From Plasmodiophora brassicae (lineage: Eukaryota), in assembly GCA_036867785.1 (NCBI GenBank), contig CP145418.1, positions 744,001-808,000 on the forward strand: DNA of 64,000 nucleotides. The letters run 5' to 3'. Within the stretch, counting starts at the first letter, position 1, and each line of letters begins with the position of its first letter. A program made the position numbers and the translations under genes. Of the stretch, positions 1 to 64,000 are shown one piece after another. The notes below the pieces were generated by a model. It saw nothing but the letters and a program-made list of their open reading frames with translations. It had not been told where the DNA came from and did not search any database.

Positions 1-409
1 AAAAAGGTCCAGCATATGGCAGCGGCACATCGAACTCGTTGGCTATCGTGTCCAGGTCATGCGTCTCGCTCTGGCAGCCGCCTCGCTCGTAGGCTTGCTG
101 GTGATATGTCTTACCGTTGGGGTCGTCACTTGTCGACGGCGGGCCGGACAACGAAAGCAAGCCGGGTCGGCGAAGAAGGCGTATGATTTGACAACGCTAT
201 CAGCACTGCCCAGGCTGCCGGGCGCGGCTGCTACGAACGTTGAGCGGCCCCAAATGGCGCATACCATGTCGGTGCGGAACAACAACGGCGTGAGGCACCT
301 GTCGACGCTGGCCGATTCGGATTCTTGTCGTGCGCCAACGATAAGGAAGATCGACCTGTCAGATTTGTCCACCTTGCCGCCTATCTCGGAATCGTTTAAT
401 ACTGTCTGA
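1..409 (+). CDS. 3' part of a single-pass membrane protein (hypothetical)
   Basis: Hydrophobic stretch LALAAASLVGLLVICLTVGVV followed by basic RRR stop-transfer and a low-complexity tail; probably starts upstream of the window. Confidence 0.45.
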   Translation, partial: KRSSIWQRHIELVGYRVQVMRLALAAASLVGLLVICLTVGVVTCRRRAGQRKQAGSAKKAYDLTTLSALPRLPGAAATNVERPQMAHTMSVRNNNGVRHLSTLADSDSCRAPTIRKIDLSDLSTLPPISESFNTV

Positions 410-473
410 CTGCTACCAGCATGCCACCATGATACACGTCCATGACGAACAATGTATACTGGGCGGGACAGAA

Positions 474-932
474 TCAGAACTGTGTGCCGCTGTTGACTGT
501 CAGCTTCTTGGCGAACAACGCGTAATCATCGCTCGCATCATGCAGCCTGTTCGCCGCCTGGAGGCGTCGGCGCCGGGAGACAGCACAAGCGATTACGATG
601 CCGACAGCAATAACTGTCGCGAAGACAGACGCCACGATGGCCATGAGAAGAGATGGATAGGAAGTTTTCTTGCTTTCGACGGGCGTAGGTGTCACCAGTC
701 GGTCGAGGTCGGTCGAGGTCCGGCCCCTGACACGCTGGTATCGTAGAGCAAGATAGATAGCGCCAGAAAGAGCGGCACCGGCACCACCGATCACTTCGCG
801 ACGATGCAGGAGCGTACCTGGGACCCCTCCAGGCCTTCCATGTGGGTTTCGGGAACTTTGTCGAGACCCGTACCAACGACGAGCGGCAACCCCTACACCT
901 AAAACAGTCGACGCGACGCCAACTCGCCACAA
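474..932 (-). CDS. Hypothetical membrane protein (two hydrophobic helices)
   Basis: ORF with GAGAALSGAIYLAL and LLMAIVASVFATVIAVGIVIACAV-RRRR segments. Confidence 0.4.
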   Translation of the reverse strand: MWRVGVASTVLGVGVAARRWYGSRQSSRNPHGRPGGVPGTLLHRREVIGGAGAALSGAIYLALRYQRVRGRTSTDLDRLVTPTPVESKKTSYPSLLMAIVASVFATVIAVGIVIACAVSRRRRLQAANRLHDASDDYALFAKKLTVNSGTQF

Positions 933-1036
933 CCTATCGCAGAACCGTCAGAAACGTCATCGAGTTCACTGGCCTGGATCCGATTACGTGGAGGCATTGC
1001 GCTTAGAGGGCGACATGGACGCCGGCGTTTCAACCT

Positions 1037-2458
1037 TCAAGGGCCTGCGGAACCATCGTTAATACCAGCACTTTGGACGTCACGAAAACTTGAAAGATAC
1101 GGCGAGGTCTTGCTAGGGGGAACCTGTTTCCCAGACGCAGAGGAACGATAGGTCGGCTCGGGTTTCTGGCTGTTGAAATGAGAAGGCGGAGTATAAGCGG
1201 GCAGCGTGCCATCGTTCTGCACTGGCAGAGGTCCTGAAACACTGGCAAGGTTTCCCTCCTGGCAGCTAGCGGAATTGGGCGTGCCACGCGTATTGATGTA
1301 CCTGCGTGAGACGTTTAAGATGTAAGCAACGTCAAAGACATACACCTGTCATACTCGTGGCCGGGACGCATATTGCGGGCCTGAATTCCTGGAGCGTTGA
1401 CGAGCCCAGCCTGACGATCGGGCAAGGAGGACGAACCCTTGCCATCCCCCTTCCGCCTTTCAGCATGTTTGAGAACAATTGCGCGATACCAGTTTCACAA
1501 CCATAACCGTACCCGTACGGCTGGAACTGAATGGGGCGACTTATCGCAGAATGCGGTTTCCATTCTGCCGTCCGCTGACAGAAAGCGCAATCTGAAGTTT
1601 GTTGACAGAAAGCGCAATCTGAAGGATGCTGACAGAAAGCGCAATCTGAAGGATGCTGACAGAAAGCGCAATCTGAAGGATGCTGACAGAAAGCGCAATC
1701 TGAAGGATGCTCGTCAAAATTGCCTTCTCTGTCGGACCGTCAGTCAGGTTATCGTGTTGCAAATGATGATGACGAATGGACGGTACATGATAACATCCGC
1801 GTCTTTCCACGGCAGAGGCCGGACACCAGCGGTACTGAGCTGTATGGAGATGGCCGACGCTGTAGATTTGCCCCATTTCACTGCCTCGTCCAAGGCAGAG
1901 CAACGCTTAACGAGGCCTGTAGTTACGGTCGACAGCACAGGTCTCACTGTAGAGCCAATGAACCACTCCCACGATAGTCCAATGAGTCCCTGCTCCTGGT
2001 CGTCGCTGCCCGCGTGTTTCACAACGACCGCCCCGTCAGACTGCCTGCGGGCGTTCTGCCGTTTCTTCTCCGCAGCGCCTTTCGCCACGTAGTACCGTTC
2101 TGCGACCGAGATGATGAACTCCCAGTGGCATTTCGAGGACCGATCAGGTTGTCTGATTCGAAGCCTGTGACCGCCCCAGCACACTAACAGTGTCGGAATC
2201 AGGCGCTCGCATGACGACATGTCAACACCAGTCGCATCGATAGTACTGCAGCAGTCGAACGCAATCAGAGCACGTCGCAGATGCGATTCCGAAAGCTTAC
2301 AGTTCGTCGAGGTCGGACAGCGCCTCCACGTCGGCGACGGTCAAGTTGTGGTTCAGTAAACGCGATAGCTGGACCCTGTCACTGATGACGTTCGTGGCGA
2401 GACCGCCATACAATCCAACTGCGAGCCCAAGAAGAAAACATAGACGACGCTGCGGCAT
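1037..2458 (-). CDS. Secreted hypothetical protein with Cys-rich (HPSDCAFCQ)n repeat, multi-exon; 3' end approximate
   Basis: Signal-peptide-like MPQRRLCFLLGLAVGLYGGLAT at 2458; GT-AG intron about 1785-1729 with CTGAC branch site places the 27-bp repeat in the open HPSDCAFCQ frame. Confidence 0.5.
1574..1711. repeat. Tandem repeat, 27-bp unit x5 (GCTGACAGAAAGCGCAATCTGAAGGAT)
   Basis: Five contiguous units without spacers; first two slightly diverged. Confidence 0.97.
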
Positions 2459-2757
2459 CGTTGTCCCGGACGACGCTGCCACAGCCCAGAAGCGCTCCGA
2501 TCCGTTGGACAACAGCTGCCTACCCAGGCGTGTTGGCCAAATCCGGGCACGCACGGAATCGATTCGATTCGCCCGAACCCAGGTGTCCAAATATAGGCCA
2601 GACCCACATCCATCGGGCCCGTACGTTGAACCTTCCGCAGAACGTTCGTCTTTAGCAGTATATATGTCAGGACTGGTGAAACCCCATCCCCTGACCGTGC
2701 TAAGGTTGGCCTTCCGATGTCACGCTGTCGCCGCCAGAGGATTGTATCTTTGTTGTC

Positions 2758-3162
2758 GTGCATTCACCGTCTTTCTTACGCTCAGAGCATAACGGATGGC
2801 GTTATGGACGCTCCCGAACCGGGGGTGGGGCCTATCGTGGGGCAACCGACATTCCGCCCCCATTTATGGAACAATATGTCAACGAGGAGGAACGGGACTA
2901 CCTGCCGGGATGGGATACTCGGTGCCCTCGTGTCCATAATCAAGTTTACGCGGAAGACCTTTGCCTCGAACGACACGTCAACTGTCGCAACGCGGGGTTC
3001 ACGAGGCCCAACTATGTTTGGGACCATCCATCCTTTCTCAGTTCCGTCTACCCGAGGTATGCCATCGGCACTCGCACCCGAGCTGGTTATAAGATCAAAT
3101 GGGACCAGCAGAACGATGCCGGAATTGTACCAGGACCAGCGTATGGCCAGCCGGTAGGATAG
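2758..3162 (+). CDS. Hypothetical protein (probably has an upstream exon)
   Basis: 134-aa ORF of natural-looking composition, convergent with PEPCK; no family recognised. Confidence 0.35.
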   Translation: MHSPSFLRSEHNGWRYGRSRTGGGAYRGATDIPPPFMEQYVNEEERDYLPGWDTRCPRVHNQVYAEDLCLERHVNCRNAGFTRPNYVWDHPSFLSSVYPRYAIGTRTRAGYKIKWDQQNDAGIVPGPAYGQPVG

Positions 3163-3292
3163 CAGAATAGAACAGGTTGCTGGACACTACTCTAATACAT
3201 TGGCGGTATCCTCTGAGTCTGCCTTGTGAGAAACATGGGCAAGGTTTACGCGAATGTGTGGACACAATTCGTCAACGTGGCTGGATCGCACT

Positions 3293-5669
3293 TCACAGCT
3301 TCGGGCCAGCACTGGCGATTTCTGGGGTCGACTGGTCCTTGTACTTCTGGAAGTTCTTGTCGAACAGTTTCGCCAGGCTCTCAACCGCACCCGTGAACGC
3401 GGCTTTGTCCGTCCACGCCTTCTTAGGGTCCAACAGCTCTGCAGGAACGCCGTTGACCGCTTTCGGGATATCCAAGTTAAACACCTGGTAAGCAAACATT
3501 AACAACAGAACACACAATCGCATTAACCGCCCCGTACTGGGAATTTCTCGTACTCGGCTTTGGCGAGTTCACCGGAGTGAATCGCGTCGACAATGAGACG
3601 AGAGTACTTGAGTGGGCAACGCTTGCCAACTCCATACTTGCCACCAACCCATCCCGTATTGACGAGCTTTTGATATTGTCAGATATAATTTACACTACAC
3701 CAAGGAGCGGTTACCCAGGCTGTGCAGCGGAACTTCTCCAGTTTCGCAGCCAACATAGTAGCGTACTTAATCGGGTGCCAGACGAGGAAGGGCTGACCGA
3801 AGCACGCCGAGAAGGTAGCCTCTGGTTCAGTGACACCAACCTGTACAAAGAAAGACGGTGAGCTTTGATCTTACCAAATATCAAACCGGTGCATACCTCA
3901 GTTCCAGCAATCTTGGCCGTGTATCCTGATACGAAGTGATACATAGCTTGCCTATGACATTCACATTGTCAGATTGGTCACGTGACAAGCACGCTCCACG
4001 TTACGCCGTCGTCAGACGCGATACGGGCGGTAGAACACCGAACGCGTCGCACGTCAGTAAAATGATATTCGTTGGGTGGCCGCCGACACAGGGGATCAGC
4101 GCGTTGGGAATGTACTCGATCGGGTACGCAGCACGGGTGTTTTCGGTAATCGAGATGTCGGAGTAGTCAACAACGCGACTGACTGGATCGAAGACGACAT
4201 TCTCCAAGACACAGCCGAACCGGATGGCATCGAAAATCTCAGGTTCGCTCTCCTTAGACAGGTTAATTGCTTTAGCATAGCAACCACCTATCAGGCGCAC
4301 GGCGTCAGTATGAATAAATGACTGTCTAAGCAGGTGAGAATACCCTCGATGTTGAAAATTCCATGGTCACTCCAGCAGTGTTCGTCGTCACCGATTAGGA
4401 GACGTTTCGGGTCAGCCGACAGGGTTGTTTTCCCCGTACCCGACACTAGCTCATTATGAGATTATAGTTCGTTATTCCAGTCCTAATAGTGCTTACATCC
4501 GAAGAACAGCGCAGTGCTCCCATCAGTCGGGTGCTGGTTCGCTGACGAGTGCAGGGAAAGAACGCCCCTTTTCGGCATCAAATCTAGGAGAACCGCCTTT
4601 ACTGCTGAGCACAGCATGCACATTCACATAACATACAGTGCATGACGGTGAAGATGCCCTTCTTCATTTCGCCGGCGTACAGAGTGCCCAGAATGACCAT
4701 CTCACCACGTGCGAAGTGTAATGATACAGAGCTGAAAGAATGTCATTCAGACCACGAGATATCAATGTTCGGGATTTTGTCCATACGTTGCAGAAGTCAT
4801 ACCAGCCGTGTACCGGTTCGCCGGGAACCCCTACATCAATCAACTCCACGTTCATTACCGAAACCAAATGGAGTCCATCGACCGACATACGCCTGCATTG
4901 TAGATGGTGAAATCGGGATCTCCATACGACTGAAGCTCTTCCGCAGTGGGACGAATCAGCATGTTCTGCATAAACAGAGCATGGTATGCCCGGTTGCAGA
5001 TAACGCGAACTAGAACACTGCTGTCAAAGACCATGCAGAATACGAACCACTAGCGCGTACCTTTGATCTGGTACTTCTTGTCCCATCCGGCAAACCCATC
5101 GAAAACGCTGCGAACACGTCAGCCTCAACTGAAAATTATCAACCGGCACATGCGCCCTACTATAAACGGGGCGAAGTGTTCAGGTAATCAATTGCGCGCT
5201 CGCGGTTGATCATGAAGCTGTTTGGCTCGAGCTTGATGTTGACAGGACCCCACCATACGTTGTCGCGCGAAGATTCCTCGTCGACAATGCGCTTGTCGCT
5301 AGGCGAACGACCCTAAAGCCCATTTCAATACCACTATGTATATGAAAATATACCACTTACAGTCTTCTCGCCAGATAACGTCGCCAATGCACCAGCCGAC
5401 GTGATGTTTGTGCCTTGCTCGTACCGGAGAGCGTGCTCATAAAGCAACGCAGGGGATGAGTTGTGGAATACTTCGCTGGAATTCAAGCCGAACGATGCCA
5501 AGCGGCTACAGACGTCGGCCTCTATGGACGCATATTGGCCCTTGTTGGCGAGCTTGGCTTTCGGCGACGGTTCACCTTTGGCCGTCGAAGATGCCGTCGG
5601 TGTCACTGCAAGCGCCGACTTGATGGACGGCAACAATCCGTTCTCGATCGAGACGCGCGTGGGATCCAT
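3293..5669 (-). CDS. pckA: Phosphoenolpyruvate carboxykinase (ATP), multi-exon
   Basis: Motifs [90 protein letters not shown]-terminus SAGPKL*. Confidence 0.97.
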
Positions 5670-6292
5670 CGCCCTGACGTACTCCTCTTTCGGCCTTCCC
5701 AAGCGAAACGATGGTGCGACTCGATGGCGGGCGCGTGCCTGTCAGCGACGGCGATCCGGCAACAACCCGACAACACAATCCCACGAGATTCCTCCGGAAC
5801 CGATATGACGCCCCGCTCGGGTCTCGCCACCCTGCCCTTGGGGCGAAAAATCGCACACATATTTTGTCGACTGTTCCTTTATGTTACCTCGACCGACCCA
5901 CCGACCCGGCACGTCGCAACCCATCGGTCCAGCGGCACCGCGATTTTCAACGTGGTGTCGACCGTCAGTCGGTCTCCAGTCTCCGCTCAAGGTACCGACT
6001 TTATGGTGCTTGTTCCCCCTGACTTGACCATTTCGTCGACGAAGAGCACCTCGCTTGGGTGCCCCATCCATTCTTCTGACGCTCCCGGACGGGCGTCAAC
6101 TCGATCTCTGTCCGGCAGAGTACATACCCGGCATGAGCGTCCAATTCAGTGTCCAGGATTTCGGAGACCCCTAAGGTCTAATTTCCCGTGTTCTACATTA
6201 TCCGAATGAGGAAATGCTGCTTCATGAGCGCCTTGCGGTCTCTGAAGCAACTGTTTAAAAGAGGGTACTCGGGCGCGCGCAGCACCATACCT

Positions 6293-6830
6293 ATGCCTCC
6301 AGTGACCAGCACGAGGGTGTGCGCCTCGTCACGCTGCTCTGTAACTATCATATCTCGCGGCCAGGTCAACCGGCCCTCGGTCCACGACGACACAAAGGCG
6401 CCTATCGGGATGTTCGCGTGCAGTTTGAGGGCACCAGCCACTCGAGTCATCCAGAGTGCATTATGGTTCGTACCGTCTGTGATGAGAATCGTGCAGCGGC
6501 ATACGATCAGTGTCATGTTTGCGCTGATGTCGCGCGACAGGGAGTCCCTTTGTCCACCTGGGAGGACATCTTGGGTATGGGTCGAAGACGACACCGAACT
6601 CTGTGCTGGCGCCATGGACCACCTCGACAGCATTGATCCCTGGATTGCGTCTTTGCACGATTCGTCAGTTATCTGTCGCCCTTGTTGCGCTCTTGTTACT
6701 TAGTTATCGTGCCGACACAGCAATCGTCTTGTCTACGTGGGAACCTCCTTCGGGTTCAACGGGCGTGTCGTTAGATGCAAGAAGCATGATGAATTTGCCG
6801 AGAGGTCGCCGACGTCCGCCAATTCGGCAA
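6293..6830 (+). pseudogene. Truncated paralog A of the GT54-like glycosyltransferase family
   Basis: High identity to 7200-7770 (WVWVEDDTELCAGAMDHL), but the TM-coding segment is deleted and homology stops before the Cys-rich C-terminal exon. Confidence 0.7.
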
Positions 6831-7199
6831 ATGGTAACGGGGACTTTCCTTGACCGATGCAGAGGTCCGCCGCGTTCGTGCACGATTACTCTGGGTGCTC
6901 ATTATCACTGGCGCTAGACTGGTAGATCCAAGCAGCTACATGAAGTATACTATTTATAGAAACGTGGTGGACTGGATCTAGCGCGTCTGTGAAACGGAGG
7001 AGGAGCCAACGTCGTCGAGGCTGGAATGGACTGAGTGGTTCCTGTGTCATTGCCTGCAGGCACGGGATTTAACATTCACCCTACGGCGCGGGGGCCACCA
7101 GAAGACCTGATTCTTTGCATTGGGCACCTTTTGGGCGGTGAGTCAATTGCTACACGAATGAGGCTGGTCTATGCTCCTGGCGCGTGCCCTACTGTACCT

Positions 7200-8404
7200 A
7201 TGCATGCAGCGACCAGCACGAGAGTGCGCGCCTCGTGGCGCTGTTGGCAGCTGGCAGTCATCGTCCTCGTGGCAATTCTATTGCTTCGCAACTATTATAT
7301 CGGGGTCATTCCGCTTTCAAAAGGCGCTCGGTCCATGACGACACAAAAGCCGCCTATCAGGATGTTCGGGTGCAGTTTGAGGGCACCAGCCACTCGAGTC
7401 ATCCAGAGTGCGTTATGGTTCGTACCGCCTGTGATGAAAACCGTGGAGCGGCATACAATCAGTGTCATGCTTGCGCTGATGTCGCGCGACAAGGAGTCCC
7501 TTTGTCCACCTGGGAGGTCATCTTGGGTATGGGTCGAAGACGACACCGAACTCTGTGCTGGCGCCATGGACCACCTCGACAGTATTGATCGCTGGATCGC
7601 GTCGTTGGACGATTCGTCAGTCATCATTTGGCCTTGTTGCAGTCTTGTTACTTAGTTTTTGTGCCGACACAGCAATCCTCTCGTCTACGTGCGGACATCC
7701 TTCGGGTTCAATGGACATGTCGTCAGATGCAAGAAACATGATGAATTTGTCCAAGCTGCTGCCGACGCTCAGGTAGAGCTCGAACCACTCAGGGTCAACC
7801 CAGGGATCTTATCGAGGTTTTACAGGGACAACCTGCGATTGATGATCGATTGGCGCAGCTGTTGAGAGGTCGTACTGCAGTCTACAGATGGAACTTGTTC
7901 AACCATCGTGCAACCAGTTCGACTATTCAAACGGAATCGACGATACTTCGGGACCTACAGACGCCAAAGTGCTACCAGTTGAACACGGAGACGCTCATCT
8001 GGCACGAACGATACGATTCGCGATGCCTTGCAGCTGGTTTCGCTCTCTCACCGTGTACAGATTATGGTGCACCAGTCGCGATGTTCCCTTCCGTCCCTCT
8101 ACGATTCCCTGACGCCACCGAGCAAGATTCTGTCGTCACCGTTGGAGATGGGACCTGCAATGAAATTTGTGCACCCAGAAGATGTTCAGACGAGCGCCTT
8201 CAGATGCTGAACGAGCGCATGAAATACGACGGCGTCGTACCCGTCCTGAAGGACGGTTCACCGGTTTGCGATGTCCTGAGAGGATCCACATACGATGGTG
8301 AAGACCAGCCAAGAGTAGTTGAGGGCAGTTGTTACGTGCGTCTGGGCAACCTTCCTACATGCAGTGGTAGGGGTTTCCAAAGGCTTTGCCCGTGCGAGGC
8401 CTGA
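7200..8404 (+). CDS. Type II membrane glycosyltransferase, GT54/MGAT4-like core plus MGAT5-like Cys-rich C-terminal domain (paralog B, 2 introns)
   Basis: TM WQLAVIVLVAILLL; WVWVEDD; YVRTSFGFNG; PAIDDRL..YRWNLFNHRATSSTI; C-terminus TCNEIC..RCSDERLQMLN..CY..PTCSG..QRLCPC. Confidence 0.6.
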
Positions 8405-8780
8405 TAACAGACCTGACCTGCCATGTTACGGGAAGGGTTGACATTTTACTCTAGAAGGTTAACTGGACGGCCAAGTCTGAAATCAACTAAATGGGTATGC
8501 AGCTCTTTGGCAGACATTTGCACAGACGACGAACGTCGTGCCGTGATATCTGGCAATCCAGCTTGTGCTCATTGCCTTTCACGATGCACGTGTCAGCAGA
8601 AGTTATCGCACGAGAATTAGGTCCATCATGTGTGGTGCATGCGACGCAACACTCACCAGCAGCTTTGAGTGATATACTGGTTAACTATGACTTCGTTGCA
8701 TGAGCCACCAGACGCTGCATACGGAAGGTCGACATGTCGTGAGCTGTAAACATGCAGCGTTGTGTGGGTTCGAGTGCTGC

Positions 8781-8938
8781 TCAGCATATCAGTACTTTCC
8801 GAACCGAGTTTGACCCGATTCCCGACGCGGTGCTCTCTCGGTCGCGAACAGGCGCCGATCGTAGTCGTGGTAGAAGGTGTCCATCGATGACGCGTTGCCC
8901 GTTCGTGCTATGCAGCATGCAACGCAAACGAGTGACGC
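8781..8938 (-). pseudogene. Decayed 3' fragment of the SPRING1-like gene carried in block B
   Basis: CVACCIARTGNASSMDTF matches the last exon at 16954-17160, followed by frameshift/stop. Confidence 0.7.
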
Positions 8939-9724
8939 CTTGGTTTGTGGTTTCGAATGTCCTTATGGGCATCCGGCTTCTGGCACAGCTCAACGGCCAT
9001 CGGTTAAGCTTGTTGGCCAGAGGTATTACCTGCGCAAGGGGATCTCTCACAGGTGGGCTTAGTGCCGCTCCTGGATACGTATGCGTCGTTGAGTTCTTGT
9101 GCAACAACGGGCGTCTCGCATGAGGACGCGCGTTCATGGCCGTTCGAATAGACTAGGAGTGCGTTGCACGTCTCGGATTCCGTACCCGAGCCGATCCACA
9201 AATATGGGCGCAAACCTCGACCCGGTGCCTCAATTGCCACTGTGTGCCCAGCGATCGACCATCTCGAGCGGAATCGTGTGTTCGGACTTCGGACAGTGCT
9301 CATCCTGATTCGCTGGCCCCGATTCGCGCACCAGCAATCATGCCCGGGAGAAGCAAACATGGGTCGTTAAGCACCGATCTACGGAAGCTCAAAGAAAGGG
9401 ATCTGGTGGCCCTCTCACAAATAGACTATTTCTGACTTTGCTTATAGGCCCGTATTATGGAAGCGGTTCGTCAATTGGAATTCGTTCGCGTCATTTGCGA
9501 CATTGGTCTTGTTGCTCACAAAAACATACCATTGGCGGCAGCATCTTATGATGGAGTCGCTCTTATTGGCTAGCCGACCACTGGAGATGTTATCTTGGAG
9601 TTCAAAACAGTCATTGCTGTTAGCGCACTGGATGAAGCATACGGCATTCGGACACGCTTAGGAGAACTGGTCGTCGTTGCGGATGTCGGGGACAAGGCGT
9701 GGTTTGAAAGCATCATATTCGAGC

Positions 9725-9932
9725 TGTCATGAGTCATCTCCACCACAATGACTCACGCCACTCACCTTCCGGCATCTAGCCACCTTCCGGCACCAAGCCA
9801 CGTTCCGAGACCAAGGCCTTCACCAGCCGCGCCCTGGTCCTCAGTCAGCATTCTCATGTCTACTCGATACACCGCGTGATCGGTAGTCATCGCACACTGT
9901 CGTGCACCAGCGTTGTCAGGTAGTTCTCCACA
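9725..9932 (+). repeat. LTR1 (208 bp)
   Basis: TGTCATGAGT...TTCTCCACA; preceded by TSD. Confidence 0.95.
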
Positions 9933-10474
9933 TTTTTTTGCGATGAACCAACCGACACGAAGGTGGAGAAAAGGGCTCCTAACCATATCCTCTTCCGCGC
10001 GATCATTGAGGTCCGACAAGCACGGCCTCTCCAACAAGCAACAGCGCGATGCACGACACGCTAGATACCCGCATGCGCCCGCTGACTCCATGCAGGATAT
10101 CGTCAAGCGCCGTCATCAACACGACCCCCGGTTCAGAACCGTACCATCCGCGCCGGACGCAAATCCACCGGCCGGTACCCGACATCATCGGGGAGACTTT
10201 CATCCACATGGAAGTCGCTCTTCCGGCACAACAACCGGCACCATTCCAGCCGTCGCCCCCGTTCCGCATTCACCGTACTGGGTACCTTTGCCCGCGAATC
10301 TCCCGAGGTTCCACGAGTTCTATTGCTCAACTTCCAGGCGCAACTGTCTACAAGCGCAGATCTTCCGTCAGCCACATCTGCATGCACGTCGTTCACGATC
10401 CCTAGTCAACGGCGCCTCTTACGACCCTCCTGCCCTGGGTAGAGTTTTCTACAAAGTCTTCTCCAGCGGCATTA

Positions 10475-10916
10475 CCGGCTCCACGCCACCCTCATCATCC
10501 GCATCAATTGGTCTCAGCCGTCTCCGGCGCTGAACATCCCAACGTATATGGCAACGACATCGCCATCGTCCTCGGTAACGACATCACCGACGGTCCTACC
10601 GGCTCCACGCCACCCTCATCATCCGCATCAATTGGTCTCAGCCGTCTCCGGCGCTGAACATCCCAACGTATATGGCAACGACATCGCCATCGTCCTCGGT
10701 AACGACATCACCGACGGTCCTACCGGCTCCACGCCACCCTCATCATCTGTATCAATCGGTCTCATCGACCTCCACTCAACGACTTCAACCGGCTCCTCGC
10801 CACCCTCATCATCCGCATCAATCAGTCTCAGCCCAGGAATGTGCCACTCCGGCACTGAACGTCCCAGCGTATATGGCAACGTCATCGGCATCGCCCACGG
10901 TAACGACATCACCGAC
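10475..10916. repeat. Internal 124-bp tandem array, monomer 1 (2 full plus 2 degenerate units)
   Basis: Unit CCGGCTCCACGCCACCCTCATCATCC...CACCGACGGTCCTA starting at 10475 and 10599; variants at 10723 and 10789. Confidence 0.9.
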
Positions 10917-11324
10917 TGCCATCGAACAGACCTAGCGGCATCACCGCCACGAATGCACATCCACTCGTTTTCTTGACGTCCACGGCATTGATATCGCCGC
11001 CCAAGCGCGGACAAGCAAATTTACACTCAACAATGGCCCAGAAGTGTGCCATCTCCGACACTGAACGTGTCAACATCCAGGTCCGAAGCAGCTCCCGACA
11101 CTTCTCTCACCCGCAACTCCAGAACCCTGTCACAGATTCTGCGAGTCCGAAACAAATATGAGCCGCGTCTCCAGCCAGATCGCACAGTTCTCAAGTTGCG
11201 AGCCAGCCCAATCACATCAAGCCGCACATCACGCGCACCATCAAGATTCACTTGACCCGCAACCTCATCAAGCCGCTCATCACGCGCACCTTCCACCCCC
11301 ACATCCCTTTTTGGCGGGGGATGA

Positions 11325-11532
11325 TGTCATGAGTCATCTCCACCACAATGACTCACGCCACTCACCTTCCGGCATCTAGCCACCTTCCGGCACCAAGCCA
11401 CGTTCCGAGACCAAGGCCTTCACCAGCCGCGCCCTGGTCCTCAGTCAGCATTCTCATGTCTACTCGATACACCGCGTGATCGGTAGTCATCGCACACTGT
11501 CGTGCACCAGCGTTGTCAGGTAGTTCTCCACA
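11325..11532 (+). repeat. LTR2 (208 bp)
   Basis: Same sequence as LTR1 by eye; preceded by PPT. Confidence 0.95.
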
Positions 11533-11537
11533 TTTGA

Positions 11538-11745
11538 TGTCATGAGTCATCTCCACCACAATGACTCACGCCACTCACCTTCCGGCATCTAGCCACCTTC
11601 CGGCACCAAGCCACGTTCCGAGACCAAGGCCTTCACCAGCCGCGCCCTGGTCCTCAGTCAGCATTCTCATGTCTACTCGATACACCGCGTGATCGGTAGT
11701 CATCGCACACTGTCGTGCACCAGCGTTGTCAGGTAGTTCTCCACA
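11538..11745 (+). repeat. LTR3 (208 bp)
   Basis: Same sequence; separated from LTR2 by only TTTGA; followed by T7-GCGATGAACC as for LTR1. Confidence 0.95.
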
Positions 11746-12287
11746 TTTTTTTGCGATGAACCAACCGACACGAAGGTGGAGAAAAGGGCTCCTAACCATA
11801 TCCTCTTCCGCGCGATCATTGAGGTCCGACAAGCACGGCCTCTCCAACAAGCAACAGCGCGATGCACGACACGCTAGATACCCGCATGCGCCCGCTGACT
11901 CCATGCAGGATATCGTCAAGCGCCGTCATCAACACGACCCCCGGTTCAGAACCGTACCATCCGCGCCGGACGCAAATCCACCGGCCGGTACCCGACATCA
12001 TCGGGGAGACTTTCATCCACATGGAAGTCGCTCTTCCGGCACAACAACCGGCACCATTCCAGCCGTCGCCCCCGTTCCGCATTCACCGTACTGGGTACCT
12101 TTGCCCGCGAATCTCCCGAGGTTCCACGAGTTCTATTGCTCAACTTCCAGGCGCAACTGTCTACAAGCGCAGATCTTCCGTCAGCCACATCTGCATGCAC
12201 GTCGTTCACGATCCCTAGTCAACGGCGCCTCTTACGACCCTCCTGCCCTGGGTAGAGTTTTCTACAAAGTCTTCTCCAGCGGCATTA

Positions 12288-12977
12288 CCGGCTCCACGCC
12301 ACCCTCATCATCCGCATCAATTGGTCTCAGCCGTCTCCGGCGCTGAACATCCCAACGTATATGGCAACGACATCGCCATCGTCCTCGGTAACGACATCAC
12401 CGACGGTCCTACCGGCTCCACGCCACCCTCATCATCCGCATCAATTGGTCTCAGCCGTCTCCGGCGCTGAACATCCCAACGTATATGGCAACGACATCGC
12501 CATCGTCCTCGGTAACGACATCACCGACGGTCCTACCGGCTCCACGCCACCCTCATCATCCGCATCAATGGGTCTCAGCCGTCTCCGGCGCTGAACATCC
12601 CAACGTATATGGCAACGACATCGCCATCGTCCTCGGTAACGACATCACCGACGGTCCTACCGGCTCCACGCCACCCTCATCATCCGCATCAATCGGTCTC
12701 AGCCGTCTCCGGCGCTGAACATCCCAACGTATATGGCAACGATATCGCCATCGTCCATGGTAACGACATCACCGACGGTCCTACCGGCTCCACGCCACCC
12801 TCATCATCTGTATCAATCGGTCTCATCGACCTCCACTCAACGACTTCAACCGGCTCCTCGCCACCCTCATCATCCGCATCAATCAGTCTCAGCCCAGGAA
12901 TGTGCCACTCCGGCTCTGAACGTCCCAGCGTATATGGCAACGTCATCGGCATCGCCCACGGTAACGACATCACCGAC
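12288..12977. repeat. Internal 124-bp tandem array, monomer 2 (4 full plus 2 degenerate units)
   Basis: Units at 12288, 12412, 12536 and 12660; the two extra units explain the 248-bp size difference between monomers. Confidence 0.9.
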
Positions 12978-13385
12978 TGCCATCGAACAGACCTAGCGGC
13001 ATCACCGCCACGAATGCACATCCACTCGTTTTCTTGACGTCCACGGCATTGATATCGCCGCCCAAGCGCGGACAAGCAAATTTACACTCAACAATGGCCC
13101 AGAAGTGTGCCATCTCCGACACTGAACGTGTCAACATCCAGGTCCGAAGCAGCTCCCGACACTTCTCTCACCCGCAACTCCAGAACCCTGTCACAGATTC
13201 TGCGAGTCCGAAACAAATATGAGCCGCGTCTCCAGCCAGATCGCACAGTTCTCAAGTTGCGAGCCAGCCCAATCACATCAAGCCGCACATCACGCGCACC
13301 ATCAAGATTCACTTGACCCGCAACCTCATCAAGCCGCTCATCACGCGCACCTTCCACCCCCACATCCCTTTTTGGCGGGGGATGA

Positions 13386-13593
13386 TGTCATGAGTCATCT
13401 CCACCACAATGACTCACGCCACTCACCTTCCGGCATCTAGCCACCTTCCGGCACCAAGCCACGTTCCGAGACCAAGGCCTTCACCAGCCGCGCCCTGGTC
13501 CTCAGTCAGCATTCTCATGTCTACTCGATACACCGCGTGATCGGTAGTCATCGCACACTGTCGTGCACCAGCGTTGTCAGGTAGTTCTCCACA
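13386..13593 (+). repeat. LTR4 (208 bp)
   Basis: Same sequence; preceded by PPT, followed by TSD CGAGC. Confidence 0.95.
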
Positions 13594-13906
13594 CGAGCAT
13601 CGCGCCCAACTACGTACTGCATCAGCTGTTTGTAACCGGGCTGAGGCATTTCTTCTATGCCAGGGCTTCCATGTCGTCGATCATCTTCTGTGTGGTCGGG
13701 GACGCATCGGCAGGTAGCATCGCACGTTACGGGAGGGCGTTGTTTGGAGTCGGCGACTCCCTCCTGGCCTGGGCGCATACTCGCGATGACCCGCGTTCGG
13801 TACTAATCCCACTCTGGATCGCCGACGACGACAGGCGGGTTCTGGAAAGTCACTACCCTTTCTGGAAAATGGTCAACGTTTATGTGTCGGCAAATTATTA
13901 TGTACT

Positions 13907-14141
13907 GTAAGACTAAAGGCGGCGTCGGCAAGACAACTTTCGATGTCAACAAGGTAACTCGCCCACGAAACAGCCTTCCATTCGAGGTCAAGTACGTGAT
14001 CCACCTACACTTCCAAGCCTGCGGTTTGAACGCCGGTATTGCTTTCAGGTAGTAACATGACCTCGAATGGAAGGCTGTTTCGTGGGTTCCTTAGCTTGTT
14101 GACATCGAAAGTTGTCTTGTCGACGCCGCCTTTAGTCTTAC
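13907..14141. repeat. Inverted repeat, 84-bp arms (13907-13990, 14058-14141) with 67-nt loop
   Basis: GTAAGACTAAAGGCGGCGTC...GAGGTCA / TGACCTC...GACGCCGCCTTTAGTCTTAC; one 8-nt mismatched block and one G:U. Confidence 0.93.
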
Positions 14142-15046
14142 CTACATTCGTAGGTGCAGTTATGGAAGGTGTGAAAATGTTCACATTAGTGTGTACAGGT
14201 TAGTGTGGAATGGAGTAGTTGCCACAAGATGATCTCGGTTGTCACGAGCATTAACAACATCGGCGTGCATGTGGAGCACATTCCTGCAGGCTGCACGTCT
14301 CTTGAGCAGCCAGTAGACATCAGGGTCAACCTGCTGTTCAAGACGCGGCTGAACCGGCAATAGGAAAGGTGGATGCTGACAAAACCGCTCGACGACGAGT
14401 TTAGGGCGCCACCGTCGCGCCGCTGTCAACGTGGATAGCAGAAGCGTTGTCAGACTTGTCACCAATAATTTTGCACAATTGCTGGAGACCTCATTTTAAC
14501 AATTAATGAACGAACCTTCTTAGTTACTGCGTTTGTAACTAATCGGCCCATGCCGCCATAGTGGTTGATCGGGGCAACGTCTTGTGCGACTCGGCAACGG
14601 CCAGTTAGTAACCGCCACCGCGAACGAGGTATTATTTTACCAATTGTAGGTTTTGGTGAACCCTGCTACGTACCGGGATTAACCGATTTGCCCTCATTCG
14701 AGGACATTAACCAGGATGTACCATTGTCAAACTCAATGCAACGAAAGCGAATGGTGCTCTCCGGTTCGAAGATGGAACCGCATGCATAATGGCAGCCACA
14801 GTTCGGTGCCCTCGGCCCATTTAAAATCCCCACAGTCTCAACCGTTCCCCCAAATTGATGAGTGGCAGTCATCAACGCGACAAGGCCGCTCGACAATATC
14901 CGATCCGATGTCGCGACGGACAACGTATGCAGCATGGACCCACAGTTTCTGCTGTTAGCTGACCGATGTGCGTTCCTTTTTTGCGGAGTTAATAGAGCAC
15001 CTACGAGGTGTACAGCTCAGTGCGGAATGGCCAAATGGGGAACGAG

Positions 15047-17158
15047 GTGAAGTATCCTATTTAAAGAAACGGGAGGGACTGGATTGCGACACGGAAGGGC
15101 CCAGAGCCGTCGTCGTCGAGGCCGGAATGGACTGAGTGGTTCCTGTGTCAGTGTCTGCAGGCACGGGATTTAACATTCACCTACTCAGCCCCTACGACGC
15201 GCGCGGGGGCCACCAGAAGGCCTGATTTGTCGCATTCTTCACAAGTCCATAGACAAAGTTCTGCTACAAGGGCACCTTTTGGGCGGTGAGTCAATCGCTA
15301 CCCGAATGAGGCTGGTCTATGCTCCTGGCGCGTGCCCTACTGTACCTATGCATGCAGCGACCGGTACGAGGGTGCGCGCCTCGTCGCGCTGTTGGCAGCT
15401 GGCAATACTGGTCCTCGTGGCAATTCTAGTGCTCCGTAACTATTATCTCGGGGTCATCTCGCTTTCAACAGACCCGCGGTCCATGACGACACAAAAGCCG
15501 CCCATCAGGATGTTCGGGTGCAGTTTGAGGGCACCAGCCACTCGAGTCATCCAGAGTGCGTTATGGTTCGTACCGCCTGTGATGAAAACCGTGGAGCGGC
15601 ATACAATCAGTGTCATGCTTGCGCTGATGTCGCGCGACAAGGAGTCCCTTTGTCCACCTGGGAGGTCATCTTGGGTATGGGTCGAAGACGACACCGAACT
15701 CTGTGCTGGCGCCATGGACCACCTCGACAGCATTGATCGCTGGATTGCGTCGTTGGACGATTCGTCAGTCATCAGTTGGCCATGTTGCAGTCTTGTTACT
15801 TAGTTTTTGTGCCGACACAGCAATCCTCTCGTCTACGTGCGGACATCCTTCGGTTTCAACGGGCACGTCGTTAGATGCAAGAAGCATGATGAATTTGTCC
15901 AAGCGGTCGCCGACGTTCAGGTAGTGTTCATGTAATAACCGAAATGAATGCACGTTTGTCAGCCCCGGTCACAGGGAGAGCCCGCGATTGACGATCGACT
16001 GGCGGAGCTGTTAACAGGTCGCACTGCAGTCTACAGATGGAACTTGTTCAACCATCGCGCAGGCAAATCGACCATTCAAGTCGGATCGACTGGACGTCGA
16101 GATTTAGTGACGCCAACGTGCTACCAGTTGAACACAGCGACGCTCATCTGGCGTGAACAATACGACTCTAGATGCCTTGCCGTCGCCTCCGCGTTCTCAC
16201 CCTGTACAGAGTACATTGCACCAGTCGCGATGTTCCCTTCCGTCCCTGTTCGATTCCCCGTTGCCTCCGAGCAAGATTCTATCGTCACCGTTGGAGATGG
16301 GACCTGCGATGAGATCTGCGCACCGGGAAGGTGTTCGGATGAGCGCCTTCAGTTGCTGAACGAGCGCATGAAATATGATGGCGTCGTACCGGTCCTGAAG
16401 GACGGTTCACCGGCTTGCGATGTCTTGACAGGGAGCTCGTCCGATGCTGATGACCAGCCGATTGTGGTGGACAACGTCTGCTACGCGCGTATGGGACGCC
16501 TTCCCGTGTGCAGTGGTACCGGCGTTAAAAAGATTTGCACGTGCGAGGCCTGATAATACGTTGAGTACATCTGGCCTGAAGGGACGGGTCCGTACTTTAT
16601 ACAATTCTAAGACGGTCATGATTGAACAGAACCGAATGGGGATCCAGCTCTTTTGGCAGACAGTTGCACAGGCGCCGAACGTCGTGCCGTGATATCTGGC
16701 AATCCAGCATGTGCTCCTTGCCGTTCACGATACATGTGCCAGCAGAAGTTATCGCAGGGAACTCACGCCCGTCCTGCGTGGTGCATGCGACGCAAGGCTC
16801 ACCAGCAGCTCTAAACATGTCACAATTGTTGATTGCAGGCAGCATGGCTTCGTCACATGCGCCGCCTGACGATTCGCATGCACGGTCACAACTCCAGCCC
16901 AACCTGGAGCACCCCTTTCAGCATCTGACAAGGCGATAGTTTGACCTCCTTCCTTACGGCGCCAGTTGTAAAGATGCAGCGCTGGGAGGAATCGAATGTT
17001 GATCAGAATAGCAGTACTTCAAATCGCTTTTGAATCGATTGCCGGACACGGTGCTCTCCGACGTGAACAGGCACCGATTGGAGCAGTGGCGGAAGGTCTC
17101 CATCGACGACGCGTTACTCGTCCGTGCAATACAGCAAGCAACGCAAAGCGAGTGGCGC
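15047..17158. repeat. Segmental duplication block C (paralogous to 6941-8938)
   Basis: Collinear similarity as for block B. Confidence 0.9.
15348..16553 (+). CDS. GT54/MGAT4-like glycosyltransferase with MGAT5-like C-terminal domain (paralog C)
   Basis: Same motifs and intron positions as paralog B; ends KKICTCEA*. Confidence 0.6.
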
Positions 17159-17592
17159 ACACAGCAATTCCACGCTTCCGAACACCCTGCACCACAGGCC
17201 TAGCGCAAACGAAACTGAGCGAACCGCTAGCCGGTGACGGTTGAATACAAGTCCCTTACCTCGACTGGCAGTGCCACGCTGCAGCATCCGTTGGCGAACT
17301 GGTGATGTCGGAAGCATATCCGCCCATCGCTATCAGCAACGATCCGTCTGTCCATCTTCGTGTACAGGCATTGCTGAGATGGGCGTTTAGCGATCTCCTG
17401 CCACACCGGCAGGCCCGTCTGCGGCCAGTGCAGAAGCGCGGCCAGGCGCCGAGGCGACCGCGCCGCCGGCCGCGCCCCGCCCGACATCAACCGGATCTGG
17501 ACGGTGATGCTGACGAGGAATCCCACGACAATGCAGCCGACGACGACCGCATATCGGTTGGACGGCGACGGCGCCTGCGTCCGCGGGCGCAT
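16954..17592 (-). CDS. SPRING1/UPF0454 (C12orf49)-like Cys-rich type II membrane protein
   Basis: TM, then IVADSDGRIC..NGCC, CVACC, FRHCSNRCLFTSES..NRFKSDLKYCY pattern; one intron. Confidence 0.75.
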
Positions 17593-17845
17593 CACATGCC
17601 CGTCTGACGCGCCCCTCTGGCCGCCGTCACCCCGACCGACAGCCGTCGGAGTTGTATTTTGCTCGGTGTAACACATGGGAGCACCTGCAGTCGCCCTCGG
17701 CCCACCGACCGACTGGGACTGCAGCAAGTGCCCCCGCCCTGATGACTGCATCCGGGAGAACGTCGCAGCAGTGGCTCTTTATTTCTGGCAGCGGTTGTCT
17801 GTGCGATCGGGTACGGTAGGCGGCCGGTTAGGTGATCGTCGGGAA

Positions 17846-20800
17846 ATGGATGGAGTCATCATCGACGTCAGGGACCAGGGCACGACCGAGCTGGACCATG
17901 TGGACAGCCGCGCGAGGAAGAAGGCCGTGTTCGCGTTCCTGCAGGACAACCACCTGTCGGAGTGGGTCGTCGTTGGCCGACTTGGCGCGTCGCTGCGAGT
18001 CCTTGGTCAGTTCGCCAGGGTTGGCCCCCTTTTAGACCGAATGCGCTTACGCCGGTTGCGATAGACATATCGAATAACCTGCTGACGGTTCTACCCGAAC
18101 AGTCATTCTGGGAGAATGCCGTTGCACTTCAGTTTCTATACCTGCACGACAACGCCATTACGTCACTGCCGTCGATCAATGATCTTGTCAAGTTGCGTTC
18201 TTTGATCGGTTCGTTACTATGCATACATGTATTGGTATGATATGCAAGTCCCACCATGTGTTATCCGTTAGGCCTCTCCCTTCACGGAAACCCGCTCGCC
18301 TCACGCCCCACATACCGGCGAATCGTCCTTGCCATTCTCCCAGGCATTAAAATGATCGACAACTACCTCGTGTCGGACCAGGAGCGACTTCGCGACGTCA
18401 AGATGGGCGAGGATTTCAAGCCGATGGGCCCGGCATTCTGCTTTCCTAAGTTTCAGACAGAATTTGGCGTCCAACTCGTACGTCCTGTTGTCACCACTTT
18501 GTGAAATCGCGCTCATGACGACGACGACGACAGCCCGAATGTCGGAGAACGTTGAATGCCTACGTGGCAGGACTCAACCGTGCGTATGCAAGATTATCTC
18601 CCATCATTACGATTCAAACTGCCGTCCGCAACTGGATCGGGCGGCGTCATCGTCCCCGGATCGATAGGAGCCTAGAGTCAATGATCGACAGGATCTCGTT
18701 TCTCCCGCAAGGAGACATGGAGAAAGAGGTAAGCAGGGTTACTCGTTCGTTTCGTTGGACGATCGCGTTAACCCTGTGCAGGCGGATGAGGACGACGCTG
18801 AAACTGGCAGCGAGGCCAGCGTGGAAGATCCCGAACGCGAGAAGGCGCGCGTCACCGCCGCTGCTGCCCGCCAGCAGCTAATGCAGCAACTCGCGAGCAG
18901 CGTTGTTCTTGTTGGCACCGATCCGCTAGGCGTCTTCCATCGTATGCTGACGCAGGTGCAAAGTGCAACACCAGAGAACAGCCGAACCGAGGGTTCGTTT
19001 TGTAAGTGCCATTGCGAACGTTGGCTCTTAACACGACTTGGCGTCCAGGGGCCAAAGAGTCCTTGGACTTTTACAAGAGCGTACCTTTAAGTTTGTTCCT
19101 GGACACTCGTGGTCACATGCACGCTTACCACGAGGATCGCACAATGGAACAGGTCTCACGACCGGCTCGGAACATTGAGCACAATCACTGACCTGCTCAT
19201 AGTGTATTGAAATCAGTTCACGGTGGTCGCGAATGCTGCCTTGTCCGATGATTCGTCGACGTTTGTGCCACGTGCGAACGATTGACCGCGACGCTTTCGA
19301 CCGCGGGTGCCTGTACCGGAACCAGGCCGTCTACAACGACGCCCGTCGGCTGCATCGGTTCACCTTGCCGGATTTTGTATCCAGGGACATGCTGATCCGG
19401 CTCGTCGAGAACTATAATACTGGGGCTCAAGAACCGATCGTTGTCTTTACGTACAAGATGGCTTTGGCTCAATGGGCCGCGCTGGCCATTCAGTCCACAT
19501 GGAGGTCGTACAAGGTGACATGTCAGCAATTGCTGTGCACAGCCTAGTTTGTGACCCTGTCTAACAGGTGCGAACTGTATGGTTGCCTTCCCTATCGCTG
19601 GCTAGGATATTCCACCGAGCAAGAAATTGCATTATTCACTGGTGGCGGTACCGGTTGCTTCGTCTGCGAATGGAGATGCTCAGCGGGGCACGACGGGCGT
19701 GTGAAGCCGTTACGTCAGGCGATACAATCGTTACACGGCGGGCACTCGAGCTCGTGCTTGCTGCACCCAGTCCGATTCACCGGCTTGGTCTGTTCCCGGA
19801 ACATCGAACGGTGTTTGATATTGTTCGTCTCGACGAAAACGGGGCACAATCATCGGCTCCTCGCATAGGGAAGCCAACATGCACGGTCGTTCACTACGTT
19901 GACCCATCAACGCCAACGAGGTTACTGCTTCTTAGTGCATATGATAGCTCTAGACTGACGAAGGTTTGTAGGGCACTTGTTCCACAATGGTTTCAATGGA
20001 ACTTGTCGGGGCTGCTGGAAGAGAGGCCGCCGGCAAGCGACGTTTCGCCTTTTCTAGAGAAGGCCCGGCGTCTTCTGCAATGGGACGCCGTCCAAGACAT
20101 CCAGGTAAGGTGTCCGAACTTCCTTGAAACTATGCGACTCACGCGCCCCCTCATAGTTCGAGACTTCATCAGGACACGATGGACAGAACGCTCAAGTATT
20201 ATCAGGCGTTGAGAACATTGCCCAGTGGCACATCGAATTCCGGACGATGGACGACGCCCGTCTGCGAGCCTTCATATTGTACATTGGAACTTGGGACCCG
20301 GTGTCCCGCAGCTACTGCCAGCTGAGGCCCGCTGTGCTTCAAAGTGGGCGCTTCGTCCCTGTGGGCCAGGTTGCTTGCACCCAGTATCCATCGTCACGTC
20401 AACCGTAACGTCCTGTCAGGAAATCGAATACCCGCAAGCGTACCGAGAGGTTCCTGGCAAGCAAGCTGCGCAACCTGAGATCGATACCGATGCTCGTCAG
20501 GTTGAATCGGGCGAGATCACCAATAGCGTCAACATCAGAGGTGTCTCCGCTTTAAACGACCAGCTGGAAAGGTACGTGCTGTATGCGGTTACGGTTCGCT
20601 ATGAGTTCCGACTCTGTGGCGTCTGCTAACAGGCACCTGGTCGAAGTCGACTCAGAGCAACTCCAGATGCATAACCTTGACCCGGCACTGGTTGGTGCAC
20701 AGTACGAGTTCGACGACGATTTCGTCTGCCTCGACGATTTCGTCTGGTCGTCCGAGGTGAAATAGTCTATGGCCACCGAGACATCGTCGCATTCACTCAT

Positions 20801-22261
20801 TGTCTTTGTTCAAGATGAAGTCCATGTGGGAATTTGAGCTCGATCTGCAGCACCGACTGGATTGGCAAACGCAGAATCTGATCGTTCGATCATTCGGTCT
20901 GTATCTGTGGCCATGAAGGTTCCGCACGGTGGTGACTCTGCTCTTGACAGATCCCGCCGTTGTCAGTGACGAGGACACCGCGAGAACGCCCCGGGATCGA
21001 AATGCGCTCATGGCGCAATCGACAAGGGAACAGTCCCAGAAACTGATGGAAGAGAAGGATCGCCTAGAATCCGAGCGATATGCTGAGGTTCGCGAGGCCA
21101 TGGAAAGGATGCGCGATGTTCACCAGATTCGAGTCGCCATCAACCGCGCTACTCATCGGCGCGTCGAATCCGGTCTGTGCAATGCCACGCGTACAGCTGC
21201 TCCCCACAACTCATCCGGGCATGCACCAGATCATTGCCAGCCTGAAATCGAGTCTGCTAGAAGTGAGAGGGACGCCATGATTGAGTCGCGTATAAACCGA
21301 TTCAAGGTACAGACGTAACCTTGCACGGAAACCCATCATCCCCACTGGTGCCGTCGTCTAGGCCCAACGACGGCAGTTTCTGAAGGACCAGTTGGTCGAG
21401 AAGCGCATCAACGAAGTGCAGCAACGAAATGCGAAGGCAATCGACAAGCACACGATAGCGATAGCCAGGCGTGCGGCACAGGTGAGGCCCTGCCCAGATG
21501 TCAGCCGCACACTGTCTGACGCGTTGCAGGTGGCGATCGAAGACCGGGTGAAGGGCCTCCGACAGAAGTACGATGCCGGCGCACAGCAGCGTAGCCGTCG
21601 GATCAAGTCCATTCAGCACTCCATGCACTTTCAGCGACAGATTTTCCAGATCGCCAAACACGTAACTCCTCGGGTGCTCTCCTTCAGCGTCCCTCGCCGG
21701 TTAACGTTTGGGGCTCGGTCAGGTGACAGGAGCGCAACTGGAAGAGAATGCACGGCAGCGGCAGTTGCAGGTCACTCGCGATGTCCAGAAACGTCGAATC
21801 ATGGACGGCCGAAGGAGGCAGTACATTCACAACACGTTGCTGGCCGACTTCAACCGCAAGCGACAGAACGCGATCGCTCAGGTTGACGTCGAACGTTCCA
21901 GACTGGGCTACTAATCGTTGCTGACGCGTGCGTCGAACAGCAATTGCAGATTCGGGATCAGATCGAGCAGCGCCGGCTGGAGATGCAGAACAACCTTGGC
22001 CTGCTGAAGGCAGAGCGACATCACATCCGGGCGATGCGGGAGATGATCGACGAGGACATCGACGCGTGCCGAGAGGACCCTGTGCAAGCACTTTCGGACG
22101 AAGGCAGCAGCAATGACGTACAGGAGCACGTCAGGCCACGGCCCAACACTCAAGCCGCCCTACTGCAAGCCACCGATCATGAACTGCTGGATCGGATCAG
22201 CGCGCTCGAGGAACTCGCCGACCACGTACGACAGGCGTGCACCAAGGCCTTCATAACATAG
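17846..22261 (+). CDS. Leucine-rich repeat and IQ-motif coiled-coil protein (LRRIQ3-like), multi-exon
   Basis: LRRs (DISNNLL, LQFLYLHDNAIT), LRRcap LSLHGNPLASRPTYRRIVLAILPGIKMID, IQ motifs ITIQTAVRNW and AALAIQSTWRSY, coiled-coil tail. Confidence 0.75.
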
Positions 22262-24848
22262 CCTTCCATTTCAACGGGTCGCTCGAGGCTCCTTCTATGG
22301 TCGTTCGCGTCAGATTGGGCCGATGTTGCTCGAGCAGTGGCCGGACACAACGAGGGCGCGGCTCAGCTGCCTTGTTTCGGGGCACCTGCACTGTGCCATG
22401 GCCGACCGGCTGTTGTTGGCTGGTGGAGCGAACCAATGGCAGGTTGAATTGTTATGGAAGAGAGAGGTCCTGCGGTAGCTGCGAGGGGACGTCCACAGGT
22501 AGAAGGACGTGTCGCTGTCACCCGGTGAGCGTCATCGGTGCCGGACCATGCGAGGACGTTGCCTTCAGCCTTCCTAGGGTCACCTGGCACTCCCATTCGA
22601 GCAGGCGCGAAACGATCGCGCGTGTTCCCAGGCAGAGCCCCACACACCAGCCGTCTGTGGCCAGCTCTCAGACAACTAGTCGGGCAAGGCATTTCTCCTG
22701 GCTGACGCGCCCCCTCCGGTGTCGTACACGAGGGACATTGCATAAGACAGATGGCGTCGATGGTAACGTATGTTTATGTGAGGTCGAATACGAGTTCACT
22801 GTCGGATTCGAAGGAGTCCTATCGCAGAGCACCGTCAGGACACGGCAGGGGACGTTCCAGCAGGTGCCGCTTACGAATTCATCAGCGGCGTAATCGTCGT
22901 CCGCGTCATCACTGGCGGGGACGTTCGCCAGGAGGTCTTTCGCAACGCCTGCTTCAGGGACTGCCTTGTCGTTATCATCCGCATGCAATGTGGTACATGC
23001 ATCCGTCATCGACATACGGGCCGAAATGTGTTCGACAGACTCTGGTTCCGATGTTTCGAGCATCCTCGAAACCTCAACGGGGCACTTGTCGTCGTGAACC
23101 GGACCGCCGGCGACCGCTTCGACAACCGATGCGGGCTGATGAGAGGTACTGCATTCGCGCTCGTGCATTAAGGTCTCGATGCTCGGGCCGGTGTCAACGG
23201 CAACCTGCTGCTGCTGTTGCTGCTCGGCCGAAGAAGGGTTAGGTCCCGCGTCGCACGGCTTCTCGTTCTGTGCTGGAGATGAAGATTCCTCCGCGTCGGT
23301 CGTCTCTTCGGTAGATACGGAAGCGTTAACGACCTCGATTGTGGCAGCAGGTCGGGTAACGGTGACGTGGACGACGGGAGGAACGACAGCAGGTTCCAGA
23401 CGTTCCTCCTTCAAAATGACCTGCTGTCCGACCACGTCGTCGTTCTCAGGCAACCCGGTCAGCGAGGGTCGTCGGCGAGACAGTTGCAGTGCGATCTCTC
23501 GAAGTGCCGATGCGATGGCAGCGTTGCTGTCCAATGCGGCATGGACAGCAGCTGGTCTGGCAGGCGCCGGTCCCCGTCGTTTCGGCGGCGATCGGGACCG
23601 CCTTGTCCTACGGGTGGACTTCAAAGACGCCGACCGTCGGTTTCCATTATTCGCCTTCTCTCTCAGGTTCGTAACGCCCGACTGTGTCGGCAGCGTTCGT
23701 CTTCGCGTCGGTCGCAACGGTGGCACGATTCGTTTCGTTCGTGACGACGACGCCCCTGCGAATGGCGTGGCAACGTTCTGGCCCTGCGTTGTCTTGCGAT
23801 CGAGCCTCTTCACAGGCCTGACCGGGGGACTCGGCTCCACAGCACTGGTTGGCTCGGGTAATGTGGATGCTTGCTGTGCCTCCATCTGCCCGTCGGCATC
23901 GGTCCCGTGGCAGAAGAACAGAGCGGGAGGGTCGTCATCCTGCTGAATGTCGTTTATCAACCCAACGTGACCAACGCGTCGCAGAGGGCTGACCTCCTGA
24001 ATTGGTTCCACGCCGTCCACAGTGACATCCCGTCCAGGTTCCGCCTGCTGCTGTTCCTGAAGAGGCGGTCCCTCTGGTTCATGAGGAACCACGATCTCCT
24101 CCGTTTCGCCAGGTTCCAGACGCGGAGGTTGCCCCAGACAGCAGCTATCGGCGACGTTCCTGCGCCCGGGTTCATCGTGCTGAACGATGGGGATGGTTTG
24201 CTGCACAGCGGCCGTGTCGACGGGCGGGTCGGCGGGTCTATGCACAGTGAACCCTTCCAAATGCGGCAGGAGGGCGCTCCCCAGACACGACAGGCGCAGG
24301 ACTGCCTTGACGTCAGTGACCCACCAGATGGCAACCTGCGCGACCGATTCGCCCACCGATATCAATGAAGGCGACGCGATTACCCATCAGGTCGACCAGG
24401 GGCACACGACCCCGTCGGAAGCCTCTCTTGCCGACGATGGCCGGGCCGTCGGCGTACCCGGATAGGTCGACAGCGGCCGTCCCCTGCAGGCCATTGTCGT
24501 CCAGGTCGACCAGCATGATGTACATGGGCGCCCGGGACAGCATCGATGACAGGGAGCGCTCGGGAACCGAGAACAGGCAATTCTTGCCGAGGCCCCAGGC
24601 CAGGTTCCGGTCAGCAAGCCGATCGGCGACGTCATCCTTCGACGGACAGTCGATGACGACGGCCGGGAATTCCAGAAGGCGCATAATGACCTGACGCAGG
24701 GAACCGATCAGACCCCCAGCGGGGTACCTATCGCTGTCCAGCGCCGCCTGACCGATGGGCGCCTCAACAGCGACACACCGGGGCGTAGGATGGCCCCGAT
24801 CACGTAGCATTCCAACGAGAACACGGACAGGGTCGGATCGACGACCAT
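22251..24848 (-). CDS. MAP10/HPHLAWLY-like N-terminal domain protein with long disordered tail; 3' end approximate
   Basis: FSLECYV, MRLLEFPAV, GKNCLF, PMYIML, LVDLMGNRV, LRLSCLGSALLPHL. Confidence 0.65.
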
Positions 24849-24908
24849 GGAGTCGTTGTGCAGGCGGGTGAGGGGCAATCGACGATGCGTCACAAGGCCC
24901 AGGGCATA

Positions 24909-26379
24909 CAGTTATAGAGTTTAACCTCACTTTAGTCACTCCTCGACATAGTCACAAACCCCACTTTAGTCACAAGAAGCCAGGAACAATAATTATCCCC
25001 ATAACCATAGTGAGAAGCCGGTGCTCGTTGAAAATGATTTGTCTCTTTATCAGATGACAATATGTGACTCGTCAAGCTTAAACACATGACGGTGGCCGGC
25101 CTCACCAATCGTGGTGACAAACGAGTTAGGTATGGTTAGAAGTTGATCATCGTACCCAGGAGTCACTTCAAAGTTCGTTAACCACTGCTTCGTCACTGGC
25201 GGCTGAATATCCATGGACAACGCAGCCGGTCAAGCCCTCCACGACTCCATGGGCAGTAACTAAACCTGATGCGTTTGTCACATGAACTTTGGCGCCCGGG
25301 GTCCAAATGCTTCGCGGCCCAGGTACGGGAACTGCAGTTGCCGACCAGACGATATAACTTTTGACGCCTTCCGATTGCAATTCTGTTCAGGTAGAAAACA
25401 ACGTCGCGGATGAACGTCGATCCGTCTTGCCATGAATTGGGTTGTGCGCTGTAGTTGATACCAAACGTTCTCCGAGGATCAATTCCTGGGGATGTCGACA
25501 TCAGGTCATCGAAGAGCAGACCAGTTAATTAACGCGGATATGTTGTACCTTTAAGTGCTCGTGGCTGTTTGGACTTGCCGATCACTTGAAGTTGCAATTT
25601 CTCGCCGGCAGCACTTACGATCGGGGTGATCGCTAAACGGTCTTCGAGCCGTTTCGTGCCCCGTTTATCGTTGTTTATCGAAACATACGATCTCGTCTCC
25701 AAGGTCGATTCCAGCTTCTGCCCTATCATTGATGACATGGTCTACGCCTGGCAGCTCCGCGTAGAAAACGACGCTCCTGAAATGAACGTCACCCTGCAAG
25801 TTCACACTCAAGGGCTTTCGCTTGTAGAACTTGCAGGGTGACGTTCATTTCAGGAGCGTCGTTTTCTACGCGGAGCTGCCAGGCGTAGACCATGTCATCA
25901 ATGGTAGGACAGAAGCTGGAACCGACCTTGGCGACCTTCCTCGATCTCGCTGCGTCGGACTCTGAACACAACCGTCTGATCTTTTCTCGATCTTTGAGCC
26001 ACTTAGAGACGGCAGAGCGATCAACGCCAAAACGATCCGCCGCAGCCTGATGGGATATGCCCGCGTTGGCCTCTACGTACTCAATCACTTTGAGCTTGTC
26101 CTCATTCGTGGCCCGATGCCGAGACCTTTTATCGCATGAAGCCATCTGGATGACAACGAGAGTTGACCCTCGTGCGCCGACGTCCGGAGCAAAACCGTCC
26201 GCAAATGGTCGCACCGTGCGGCCGTGCCACGGTCGGGGACAATTTTGATCCCTGCGTCCCTGCCACCGTCGGGCGACGGGCACTCTGGCTTTGGACAATT
26301 ATCCGTATTTCCTCTCGCTATAGTCACATGTGACTATTTCGGGGTAACTCGATTTAGTCACCGCCCCCAGTTTAGTCAC
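24909..26379 (-). mobile_element. Rearranged pogo/Tigger-like (Tc1-mariner superfamily) DNA transposon remnant
   Basis: CENP-B-type HTH (EDKLKVIEYV..AADRFGVDRSAVSKWLKDREKI), DDE_1 fragment (DRLAIT..GEKLQLQVIGKSKQPRALK), repeated TAGTCAC motifs at both ends. Confidence 0.85.
25699..25931. repeat. Inverted repeat inside the transposase, 105-bp arms (25699-25803, 25827-25931) with 23-nt loop
   Basis: Arms differ at 3 positions by eye; the peptide SSFCP.IDDMVYAWQLRVENDAPEMNVTLQV is encoded on both strands. Confidence 0.95.
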
Positions 26380-26449
26380 TGCCACCCCACGTCATTGCAC
26401 TCAGCGTGATATGTATTATATACAGCAACGTGGGTAGACGGATCACAAG

Positions 26450-27842
26450 GCGAAGAACGCGGCCAGCTTGTACGCCATAGACATGGCAAGCCAGACGACG
26501 ACAGCAGCGGCAAACACAACGTGTCCATCGCCATCGTTGACGTTGCGGGCAATTTCGGGTAGCACGACGTCCTCAGTGTAAACCTCACGAATGTCCCCCT
26601 GGGACGCACCGTTTCAGAACAGGGCGCGCGCGCGTCTCGCGCGCGAGTACCCACATCGACGGTTTCCCCATCTGGTCCGCCAGTGCCGACGTTAATGCAG
26701 GACCCGGTTCCCGTCTGACGAGTAGGCAATGTCACAAACCATGCGATGCCCCGCCCCCAACCGTCTGTGTTACGCTGAGAGTGTCCCAGGGGTCCACGCT
26801 GGCGTTCGCCTCGTCGCCGCTGCTGATCGACAGGGCATCGTCGCCCTGCACAACGATGAGCCGCTATCGTTGCAAGTGGCACGCGTTGCCCCACTGACCG
26901 TTTCCATCGACCTCACAATGTTCTTCAGGGACCGGAGCAGCTGGCTGGCCTTGCCCGACTTGCGATTGTGCACCTGACCATCATCGGCAACAGCGCCTCG
27001 TCATTGGCACAGCACTAACACGAGGCAGGGCAACTCGTACCCGCTTGCAATTGTACAGGACCAGGCGCAGGCGGTCGAGGTCGCTGACCTCGCCGCCGGC
27101 AAAGTCAACTGGCCTCGGGATCGGGTCGGGGTCGTTCAGGATCCGTTCGGCGGCGTCTACAACGGCGCGTACGACATGGCGCTTGGCGCCCAGCAGCTGG
27201 TCGCTGGCGACGACGCGCTCCATGATCGCGATCATCCACTTCATGACGGCCAGGCGGTCGTCGCGTGCCTCGTACGCCCTCCCGATACGGGTGCTGCCCG
27301 GCAGGTCGGCGTTGGCCTTGTCGAGCAGGAACGTCACCGTCCGCGTGTGGAACGCGTGCACCTCCAGCGACGTCGCCGCCGACGGGCAGACCGGGTCGGC
27401 GTCCCTGCAGAGGAAGACGCGGACGGGCGCCTGGATCGTCCAGGTCGGCGGCGACTGGAACCGGAACAGCGTGCGTGCGCCCCAGGCGACGTGCGTCGGC
27501 ACCCGGACACGCACCCCGACCTGGTACGAGTGCTCCGGCAGCAGCGCCGACAGCATCGCCACGACGCAATCGTCGGCGGCCAGCCCTAGTGTGCACCACC
27601 CGTCATCAGCGCGCGCGATCGACCGGGGCGCCGGTGGGCGACGCACCGTCGTCGACGATGGTCGCCCATTTCGAGTAGGGGGCGGAGCGGCGCCGGCGGA
27701 CGCCAGGGGCGGAGCGCATCTCGACCCGGAAGCGCAGGCCGTCGGGCAGGTGCCGCATCCGAACGCGGATCGTGCCCGGTGCCGTCACCGACAGCGACAG
27801 GCGCAGGTCGGGTGCGGACGCGCCATCGTCGCCCGAGAACAT
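26450..27842 (-). CDS. Hypothetical multi-exon protein; ends approximate
   Basis: Long GC3-rich minus-strand ORFs (27606-27866, 26981-27646, 26770-26973) separated by apparent introns; no family recognised. Confidence 0.4.
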
Positions 27843-28240
27843 GGCCCCCTCCCCCTCTCCCTCCAATGATACCCAGCCCGACAGGCAACTGGAGCGGTTG
27901 TGGTTGCCCTCACCCGCCCTGAATCAGTCGGTCACACCGCTCCACAGCGAAATCGAACCCGTCCACCGGCGCGCGGGGACCCAGGGCAGGGTCGCTCGAC
28001 GACGCCGACCAGCACAACCGACTTGGGACTCCACGTGCCAGCCACTGATGGAGGAGCGCTCGCCGGGCAGCGCATGACGCTCCGCTCTCGAGGATCCGGT
28101 TGTTGGCACCACTCTGCTCGCGCCTCGTTGCAGGACGGTCGGGGTTGCACACACACACACAGCACACAGGACAGCGCTGCCATGTTTCAAAGTACGGTTG
28201 CCAGCCAGCCAGTCACTGCCAGTCGCGTTGCAGAACGGCG

Positions 28241-29637
28241 ATGAGGACGTCGCGTGCCAAGTCGTCGTTCGCGGCCTATGCGACGTCGCAGGGGCGGGCC
28301 CTCGGCCTGAAGCAGGTCCTCGTGCTGGTGGCGGTCGCGACGGTCGGCGTCGCGTCCGTCCTGCTGCTGACGCGGGCGGCGGCGCGCGCCCCGCCCGGGT
28401 CCGTTGTGCTGAGGCCGCACGGCGATGCGGACGTCGACGTCCTGGACACGGCGACATCGGACGAGGCGACGGGGACGATGGTCGGACCGCGGCCGCGGCT
28501 GCCGGCGACCTGGCCGGATCCCGACCTGCTGGCCAGGGTCGCCATTGCCGGGCGCCTGGTCGTCGCCGCCGTCAATTGCGGGTACCTGGATTTCGTCGAC
28601 AACTGGCTGTCGTCGCTCAAGGCGTTGAAGATCACGAATTACGTTCTGATCGCGCTGGACCTGCACGCGTATGGCTCGCCGCCGGCCCAGGGCGGTTGGC
28701 ATCGGTGACGGGGCGGCTGAGGCATGCGACGATAGGTACAAGACGCTGATGGAGGCGTACCCGGACCATACGGTGTTGTCGTTGACGGTGCCGGAGGACG
28801 GGGAGCACCCGGACCAGTCGAAGATCGACCCGAACGCCCGGGAGTACGGGTCCGCCGAGTTCGGCAACGTCGTGCGGTCCCGCCCCCAGTTCCTGCTGCC
28901 GTTCCTCCGCCAGGGTCGGGTCGCCGTGTGTGTCGCGCGTGCGTCATCACTCATCCCATGGCACACGTCAGGGTACACGGTCTTCTACAGCGACATTGAC
29001 ACGTACTGGCTGGCGAACCCGTTCGACGAGCTGCGACAGGGCGAGTTCGACTTTCAGGTGCCGACGCGACGCCGTACCGGGGGGCGTCTTCGCGCGTCCT
29101 GACGAATCGCGTTGCAGGGCCCAACGGACTCGCACCCGCTGAAACCCGACGACCTGCAGGACGCCAGCAACTTCTGCACGGGAATGCTGTACCTGGAGGC
29201 GACGTACCCGGCGATCCGGCTGCTGGAGACCTGGGACGCGCTGCTGATCGCGCACAACGCCGACGTCAACCAGGGCGATTTCGCCGACGCCCTGGCGCAG
29301 GTCAACGAGGAGGCCAAGACGACGCATTGGCAGAAGATCAAGTTCGTTCCCGGGATGCTAGCCGATGTGGCAGCCGGCAACAACTGACGGGACGCTTGTG
29401 CGGTCGTTCAGGTTCAATATTCTGGAGCGTGACGCGTACCCGCCCGGGTACATGTACTTCAAGGTGGACGACCGCTGGAAGAACAAGGACACGTACGTCC
29501 CGAAGCGGGACCCGGTCATCGTCCACGCCAACTGGGTCACCGGCAAGGAAACGAAGCGCAACATCCTGAAGAAGGCCAACCTGTGGACGCCAACGGGCAA
29601 GCTCCTGCCCTGTCGCGCCGGCGATAACGAGAAATGA
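28241..29637 (+). CDS. Nucleotide-diphospho-sugar transferase (GT77, PF03407-like), paralog 1
   Basis: TM; VNCGYLDFVDNWL; LIALD; YTVFYSDIDTYWLANPF (DxD); FCTGMLYL; NQ; IVHANWVTGKETK. Confidence 0.88.
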
Positions 29638-29749
29638 ACTTGACAGGCCGTGAGTCACCGTTCCACGTCGTTCCTCTTCCGCCGGATGGGTCTATAACAG
29701 GCCCAGGCCTGAGAGGCAGCGGGCCGCCAGACTGATTCGTCGTTTCGAT

Positions 29750-31205
29750 ATGGCGACGACGGCGACATCTGAATCGCAGCCGTTCTTCTCCGCGTACATG
29801 GGGCAGTCGAGTCAGGCGGCGCGTATGAGAAAGAGGGCCGGCATTGCGGTCGTGGCCCTCATCGGGGTGCTGTCTCTGGTGCTGCTCGTCAGGGCCTCCC
29901 AGACGACAGTGCCCACGAACGCGCTGCTGCCACGTGTCTCGATCGACGACATCGTACCCAAGGTCAACTTGCGAATCAACAGGCCGCTCGCGTCTATCGT
30001 TCCAGACCGTATGGCGCGCATGCCCGACCCGATGCAGAAAGCGTCGTTGCCATCATCCGTTTGGCCTGATCCGGACCTGCTGTCTCGAGTTGCTATTGCA
30101 AAGCGCCTCGTTGTCGCTGCCGTCAATTGCGGGTCCGCCATTGCGACCTATTTCTTGTCGCGCTCCTGGGTGCTCATGACGTCCTGCAGGTACCTCGATT
30201 TCGTCGACAACTGGCTCGCATCGATTCAGGCGTTGGGCATCACGAATTACATTCTCATCGCCCTGGACATGCATGCGTACGTGTGGCATGCGTGTACATC
30301 ATGACGCGGTGGCCTAATTGAAACTGATAGGTACAAGACGCTGATGGGTGCGTACCCCGACCACACAATCCTGTCAGTAACGGTCTCGGAGAGCACCCAG
30401 AATCAGGCCCAGCCCGACCCAAACGCCCGGGAATACGGTTCGGCTGGATTCGGCAACGTTGTTCGTTCCCGTCCCGAGTTCCTGCTGCCGTTTCTACGTC
30501 AAGGTTGGGTCGCAAACGGTTGGAAGCGCATTCGCGATCTATAACTGTGCCGTACGTCTTCAGGGTACACTGTCTTCTATAGCGACATTGATACATTCTG
30601 GCTGGGGAATCCGTTCGACGAGATTCGACAGGGCGAATATGATGCCCAGGCAGGATTTCGCAGATGCAAGCATTCGTTCTGTGTGCCCTGACATACCGTG
30701 TCCGTGTAGGGGCCTACCGATGGCCACCCATCAGCGCCGGACGATCGTCAAGATGCCAGCAACATTTGCACGGGCATGCTCTACCTGGAGGCCACCTATC
30801 CCACTATCCGCCTGCTCGAGAAATGGAGTTCTTTGCTGATTCAAACCAACGCCGAGGTCAACCAGGCGCCGTTCGCAGACGCTCTTGCCACTCTCGTGCG
30901 CGGCGATGAGAGCGGTCACACTCAAAAGATCAGGTAGGGGACGAACGTCGGCCTCGCTGCTGGCCAATTCTCACGCTACGCTCCTCAGGTTCAACGTTCT
31001 CGAACGCGACGCGTACCCACCCGGGTACATGTACTTCAAGAAAGACGCGCGCTGGACGTCCATGCATACGTACAAGCCGAAACGGTCGCCCGTCATCGTG
31101 CACGCCAACTGGGTCGTCGGCAAGAACAAGAAGCGGCAGATTCTGCAGGAGAAAGGCCTCTGGAAGCCGACCGGCAAGTTGCTGCCGTGTCGCGTCGACC
31201 AATGA
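29750..31205 (+). CDS. Nucleotide-diphospho-sugar transferase (GT77), tandem paralog 2
   Basis: Same motifs (YSDIDTFWLGNPF, ICTGMLYL, IVHANWVVGKNKK). Confidence 0.88.
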
Positions 31206-31234
31206 ACGCCCGATCGTTAGTCGCAAATTCGGAT

Positions 31235-32590
31235 TTAGAACGACCCGCGAGGTTCTTGTCGCCGATCATGCTCGAGGCGCGCCGTTCCAGCCATCTTCGG
31301 CGACTGCTGCTGAACAGCATAGTCAGGCGTCGATCAATGGCCGGGTAATGAGTGAAGGGTACCGTGCCCGGCCCTGGTGGACGCCTTCCAGGTGCCGACC
31401 CCGGCCGAGCTAGTCGCTGGGCACTGCTAGTCATCGACTCGGCCTGCGATACGCCTGTCAGCAGGTCCGGCGTGCTCTTCTTGTGCTTCTTCTTGTTTCG
31501 ACTGCGGGACACCCTGCTCCTACACGTCAGCATCCACCTGCCTGTCGCCTACCGTACCATCAAGGCCAACCGTACTTCGCCGTCTTCTCAATCTTCTCAA
31601 AGTCAATGTCGGACGTTCGCGGCTGCTGTTGCGATGAACCTTTCGGGACTGGCGCGGACGCTGGGGCCTCGTCCTGTTCGAACGACGATTGCCTTCGTCG
31701 TGAGCCCAACTCTGGCACTTTGCTGCCAGAAACGTACCTGTATCTTCAGGGACGGGTTCAACGAATGTCGCAGATCGAGATGGAGCCTCTCGGGGGACTA
31801 CCGTGCCCAGATGATCAGAGCATGGAAACGTGCTGACTGGCGCGGGAAACGTGCTGGGTACCATGAGTCGGAACCACTGTATGGATGAGGGTGGCAGGCC
31901 ACACTTCGTGAACGCGTACTGCCATCGGGCGATGCCCAGGTGCATCACCATCAAGCGCATGTATTCGGTGAAGGTATCGCAGACGAAGTTGTACGCGGAC
32001 GACAGATCCTGGAAGTACACGCGCGTCGCTGCCAAGTCTGTGGGCGCAGCGGTTGACCAATCGATATCGTACTCGCGCGCGTCTCCTGGCGTTACCTTTG
32101 CTGAAAACGAGGACGACTCGCCCGTCCGCTGTGCTGTCGAGGGCGAACCCGACGTTGTGGTGGCTGTTCGTTGCACCATCAGCGAACACGGCCTGGGATA
32201 GGTCGATCTTCTCGATCGTGTTCGCTGAGTTGACGTGCATGTTCCCGAGTGGGAGAATCTCCCCTGCGGCCATGCATAAGCGGATCCCGATGCGGCAGGC
32301 GGTATCGCCAACCATTGAACCGCATGCGCCACTTCAGGCTGAGCCCGTTCTGCATCAGGTAGAAGTTCTCCAGGTCGGGCGGCAGCCGAACCGGATGGTG
32401 GCTCCGATGCCATCGGTCGATCTCAACTACGGCCGGGTCAGCACGCGTCGTTCTCCCAGGTGCCCACATGTCGCAAGCAAGTACCCGACGTGGCAGGCGG
32501 GGACTCTGCGAACCGGACGTCGGTGACACCCTGATGGGCTTCCAGGAAGGTGACGACCGACAGTGAGATGTCGTCGAATATCGCCCGCAT
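31235..32590 (-). CDS. TPGS2: Tubulin polyglutamylase complex subunit 2
   Basis: LEAHQGVTDVRF, LPPDLENFYLMQNGLSLKW, PLGNMHVNS, DTFTEYMRLMVMHLGIARWQYAFTKCGL. Confidence 0.85.
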
Positions 32591-32703
32591 CGTTCCGTCT
32601 GGCACTGACCAGCGCTGGGCTGCGCTATGTACCACCACTGCCTTCCTATTACGTACGTCCCTCCTATGTGCCCAGCGTCGTGTACAAATAATGCCATACA
32701 ATG

Positions 32704-33512
32704 TCATTGGAGCTCACGACGGCCGATGATCTTGATCCGTTCGACAGGGTGGAACGTGCCAGCGAACTCGTGCATCCATCGGAAGGGGAACCCGATCCCG
32801 AGGGCGCTCACGGCCAGGCCTACTGACGGTAACGGCAGGTCGCCGTCGGCAGCGGAAACCAGGCGCTTGATCGCCTTGTTCCAGCAGCGTTCCAGGTCTG
32901 ACAGCGGGACGGTGAAGAAGCGAGCGCTCTCCACGCGGCATTGTTCGGTGTGCTCTGTTGCCCAACAAACCTGCCTGTCAGGCGAGTCACCGACTGCGAG
33001 CGAATCGGCCGACCTGCGAACTCGGCGTATGTCATGTCGGATAACGAGGCGGGCGTCAGACTGCATAGCGTTTGGTCGCGATGCGCCTTCTTGGACAGGT
33101 CCACCAGCAGGGAGATGATGCGCTGGGCGTTGCCGATGGCCAGCTGCCGGTTGTTCTGTACGAGGGCCGACTTCAGGTCCATGTTGTCCTTGCTGGCGTG
33201 TACCATTCGCTCCGCGACGCCCTGGAACGCTCTTGGTGACTCAATCTGGGCTGGACCGCCTGCATCACCAGGTCCGATCTGCCCAGGGCGCCGTTCAGGT
33301 CGCGTTCCAGAGATGTGACCGCCGTGCAGAACTCGTGCTCGAGGAACTGGACAAGGAGCGCGAGACGATGCGTTAACGCAAGCAGGCGCCTTGTGGTTTC
33401 GATCGAAGCGTAACGGTGCGGCACGACAGCGGCGACGGCCAATGTTGGGAGTGATTGTGTACGCGTGAGTGAACGTGACCGTCGAGTGGCATTGCAGGAT
33501 CGACGCGGGCAT
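32704..33512 (-). CDS. Hypothetical protein, spliced; boundaries uncertain
   Basis: Overlapping minus-strand ORFs filling the gap between TPGS2 and DUF1764; no family recognised. Confidence 0.3.
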
Positions 33513-33599
33513 GGTTGTGATTATGCGACTGGACAGGTAGCAGTGAACGGCCGAATTCATAACGTGATGTTGTGCGTACAACATAAGTTAGGTAACAGT

Positions 33600-34024
33600 T
33601 TAGAAGCAGCACTGGCAGTCGAATGGGCAGAGGTCGGTGTCCTCGCCCAGACCCAGCTTCAACTCTTCGACAGTGTAAACGCGCAGGCCATCGATATACC
33701 CAGAACCGGACGCGGACGTGCTCGATTCGCGAGTCAGGCCCAGGTCATCGCTCGCGGGGGGCGACGTCCTCACTTGCGGACGCGTCGGTGCCTACGCGTT
33801 CACGCCTAAATTCGTGGCTGAGTATACCCGCATCCCGCTATCGTCACCTTATCAGCGGCAGCAGCAGCAGCCGCAGCCCTGTCTTTCGCCTTCTTCACGG
33901 CTCGACCGAAAATATTCTCAATGTCGTCCGCACCTTCAGCTGACTTAGACGCAGGTGCTTGCCGCTTCGTGCTCGGACGTTTACCAGCGCCGGCCGGTGC
34001 CGGTCGCTTTGAGCTGCCTGCCAT
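33600..34024 (-). CDS. DUF1764 family protein
   Basis: DIENIFG N-terminal motif and C-terminal DGLRVYTVEELKLGLGEDTDLCPFDCQCCF*; one intron. Confidence 0.85.
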
Positions 34025-34965
34025 GGCACTAGGATTGGGACTCCCCAATGTCGTGCGGGGCAGGCAACGAGCCCAGGCGACAACTCCGTGACGCAGTCCG
34101 CCACGCAGTCCGTTGTCCGACGGTGAGGTGGGTGAAGGCGACCCCGCGATGCCTGGCCACTTCGTCCTGCCGCGCGGACCATGTAGGTTTCGTCGACAAT
34201 GACGAAGTTCGGACAGGTGCGTTCACACGAACGTCTCTTGCACAAATCGTTTCTGGCTCACAGGCCGTCGTGGAGGTTCTGCAATGTCGTCCGACAGCGC
34301 AGCACGTGAGTAGCAGCAAGAGACGTCGGTGTGAACCCACGAGTTCGGCCTTTGACATTGTCCATCAAATATACATGGTCTGCGGCAAGACCAAGTGCCC
34401 AGGCAGTAAGGACAGGGCCAAATGCCCCACGATTTCAGCAGAATTCGTCTCGCGAGCCAGCCTGCGTAAGCGAAAGGATCCGAAATGAACATCCCACAAG
34501 TGCCCCGTTAGACAGACGTTTCCCATACCGCTGCAGAATCACTGGGAGTACATCGAACGTGGAGTTCGAATCTCGACCGGTCGGAGCAGCGTCTCGCGGG
34601 CGGTTTGGGGCCAGCGGCTTGCAGCTAGTAGATGTTGGTGCCTCGGTCCCGCGTCCAAGCGTGCTCTCCATAGCCCAAACCCATCGTCGTCCTGTGCCTT
34701 GCTGATCGCATGCAAACAAACTGTTGTGGAACAACTCGGGACGATTGCCGCCGACGGTTAACGTGTCAGGACCCAGGTGCCGGAAGATCACAGGTGTTGG
34801 CGCCCGGGGCCTGCCTGGGCCCCAGCTTGCGATTCGTGCGAGTGCCGTAGTCGAGGTCGACCGTTGGACTCCCCGCGGCGGCCGCGGGGTGCCGATTGAC
34901 GACGGACAGGAGCGCTCGCGCGCGCCCGCAGTACCTGTTTGCGCTGCGCTCGCGCTCGGGGCAGC

Positions 34966-36593
34966 ATGTCGCGCATGCCGCTGCCATCCGCCATGCAACG
35001 ACGGGAACCGGGCGGGTTCGTGGCTCCCGTGTTCCCCGTTGACGACGCCTACAAGCGCATCTGCCAAATCGGGCAGGGGACGTTCGGGTTGGAATCGCGT
35101 CCCTGGCCGTGCCGTCTGTCGTCGCCATTAACGACGTTGTCGTTCAGTGTCGTCTACAAAGCCCTGGCGCCGGATGGCTCCCTTGTCGCTCTCAAGGCGC
35201 TTCGTCTTAACGACATGCAACACGGCGTACGCTTCGCCGCTACCTCCAACTGTCTGGACGCTAACGTCGTCCGTTGCAGTTTTCTGTCACATCTGTTCGG
35301 GAAATTCAGATTCTGCAGAGGCTGAACCACGAAAATGTCATCAGCATCACTGACATTGTTGCGTCCAAGGGTACGTACCGCCTGAACGTCGTGTCGTTCG
35401 CCTCCGTCGTCTGACTGTGCGGCACAGACGCGCATCTGGATTTGGAGAAGGCGTTCGTGTACGTCGTCTTCCCCTACATGGAGCACGACCTGGCCGGTTT
35501 GCTTGATAACCCGTCGTGTCGTATCACGCCGCCCGTCATCAAATGCTACTTCAAGCAGATCGTCACCGGCATAGAATACCTCCACGAGAACGGCCTCCTG
35601 CACCGCGACATCAAGTGCTCCAACATTCTCATCAACAACTACGGCATCGTGAAGCTGGGCGATTTCGGTCTAGCGCGCCCAGTCAGATCCGACGCTGAGC
35701 CCTACACAGGTCGGTGACGGCTTGATCCGGGTCGACGTCGTCCGCTGACAACGTTTGCGTCACCATAGACAAGGTGTGCACCCTGTGGTATCGTGCTCCA
35801 GGTAGGATTAATTTCGCTGCACCATGCCTGGTGGTTCACTAACAGCCAGACACCCAGAACTGCTTCTCGGCGACATGCATTATGGCCCGCCTCTGGACAT
35901 CTGGTCGTTAGGGTTCGTCGTCGCCTGGACAGCCGCGAATGAGTTGGTGATGTGCGCGTCGCGGCTAGGTGTGTGTTTGCAGAGATGTTCACGCAGCGTC
36001 CGATCTTGCACGGTGCGACCGAGATCGACCAGCTGGACCGCATATTCAAGCTGTGCGGCACGCCGACAAACCTTCCCGCGGCGCTGAATGGGACCGCCCT
36101 GCCGGCGACGTCGTATCCGAGGCAGGTCAAGAAAGCGTTCGCCAACTTTGGTGCGCAGGAGAGCGACCTGCTTGACCGCATGCTGGAGCTCGACCCTGCT
36201 AAGCGGATAACGGCGGCCGAGATTCTCAAGCACCCGTATTTCACGTCGTACCCACCGGCTGTCCTCCCGGAACAGGTCCCCAGGTTTACGCCAAGCAATG
36301 AGTTCAGTGCCGCCAAGAGAAAGGGCCTGCCTGCTCGGCCACCACCTGACGTACGCACGTCTGCCTCTGCCAAACGAAGGAGATCGCCGTCGACACCGCG
36401 GTCTCGCCCGGCAACCGGTTCGTCACCGTCCGCCAGGAGACGCGCGTCTTCCCGCCGGTCTCCATCAAGGTCCCCGGCCGGCAAGCCCGGCTCGACGTTG
36501 CACCGGGATCGTCGCAGTAGCCCTAGTCGGCGACGATCATCGCCATCCAGTCCCCGCAGGTGGCCAACCGACCCCAAACGACATCGCCGGTAG
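34966..36593 (+). CDS. Cyclin-dependent kinase, CDK9/CDKC/Bur1-like, with RS-rich tail
   Basis: IGQGTFG, VALK, SVTSVREIQIL, FPYMEHDLAGLL, LHRDIKCSNIL, DFGLAR, VCTLWYRAPELLLG, ELDPAKRITA. Confidence 0.92.
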
Positions 36594-36654
36594 ACCGTAC
36601 ATAAGCGCTGGTATGGATAATTTAAGCCAATGTGAACACCAATGTCCCATCGCA

Positions 36655-39600
36655 TCATGCCACACAAATGCACGTGTCCGAAGGTGCTCCACGAGGAACA
36701 CAGACGCCATACGGGGCGAACGGCGATCTGGCGCGCGCGCGAGAACGTCAATGGCCACCTAGGATTGCATGCACACAACGGGGGTGGGCACCTTCGCATG
36801 GTGTGCGTGATCTGCCAATGCGCGTTGAAGATTCGCTCACCGAGCCCGACCGGCTCGTGCTCGACGATATCGATATAGGCGGTGGCCATGTCGTCACCCG
36901 TGTCGCGGTCGACAAGCCGAACGGAGTACGACCCGATCTCGAGCCCGTCGAAATCGCGTTCGTGCCAGGACGTATCCCACTAGCACGCACGGTCAGCACA
37001 TCCCTGACACGCAGCGAGACGGCCCATACATCGGCGTCCACAGCCATCGTGAAGTTGACGACCGATTCGCCGTTCGCGTTAAAGTACAGGGCTTCGATTT
37101 GGCGTTGCGGTGAGCTCGACGTTGCATCGTCGTCCGTGTTCCAGCCGAATACCATCCAGATCGATGATGGCACGCCATAGATGACTCCTTCGTACTCTGC
37201 GATTCGGATTCGGAACTCAGAGCGACCTTCCAAAGGAGCAGCAACACATGACCTACCGAACGTTCGCTTCTCGGTGTCAAACTTCGTCCCGATCTGCCAT
37301 CGTCGCATCGGCGGTTTCTTGTCGGGCTGGTCGGCGGGCGGCGTGTAGGGCGCCGGCCTCCAATGCGCCGCTTTCACCAGTGCGAACACGAAGTTCTCGG
37401 TGATCCACGAGCCCTGCTGAGCGGGACGCACCAGCAGGTCGACCTCGTACGCCGTATCAACGGACCCTTCCGATTCGGAAATACGTCGAACCTGGGGCGC
37501 GGGACCGTTAGCGCCCCAGACACACCACCCGCACGGTTCTGTGCTGTACTTCTTTGATCTTGCTGGTCATCAGTGTCAGGCATTCCGGGAACGGCTTCGT
37601 CTTCTCGTTCAGTGACCCCACCAGGTCGTGCGAGATCGAATTCCAGATCTGACACAGGTGATCAGTCCAGCATACTGGTGGGTATGTACGGAGCGGGGCG
37701 CTGACCAGGTTGTTGACGTCCTCGCGGGCGAATGTGGCGCATGAGCAACGTGTGGCCGGGATGCCAATCTCGGAGCACGACCGGTCCGGCATTGGGCGCA
37801 GGAAGCTGATACCTGTTACCAGGGGGGGCCCTTTCAGGACACTGCTGGCCGAACCATCGCTTAGGTGCATTTTACGGGACCTCGATCGTACGCCTGCGAG
37901 TGCTCGTCGAGAAGGAGGAGATCGGCGAGTGTGGCATACACGTCCATGCCAGTGACCAGCTTCCTGTACGTCGGCAGGTGTAAGATGGCCACGCTTTCAG
38001 GGGACGCACCAAAGTACCTTTGCGCAGCAACCAGGTTGTCGAGCATATCGGCAGGCAGAGCGTCGAGGAAGGAGTCGGGCAGGCTCATGAACAGAGCGGG
38101 GAGGTCGTATTCGAACTGAAGCGTCGGCGAGTCGGAAATACCTCCTGATGGCAACGGGTTCAGCCACGTCGATAACGGACGGTCTCAGACGCGGCAGGCG
38201 CACCGAATCCTAGGCCGTGATCGCCTAGGATGATCAATCCGAAATCGTCGACGGTCTCAGACAGGTGCTTGATGACCTCGAGGAGGTCCGCGTCCTGGTT
38301 GACGACGCGCGTGTAACTCGCCTCGTGCGCGATGTTGTTCTGCCAGAGGGCGAACGTCCCGCCGAGTTTCTCATCCCTCGAGAACATGTTGAAGAAGCTC
38401 TTCAAGTAGCTGATGACGTGGTTGTGAATAAAGTCGCCTGTACACCGTCGTCAGTCGCGACCTCGGCAGTCGCCTCTGCAAAGCAAGCGACCGACCTGCA
38501 AAGCAGAGCTTGTCGCGTGTCGCTTCGCCGAAGAACCCGCCGACGCCCATGTGCGGCATGATGTCACAGAACACGTTCGCGAACGTGTGCGGGCTGATGC
38601 CCTGGACAGCGCGACGAAACATGGGGACGTCTTCCTCCTCGTAGTCGTCGAAAGCCTTGCGCCCCAAGATGCGTCCCATCGAGCCCTCGTTCTCACAGCA
38701 GTCCTTTCAGCAGCGCGTCAGCGAACGACCAACCTAGGGCGGTTTGTGCTTGGCACCTCCTCAATGTAGGCCGTCATGTAGCCGGCATCCTCGTACCGGC
38801 TCATGATCGTCGGGATCCGCTCGTCGGTGGGCGTCTCGTCATGGAACTCGGATCCGCTCTTGCCCAGGAAGATGGGCGAAAAGTTGTACTTCGTCCCACG
38901 ACCGATGGTGTTGTACCTGGTGAAGTCGAACAGCCGCGAACGTAGCCGTTTCTCGCTGCCAGACCGCTCATTACAGCCGCAAGCTCCATCGTACCCGACG
39001 GTTCGGGCGTACCTGATGTATGCGAGAGTCGCAGGGATCGCTCGTAGCGCGTGCTCCCGGGACAGCGAATCGATCATGATGAAGAGAAGGTTCAGCCGGG
39101 GCAGCCGCTTCTGCACGCTCTGGGCATGCTGTCGGCGTGCCTCGTGAAGCTGGGACGAAAACGTCCCCTTGTCAACGACACGGGTCAGCAGATCGTATGA
39201 CGACGTGTCGTCGTCATGCTTGCATTGGACAACGACCTGCGTCCTCGTCATCAAACGAACGTATCGCGTTCCTCAACGCTATGCGGTACCTGTTCCGCGT
39301 CATGAACGTCGATCTCTTCGACCCCGTTCGGAACCGCTATGGGGTCTGTGGACGTGTCCACCTGGATTTGGATACCGCCTTCGCATTTGCTGTGATCCAG
39401 GTGGACGTAGCCTTCGGGTGTGAACTGGCCCACTCCAGCTGGACCGTCATCACAGACCGGCTGCGATCAACACGTTGGGCGAATCGGGTGGTCAGTCCAA
39501 CGAGAAAGCCGACCTTAGGAGGGTTCTTCCATCCCATGATGAACTTCCAGTCGATGTCCGTCGGCGGGTGGACTTCACAGGCGCCTTCACGAAGCTCCTG

Positions 39601-39943
39601 CGATGTGTAGATCGATGCCGGGAACGACGAGCTTCGCGTTTGAAGAAACGCTGACTGCCACGGCTGGCTACGATCTACATCACGTTCCGTAAACGTTCGA
39701 ACCGACACCTGACCGTTCGCCTAGCAACTGACCTCGAAGCAGGACAACAGGCAGGCTAGTTGTCAAGACAACGAACACGAAAACGCATAGAGCCAGGATC
39801 CCGACGACGACGTTGAAGACGCTAACTGCGATTGTCAGCCGGCGAGTTCGCGATCGTACGTGACCGGCCGAGGTCCCATCCCGGTTGTTTGCGCCATTGC
39901 CACCGGAATGCCGCCGCCTTGGCGACGCACGACGCCGAAGCAT
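36655..39943 (-). CDS. DUF229 family (alkaline phosphatase/sulfatase superfamily) type II membrane protein
   Basis: TM; NLLFIMIDSLSR; YEDAGYMTAYIEE; LIILGDHG; EYDLPALFMSLP; LVTGMDVYATL; RSCSEIGIPATRCSC. Confidence 0.85.
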
Positions 39944-40206
39944 CTCGCTGGCAGAGCTGAAAGCGCCCAGAAATGTCACTTGTAAGAGGACGCGTGCCGT
40001 AAGGCAGATCAGCCGAGCTTGACTCACGTTATGTGAGACGCCCGTGAGGTCCACACCTGGGTTCCCCTGCACCTTGCTCCTTTGAACCATATCGCAGCTT
40101 GCACGTACACTACGATGACCGTGAAGGACACGAGGGTTGCCGCACAGATGCCAAACCACAAGTAGATAGACGAGTCATCCAGCCAATATATAAACATCGC
40201 AAATGA

Positions 40207-42089
40207 TCAGTATCCACCTGATAGGCCGTCGCCGCCACCGCCCATTGACGCTTTCATCTTCTCTTTCGAGTGCGCCATGTACTTCGGGCACTCGGTGACC
40301 CGATGGCCAAGGCCGCCACAGTAAGGGCAGCCACCACCCGATAACGAACTATCTTGCAGGGTCATCAGCATGGGCGGGATTGGTTGTTTGGCTTCCATGA
40401 GAAGGTACTTCAGGTCCAGCAGCGTCGTCTCGTGGCAGTTACGATTGATCAGCGTTGTCGCCAGGCCTGTCTTGCCTCTTCGCCCTGTCCTTCCGATTCG
40501 GTGCACGTAGTCCTCGATCTCCTTGGGCATGTCGAAATTGATGACATGCTGAATATCGGGGAAGTCCAGGCCCTTCGACGCGATGTCCGTTGCGACAAGA
40601 ACATCCTTCGCCCCGCTCTGAAACGCCCGAATCGCAGCCTGGCGCTCCGCCTGAGATTTCCCGCCGTGAATAGACACTGCCTCAACACCTTTGATCAACA
40701 GATACTCCTGCGCGCACATCACCCGAGTCAGAACGGAAACCAGACCGACGAGCGTGTTGCCGGAAGTACCTCAATGTCGTCAACGTCGCTGACGTTTGAA
40801 CAGAAAATGAGGACAGGCGGCGCTGTCTTCTGAAGGCACTCGAGAATATAGACCATCCGGTTCTCCTCCTTGACGTACTCAACATGTTGGACAACGTCCA
40901 GGCTGGCGGCGCCCGCACGGCCGACATTGACAACGATCGGGTCGACCAACGACGTCGCAGCAAACTGTTTGATCTTCGCGGGCATCGTCGCGGAGAACAT
41001 CACAGTCTGCCGTTGGCCAGAGAAGTACCCGAATATGGTTCGAACATCATCGGCAAACCCGAGATCAATCATGCGATCGGCCTCGTCCAGCGTCAGGAAC
41101 GTGCAACTGTCCAAGTTCAAACGTTTCTTCGACAGCATGTCCATAAGGCGTCCGGGTGTCGCGACGACGATGTGGACCGGCGATCGACGAGGGTCGACCT
41201 GGTCTCGCATGTCGATACCGCCGATGCAGAGGAGCGCATTGAGCGTGACACGGCGGCTCTTTCCAAGAGCACCACAGAATTCGACGACGATATTGAACGT
41301 CTGTTGCGCCAGTTCCCGCGAAGGGCACACGACAAGGCCGATAGGTCCTTCGCCTGACGTGAGCGGCAACCGAATTTCCGCTTCCAAGGCCGTCATAATC
41401 ATGGGCAGGACGAACGTGATCGTCTTCCCCGACCCAGTCGACGCAATGCCGATCATATCTCTCCGGCTGAGAGCAACCGGCAAGCCCTGCATCTGGATCG
41501 GCGTCGGGTTGACGATACCTTTGCGTGTCAGCGCATCCAGGATCGCCCTCGGGAACTCTGCAACATATTACTACATTTCTGCATGCAAACCATGGCGTCA
41601 GACAGTGCGCTTACTCATGTCTCGGAACCGCTGGATCGGAGGCATAATGTCATCGCCTTCTACGTGAATACGACGATCCTTGCGAACAGCATCGACCTGA
41701 TCCTCAGTCATGCTTCGAATGAACGATGGCGGGGTCCACAGCGTCGTCATCCGTTCTTTCGGGACACTGTCGCCAGCCCGTTCCGCAGCAGAGAGCAGTG
41801 GCCCACGCCCAGCAATGAGATTTCGCGTCAGGAATTCCTCCTCTTCCACAGTTTCCTGCCGGTCGTCCTTCGATGCGGTCGCCGCATGGATCTCGTGCGA
41901 TACTTCGACCAACGTCTTCGTGGACCGCTCCGGGGCGACCGGCTCTTCAACGATTGGCTCGACCGAGTCCGCCAATCGCCGAATCGCTCTGCTGTTGTGC
42001 GCTGACGACAGCAGCTGCGCTTCCCGCTCGCGTCGCCGCTTCAATGGTACATATACGAACCCGTCGTCGTCGTCATTGATGTCTCCCAT
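40207..42089 (-). CDS. DDX41: DEAD-box RNA helicase DDX41/Abstrakt
   Basis: [35 protein letters not shown]-terminal zinc knuckle [17 protein letters not shown]. Confidence 0.96.
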
Positions 42090-42363
42090 CGTTGATGGTT
42101 GCGCGACGCACGGCACGGACTTTGTCGACGTGTGTAGCTCGGCCAGCGGCTGCTCCTCCTCCTGTCTGCATCATCTGCCGGATGGGCTTGCGCAGACCAA
42201 GATTCGAGAAAGTCGAGCGGCGCTGCCCCGTGCATTGGAATCTACCATGGTTACCAATAGCGCTGCGGCCGAAGCGTCCTTCAAGTGCTGTCGAAGCGTT
42301 CTTCAAATGCAGTCAGACTGAGGAATGAATTAACACGATGTCAATGGCTTTAGTATTAGTGCA

Positions 42364-43503
42364 TCAACGTCTGGGTTTTGGAAGGCGCGATTTCATGAAG
42401 TTGACGGACAGTAACGCCATGGCGAGGGCATGGCCGTTAAGCGAGCTGTCGTCAACCATGACGATGTTGACGTTCCTGAGGAAGGTGCTGCCGGATTCGC
42501 AGTGGCCCAGAATGAACGACGGAACTGTGGACGTGAGATTGCGCCCCATAACGAGCGTACTGCATGGGGCATCGTCCATTGTCAACCCATTGAGGATCTC
42601 ATCGGCGCCGTAAGCAACAACAAGTTGCATGACGTGCAGCGAATAGCGGTCGCGGTCGATAACTTGGCGAAACCCGCGGTCCAAGATATCCTGGTCGTTA
42701 CGTGACTCTGTCCAGCGCGATTGAATCGCATTCCCCGCCCAGATATTGCTGCGTGCTGCTGATGATGCATACTGGTAGACCAATACAATGTTCCTGCGAT
42801 GGTTAACAAAGTCCCGCAGTGGCGACTCGGGACTCAAAGTAGAATCCGCAATGCGGGTTCGGCCCAGGGAGTCAACGATCATTTCCAGAATCTGGTCCTT
42901 GCAGTCGTCAATGTGGGCGCCTTCAGCGTAGACGTGGTTGACGTCGACGATGACGACTTCACCTGGATGGGCTTCAACAAACTGAACGACTTGCCGGGCG
43001 AACACCTTGTAATCGATAGCACACAGCGAATGACACAGTTCAAGCGTCCCAACCGAGTCGCGGCCCAAATACTCGTAATGCATGCGGACGTCCAAGTACC
43101 GGACGCCGTTTTCAAGCTGGTGGAGTATCGGGTTACGTTGGCACTGCAACACAACATAGTTGAATGGCTGGTCAGCTGCGACATGCACCAAAGGTACCTT
43201 TGCGAACTTTGAAACAACTGCAGCAAGTGGCGTTTGATGCTCGACGAAAGGTTTCAGACCTTTGTACTGCCCTTCAAAATCGCCAGAAAGCCTCTTTGAT
43301 CGTGGATCAATCGCATATGACCCGGAATTGTGGCTGCCGGCGATTGCGATATCGCGAAGAGCCATGTCACCGATATCATCGATCATGTCTCTCATCCAAT
43401 CGCTGAGCCGGACAGGACTCTTCACTCGCGGAACTGGGGCATCATCAACAGCGATCTGCGCCAGCGCCAGCAAGCTTGTCAGGGCCGTCACCACTTGGTT
43501 CAT
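42364..43503 (-). CDS. Secreted PI-PLC X-domain protein (PLCXD-like)
   Basis: Signal-like MNQVVTALTSLLALAQIA; WM..IGDMALRDIAIAGSHNSG; QLENGVRYLDVR; LCHSL; HPGEVVIVDVNH. Confidence 0.9.
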   Translation of the reverse strand: MNQVVTALTSLLALAQIAVDDAPVPRVKSPVRLSDWMRDMIDDIGDMALRDIAIAGSHNSGSYAIDPRSKRLSGDFEGQYKGLKPFVEHQTPLAAVVSKFAKVPLVHVAADQPFNYVVLQCQRNPILHQLENGVRYLDVRMHYEYLGRDSVGTLELCHSLCAIDYKVFARQVVQFVEAHPGEVVIVDVNHVYAEGAHIDDCKDQILEMIVDSLGRTRIADSTLSPESPLRDFVNHRRNIVLVYQYASSAARSNIWAGNAIQSRWTESRNDQDILDRGFRQVIDRDRYSLHVMQLVVAYGADEILNGLTMDDAPCSTLVMGRNLTSTVPSFILGHCESGSTFLRNVNIVMVDDSSLNGHALAMALLSVNFMKSRLPKPRR

Positions 43504-43720
43504 CTGCGTAGCTGGTTGCCGTATTGGCCACCACCAACCAGTCTGGCCTCTGGGATCTGAACCCCGGTCGCCGCCTGTGCGGCTCGCAGTTTCTAATTTT
43601 AGCAAGCCAAAAACGCGGCAGGCGGCAGCCAATGGCGGCTTCGCCAAGGGCGCTCCGATCTCCGACCCGCGATGCTGAGACCAATGTGGCGATGTCGTTT
43701 AACAGTATCTACCTGTGTAG

Positions 43721-44122
43721 TTAAATTGACAAAGGGAAACCGATTGTAACGCCAAGTACAACATTCGTCATTGCTCTGGTCGTCTGCCTCCTGAATTTGT
43801 GGCCAAAACCGTCAACGACAGAATGACGACACAGGGGTACGTAAGACTGACCTTTCAGCATACCTTCTGGTCGCACACCGTTTGTAGAAACATTCATTCG
43901 CTGGCCAGGTGACAATTCTAGCAGTCTGCCTGATTTAAAAGACGTATCAAGCAGGTCCTGACGCGTATAGGTAGCTGCGTGCCAGTGCCGATATTGGCCA
44001 GTGGGCTGTGGTCCAAATTTAGCACGCAGCTCCGCCGTGCTCAGAGACGTTCTCGGCATCGCGTTGTCCAGGTCTCGTCGGCCAAACCTGCGTACCAGCA
44101 CGTCATTGCCGCAGTCAGCCAT
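43721..44122 (-). CDS. Hypothetical protein (133 aa)
   Basis: ATG-initiated ORF filling the intergenic gap; no family recognised. Confidence 0.4.
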   Translation of the reverse strand: MADCGNDVLVRRFGRRDLDNAMPRTSLSTAELRAKFGPQPTGQYRHWHAATYTRQDLLDTSFKSGRLLELSPGQRMNVSTNGVRPEGMLKGQSYVPLCRHSVVDGFGHKFRRQTTRAMTNVVLGVTIGFPLSI

Positions 44123-44133
44123 CGGGCCTGTCC

Positions 44134-47100
44134 ATGGCGCTGCGGTTCAGTCTGCGCGGGGCGGGCCCCGCCATGGAACACAGCGGCGCCGGTCAGCAGT
44201 CCCGTGACGTTCTCGTGCATTTCAATCGTCGGTGCTGGCATGCGGCCGCTGACCGACGTTCTGTGGCTGACACTGCCAACTAGTGTTCATGTTGAAGAAC
44301 GTCCAGCTGGGGCCAATTGACGGGCTTCCATACGTTCGGATTCGGTTTGGAAGCATCGTCCTTCGCAGCAATGCCGCCGTGCCAATCACAGGCGACGCGG
44401 GCTCGTTCGAGTTTGACGGAAATATTCTGATCTTGTAGGTTCTGCTCTCGCTTGTACAGTGACCCGTGTAACAGATCATTTGCTAATACTTGCCCAGGAA
44501 AATCTCGAAATGTTCATTGTATCAAGGCTATCCTGATGTCAGGGTTTCGCTTCATGTGCGCCCTGTTCATAGTGCTGAGTACTCGGATGACGACCCGTGT
44601 TTGGGTCGGCTGCGAATTCCAGTCGGACACTGCACGTGCGAAATCATCGATGTGCAGACGAACGAGTTGATGCTGAACGATCTAGAGGTCGGCCAGCTGA
44701 TGTATGGCATATTTCCCGTGATTCCCGAGGTCAACATTGCCGAAACAACGACTAGCTCGAACTCGGTCGCGTCTCCTTGTGGAGATACACAGCAATCGCA
44801 GCTATCTCGCCAAGGTCTGTGAGATTATCTATCACCTACGTACTGCATCTAATTTCCTGTCTCTAGTCGCCGCTTTTCCGTTCCGACGGAAAGACAAATC
44901 GAATGTCAAGCTGAAACGCTTTACTGACGCGATCAACGAGTTCATGGGTTTCATATTCTCCGCTGTCAAGGTGTTCTCCACACCGCTGGGCAATAGCATT
45001 CTTACGCTTCTTGACATGTTCAAGACGCAAGAAGGCCGCCAGCAGTTCTTCCAGCACCTGAAATATGTTGTACGACAAGATGTACCATTGGCACCCATGC
45101 AGCGCTTTAACGTTTTCGTCCTTTTAGAGCGAAGGGCAGAAGATTTCCCAGTTTGCGTTTCAAACCCTTATTGACGTATTTCGCGCTGTCCTCCGCGAGG
45201 CGAACAACGCACATGACTACGCAACGTGCAGGAAGTTTCTCGGTTTGTCATGTCATGTGGATTGTCCCCTAACGACATTGCTGATCGGCGGTCGCAGAAC
45301 TATCGATGTCGATGAATGTTGTTAGCCCAGCGGGAGAAATCTGCATGTTCTTGTATTCGTTCGTCAAAGACCATGAGGTGTTCAAGAACCGCCAGTTCTG
45401 GGAGTTACTGTTTTTGGACGTCATAACGAGCGAACGAACGAAGCTCGAACAACTGCAATCGACAGCCGATCCGATCTCAGAGGCAGCCTACTGGACAGAT
45501 CCAGAAGGTGATGACCAACACGACCAGCAGAACGAGCAGCTTCTTCTCAACATCCATCTTCTCTGTGTATTTTCCTGGCAAATGATGAATGCTGGTATGT
45601 CTTGACGGGACGCGGCACCTAATCAGTACTGATGAGAATCTGTTAGGTGTCCATCTAGATGTGATCCTGACGTTCTGTATGGACATGTGCGCGATGAGTA
45701 ATGTTCAAGGTATTGCTTGTGCTTGGTGACGGATTGTCTCGTTCGCTGATTCTATTCGCTCTTGCGTAGACGAAGTTCTGCTGCAGCTGCGAAAGTTTGT
45801 GAAGCTTCTTGCATTTCGGACACCGTATGGATTAGTCCCGTTACCGTTCGCGAAAGGCAGCTCTGGTGTGTCTAAGAACGACATTTCATGGCTGATGCAG
45901 TGTAACTGAGCTGGCGCATTAGGGCCATCTGCTAGTACGACGTTGTCCTCGCAGTCATCTCTCGAAACGCTTCGCCTGGCGTCCTTTATGAGGATCCTGA
46001 AGTATCCAAGCTTAAACCTGTCAGCCGTTTTACAACAGTGCGAAGCTACGCGAGCTATGGTATCACTATTCACGCCCAGCAAATGGGACAAATGGGATCT
46101 GACGTCATGGATAGAATCTTGAGAAGACTGCTCCTGTGGACCTGTACGGGACTCGGCGTCTCGAGACCAAGAATGGATGGACCCGTTACCAGGTAAGGCT
46201 GCTAACTTAGGTTTCGTATCCGTATCTGAACTCCATGTAGACACCTGATGGGGATGATTACTTCCACAACGACGAAACCAATGGTTCACAATGGACCATT
46301 CCTGAGGGTTTCAACGATTCGAGCAGTGACTCAGATTTGTTTATGCCTAATCGTGGTGATGATGTCCCTCCTGTTCCTGGCAATGAGGCAATCGAAGGAA
46401 CTCCACTGAATACGAGCAGTGGCTTGATTAGCGGCGAGATCGTCCTTCGCACACTTTATGCTGTTGTCGATGAAAACGTCCCTCCGCCCCGACCCAAGGG
46501 CTACCTTCTGCTCACAACGTACCGAGTTGTCTTTGTGCCGTCTGAAGCGACCGACGCTTCAGGTGGCACCGCTGCTGTTGCTGGGGCCGCCTTGACGATG
46601 ACTGATCCGCCGTCATCGTTTGCGGCTTACAACAGCGGTTTCTGTGTCCATTCTGTTCTCAAGTTCGACCTTTTGAAGTACCCGTCCGATCCAACAAGCA
46701 TCGACAAACTTCTTCGCGTCACCTTGAAGGACTACCAGGTTCTGCGATATCGCCTCATTACATTGGCCGCAAACCGAGAGAATCGCGAAGCTCGCGTTGG
46801 GGACTTCAGTGATTTACTGCAATCGGCGTGCTTCCCGAACTCCCTTATCGGTCTGTTTGCTTTCCGATACAAGCAAAGCATCGCCACCCCAGATGACGGT
46901 TGGACGCTGTATCGTCCTGATGCAGAGTACAAGCGAATGGTTCGTTTGGAAACGCTCGTCGCCCTGTACTCACAATCTGATCCCATTCACAGGGCGCGTC
47001 GTTTGCCGTCTTTTGGCGTCGTGTGGCGCTGAATGCCGACTACAAGTTTAGCCCGACGTACCCAGCTGTATTTTACGTCCCGTCTATCGTTCCCGACCCC

Positions 47101-48908
47101 GTCCTTCACAAAGTGGCGGCTTTTCGCAAGCAGGCCAGAATACCCGTTCTTGCATATTACTGTTCCAGTTCAGGGGCAGCGATGCTGCGCAGTGCCCAAC
47201 CACGAACTGGATTCACCGGGAACATCTGCGTTGCCGACGAGCAACTCATTGCGGCCGCCAAGATCCGGTTCATTATCGATTGTCGCCCCAAGATCAACGC
47301 GAGGGGAAACAAGGTGCTCGGCGGCGGTTTCGAGAGCGCTGCCCGGTACCGTGACTGTCAGCTTGTCTTCATGGGCATCGAGAACATTCATGCCGTTCGC
47401 GATTCGTTTAGAGCCATGGTAATACCCCTAGCGTTGCACTCGAGCACCGTCCGACGTTTAAGTGTGGGTCAGATGGAATCTCCTGCGCTGTTTACGGAGG
47501 CGAAGCGGTACAGTGTTGAAAACGATGAGATCATGACCCCGATCGGATTGAATCCGTCCGAGTGGCACAAGCATCTCAGCCAGATTCTCGTGGCCGCTGT
47601 GTTCACCGCTGCCAAGGTTTCGGAAGACTGTGTCTCCGTCCTCGTTCATTGCAGCGATGGGTGGGACCGGACCGCACAGGTCACCTCGCTTGCGATGCTT
47701 CTGATGGATCCCTACTATCGAACCATTGCTGGGTTTGCAGTCCTCATTGAGAAAGAGTGGATCGGGTTTGGCCACAAATTCTCCCAGCGAGTGGGTCATG
47801 GCAACGCGAACTTCTCAGATCAGCAGATCAGCCCGATTTTCTTACAATTCCTCGACGTTGTCTGGCAAGTTCAATCGCAGTACCCGTCTGCGTTCGAGTT
47901 CTCGCCCGAGCTGCTGTTCTGCATTGCACAAGAGCACTACGACTGCAAGTTTGGCACGTTCCTCGGCAACAACGATCGCCAACGTGCGCAGGCCCGAATC
48001 AAGTCGAAGACGGTGTCCCTGTGGACCTACGTTCTGCAGGCACGCGAAACGTTCATCAACCCGCTGTACCAGGTGTCCTACCAAGGTACCAGATGTTGTC
48101 CCGGGAATTGTCCTCTTGCGCGTCTGACCGATCGAACTACCTAGTGCTTCGCCCGAACTGCCAAGCGCAAGCGTTCGGCGTGTTCCCGTTCTACTACAGG
48201 TGTAGCATGCTGATGCAACAGTTCCCGTCGCCGCACGAAACGATTCGTGACCGTGTTCTCCAGCTGGTGCAGTTGCAGTCCCGTCACGATCGGTTCGGCG
48301 TGTCTCTGGGCAGCTCGCCTGATGTCCGTTTTAACGTTCATCCGCAGGGAGGTTCAAGAACTGGTCGCCCAGTTCGAGCAACGCGAGGCTTTGCTGCTTG
48401 AAGCGGTTCATGCCCTCCAAGGCGATGGCTCCCGATGTTCCGATTCCGGCCAGACGGATTGGGTGTCGCTGCTGCAGCACAATGGCATATCCTTGTCGGC
48501 ACCCCGGACGCCCAGAGCCGACGGGACGTTATTCAACGAGAATCCGGTCCATCCCAATATGCCGAGTTTGATCGAATCGCTGCAAACAGTATTCTACAGC
48601 GACGAAGACGACATCCCGCCGCCCCCACCGCCTGAGGATGACGACGAGACGAGCCATGAGATTGACGAACACCAAGAGTATCTTAGTCGAACGCTTCGTA
48701 CGAACCGGCTTTGTTTATCGCGTGGGCCAGTCTGAGACCCTTCCTAGGTGATGTGCCCCAGTTTGACGTCGTTGATGGCGATGACGGTAACATTGTATTC
48801 ACACCGAGGAAACGAACATGCTCGGCATCGAGCATCACCAGGCTTGAAGAAGCTGAGCTACTGTGTATACCCGAAGGAAGGCCGGTAAGAGCCTTCAGCG
48901 ACCTGTGA
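44134..48908 (+). CDS. Myotubularin phosphoinositide 3-phosphatase with C2-like, SBF2-like, WW and PH-GRAM regions; start approximate
   Basis: Catalytic VLVHCSDGWDRTAQ; GYLLLTTYRVVF (GRAM); YFHNDETNGSQWTIP (WW); VKDHEVFKNRQFWELLF (SBF2-like); IEKEWIGFGHKF. Confidence 0.92.
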
Positions 48909-49523
48909 ACACCCATCAGCAGTACACCTATTATTATAGTATCCGCGTCGTCTCATCCGACCATCTGTATACCGCCTGATCTGGCCATTGATTCTACTCC
49001 TGTCACTATAGCAGGGAGGAGGGGGAAGGGCTAGGAATGTTCGTATGCAGTAATTCCGAGTCACTGGTCGCGCGATCGGCGAAGCATTGCACCGTTCTGC
49101 AATGCGCGGCGACTCGTTCGCACAGTAACTTTATTGTAATGGATTTCGAATTGCTGAGGTCGCCACTGCCTGACCGCATATCCAAACATGATGCGAAAAG
49201 CGTCTGTCGCTTCGAGTTGCCACTCTGCCTTTCGCGTCATGGTTGGGTACGTCGAGGTAAGTCCCTTGGAATGGACCGCGGCGGAGTGAGAGTAAGTAGG
49301 ACACATCGTGTAGGCAAATCGTAACCTTGTTCAGTTGACAGCTTGGCTGCGCCTTTTGTCTCAATAGACAATAAGCTTCAGGCTCCGTGCTAATTCGAAG
49401 AACGAACATTGGCTTCCTGCGTCGCGTAACAATTGCACATGCCCAAAGGACGGCCATCTGCCGCAATCTCCATCTACACGGCATATGGCAGGCACAAGTC
49501 ATGTCGGGAAGGGTTTACTTATA

Positions 49524-52500
49524 TTAGAAACTGTGATGTCTCCGGCGTGAGGGAGAGGAACCATCGATATCAGGACCCTCCTTGAACGAGGTGAACGTCG
49601 CTGTTCTTTGCGGGGATCGAACCGCTGGGGATCGAATCGGGCGACGATCGACCACGCTCCCGATAATGGATGGTGAGAACATTCCAGTCAACGTAGACGG
49701 AGAAGGGAAGTTGGCAGGTAACTGGCTTCCCTTCGCAGGGGCAGCACGTCGAAACGGGCTCTCTTCCGGTTGTGTCCTACTCGCGAAGTCAGCAACAAGA
49801 GTCCAACGCATTTCACCACCGGGTACCGGAAGATGTTATTAACGACCGTGTTTAGGTCATCGATCCAAGATTCTTCCATGTGCCACAGTCGCCCTAGGTT
49901 AGACGTTACTTGCGACACAAGGTCGCGCGGAAGCTCTAGGGCGTGGAGAGTTGAGATAATGGACCCGATTTCCCGAAATACGAATGTTTCTTCTTCAACA
50001 CTCCTAAAACGTCCGATGAGCATCGGCAAGAGGGTTCGACGGCGTACACCGACTCACCTGTTGCGATTCTGAAGAGAGGCAAATGTGGTCAGGACGTCGG
50101 GCATCGAATTCGACCGACTCTTCACAGGAGGTTCACAAACGGCATTTTGACCGGCAAGGAGGACACTTTGTTCTTCATCCCATTGGCACTGAAGTTGGCA
50201 AGCCTTCAGACGTGGCAGGACGAGACATAAACACACGGTCCACCTTGAAATGCTCCAATATCGCGAGGGATAAGTAGTACTCCCAGAACGACTGCTGCCT
50301 CCAGACAGCGCAATGTTTCAGTGAGTCCTTCAAGACAATCAGGGTCGGCTAAAGGAACCATGGTAAATAACAATGAGAGGATCTTCTACTGGTACTCGCA
50401 AGACTCGACCTTCGCTTTCTGGCCACTGCCTGTTGGGCCAGAAAGCAGCTTGCCTGCAATTTGAAGAGCGATGTCATCGCTAATGCAGGTCCGGGCGAAT
50501 CCATAATCACGTGGTGTGTGGCCTGCCTGATCAAGTGCTCGACCGAACAGGAAAGCAAGCGAGCAGTACCGGTCCCAAGGGAGCTGGAGTGATGGCTGTG
50601 ATTTCGGCAGGCCTGACGTCTAGTGACGCCGTTCAGAAACGAGGACGCAATACACAAGAAGAACAACCATTACCTTAGCTGCGGTATCGACTGCTTCCGT
50701 GACAGTTGTAATGAACAGTGAGCGCCATTGTGGAAACGTGAGAAGTTCAGCGACGGAATATAGTTCACCAACTGAACACGTTGGGCTGCCATCGTGACTC
50801 AGGAGATCGTTCAGGAATAGGTACAACCGCGACTGCATGGCCGGGCAAGCAGATTCACGCTCGTTCTTGAAATACAGTGCTTTCTGAACTACTGGGTGTT
50901 GATTACGGTGCAGCCGAGGACCATCAATACGAATCTCTTCAACAGGGCTGTCTTGTGAGACGCCGCACTGATCGACAGAGTTGTAAAACAAGAAATCATC
51001 GAGCAGGGATGGCGTCTCTACGTGCAGTTCCAGGAATTCTGTAAACATCTAACTGAACTTCAGAACAGCACCCAGGAACTGGGTTAACGACCACACCCAG
51101 ACCTGAGTCTGAATGAAACGGGAAAGAAACGGGCGCGCGTCCATTCTCTGCTCCAGGAACGTTGCAGAATCAAAGTGGGCGTCGTTGTTTGTGTCGAACC
51201 GCAGGTACTTCCGGTAATCGTGAAGCAGTGAGCCGATATATCGGAGAAAGAATTGACGGACCTTGGTTTCCCTGGCCATGTTGGACGCCGACGACAGGAA
51301 TATCGTTGGCTAATATCAAGAGAAATTAGACCGTACGTATGCAGGCTGTTTAACATGACTGCCAATACCTGCGATTCTAGTGGAATTGTGCCAAGGCGCT
51401 GATCCAACGGTGACTTACGATCCGCTGAGAATATCAAATCGTGGAACACTTGCTTGCGAACTTCCCGCTGAAGCAGTTTCGTCGGTTGGGCTGGCAGCAG
51501 GACAAGACTGCTTTCACAAGTGACAATGCTCATGTCGATGTCGAGGAGCACACAGTGAGGCGCTACAACCACATGTCAGATTATGTCAGTTGCATGGCAT
51601 CCACATCACATCAAACCAACCGAGCTGAATATGTTCCAGATTCTCAGTCAACGTTCCTATAATGAATGGGACGGGACTCTCGAGTACTTGTAGAATTCCA
51701 CGCGGCAACAACGGGATGTACACATTTGTCCATCGAAACGGAAATATCAGCGCGATGAGACATTCGCAAACGGGCATCAGCAGGCTCAACTGAAGACAAC
51801 TGTTGTTAAGCGTCGACTTTGAAGAGCGTTCGCAGGCGACCCACTTGAGACGAATGCACAACGACGCTCTTGCCCGTTAAGATGGACGCTATTGCCAGTA
51901 AGACTGCCGAGATGTCCAATATGCGAAGCAGGAACAGGACCGAAAAGTCCAGCAGCGGAAACTGGAACTGTTCAACAGGTCCAGGCGTAGATATCCGCCA
52001 AGAAATAGCCTGGGGTAACAGGAACGATATGTTAATCACAAAATGCCTATCGAAACACTGGTTACAGCACACAACCGGATCACGAGGGCTTGCCAGCAGC
52101 AAAGAAGGTCCACCAGGCTCCGGCCTCGGAACATCGTCGCAGAGGAATGCAACGTAGCGCAGAGTTGGTGCATCGAAGGGTGCTCCTCGGGGACCCTGAT
52201 TCCGACAAGCCATGTTACCTGAAGACCTACAAGGCCAACGAGCGTGTACAACTAACCATCTGCTCGAATATATCGGCGATAATGGACTGGAACACGCTAC
52301 ACAGTCCAGTGCTGCTGAGAATGACAAGAGCGAACTCGCTGTAAAGGAACTCTTGTGGCGGAGAATCCTGACGCATACGATAAGAATACGATCACCGCCC
52401 GACCGAGGACCACTCACTGGCTCGCCGACCGCAGTAACTTTCACGATCTGCGGCTGTGCTTGAAACACGAACGCCGTTCCGTACGTGGACGTCTTGGACA

Positions 52501-53552
52501 GAAAGAAGTTGAAGCAGCATCTCTCCATTTCGAGACCAATGCCGCGCGGGTAGCACATATCGCCCATCATAGCCGTATCAGGGAAATCGACCCATGAGCG
52601 GTCCAGCTTTGGATACCGCTACGACGCGTGGTCAGCAATAATCGCTTCATGAACGTTGCATCGCAGGCCTTACATCAATAACAACGGGAGAGACATCCTG
52701 GCCAATCGCTATGAGAGCGATATAATCAACAAACTGTGTCCCGTATGATTCCGGAGTGCCCAGCAACACCTTGCTTCTGCTCCTAATAGTGACGGTTAGG
52801 CCGTTGGAGTTCGTAGCTTACCACAGAGCCCTACTTCTGAAGGTGGTTGTGCTGAACGGGAAACACCGACATGTTTGGTGAATTGAGGTTCATCGGCGAG
52901 ATCGACGATCCTAACCGAAATTGATTTACGACATCCGGGCTGTGCGACAATGCTAACCTGGCTTCCCAGCATTGCTGCGCGACGGTTGACGATTAAGGAC
53001 CAGTGGCGTTACGGCCAAATGGTGGTGGAGACGCAGCTTGAGGTACACCTGGGCGCTGACGTTTCTCCTGTGGCTGTCCTGGAGGCTGAACCACCTCGAC
53101 ACTGGGGGTGCTGATTGTGCCCTCGGTAATCTATGATACCATGACAATCAGCTCAACGCTGTCTTCATTGTTCTTCAGACACACGTACGTGTCCAATGGG
53201 ATGACCGTATGGCCTACAGGTTTGCCGCCTTTGACACAGATAATGGAGAGCCGTCCGCTCAGGTTTTTGAGTTCCACGTCAAACACGTCCTGAACAGGGA
53301 CGTGAGATAAAATACGCGGTTGTCCCCGAGATGGCGGCCATGGCGACGTACCCCGAACTCAATCATATCGCTCTTGGCGCGAAAATCCAAGATATGGCTC
53401 CGCTTCTTCGCAACGGTCCGCATCGTCTCCGGCGGCATCGCAGCCTGCTGGTCGGCATCGCCGTCGAGGACGGCGAGTTCGAAGAACACCTCGGTGCGGG
53501 AATCGGTGAGCGCTTCGCCCGCGCTTCGCACCACCATGATCTCTAGACGCAT
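49524..53552 (-). CDS. DENN-domain protein (Rab GEF) with N-terminal C2-like and C-terminal SBF2-like region
   Basis: MCYPRG (uDENN); FPFRWTNVYIPLLP..LESPVPFIIG (cDENN); FLSRFIQTQMFTEF (dDENN); LKHCAVWRQQSFWE. Confidence 0.88.
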
Positions 53553-53763
53553 CCTGCCACCGCTTCCCCTGATCTAGTGATGACCCGTTCGAAAAAACCC
53601 ATTCATAGCCACCACTACCGAGGCGCTCCCGACGAAAGTCCGGTCGAGCAATCTCCGAAATTTAAAGGGCGGCCCCCGCTCATCTTCTCCGACGGTACGT
53701 CGTATTATCAGTGTACGTCGTATGTACAAGAGAGATGTTACGGTCCGCTCCTGGCGAACAAGT

Positions 53764-54341
53764 TTACGTATGGGACCAGGTCCGCGTTGTGTTGTCCAGG
53801 GTGACGTCGACGGCACGGTCGATTGGGTGGATGATCAGGGGGATGATAGATAATCCCACAGCCGTCGGAATCGATCGACACAACGCAGGATGCTTGGCGT
53901 ATTTATGTGTCAGGAAGGAGGCCAGTTTCACCTAACCGAAGACGATGATTCCAGGACAGGCTACCCGTGCAGGCGCGATTTACCACGCGGTTGATAGTAA
54001 AGCCAGGGAAGACAATGTTCGCCTGTTGCCTCAGCGGGTCACAGCAAATCAGAGAGAAGGCGTCGTTCCCGACAGACCAGGGTTTGCCAGAGCATTGTAT
54101 CGAGGACGGCGCGCGTGACAACGGAAGTGCAGCCGCTTTTGTCCCCGCAATTGCTCGCAGCGGTTAAGCCCTTGTCCAGCGTGTCACCAAGAGCGTAGCC
54201 GAAGGACACCATGTACGATGGTATCAAAAGGCGGGGCAGCACCGGCCGGAACGACTCACCGACCTCGTTCGCGTAGCCCACGTATCGCAGCAGACTGTCC
54301 CTCCACATATCCCTCCTTTCGCCTTCATGGCAACCGGGCAT
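53764..54341 (-). CDS. MTFP1: Mitochondrial fission process protein 1 (MTP18)
   Basis: RDSLLRYVGYANEVGESFRP, DTMLWQTL, PGFTINRV, PTAVGLSIIPLIIHPIDRAVD. Confidence 0.92.
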
Positions 54342-54608
54342 CCCAGATGGCGCCTGATGATAACCCATCCCCGTCCGACTGAGGGTCGGGTTGGAGCTGG
54401 AAACGGAATACCGTGCGGACTATGGCCGTATGAACGCACCCGCTTGACGATCGCTATTCCAGAGCCAACGCGGACCGGTCTTTCGTACGGCAGGCGACGC
54501 TATACCGTCTGACACTGATAGAGCAAGCGGTGATCGTGCGGCCTGCGTCTGCGTCTGGCGATTTTGTTTCGGCAGGTGGCAGGGTCGGGAGACGTCGCTT
54601 GTCATCCA

Positions 54609-55726
54609 ATGGATACCCGGGCGCCCTTCAGAGTGGCTGGCACTCTTCTTTCCCTGAGCTTGTTGTATGCCGTTCATGCAACGAATCCGGTGGCTGTCGA
54701 ACACGACCTTAGGCGGGCAGTGGCGTTTCATCAACCATTTGCGGTGTGGCGGCCGCTTGTAATTGAACTCGGCCTGAGCGTGCCGCAGGATCGATTCATG
54801 GGAACTATGCGGGACGTAATTTCTTCAATGTGTGCCCTCACTGTAGGTGGACCCTTTATGAACCCAGTTTATGCTGCTCGAGCTGCTCGTCTTACGCGAC
54901 GGTTCGCTAACGGTATTGGTGCCGTCCTGCTCTATGACGGAATCCGAAGCTCAAGCCTTCGCTTGACACGGGTTGCTTTGCAGGTCACGCAAGCAAACCC
55001 GTTTCATATGTGTCTTGCCATTCTGCGTTCGCTTGAACTAAGCCCACAGTCGGCACTGCATGTCTCCGGCGAAATCGCTAGAAGACAACCCGAGAGCTTG
55101 CTCTCTCTGTGTGTCGACAGCAGGATCTCTTTCCTTGACGCTGTGCGCTCTGAACATGCGTCTAACCGATTACGGGCGCTGCTGCTGGTTACCCTGCAAT
55201 TCTCGCAGACATTCAGTGTAGACGAGAATCTCCGTGTTATCGATGGCCTTCGAGAATTCATGCAATGTGAAGTAAACCTGGCGGAGATGATCGATTTCGG
55301 TGCCTCCGTTAATGGAATGCCGGATAACAATGTCCCGAGTGGCGATGCAGTGGTTGAACGACGATCCAAACGGAATGGAAAGATGCGCGATGATGGAATG
55401 GATGAGGTATGTCTAATTCGCACATTCATCACTGGCCAGCTGACGAGCAACACCTGGAATAGGGAATGCAACTGCAGATCGCTCCATGTGACGCAAACCC
55501 TGCGGGACTGGTCGGTTTCGATGCTTCCGTCAATGCAATACCCGCCAGCAAACGTCCGCAGGACGGTGCAGTAGTTGACCAGCAACCCAAACGAGTACGA
55601 CAACACAAGGGCAAGGTAATCGTCAGCTCAAACTTCGCATATGTGACTGACGAGAATCTAACGTATATAAAGGGGACGTATGCAGAAAGCTCGGAAAAGG
55701 TCCTTACGGTCGTTTGTATAGTCTAG
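54609..55726 (+). CDS. Secreted helical protein with C-terminal NLS-like modules, paralog 1 (candidate effector)
   Basis: Signal-like TLLSLSLLYAVHA-TNP; intron 55407-55477 joins to ..PASKRPQDGAVVDQQPKRVR. Confidence 0.7.
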
Positions 55727-55945
55727 TGCATTCCAGTTGCACGCAAGGCACAATAAACGATGCGTATCGCACGGGGGAGCATTGTTGTCGGTCGCCTTCT
55801 ACAGCAGCGGTGGCCGCGGCGCTATCAGCGTCACCGTGGCCGGCTCGCGCAGTTCGATCGTGCGCAGCGCGCAACCGCAATTGGCCATTCCGGTTTAGCA
55901 CTGCGTAGATTCTGCGTGGTCGTGGTTCGCAAGCCGACTGGAAAG

Positions 55946-56761
55946 ATGACGCAGTCGGAGGCAGCTCTATGTGCTGTTCTTCTGTGCCTGTTACATCCCC
56001 TCTACGCGTCGAATCCGGTGGTGACAGAGCTGGAGCTTAGGCGCGCTGTGGCACACCGTCGCCCTGTAACGGTGTTGCAACCCCTGATCATTGAACTCGG
56101 ACGAACCGTCCCGGAGGACCGTTTCGTTCCGATTCTGCGGGACGTTCTGTCATCGATGTGCGCTCTGACGGGAAGCAGTGCCGTCATGGACCCAGCACAT
56201 GCAGTTCGGGTTGCCCGACTTGCCAGCCGATTTTCTGGCGCTCTAGGCACTGCTCTTCTCAATGAGGGAATTCGAACCTCGAACCTGCGCTTGACAAGGG
56301 TCGGTTTGCAAGTTACGCATCCTACGCCGTTCCATCTATGCCTCGCCATCTTACGAAGACTTTATCTGAGCCCGCACTCGGCACTGGACGTCTCCCTCGA
56401 GATCGCCCGACGACAACCATCGCGGTTGCTGTCTACATCTGTCAGTGGCCAGGTTCCTTTCCTGGATGCGGTGCGCTCCGGGCGCGCATGGATCCAGGTG
56501 GGGGCGCTGATTCTCGTTCTCCACGAATTCATGCCAACGTTCACCACGCAGCAATGTCAATTTATCGCCACTCACCTCCGGGCCTTCACGCAATATGAAG
56601 CCAGTGCCAACGAGATGTTCGATCTCGATGGCTCCGTGGACGGAACGCCCGCGACCAAGCGCCCCATTGACGACGCCGGTGCCGACCAACAACCCAAACG
56701 AGTTCGCCTGCGCGCCGATGGCGACGTGGTGGCATCACCTGAGATTGCAACGACTTGCTGA
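55946..56761 (+). CDS. Secreted helical protein with bipartite NLS, paralog 2 (candidate effector)
   Basis: Signal-like AALCAVLLCLLHPLYA-SNP; aligns end to end with paralog 1; KRPIDDAGADQQPKRVR. Confidence 0.75.
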   Translation: MTQSEAALCAVLLCLLHPLYASNPVVTELELRRAVAHRRPVTVLQPLIIELGRTVPEDRFVPILRDVLSSMCALTGSSAVMDPAHAVRVARLASRFSGALGTALLNEGIRTSNLRLTRVGLQVTHPTPFHLCLAILRRLYLSPHSALDVSLEIARRQPSRLLSTSVSGQVPFLDAVRSGRAWIQVGALILVLHEFMPTFTTQQCQFIATHLRAFTQYEASANEMFDLDGSVDGTPATKRPIDDAGADQQPKRVRLRADGDVVASPEIATTC

Positions 56762-56955
56762 CGGGCGAAGCTCGACAGGGCCAACGATGTCCTCGCGGTC
56801 GCCGGGTGGTCGCTTGCGTTCGTCCACCCATATACAATCGTTGCACCAGTAAACGGCTCCCGTCTGCCTTGTGAGTCGTGGTGTCCACGGTCCACCTATT
56901 ACCGAATTAGGTTCGCCTGCGCACTTGCCATCGGGGGCGCCGCTTCCAGCAAGCG

Positions 56956-58449
56956 ATGGAGCAGCGCAGGCGCAGGCGCCGCCGATTGGCGATCGAATGT
57001 GTGCACGACGACATCGTGTCCCGTCGCGAGGTGCTGCGCCGTTGCATGCGTGTCGTGCCTGCGCGTGACGCCGGCGGCGATGACGACGAGGATAGCGGCC
57101 ACCACCCGCTGCTGCAGTGGAATCACGACGGGTCGCTGCTGTTCGCAGGGCGGACGCAGACAGCGCGAGCAACGATTCGGTATTGCGATTCGTGTCTGCC
57201 AAGCGACGAGTGACACCTGATGCGCGTCCAGCATCGCGGATGTCGCGCGTGGCACGTTTCCAGCCGTTCTGTCTGCTGAACTCGTCTATCCAGTGGAGTC
57301 CGTTAACTGGTAATGCGGGAACCCCGGTAGAGCTGGCGTTATAGTAACCTGAGCGGGCCGCACTGGGCTAGGCTGGGGAACAACACCGTTGCTGTTGGAT
57401 ACCGATACGAGCATCGGTGCGTGCTGCTGGACGTTGGACGCGGTCTCCAGCCCGTCAGATCGTACGAGTCGGAACGCGGAACCGAAGCGTGAGTCGAACG
57501 GGGGCTTCTGCGACGATTCTACCTCATTGCTGCTGGCAGCGGCTGCGACGGCGTGTTCGCAGTTGGCCGGTTCCTGACCATGAGACCCAACGCAGTCGAT
57601 CTGTGCACTGGATCGCTTCGTGGCAAGATTCGCCTGTTTGACATTCGTCAGAGCGGTACGCGTCCCAGGTGCCAAATGAATGCCCCATCGATGACCAGCG
57701 ACGATCCCTCTATCCGCTCCATAGTGGTTTGATGTTGAGGCACCGGTAAATTGCACTCCCAGGTGGTAAACATGGCCGATAGGGGTTTTCGTCAGATGTC
57801 CTGCTGATGGGCATTCACCGAGATGGAACGTGCCGTCTTTGGGACCACAGGTCAATCCGCACCCGTCGGTCCATGTCTGAATGCTTATGCTGATTCTGAA
57901 GTAGGAACACGCTGACACCGCTAAGAACCATTTCATTGCCTGACCTACTGGACAAGTACGACACGAAATCCGTGAATCACCTGGCTAGAGAGCGGCTACA
58001 GGTGGACTCGGCTGTCCGTCTCGATGATCGGCGGGTGTTCATCCAGCTGAACCCGTCGCGAATCGCCCGTCTTGACGTTTTCCTCAAGGCGGCACGCGTA
58101 CGTCCATTTGCTTTGATGTGATTCCGATGTTTGACGTATCACCTCTTCCAGTTCGTTGGACCGGCGGCGTCTTCCATCAGCTGTGACCGTTTACATGCAT
58201 CGCTGATGTGTCGACACTCGCTCGTGTATCCATGCGGCAATCATGTCCTCATAGGTGACGCCGACGAGCGGTCGTCGGTTTGGAGAAAGGCGTCCGTGTC
58301 TGGCGATGCGATTGCTGCTGTTGCCGGAAACCCTGAACAGCCCATTATCGCATGCTCAACCATGGGCAGCTCCAGTCTCCAGATGATCTCGTGTTTCGCG
58401 AAGCGATGATGCCGTGTATGAACTAATAATAGTCCGCCTGGGTACTGAT
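56956..58449 (+). CDS. Hypothetical WD40/beta-propeller-like protein, multi-exon
   Basis: LQWNHDGSLLFAG and IAAVAGNPEQPIIACSTMG blade-like motifs. Confidence 0.45.
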
Positions 58450-58463
58450 TTGCGAGGTCGGCG

Positions 58464-59734
58464 ATGCCTGACGACGTCGACGATGGTCGTTTGTTGCAAT
58501 CCTGGATAGCAATGGCCAAGGAGGCTCGCGGTTGTTCGTCATTCTGGCACGAATCGCCCTTCCCTAAGTGGTGACCTTTAGAGCTCTGGATTCCTCGTCG
58601 AGTCCCGACTGTCGATACACGTGATCTGACGCCGCTGGCGTTTCAACGCAAGTTCGTCGGCCCCAACACTCCAGTCCTAATTCGTGGTAGCGCGCCAGGT
58701 TCCTTTCCGCCTATGTATCCATTGAGCTGATGGCGGTGGTGCTAGGTGGGTGTCGGCACTGGCCAGCGTTTGACCGATGGACCAATTCTTATTTACTGGA
58801 GCGCATGGGATCATCTCAGCTGACCGTAGCGCTGACTCCTGATGGCCGTGGAGATTGTCCTGTAGGCGGTCGGTTCGTCTTACCCCATGAGGAAAGGATG
58901 GACTTAGCGGCATTCTTCGAGACGCTCAGGGATCCGTCGGGAAATGCTGTCCCGTACATTCAGGTACTTCAACGTGAAGTAAGCAGCGTCGCCTACTCAA
59001 TCGCGCCGCCAGAAACAATGCAATAGCCTCGATGAAGAGTTTGGCCAACTTCGTGACGATATTGCGGAACTCGAGATTGGCAAGACAGTATTTGAGCATC
59101 TCGACGCGACCAACCTTTGGATTGGCGACGAACGTGCTGTTAGCGCCACTCACTCGGACCCGTACGAGAACCTGTATTGTGTTGTTGCTGGTACCAAGCA
59201 TGTGACTCTGTACCCACCTACGGATCTGCCTTTCCTGTATCGAAAGACGTTTTCAGTTGGCCAATATGTTCGGGAGCCATCAGGAATGGCAGCTCGCGCC
59301 TGGCGCTTGTTGCTGACTATTGACTAGATCGTTCTCTAGGTTCCTTCAATATCATACAGCGACCCGGTACTGTTCCATGGATTTCCGTGGACCCATCAGA
59401 TCGTCGGCAGTTCCCGTTGTACGAGTACGCGTCACCTCTCGAAGTTCAAGCGTCTCGTCTGCCAGTCCTATGTGGCACTTGTCTAACTGATTTTTAGGTT
59501 GAGGTTCAAGCTGGGGATGTCTTATATCTGCCGGCCCTGTGGTATCATAGGGTCGCCCAGTCCGCCGACCTGGAAGGCCGGACAATTGCTGTCAACTTCT
59601 GGTCATTATGGCAGCCATCTGCTCACCAACAACGCCTGACTGTCTTCGTTTCGTCGTGTAGGTACGATATGCAGTTCGACTCGAGATATACTTGGATGCG
59701 GTTCCAAGAGTCTCTTGTTGTCAATGGGTGTTGA
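58464..59734 (+). CDS. JMJD7: JmjC-domain hydroxylase JMJD7-like
   Basis: VALTPDGRGD, FVLPHEERM, NLWIGDERAVSATHSDPYENLYCVVAGTK, GDVLYLPALWYHRVAQ, AVNFWYDMQFD. Confidence 0.92.
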
Positions 59735-59897
59735 AAGTTCGGGACGTTGGGAAACAGTGAGCCTCGAGGAGCGCATTGTGATAAAGTTGAACTTGACAGT
59801 TACAGTTTATGATTAGGATGAACCTTGGATAAGTGATAAATGAGCCAATAATCGTATATTGTCATGCTTTGGTCCGTAACCTGGATCTGGAAACATA

Positions 59898-61605
59898 TCA
59901 AATGAGAAAACGAGAATCGACAGATAGTGTCCACTGGTACCTCGCTATGTCATACGCGCGGTGCAGCAGGGAGCTTCCAACGACAACGATTATCGTTATG
60001 AGTAGCGGGACGCCTCGGACGATCATGATAGTATTAGCAGCTTCAACTACCCTGGGAACGAACCTGCAGCAGTTTTCAGAGTGCCCTAACGAGGCCCACA
60101 CCACATAACGGCACATACGTTGACAGGACGGCCAGTATAACATTCCTCACGACCTGAGGCATGCAGATAATGGCAGTAAGGGCCGCCCACAAGGATGAAT
60201 AATACATCGAATAGATAGTTGCCAAAGAAGAAACCTAGGGTACCAGTTAGCATGGTCCGCAAGACGTAACAGACTGCAATGCGAACCACATAAGCGAGAG
60301 GATTCCGTCCTGTAAAATGGTTGATAGGAGGAATGTACGATATAGCCAGATCGATCAAGCCCAATGCAACATTGAGAGCCAGAACAAGTCCCCAGAATAT
60401 TAGGGTAGTCAGCCCAGGTAGGATCAGCATTGCCGATACAATCGTGTAGGTATAGGAAAACCAGGCAAAGTACATCACGATGAGGTTGACACCAAAGGCA
60501 GTCACTTGGCAGACGAACTGTAGAAGCCGAGTGTCTTCCGAGGCGACCCGATCCTTCGCAGCGTTCACGTTAGCGTAGGCCAGCGTGATAAAGCCAAAAC
60601 CTTCCATACCTTAATAATGTGGAGACCATACGGGACGAATGCAATGATCTTCAGGAGTGTCGAATCAGGAGACCAGTAGCACAACGAGTACAGCATAACA
60701 TTCGAAACCCAAATACTGGCTCGATCTTCGGAATCGTTGAACGCATCGCGAAACATGCCGGGCGTCAACGCCGGGACCTAAACAGCAACTTGAGAGAGGG
60801 AACCGAAGCGAAACGCGCCAGCACTAACGTCGATGTGCCCTCTCCATACATAGGCCGCACTGGCGCCGAACAAAATGCACGACTTGACAATGAAGCCAAA
60901 CGAACGTGTCGCGATAACAGCAAGAACGGTGAATATCATGAGGCGTGCGCTTGCAGAGTGCCTGTACCAGATCGTCGCTGTCAGAAATCTGCCTTAGCGG
61001 CGCAGGTGCCAGAAACCACCTCGAGTGAGTTGTGAGGAGATGGCGATTAAATACGCGGAGCATGGCAAGCGCAATCGGGGGGAACTCCTCAGGAAGATCC
61101 AGAACGGGGTCAGGGTTCGGCCCGTCTATTCCGGAAACGAACATGCAGCGAATAGATGTCATGAAGGTTGGATCGTCAATCATTGCATCCAGACTTCGAT
61201 ACAGCTCCTCAGGGGCCGCTAACGGAGAAACGGTCACGTGAACTGAATCACATCGCAACAGACTGAGCCATGGACGTACAATCCGCCAATCCAGGAGTCA
61301 AGCAGCAAGCGACGACTTCCTCCGGGTAGATATCCAGAATGTCGCGCTTCTCCTCCCGGGACAGCACGGTCCACAGCCAGCGGGCATCCGGATACCCAGC
61401 GCCCACCTCAAACTTCCCCAGTCTGCCTTCAGCGTCAGGCGATTCCTGCCCATCGTCTGGGGCAGCGCATCAGAACCCGCATCACGGGTCACCACGACGA
61501 TGGCTTACGCTGAGGCGTCCCGGTCGCTGACGACGGCTGCCCGCCAGTCTGACGTCGACGACGCGCCCCCTTCTGCTTGTTCCGGGCGTACGCCTTGGGC
61601 GGCAT
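59898..61605 (-). CDS. Multi-pass membrane protein, possibly with a degenerate RING-CH-like region
   Basis: Many hydrophobic helices in 60086-60607; C..HDIHRSC..W..QCGLC pattern upstream; boundaries approximate. Confidence 0.45.
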
Positions 61606-61710
61606 CACGCCACAGTCGCAACAGACAGCTGACTGTTGGCCACGGCGTTTCGATCCGCAGACTGGGCGCACTGCCACTGCTGCACTGCTCACGTGGGAAC
61701 TACCTATTAT

Positions 61711-64000
61711 TACTCGACCGGGACGTAGTGCCACTGGTTACGCGGCTGGAGTATTCGCCGTGAGCAGGTGTTTATTATGCGAATGGCAGGACGAGCTTGG
61801 ACCTGTCCCGAAGGCAGACGTGCGCCATGGCGGTGACCAGGGCGTGCCTGGCGGGAAGCATGACACTGTCGACGTTCTTGTCGGGAGCGTCTGCGAGCAG
61901 GCGCATCAGGGTGCCGATGTCATCACGGGTGAGCTTCGCCTGGACGGCCAAAGTTGGAGCATCGACCAAGATTGCGGCAGTCTTCTTGGCCACGAAGATG
62001 TCTGCAAAAGATCGCATGTTAACACATCGCCCACAAATCAGTTAGCGTTAAAGTACGACCGAGTTGTCTGTTCTGATAGTCGGCACGGCGCAAGAACGAC
62101 GCTGCATACGTCAACCGGTTCGCGGGATCCTTCTGTCGTTCAGCATTTCGATTAACTGCAGAAACATGACCACCAGGCACCTACTTACCTGATCGAGTAA
62201 GCTTCGCGCCGCGCAAAGGCTCAACAAGGATGACGGTGGCTCGGCGCACGCGGCAATCATTTCTTCGAGGTGCCCTCGAGATATCCTACTAGCTACTCAA
62301 CATCAATGGTATGGAAAGAGGCTATGGAAGAACCTCGGCGATGCATCAGACGCGATAAACTGATCAACGAGGTCTTGAACAATGCGAGCAGCGGTCAGCA
62401 CATCGTTAGCACGCAGCTCCCATAAGAAAGCGCTTCCTGGACGACTGTGCTCAAGAGCGTTTGCTGACATCTGAAACAGCGATATGAGTCAGGTCGTTCC
62501 AGCGTGAGTCGTTTGGGAATACCATTTTGCAGATAGCGGAGCTCTCATCCTGCATCTGGAGTCTCTGACAAATATCGATCGCCTTCTCAGCTGCGAACTC
62601 TGAATCGACATGACGCCAAAGACCCTGGCGGAACGTTTCCCTTCCTGCTGCACAGTTAGCCAACACATGACGGTTGCGAAAGCCACGGCATACCCAGGTT
62701 GCCACATTGGACCAGGTACGCGGGAGCAAGTAGCCAAAGATTTGAATCAGCCAGAACCGCACTTCCAAACTCGAACAAGAACTTTTGCCTTAGCGAAACA
62801 CCGTCCTGAGCATCTCAGTCAGGACTGGCGCAGATGCTCACACCATGCACGACCGTACTTCAGCGGGACGAATATGACATCCGGCTACGTGCAGTAGGTC
62901 GCACAAATGCGCCTCGAGCCACGGCAGGCCCAGCTGGTTTCTAAAGCGCAAACATTGACATACGCTAAACGGAAAGTCAAACGATTCCGTACCGGATTGA
63001 CGCAAGCCCAGACGACGCGTCATTCGACATAATGTTAACCAATGTCTCTTCATACGGGACTGCGTTCGCCAAGGAATTCTGACATGCGTACCGATTAGCG
63101 AAGTTTCTGGTAAATGATAAACCAAGCCGACCTGCGACGACGACTGGCAAGCAGCGACAATGTCACCGAGGTCATTCTTGGCTGCGAAGGGACTCGCAAA
63201 CACGAGCACGGCAATGGTTCCATAGAGCCAGTTCCCATCCGCAGCCATCATAATCGCATCAATATCACCAGAGACAACCTTGGCTAACAACTGCAAGTCT
63301 ACAGATCCTATGTGAACAAGGAGGCAAAGACGGACGCAAACGGGACGTACCCGGTGAAGACGCTACATCTGGCAACTGTGAGAAGTATGCACATTTCTGC
63401 TGGAAGTTTCGGAACGCCTCGTCGAATCGGCCAGCAGTCATCCTGACGTTTTTCGGATCTGCCGCCATTCGGTTACGGATGCCAGCTGCGAATTGAATGA
63501 AGCAGCAGACCGAGAATAGGCACAGCCTGGAGTAGTTTGCAGAGTTCGCCAGCGACAGTATCGAAATCCGTTGCGCCCTCAGCGGAAATTAGTTTCACAG
63601 CATCGGTCAAATACCCTTGAACGGTTAAACTGGCATCACGCGGTCAGTCAACTTGCCAGTATCATGAACGGCGATGGTTGCACCTGGTCACCCGTTTCCA
63701 TAGACTCGCCCCGCGTTCCGGATGTTGCCGAGTGGGAGCGTTGTGAAAGTGGAACCAGGAAACGATTTGCCTCGAAATGGATTCATACGGCAGGACGAAC
63801 ATAACTGGGGCGACGGTTAGTTTCAGAAAAAGCCCCTACTTGTGCAAGGTGGCATACCGTGTGAAAGAAGCCAGATAGACTCGGCAATGCGAACCTGGCC
63901 GTCCAGCTCACCAGCCGCATCCCTGAAACTTCCGAGTTCGGCGATGTATCGGGATGACGAATCAACAATGAAGGCAGAGCGATCTGCCGGATCACATTCC
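61711..64000 (-). CDS. NUP85: Nucleoporin Nup85-like (5' end beyond the window)
   Basis: SGD..NWLYGTIAVLVFASP, WLEAHLCDLL, AEKAIDICQRLQM, SAFLWELRAND; all-helical pattern. Confidence 0.65.

Follow-up and report, generated by a model that had tools for sequence, protein, structure and literature searches.

A four-LTR retrotransposon dimer with a probable 2-LTR-circle-type junction in a Plasmodiophora brassicae chromosome assembly

Two head-to-tail copies of a small retrotransposon, each complete with both of its long terminal repeats (LTRs), lie within one target-site duplication in a 64,000-nucleotide stretch of the Plasmodiophora brassicae assembly (contig CP145418.1, positions 744,001 to 808,000; the window hereafter). 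The two middle LTRs are separated by five bases, TTTGA, that match sequence found inside the element next to its LTRs. At this one locus in one assembly, we consider it probable that the junction is of the type seen in 2-LTR circles and that the dimer arose, most likely, when a circle recombined with a copy already in place. Judged from the sequence, it is quite likely that the dimer is real and that its middle junction represents ligated, uncut ends of reverse-transcribed DNA.

RESULTS

The sequence-only reading had described a target-site duplication, an LTR, an internal region, and a second LTR, followed by TTTGA, the same three elements again, and the other copy of the duplication. This layout was recovered in full (Table 1). 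The LTRs, which had been called identical by eye, are the same in all four cases (0 mismatches over 208 nt each), start with TGTCATG and finish with TCTCCACA, and both middle LTRs are full length. A single CGAGC duplication encloses the entire dimer, and the chance of a matching 5-bp flank is 1/1024. The two monomers measure 1808 and 2056 bp. No further LTR copies were detected by BLAST in the window, where the remaining matches were 11 to 31 nt long with E values of at least 0.34.

TABLE 1 Features of the four-LTR dimer, with positions numbered from the start of the window
Feature	Position	Strand	Description
Target-site duplication, left copy	9720..9724	none	CGAGC
LTR1	9725..9932	+	208 nt, TG..CA
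18-bp tandem repeat within LTR1	9763-9815		2.9 copies; LTR positions 39-91 (Tandem Repeats Finder)
Internal region 1	9933..11324	+	1392 nt, non-coding
T7 run	9933-9939	+	Opens internal region 1
124-bp tandem repeat, internal region 1	10473..10764	+	2.4 copies
T-run and G-rich purine tract	11313-11321 (tract)	+	End of internal region 1; T-run, GGCGGGGGA, then TGA
LTR2	11325..11532	+	Same sequence as LTR1
Linker	11533..11537	+	TTTGA, separates LTR2 from LTR3
LTR3	11538..11745	+	Same sequence as LTR1
Internal region 2	11746..13385	+	1640 nt
124-bp tandem repeat, internal region 2	12286..12825	+	4.4 copies
LTR4	13386..13593	+	Same sequence as LTR1
Target-site duplication, right copy	13594..13598	none	CGAGC

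The internal regions of the two monomers differ by one substitution (10854 A / 12915 T) and by one 248-nt indel, which amounts to two additional 124-bp units in copy 2. These additional units contain 1 and 4 private variants. The monomers are thus not duplicates of each other: one substitution and two repeat units with five private variants set them apart, so the assembler kept two different copies separate. Their unequal number of repeats is compatible with template slippage at the 124-bp units while the cDNA was made, or with unequal exchange afterwards.

The element is a small, non-autonomous, non-coding LTR retrotransposon with an internal region of 1.4-1.6 kb. It has the direct TG..CA repeats of LTR retrotransposons and a target-site duplication within their 4-6 bp, and it lacks the gag and pol frames of autonomous Ty1/copia, Ty3/gypsy, and Bel-Pao elements. 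None of its open reading frames (0 of 14 and 0 of 98) matched gag, reverse transcriptase, or integrase, no Pfam family was found, and the longest frame (217 aa) had no relative among 681 candidates. Since 124 is not divisible by 3, the 124-bp repeats shift the reading frame. Such an element would have to be mobilised in trans by an autonomous partner, which is not seen here. Recent activity had been read from the identical LTRs; the identity stands, but because the element is a non-coding passenger, the activity would be that of its unseen partner. In the reconstructed empty site, no open reading frame longer than 124 aa crosses the insertion point, so nothing suggests that the insertion interrupted a gene.

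TGG, as expected of a primer binding site complementary to a tRNA 3' end, does not occur in the 8 nt next to the LTR on either strand, no self-complementarity longer than 8 nt of the kind expected for Tf1-like self-priming was found, and no tRNA genes are present in the 64-kb window. Because a canonical primer binding site (TGG...) does not follow the LTR on either strand, the orientation of the element is one that we infer. On the plus strand, a T-run plus GGCGGGGGA is located 3 nt before the LTR, and an A7 run is found on the minus strand; either the GGCGGGGGA tract or the A7 run could act as the polypurine tract.

Full-length linear cDNA carries terminal bases outside the LTRs that are trimmed by integrase before integration. 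In the dimer, TTTTTTTGCG comes directly after each 5' LTR and GGCGGGGGATGA directly before each 3' LTR, and the linker at 11533-11537 is composed, as had been proposed, of these bases inside the element: TTTGA can be divided into TT or TTT from the 3' side of the 5' LTR and TGA or GA from the 5' side of the 3' LTR. Among the 1024 possible 5-mers, no more than 5 (0.5%) would fit the rule of i bases after the 5' LTR plus (5-i) bases before the 3' LTR. The resulting sequence, CA-TTTGA-TG, joins the end of one LTR head to tail to the start of the next and is best read as a 2-LTR-circle-type junction. Joined, unprocessed cDNA ends fit the linker best because it consists of the intra-element flanks of the LTRs and not of target-site sequence. 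Tandem Repeats Finder reports a 213-nt unit (TGA + LTR + TT) that is perfectly repeated 2.0 times at 11322-11748, which restates the match between linker and flanks and is the same fact viewed differently.

Retroviral circle junctions typically carry 2+2 bases. The five bases of the present linker are one above that number, a point against the circle-type reading, since three extra bases would be needed at one end, or 3+3 bases overlapping by 1 nt. With no TGG beside the LTR as a guide, the five bases may be equated with the exact cDNA termini by comparison with retroviruses and with LTR elements elsewhere. The sequence-only reading had gone further in stating that the junction maps both priming sites; it does so with an uncertainty of 1 nt, as the linker can be divided 2+3 or 3+2 or be read as 3+3 with one shared base.

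Related sequence is present in 20 public runs from 9 studies, which contain 0.82-0.86 of the words sampled from 9600-13720; no RNA runs are on record among them. We compared the repeat-free stretch 11433-11637, which includes the junction, with four of the runs (X3, X13, X18, and X20), all kept as contigs. None of the matching contigs of X18 (2 contigs) or X20 (5 contigs) spans 11532/11538, in a form of data that drops rare forms and from isolates that may differ. Likewise, no bridge of 11532/11538 occurs among the pieces listed for X3 (42 matching) and X13 (24 matching), which as contigs also drop rare forms and may represent other isolates; these comparisons weigh neither for nor against the junction. 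In X20, two contigs of similar depth (689 and 527) flank a near-identical LTR with TTCCC on either side, a second insertion which shows that members of this family do integrate with TG..CA ends and a 5-bp duplication of the target. The two contigs of X18 overlap only at LTR positions 100-115. This overlap would be consistent with RNA ends and a short R region, but we set the idea aside, as a contig break at 115/116 is found in X20 and in X3 as well, the latter presumably DNA, and may stem from branching of the assembly graph. The junction pattern had 0 matches in metagenome contigs, a collection from which the element is absent. A search of viral contigs also gave 0 matches. A comparison of the 18-nt LTR end with the metagenome contigs returned 17 loci, all of them chance matches of 18-27 nt.

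DISCUSSION

The results presented above led us to consider how a circle-type junction could come to lie between two integrated copies. In the explanation that we prefer, a monomer would have integrated normally at CGAGC, and a 2-LTR circle from its own family would then have joined this resident monomer by one homologous crossover of the Campbell type. The outcome would be LTR-int-LTR-junction-LTR-int-LTR with the original CGAGC duplication retained. Provided that the junction is real, we lean toward this route. On the same proviso, we give a smaller though appreciable chance to two cDNAs that were end-joined, or linked by an end-to-end jump of reverse transcriptase, and integrated as a dimer via the outer ends. 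What little chance is left falls to a dimeric circle cut by integrase or to retrotransposed read-through RNA from an older dimer. The sequence itself does not allow a choice between recombination with a circle and integration of a dimer joined beforehand. The earlier claim of joined, unprocessed cDNA ends accordingly keeps its anatomy and its logic, and both routes that it named still lead, but its exact termini depend on analogy.

Taken as an account of the whole locus, integration of a dimer that had already formed, whether from end-ligated cDNAs, a reverse transcriptase jump, an integrase-cut dimeric circle, or a copy of read-through RNA, seems unlikely to us. It would yield the identical final structure, with one duplication around everything, and the slight differences between the copies are as expected of two cDNAs. 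In addition, cleavage of 2-LTR circle junctions by integrase is reported for a spumaretrovirus (PMC1180852). However, integrase would have to trim and use the outer ends of the joined molecules yet leave their inner ends untrimmed, and end-joining enzymes would compete with intasome assembly for the same ends. Under the standard scheme of reverse transcription, moreover, a read-through RNA with two primer sites and two purine tracts should give mostly monomers. A pre-formed dimer has its reading of the junction in common with the explanation that we prefer and differs only in the route; the CGAGC duplication would have been made at that integration. More doubtful still is an assembly artefact, in which one true copy, perhaps represented by 2- and 4-unit alleles of a mixed sample, was rendered falsely tandem by the assembler or by chimeric reads. 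Field material of an obligate parasite can be mixed, and uncollapsed alleles are a known cause of false tandem duplications in assemblies. Yet an overlap mis-join would be expected to leave a shared LTR or an arbitrary breakpoint, not two full LTRs and the expected five bases, and here both outer junctions are clean and the duplication is perfect.

We find it hard to credit that a three-LTR tandem came first and that its middle LTR, with 2-3 bases per side, was then copied in a 213-bp duplication. Three-LTR tandems are described as common in parts of PMC1950507 and 10.1101/452573, and the 11322-11748 segment can formally be described as a 213-nt unit in 2.0 perfect tandem copies, but chance would have to place each breakpoint no more than 3 nt from one of the two LTR ends, and two rare events would be required instead of one. 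The mechanism of such a secondary duplication would be slippage or unequal exchange with 1-nt microhomology. Two independent insertions, be they double at the same target, adjacent, or nested, would make TTTGA a target-site remnant, and to these we assign next to no probability. Double insertion is documented as a source of transposon dimers, with a target duplication left in the junction (PMC5932611, in part). At this locus, the junction reads TTTGA whereas the flanks read CGAGC, the flanks of each monomer taken singly do not match (CGAGC/TTTGA and TTTGA/CGAGC), and the LTR2-TTTGA-LTR3 pair is bordered by GATGA and TTTTT. Unless the sequence is wrong, these flanks rule out independent insertions, one of the circumstances that would have undone the earlier claim.

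By convention, reverse transcription is considered to yield 2-LTR circles as dead-end by-products. If the dimer is real and its junction is of the circle type, it would be direct genomic evidence that molecules of the 2-LTR-circle type can re-enter a germline-equivalent genome, and it would point to a route to tandem LTR elements besides those that share an LTR. The untrimmed cDNA ends of a rhizarian element would be preserved in it as well, from a group in which retrotransposon biology is almost unstudied. The contribution of 2-LTR circles to integrated DNA is presented as a long-standing argument in retrovirology in passages of PMC11054761. Our search of the full-text literature, outside which most subscription journals lie, found no description of a four-LTR dimer with one target duplication and an intact junction. 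We speculate, with considerable doubt, that in this organism the circles and concatemers that retrotransposition leaves behind can at times escape their dead end and that dimers of this kind are made regularly. In that case, a 2-LTR circle, a dimeric circle, or a concatemer would be returned to the chromosome, possibly by integrase acting at a circle junction, or end-joined non-autonomous cDNAs would be integrated, and the resulting dimers would seed tandem arrays and more circles.

Several known systems share part of this anatomy. In integrase-defective murine leukaemia virus, oligomeric head-to-tail proviral DNA with LTR-LTR junctions was reportedly integrated (Hagino-Yamagishi et al. 1987); these insertions are said to have been integrase independent and hence to lack a regular target duplication. 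In contrast to such concatemers, the outer ends of the present dimer are TG..CA with a perfect 5-bp duplication. Its LTRs of 208 bp and lack of coding capacity are those of TRIM elements, which have short LTRs (~100-250 bp) and are defined as measuring below roughly 1-1.5 kb as a whole, a limit that the 1808- and 2056-bp monomers exceed. The tandem tendency described for TRIM and Cassandra elements in parts of PMC7215508 and PMC4079214 is a further likeness, whereas the monomer of 1.8-2.06 kb is larger than usual and no 5S or tRNA-like part was found, there being no Rfam match across 9500-14300. In the TRIM arrays described there, single LTRs alternate with internal regions, unlike the double LTR seen here (PMC7215508; PMC4079214).

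Three-LTR complex elements also have two tandem internal regions and often one target-site duplication, and the models put forward for them in the relevant passages are unequal recombination, template switching (Sabot and Schulman 2007), and pre-integration recombination (Zeng and Sun 2018) (PMC1950507; 10.1101/452573). These elements share their middle LTR; the two full LTRs at 11325-11532 and 11538-11745 rule out a shared-LTR tandem here, and two complete LTRs with five bases between them are the product of none of those models. Low-frequency LTR-LTR tandem junctions are described from short reads of Drosophila populations (McGurk and Barbash 2018, PMC5932611, in part), where they were inferred from read pairs, whereas here the full locus is available with its flanks and junction bases. 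The double-insertion model presented for Drosophila predicts a target duplication inside the junction (PMC5932611), and we rejected a tandem dimer of this origin on finding TTTGA in place of a copy of CGAGC.

The closest likeness at the junction itself is to the 2-LTR circles of retroviruses and LTR retrotransposons, which are described as products of linear cDNA end joining in which an LTR end meets an LTR start with both untrimmed cDNA termini between them, often with small indels (passages of PMC9324142, 10.1101/2022.09.25.509424, and PMC11054761). Those circles are extrachromosomal and regarded as dead ends, and their retroviral junctions hold four bases; the junction described here holds five, without an indel, and is found in a chromosome assembly with a full copy on either side, all within one target-site duplication.

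Anatomy of the dimer

The two head-to-tail monomers are bounded by four LTRs that are the same to the base (4 of 4, 0 mismatches), an identity that the sequence-only reading had judged by eye. The arrangement that it proposed, four LTRs joined by a TTTGA linker inside a single CGAGC duplication around the whole, was likewise recovered at the positions claimed. The LTRs enclose internal regions of 1392 nt (LTR1 to LTR2) and 1640 nt (LTR3 to LTR4), and no other copy of the 208-nt LTR occurs within the 64-kb window.

LTRs, flanking duplication and linker of the dimer, in window coordinates
Feature	Position	Length	Description
CGAGC, left	9720-9724		Directly 5' of LTR1
LTR1	9725-9932	208 nt	TG start, CA end
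LTR2	11325-11532	208 nt	TG start, CA end
Linker TTTGA	11533-11537		Sole bases separating LTR2 from LTR3
LTR3	11538-11745	208 nt	TG start, CA end
LTR4	13386-13593	208 nt	TG start, CA end
CGAGC, right	13594-13598		Directly 3' of LTR4

The bases after both 5' LTRs read TTTTTTTGCG, and those before both 3' LTRs read GGCGGGGGATGA. The claim that the linker consists of bases following the 5' LTR plus bases preceding the 3' LTR held: TTTGA is among the 5 of 1024 5-mers that fit the first i bases after the 5' LTR joined to the last 5-i before the 3' LTR.

The internal regions of copy 1 (the LTR1 to LTR2 monomer) and copy 2 (LTR3 to LTR4) are separated by a single substitution (10854 A and 12915 T, respectively) and by a 248-nt indel: a 124-bp tandem repeat has two units more in copy 2 (4.4 units at 12286-12825) than in copy 1 (2.4 units at 10473-10764). 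Private variants number 1 and 4 in these two additional units. Copy 1 reads as copy 2 minus units 3-4, and the reverse does not hold. Given the substitution and the two extra units with their private variants, the copies are distinct sequences, which an assembler must have resolved from reads, and the dimer is not one sequence written twice. Because 124 bp is not a multiple of three, the repeats are unable to encode a repeat protein.

At 13907-14141, some 310 bp past the dimer on its downstream side, an inverted repeat has arms of 87 nt that are 92% complementary and 61 nt apart; a MITE-like element and a long hairpin are both candidates.

Identity and orientation of the element

The element's ORFs had no Pfam match, either in a 14-ORF search or in a wider search of 98 of the 139 window ORFs of at least 130 aa (the remaining 41 were overlapping frames from gene-dense stretches or repeat occurrences of the element's own ORFs). 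No ORF among those searched in the window matched gag, reverse transcriptase or integrase, the element's longest ORF (217 aa) had 0 relatives among 681 candidates, and Rfam gave no match in 9500-14300. As no coding capacity was found, we class the element, from its sequence, as a non-autonomous LTR retrotransposon. Its LTRs resemble those of TRIMs, but the element is longer, with monomers of 1808 and 2056 bp. Within the element the + strand is rich in C (GC skew -0.26 to -0.30, versus about 0 outside it).

The element probably runs in the + orientation, though with considerable room for the opposite, because a T-run and the G-rich purine tract GGCGGGGGA precede the 3' LTR on the + strand, a retrovirus-like arrangement, and because an 18-bp unit, CACCTTCCGGCACCAAGC, repeated 2.9 times in every LTR, occupies LTR positions 39-91 (9763-9815 in LTR1), where U3 enhancer repeats usually sit. 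The 18-bp repeat may be enhancer-like. A search of both strands turned up neither a TGG-type primer site nor Tf1-like self-complementarity.

A second insertion and the origin of the junction

Twenty public runs from 9 studies, labelled with three organisms or as 'plant metagenome', contain 0.82-0.86 of sampled words from the dimer region, and the element was absent from the metagenome and viral contig collections searched. When the repeat-free junction stretch was compared with four runs, all of them available as contigs, none among the contigs listed bridged the LTR2-LTR3 junction; the two runs guessed to be DNA had 51 further pieces beyond those listed, and the comparison weighs neither for nor against the junction. 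One of the four runs, X20, has a pair of contigs with comparable depths (689 and 527); between them they hold a near-identical LTR end and start, which differ from the dimer LTR by 2 and 1 bases, with TTCCC directly after CA and directly before TG. The presence of TTCCC on both sides indicates that integrated copies of the family end exactly in TG..CA and duplicate 5 bp, and therefore that TTTGA is not part of the integrated LTR end. This insertion may be a solo LTR in a region of high representation and perhaps of high expression.

At each end, linear cDNA of full length extends a few bases past CA, and integrase trims these before strand transfer. Where nuclear ligation joins the ends instead, the resulting 2-LTR circle keeps both untrimmed ends at its junction, as described in passages of PMC9324142, 10.1101/2022.09.25.509424 and PMC11054761. 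CA-TTTGA-TG parses as 2+3, 3+2, or 3+3 bases sharing one T. Since TTTGA can be read as both untrimmed ends, we infer that the LTR2-LTR3 junction represents ligated uncut cDNA ends. The simplest route to a dimer inside one duplication would be integration of a monomer at CGAGC, followed by one homologous crossover between this resident monomer and a 2-LTR circle from its own family; a crossover anywhere along the element would give the observed order. Integrase could also have inserted a pre-joined dimer, which we rate lower because it requires the outer ends to be trimmed and the inner ones to stay intact. These steps extend beyond the junction sequence itself, which does not separate the routes.

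Other origins account less well for the structure. Tandems sharing an LTR through unequal exchange, template switching or pre-integration recombination (routes treated in parts of PMC1950507, 10.1101/452573 and PMC5932611) predict three LTRs, and four are observed. Double insertion at one target, a model of tandem dimers outlined in part of PMC5932611, should leave a copy of the target duplication between the monomers, but the bases there are TTTGA and the flanks are CGAGC. For adjacent or nested insertions the flanks fail to match for either monomer, which speaks against TTTGA as a target-site remnant of independent insertions, the alternative that the sequence-only reading had set against its own; the unit LTR2-TTTGA-LTR3 likewise has differing flanks, GATGA and TTTTT. 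A three-LTR tandem whose middle LTR was later duplicated within a 213-bp segment is formally possible, as Tandem Repeats Finder reads 11322-11748 as a 213-nt unit (TGA + LTR + TT) present twice without a mismatch, but it needs both breakpoints to fall by chance no more than 3 nt from the LTR ends. Misassembly stays a minor rival; one would not expect a spurious tandem join to yield two whole LTRs spaced by exactly the bases predicted for uncut cDNA ends. Ligated unprocessed cDNA ends, as the sequence-only reading proposed, survive every sequence-level test and give the best available interpretation of the dimer, at a single locus of a single assembly.

Genomic setting

The window reads as eukaryotic, with a G+C content of 56%, 0 tRNA genes, and exons for a myotubularin phosphatase, a DEAD-box helicase with Helicase_C, and DENN domains. 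Among named relatives of the myotubularin exon, a Spongospora subterranea protein ranks best (57% identity), and the host is probably a plasmodiophorid plant parasite. As background, part of the preprint 10.64898/2026.10.14.759018 puts transposable elements at 11-14% of the clubroot pathogen, mostly Gypsy and Copia LTR elements. An ORF at 25792-26298 (-) has a DNA-binding domain of the CENP-B_N / HTH_23 type (E 3.8e-07) and weakly matches an IS630-type transposase HTH; it could be what remains of a pogo/Tc1-like transposase, or a domesticated gene. The interval 26001-30000 has a G+C of 0.64-0.65, versus 0.52-0.60 elsewhere in the window, and many long overlapping frames on both strands, with 0 Pfam matches among those searched.

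Comparison with known systems

A full-text literature search of incomplete coverage returned no description of a four-LTR dimer that keeps its junction intact and lies within a single target duplication. Integrase-defective murine leukaemia virus reportedly forms integrated oligomers. Drosophila short-read data, in the portion of PMC5932611 concerned, include low-frequency LTR-LTR tandem junctions without locus-level resolution. Three-LTR tandems are common, whereas the dimer has four LTRs; 2-LTR circles are well known but extrachromosomal, whereas the proposed circle-type junction of the dimer sits in a chromosome assembly.
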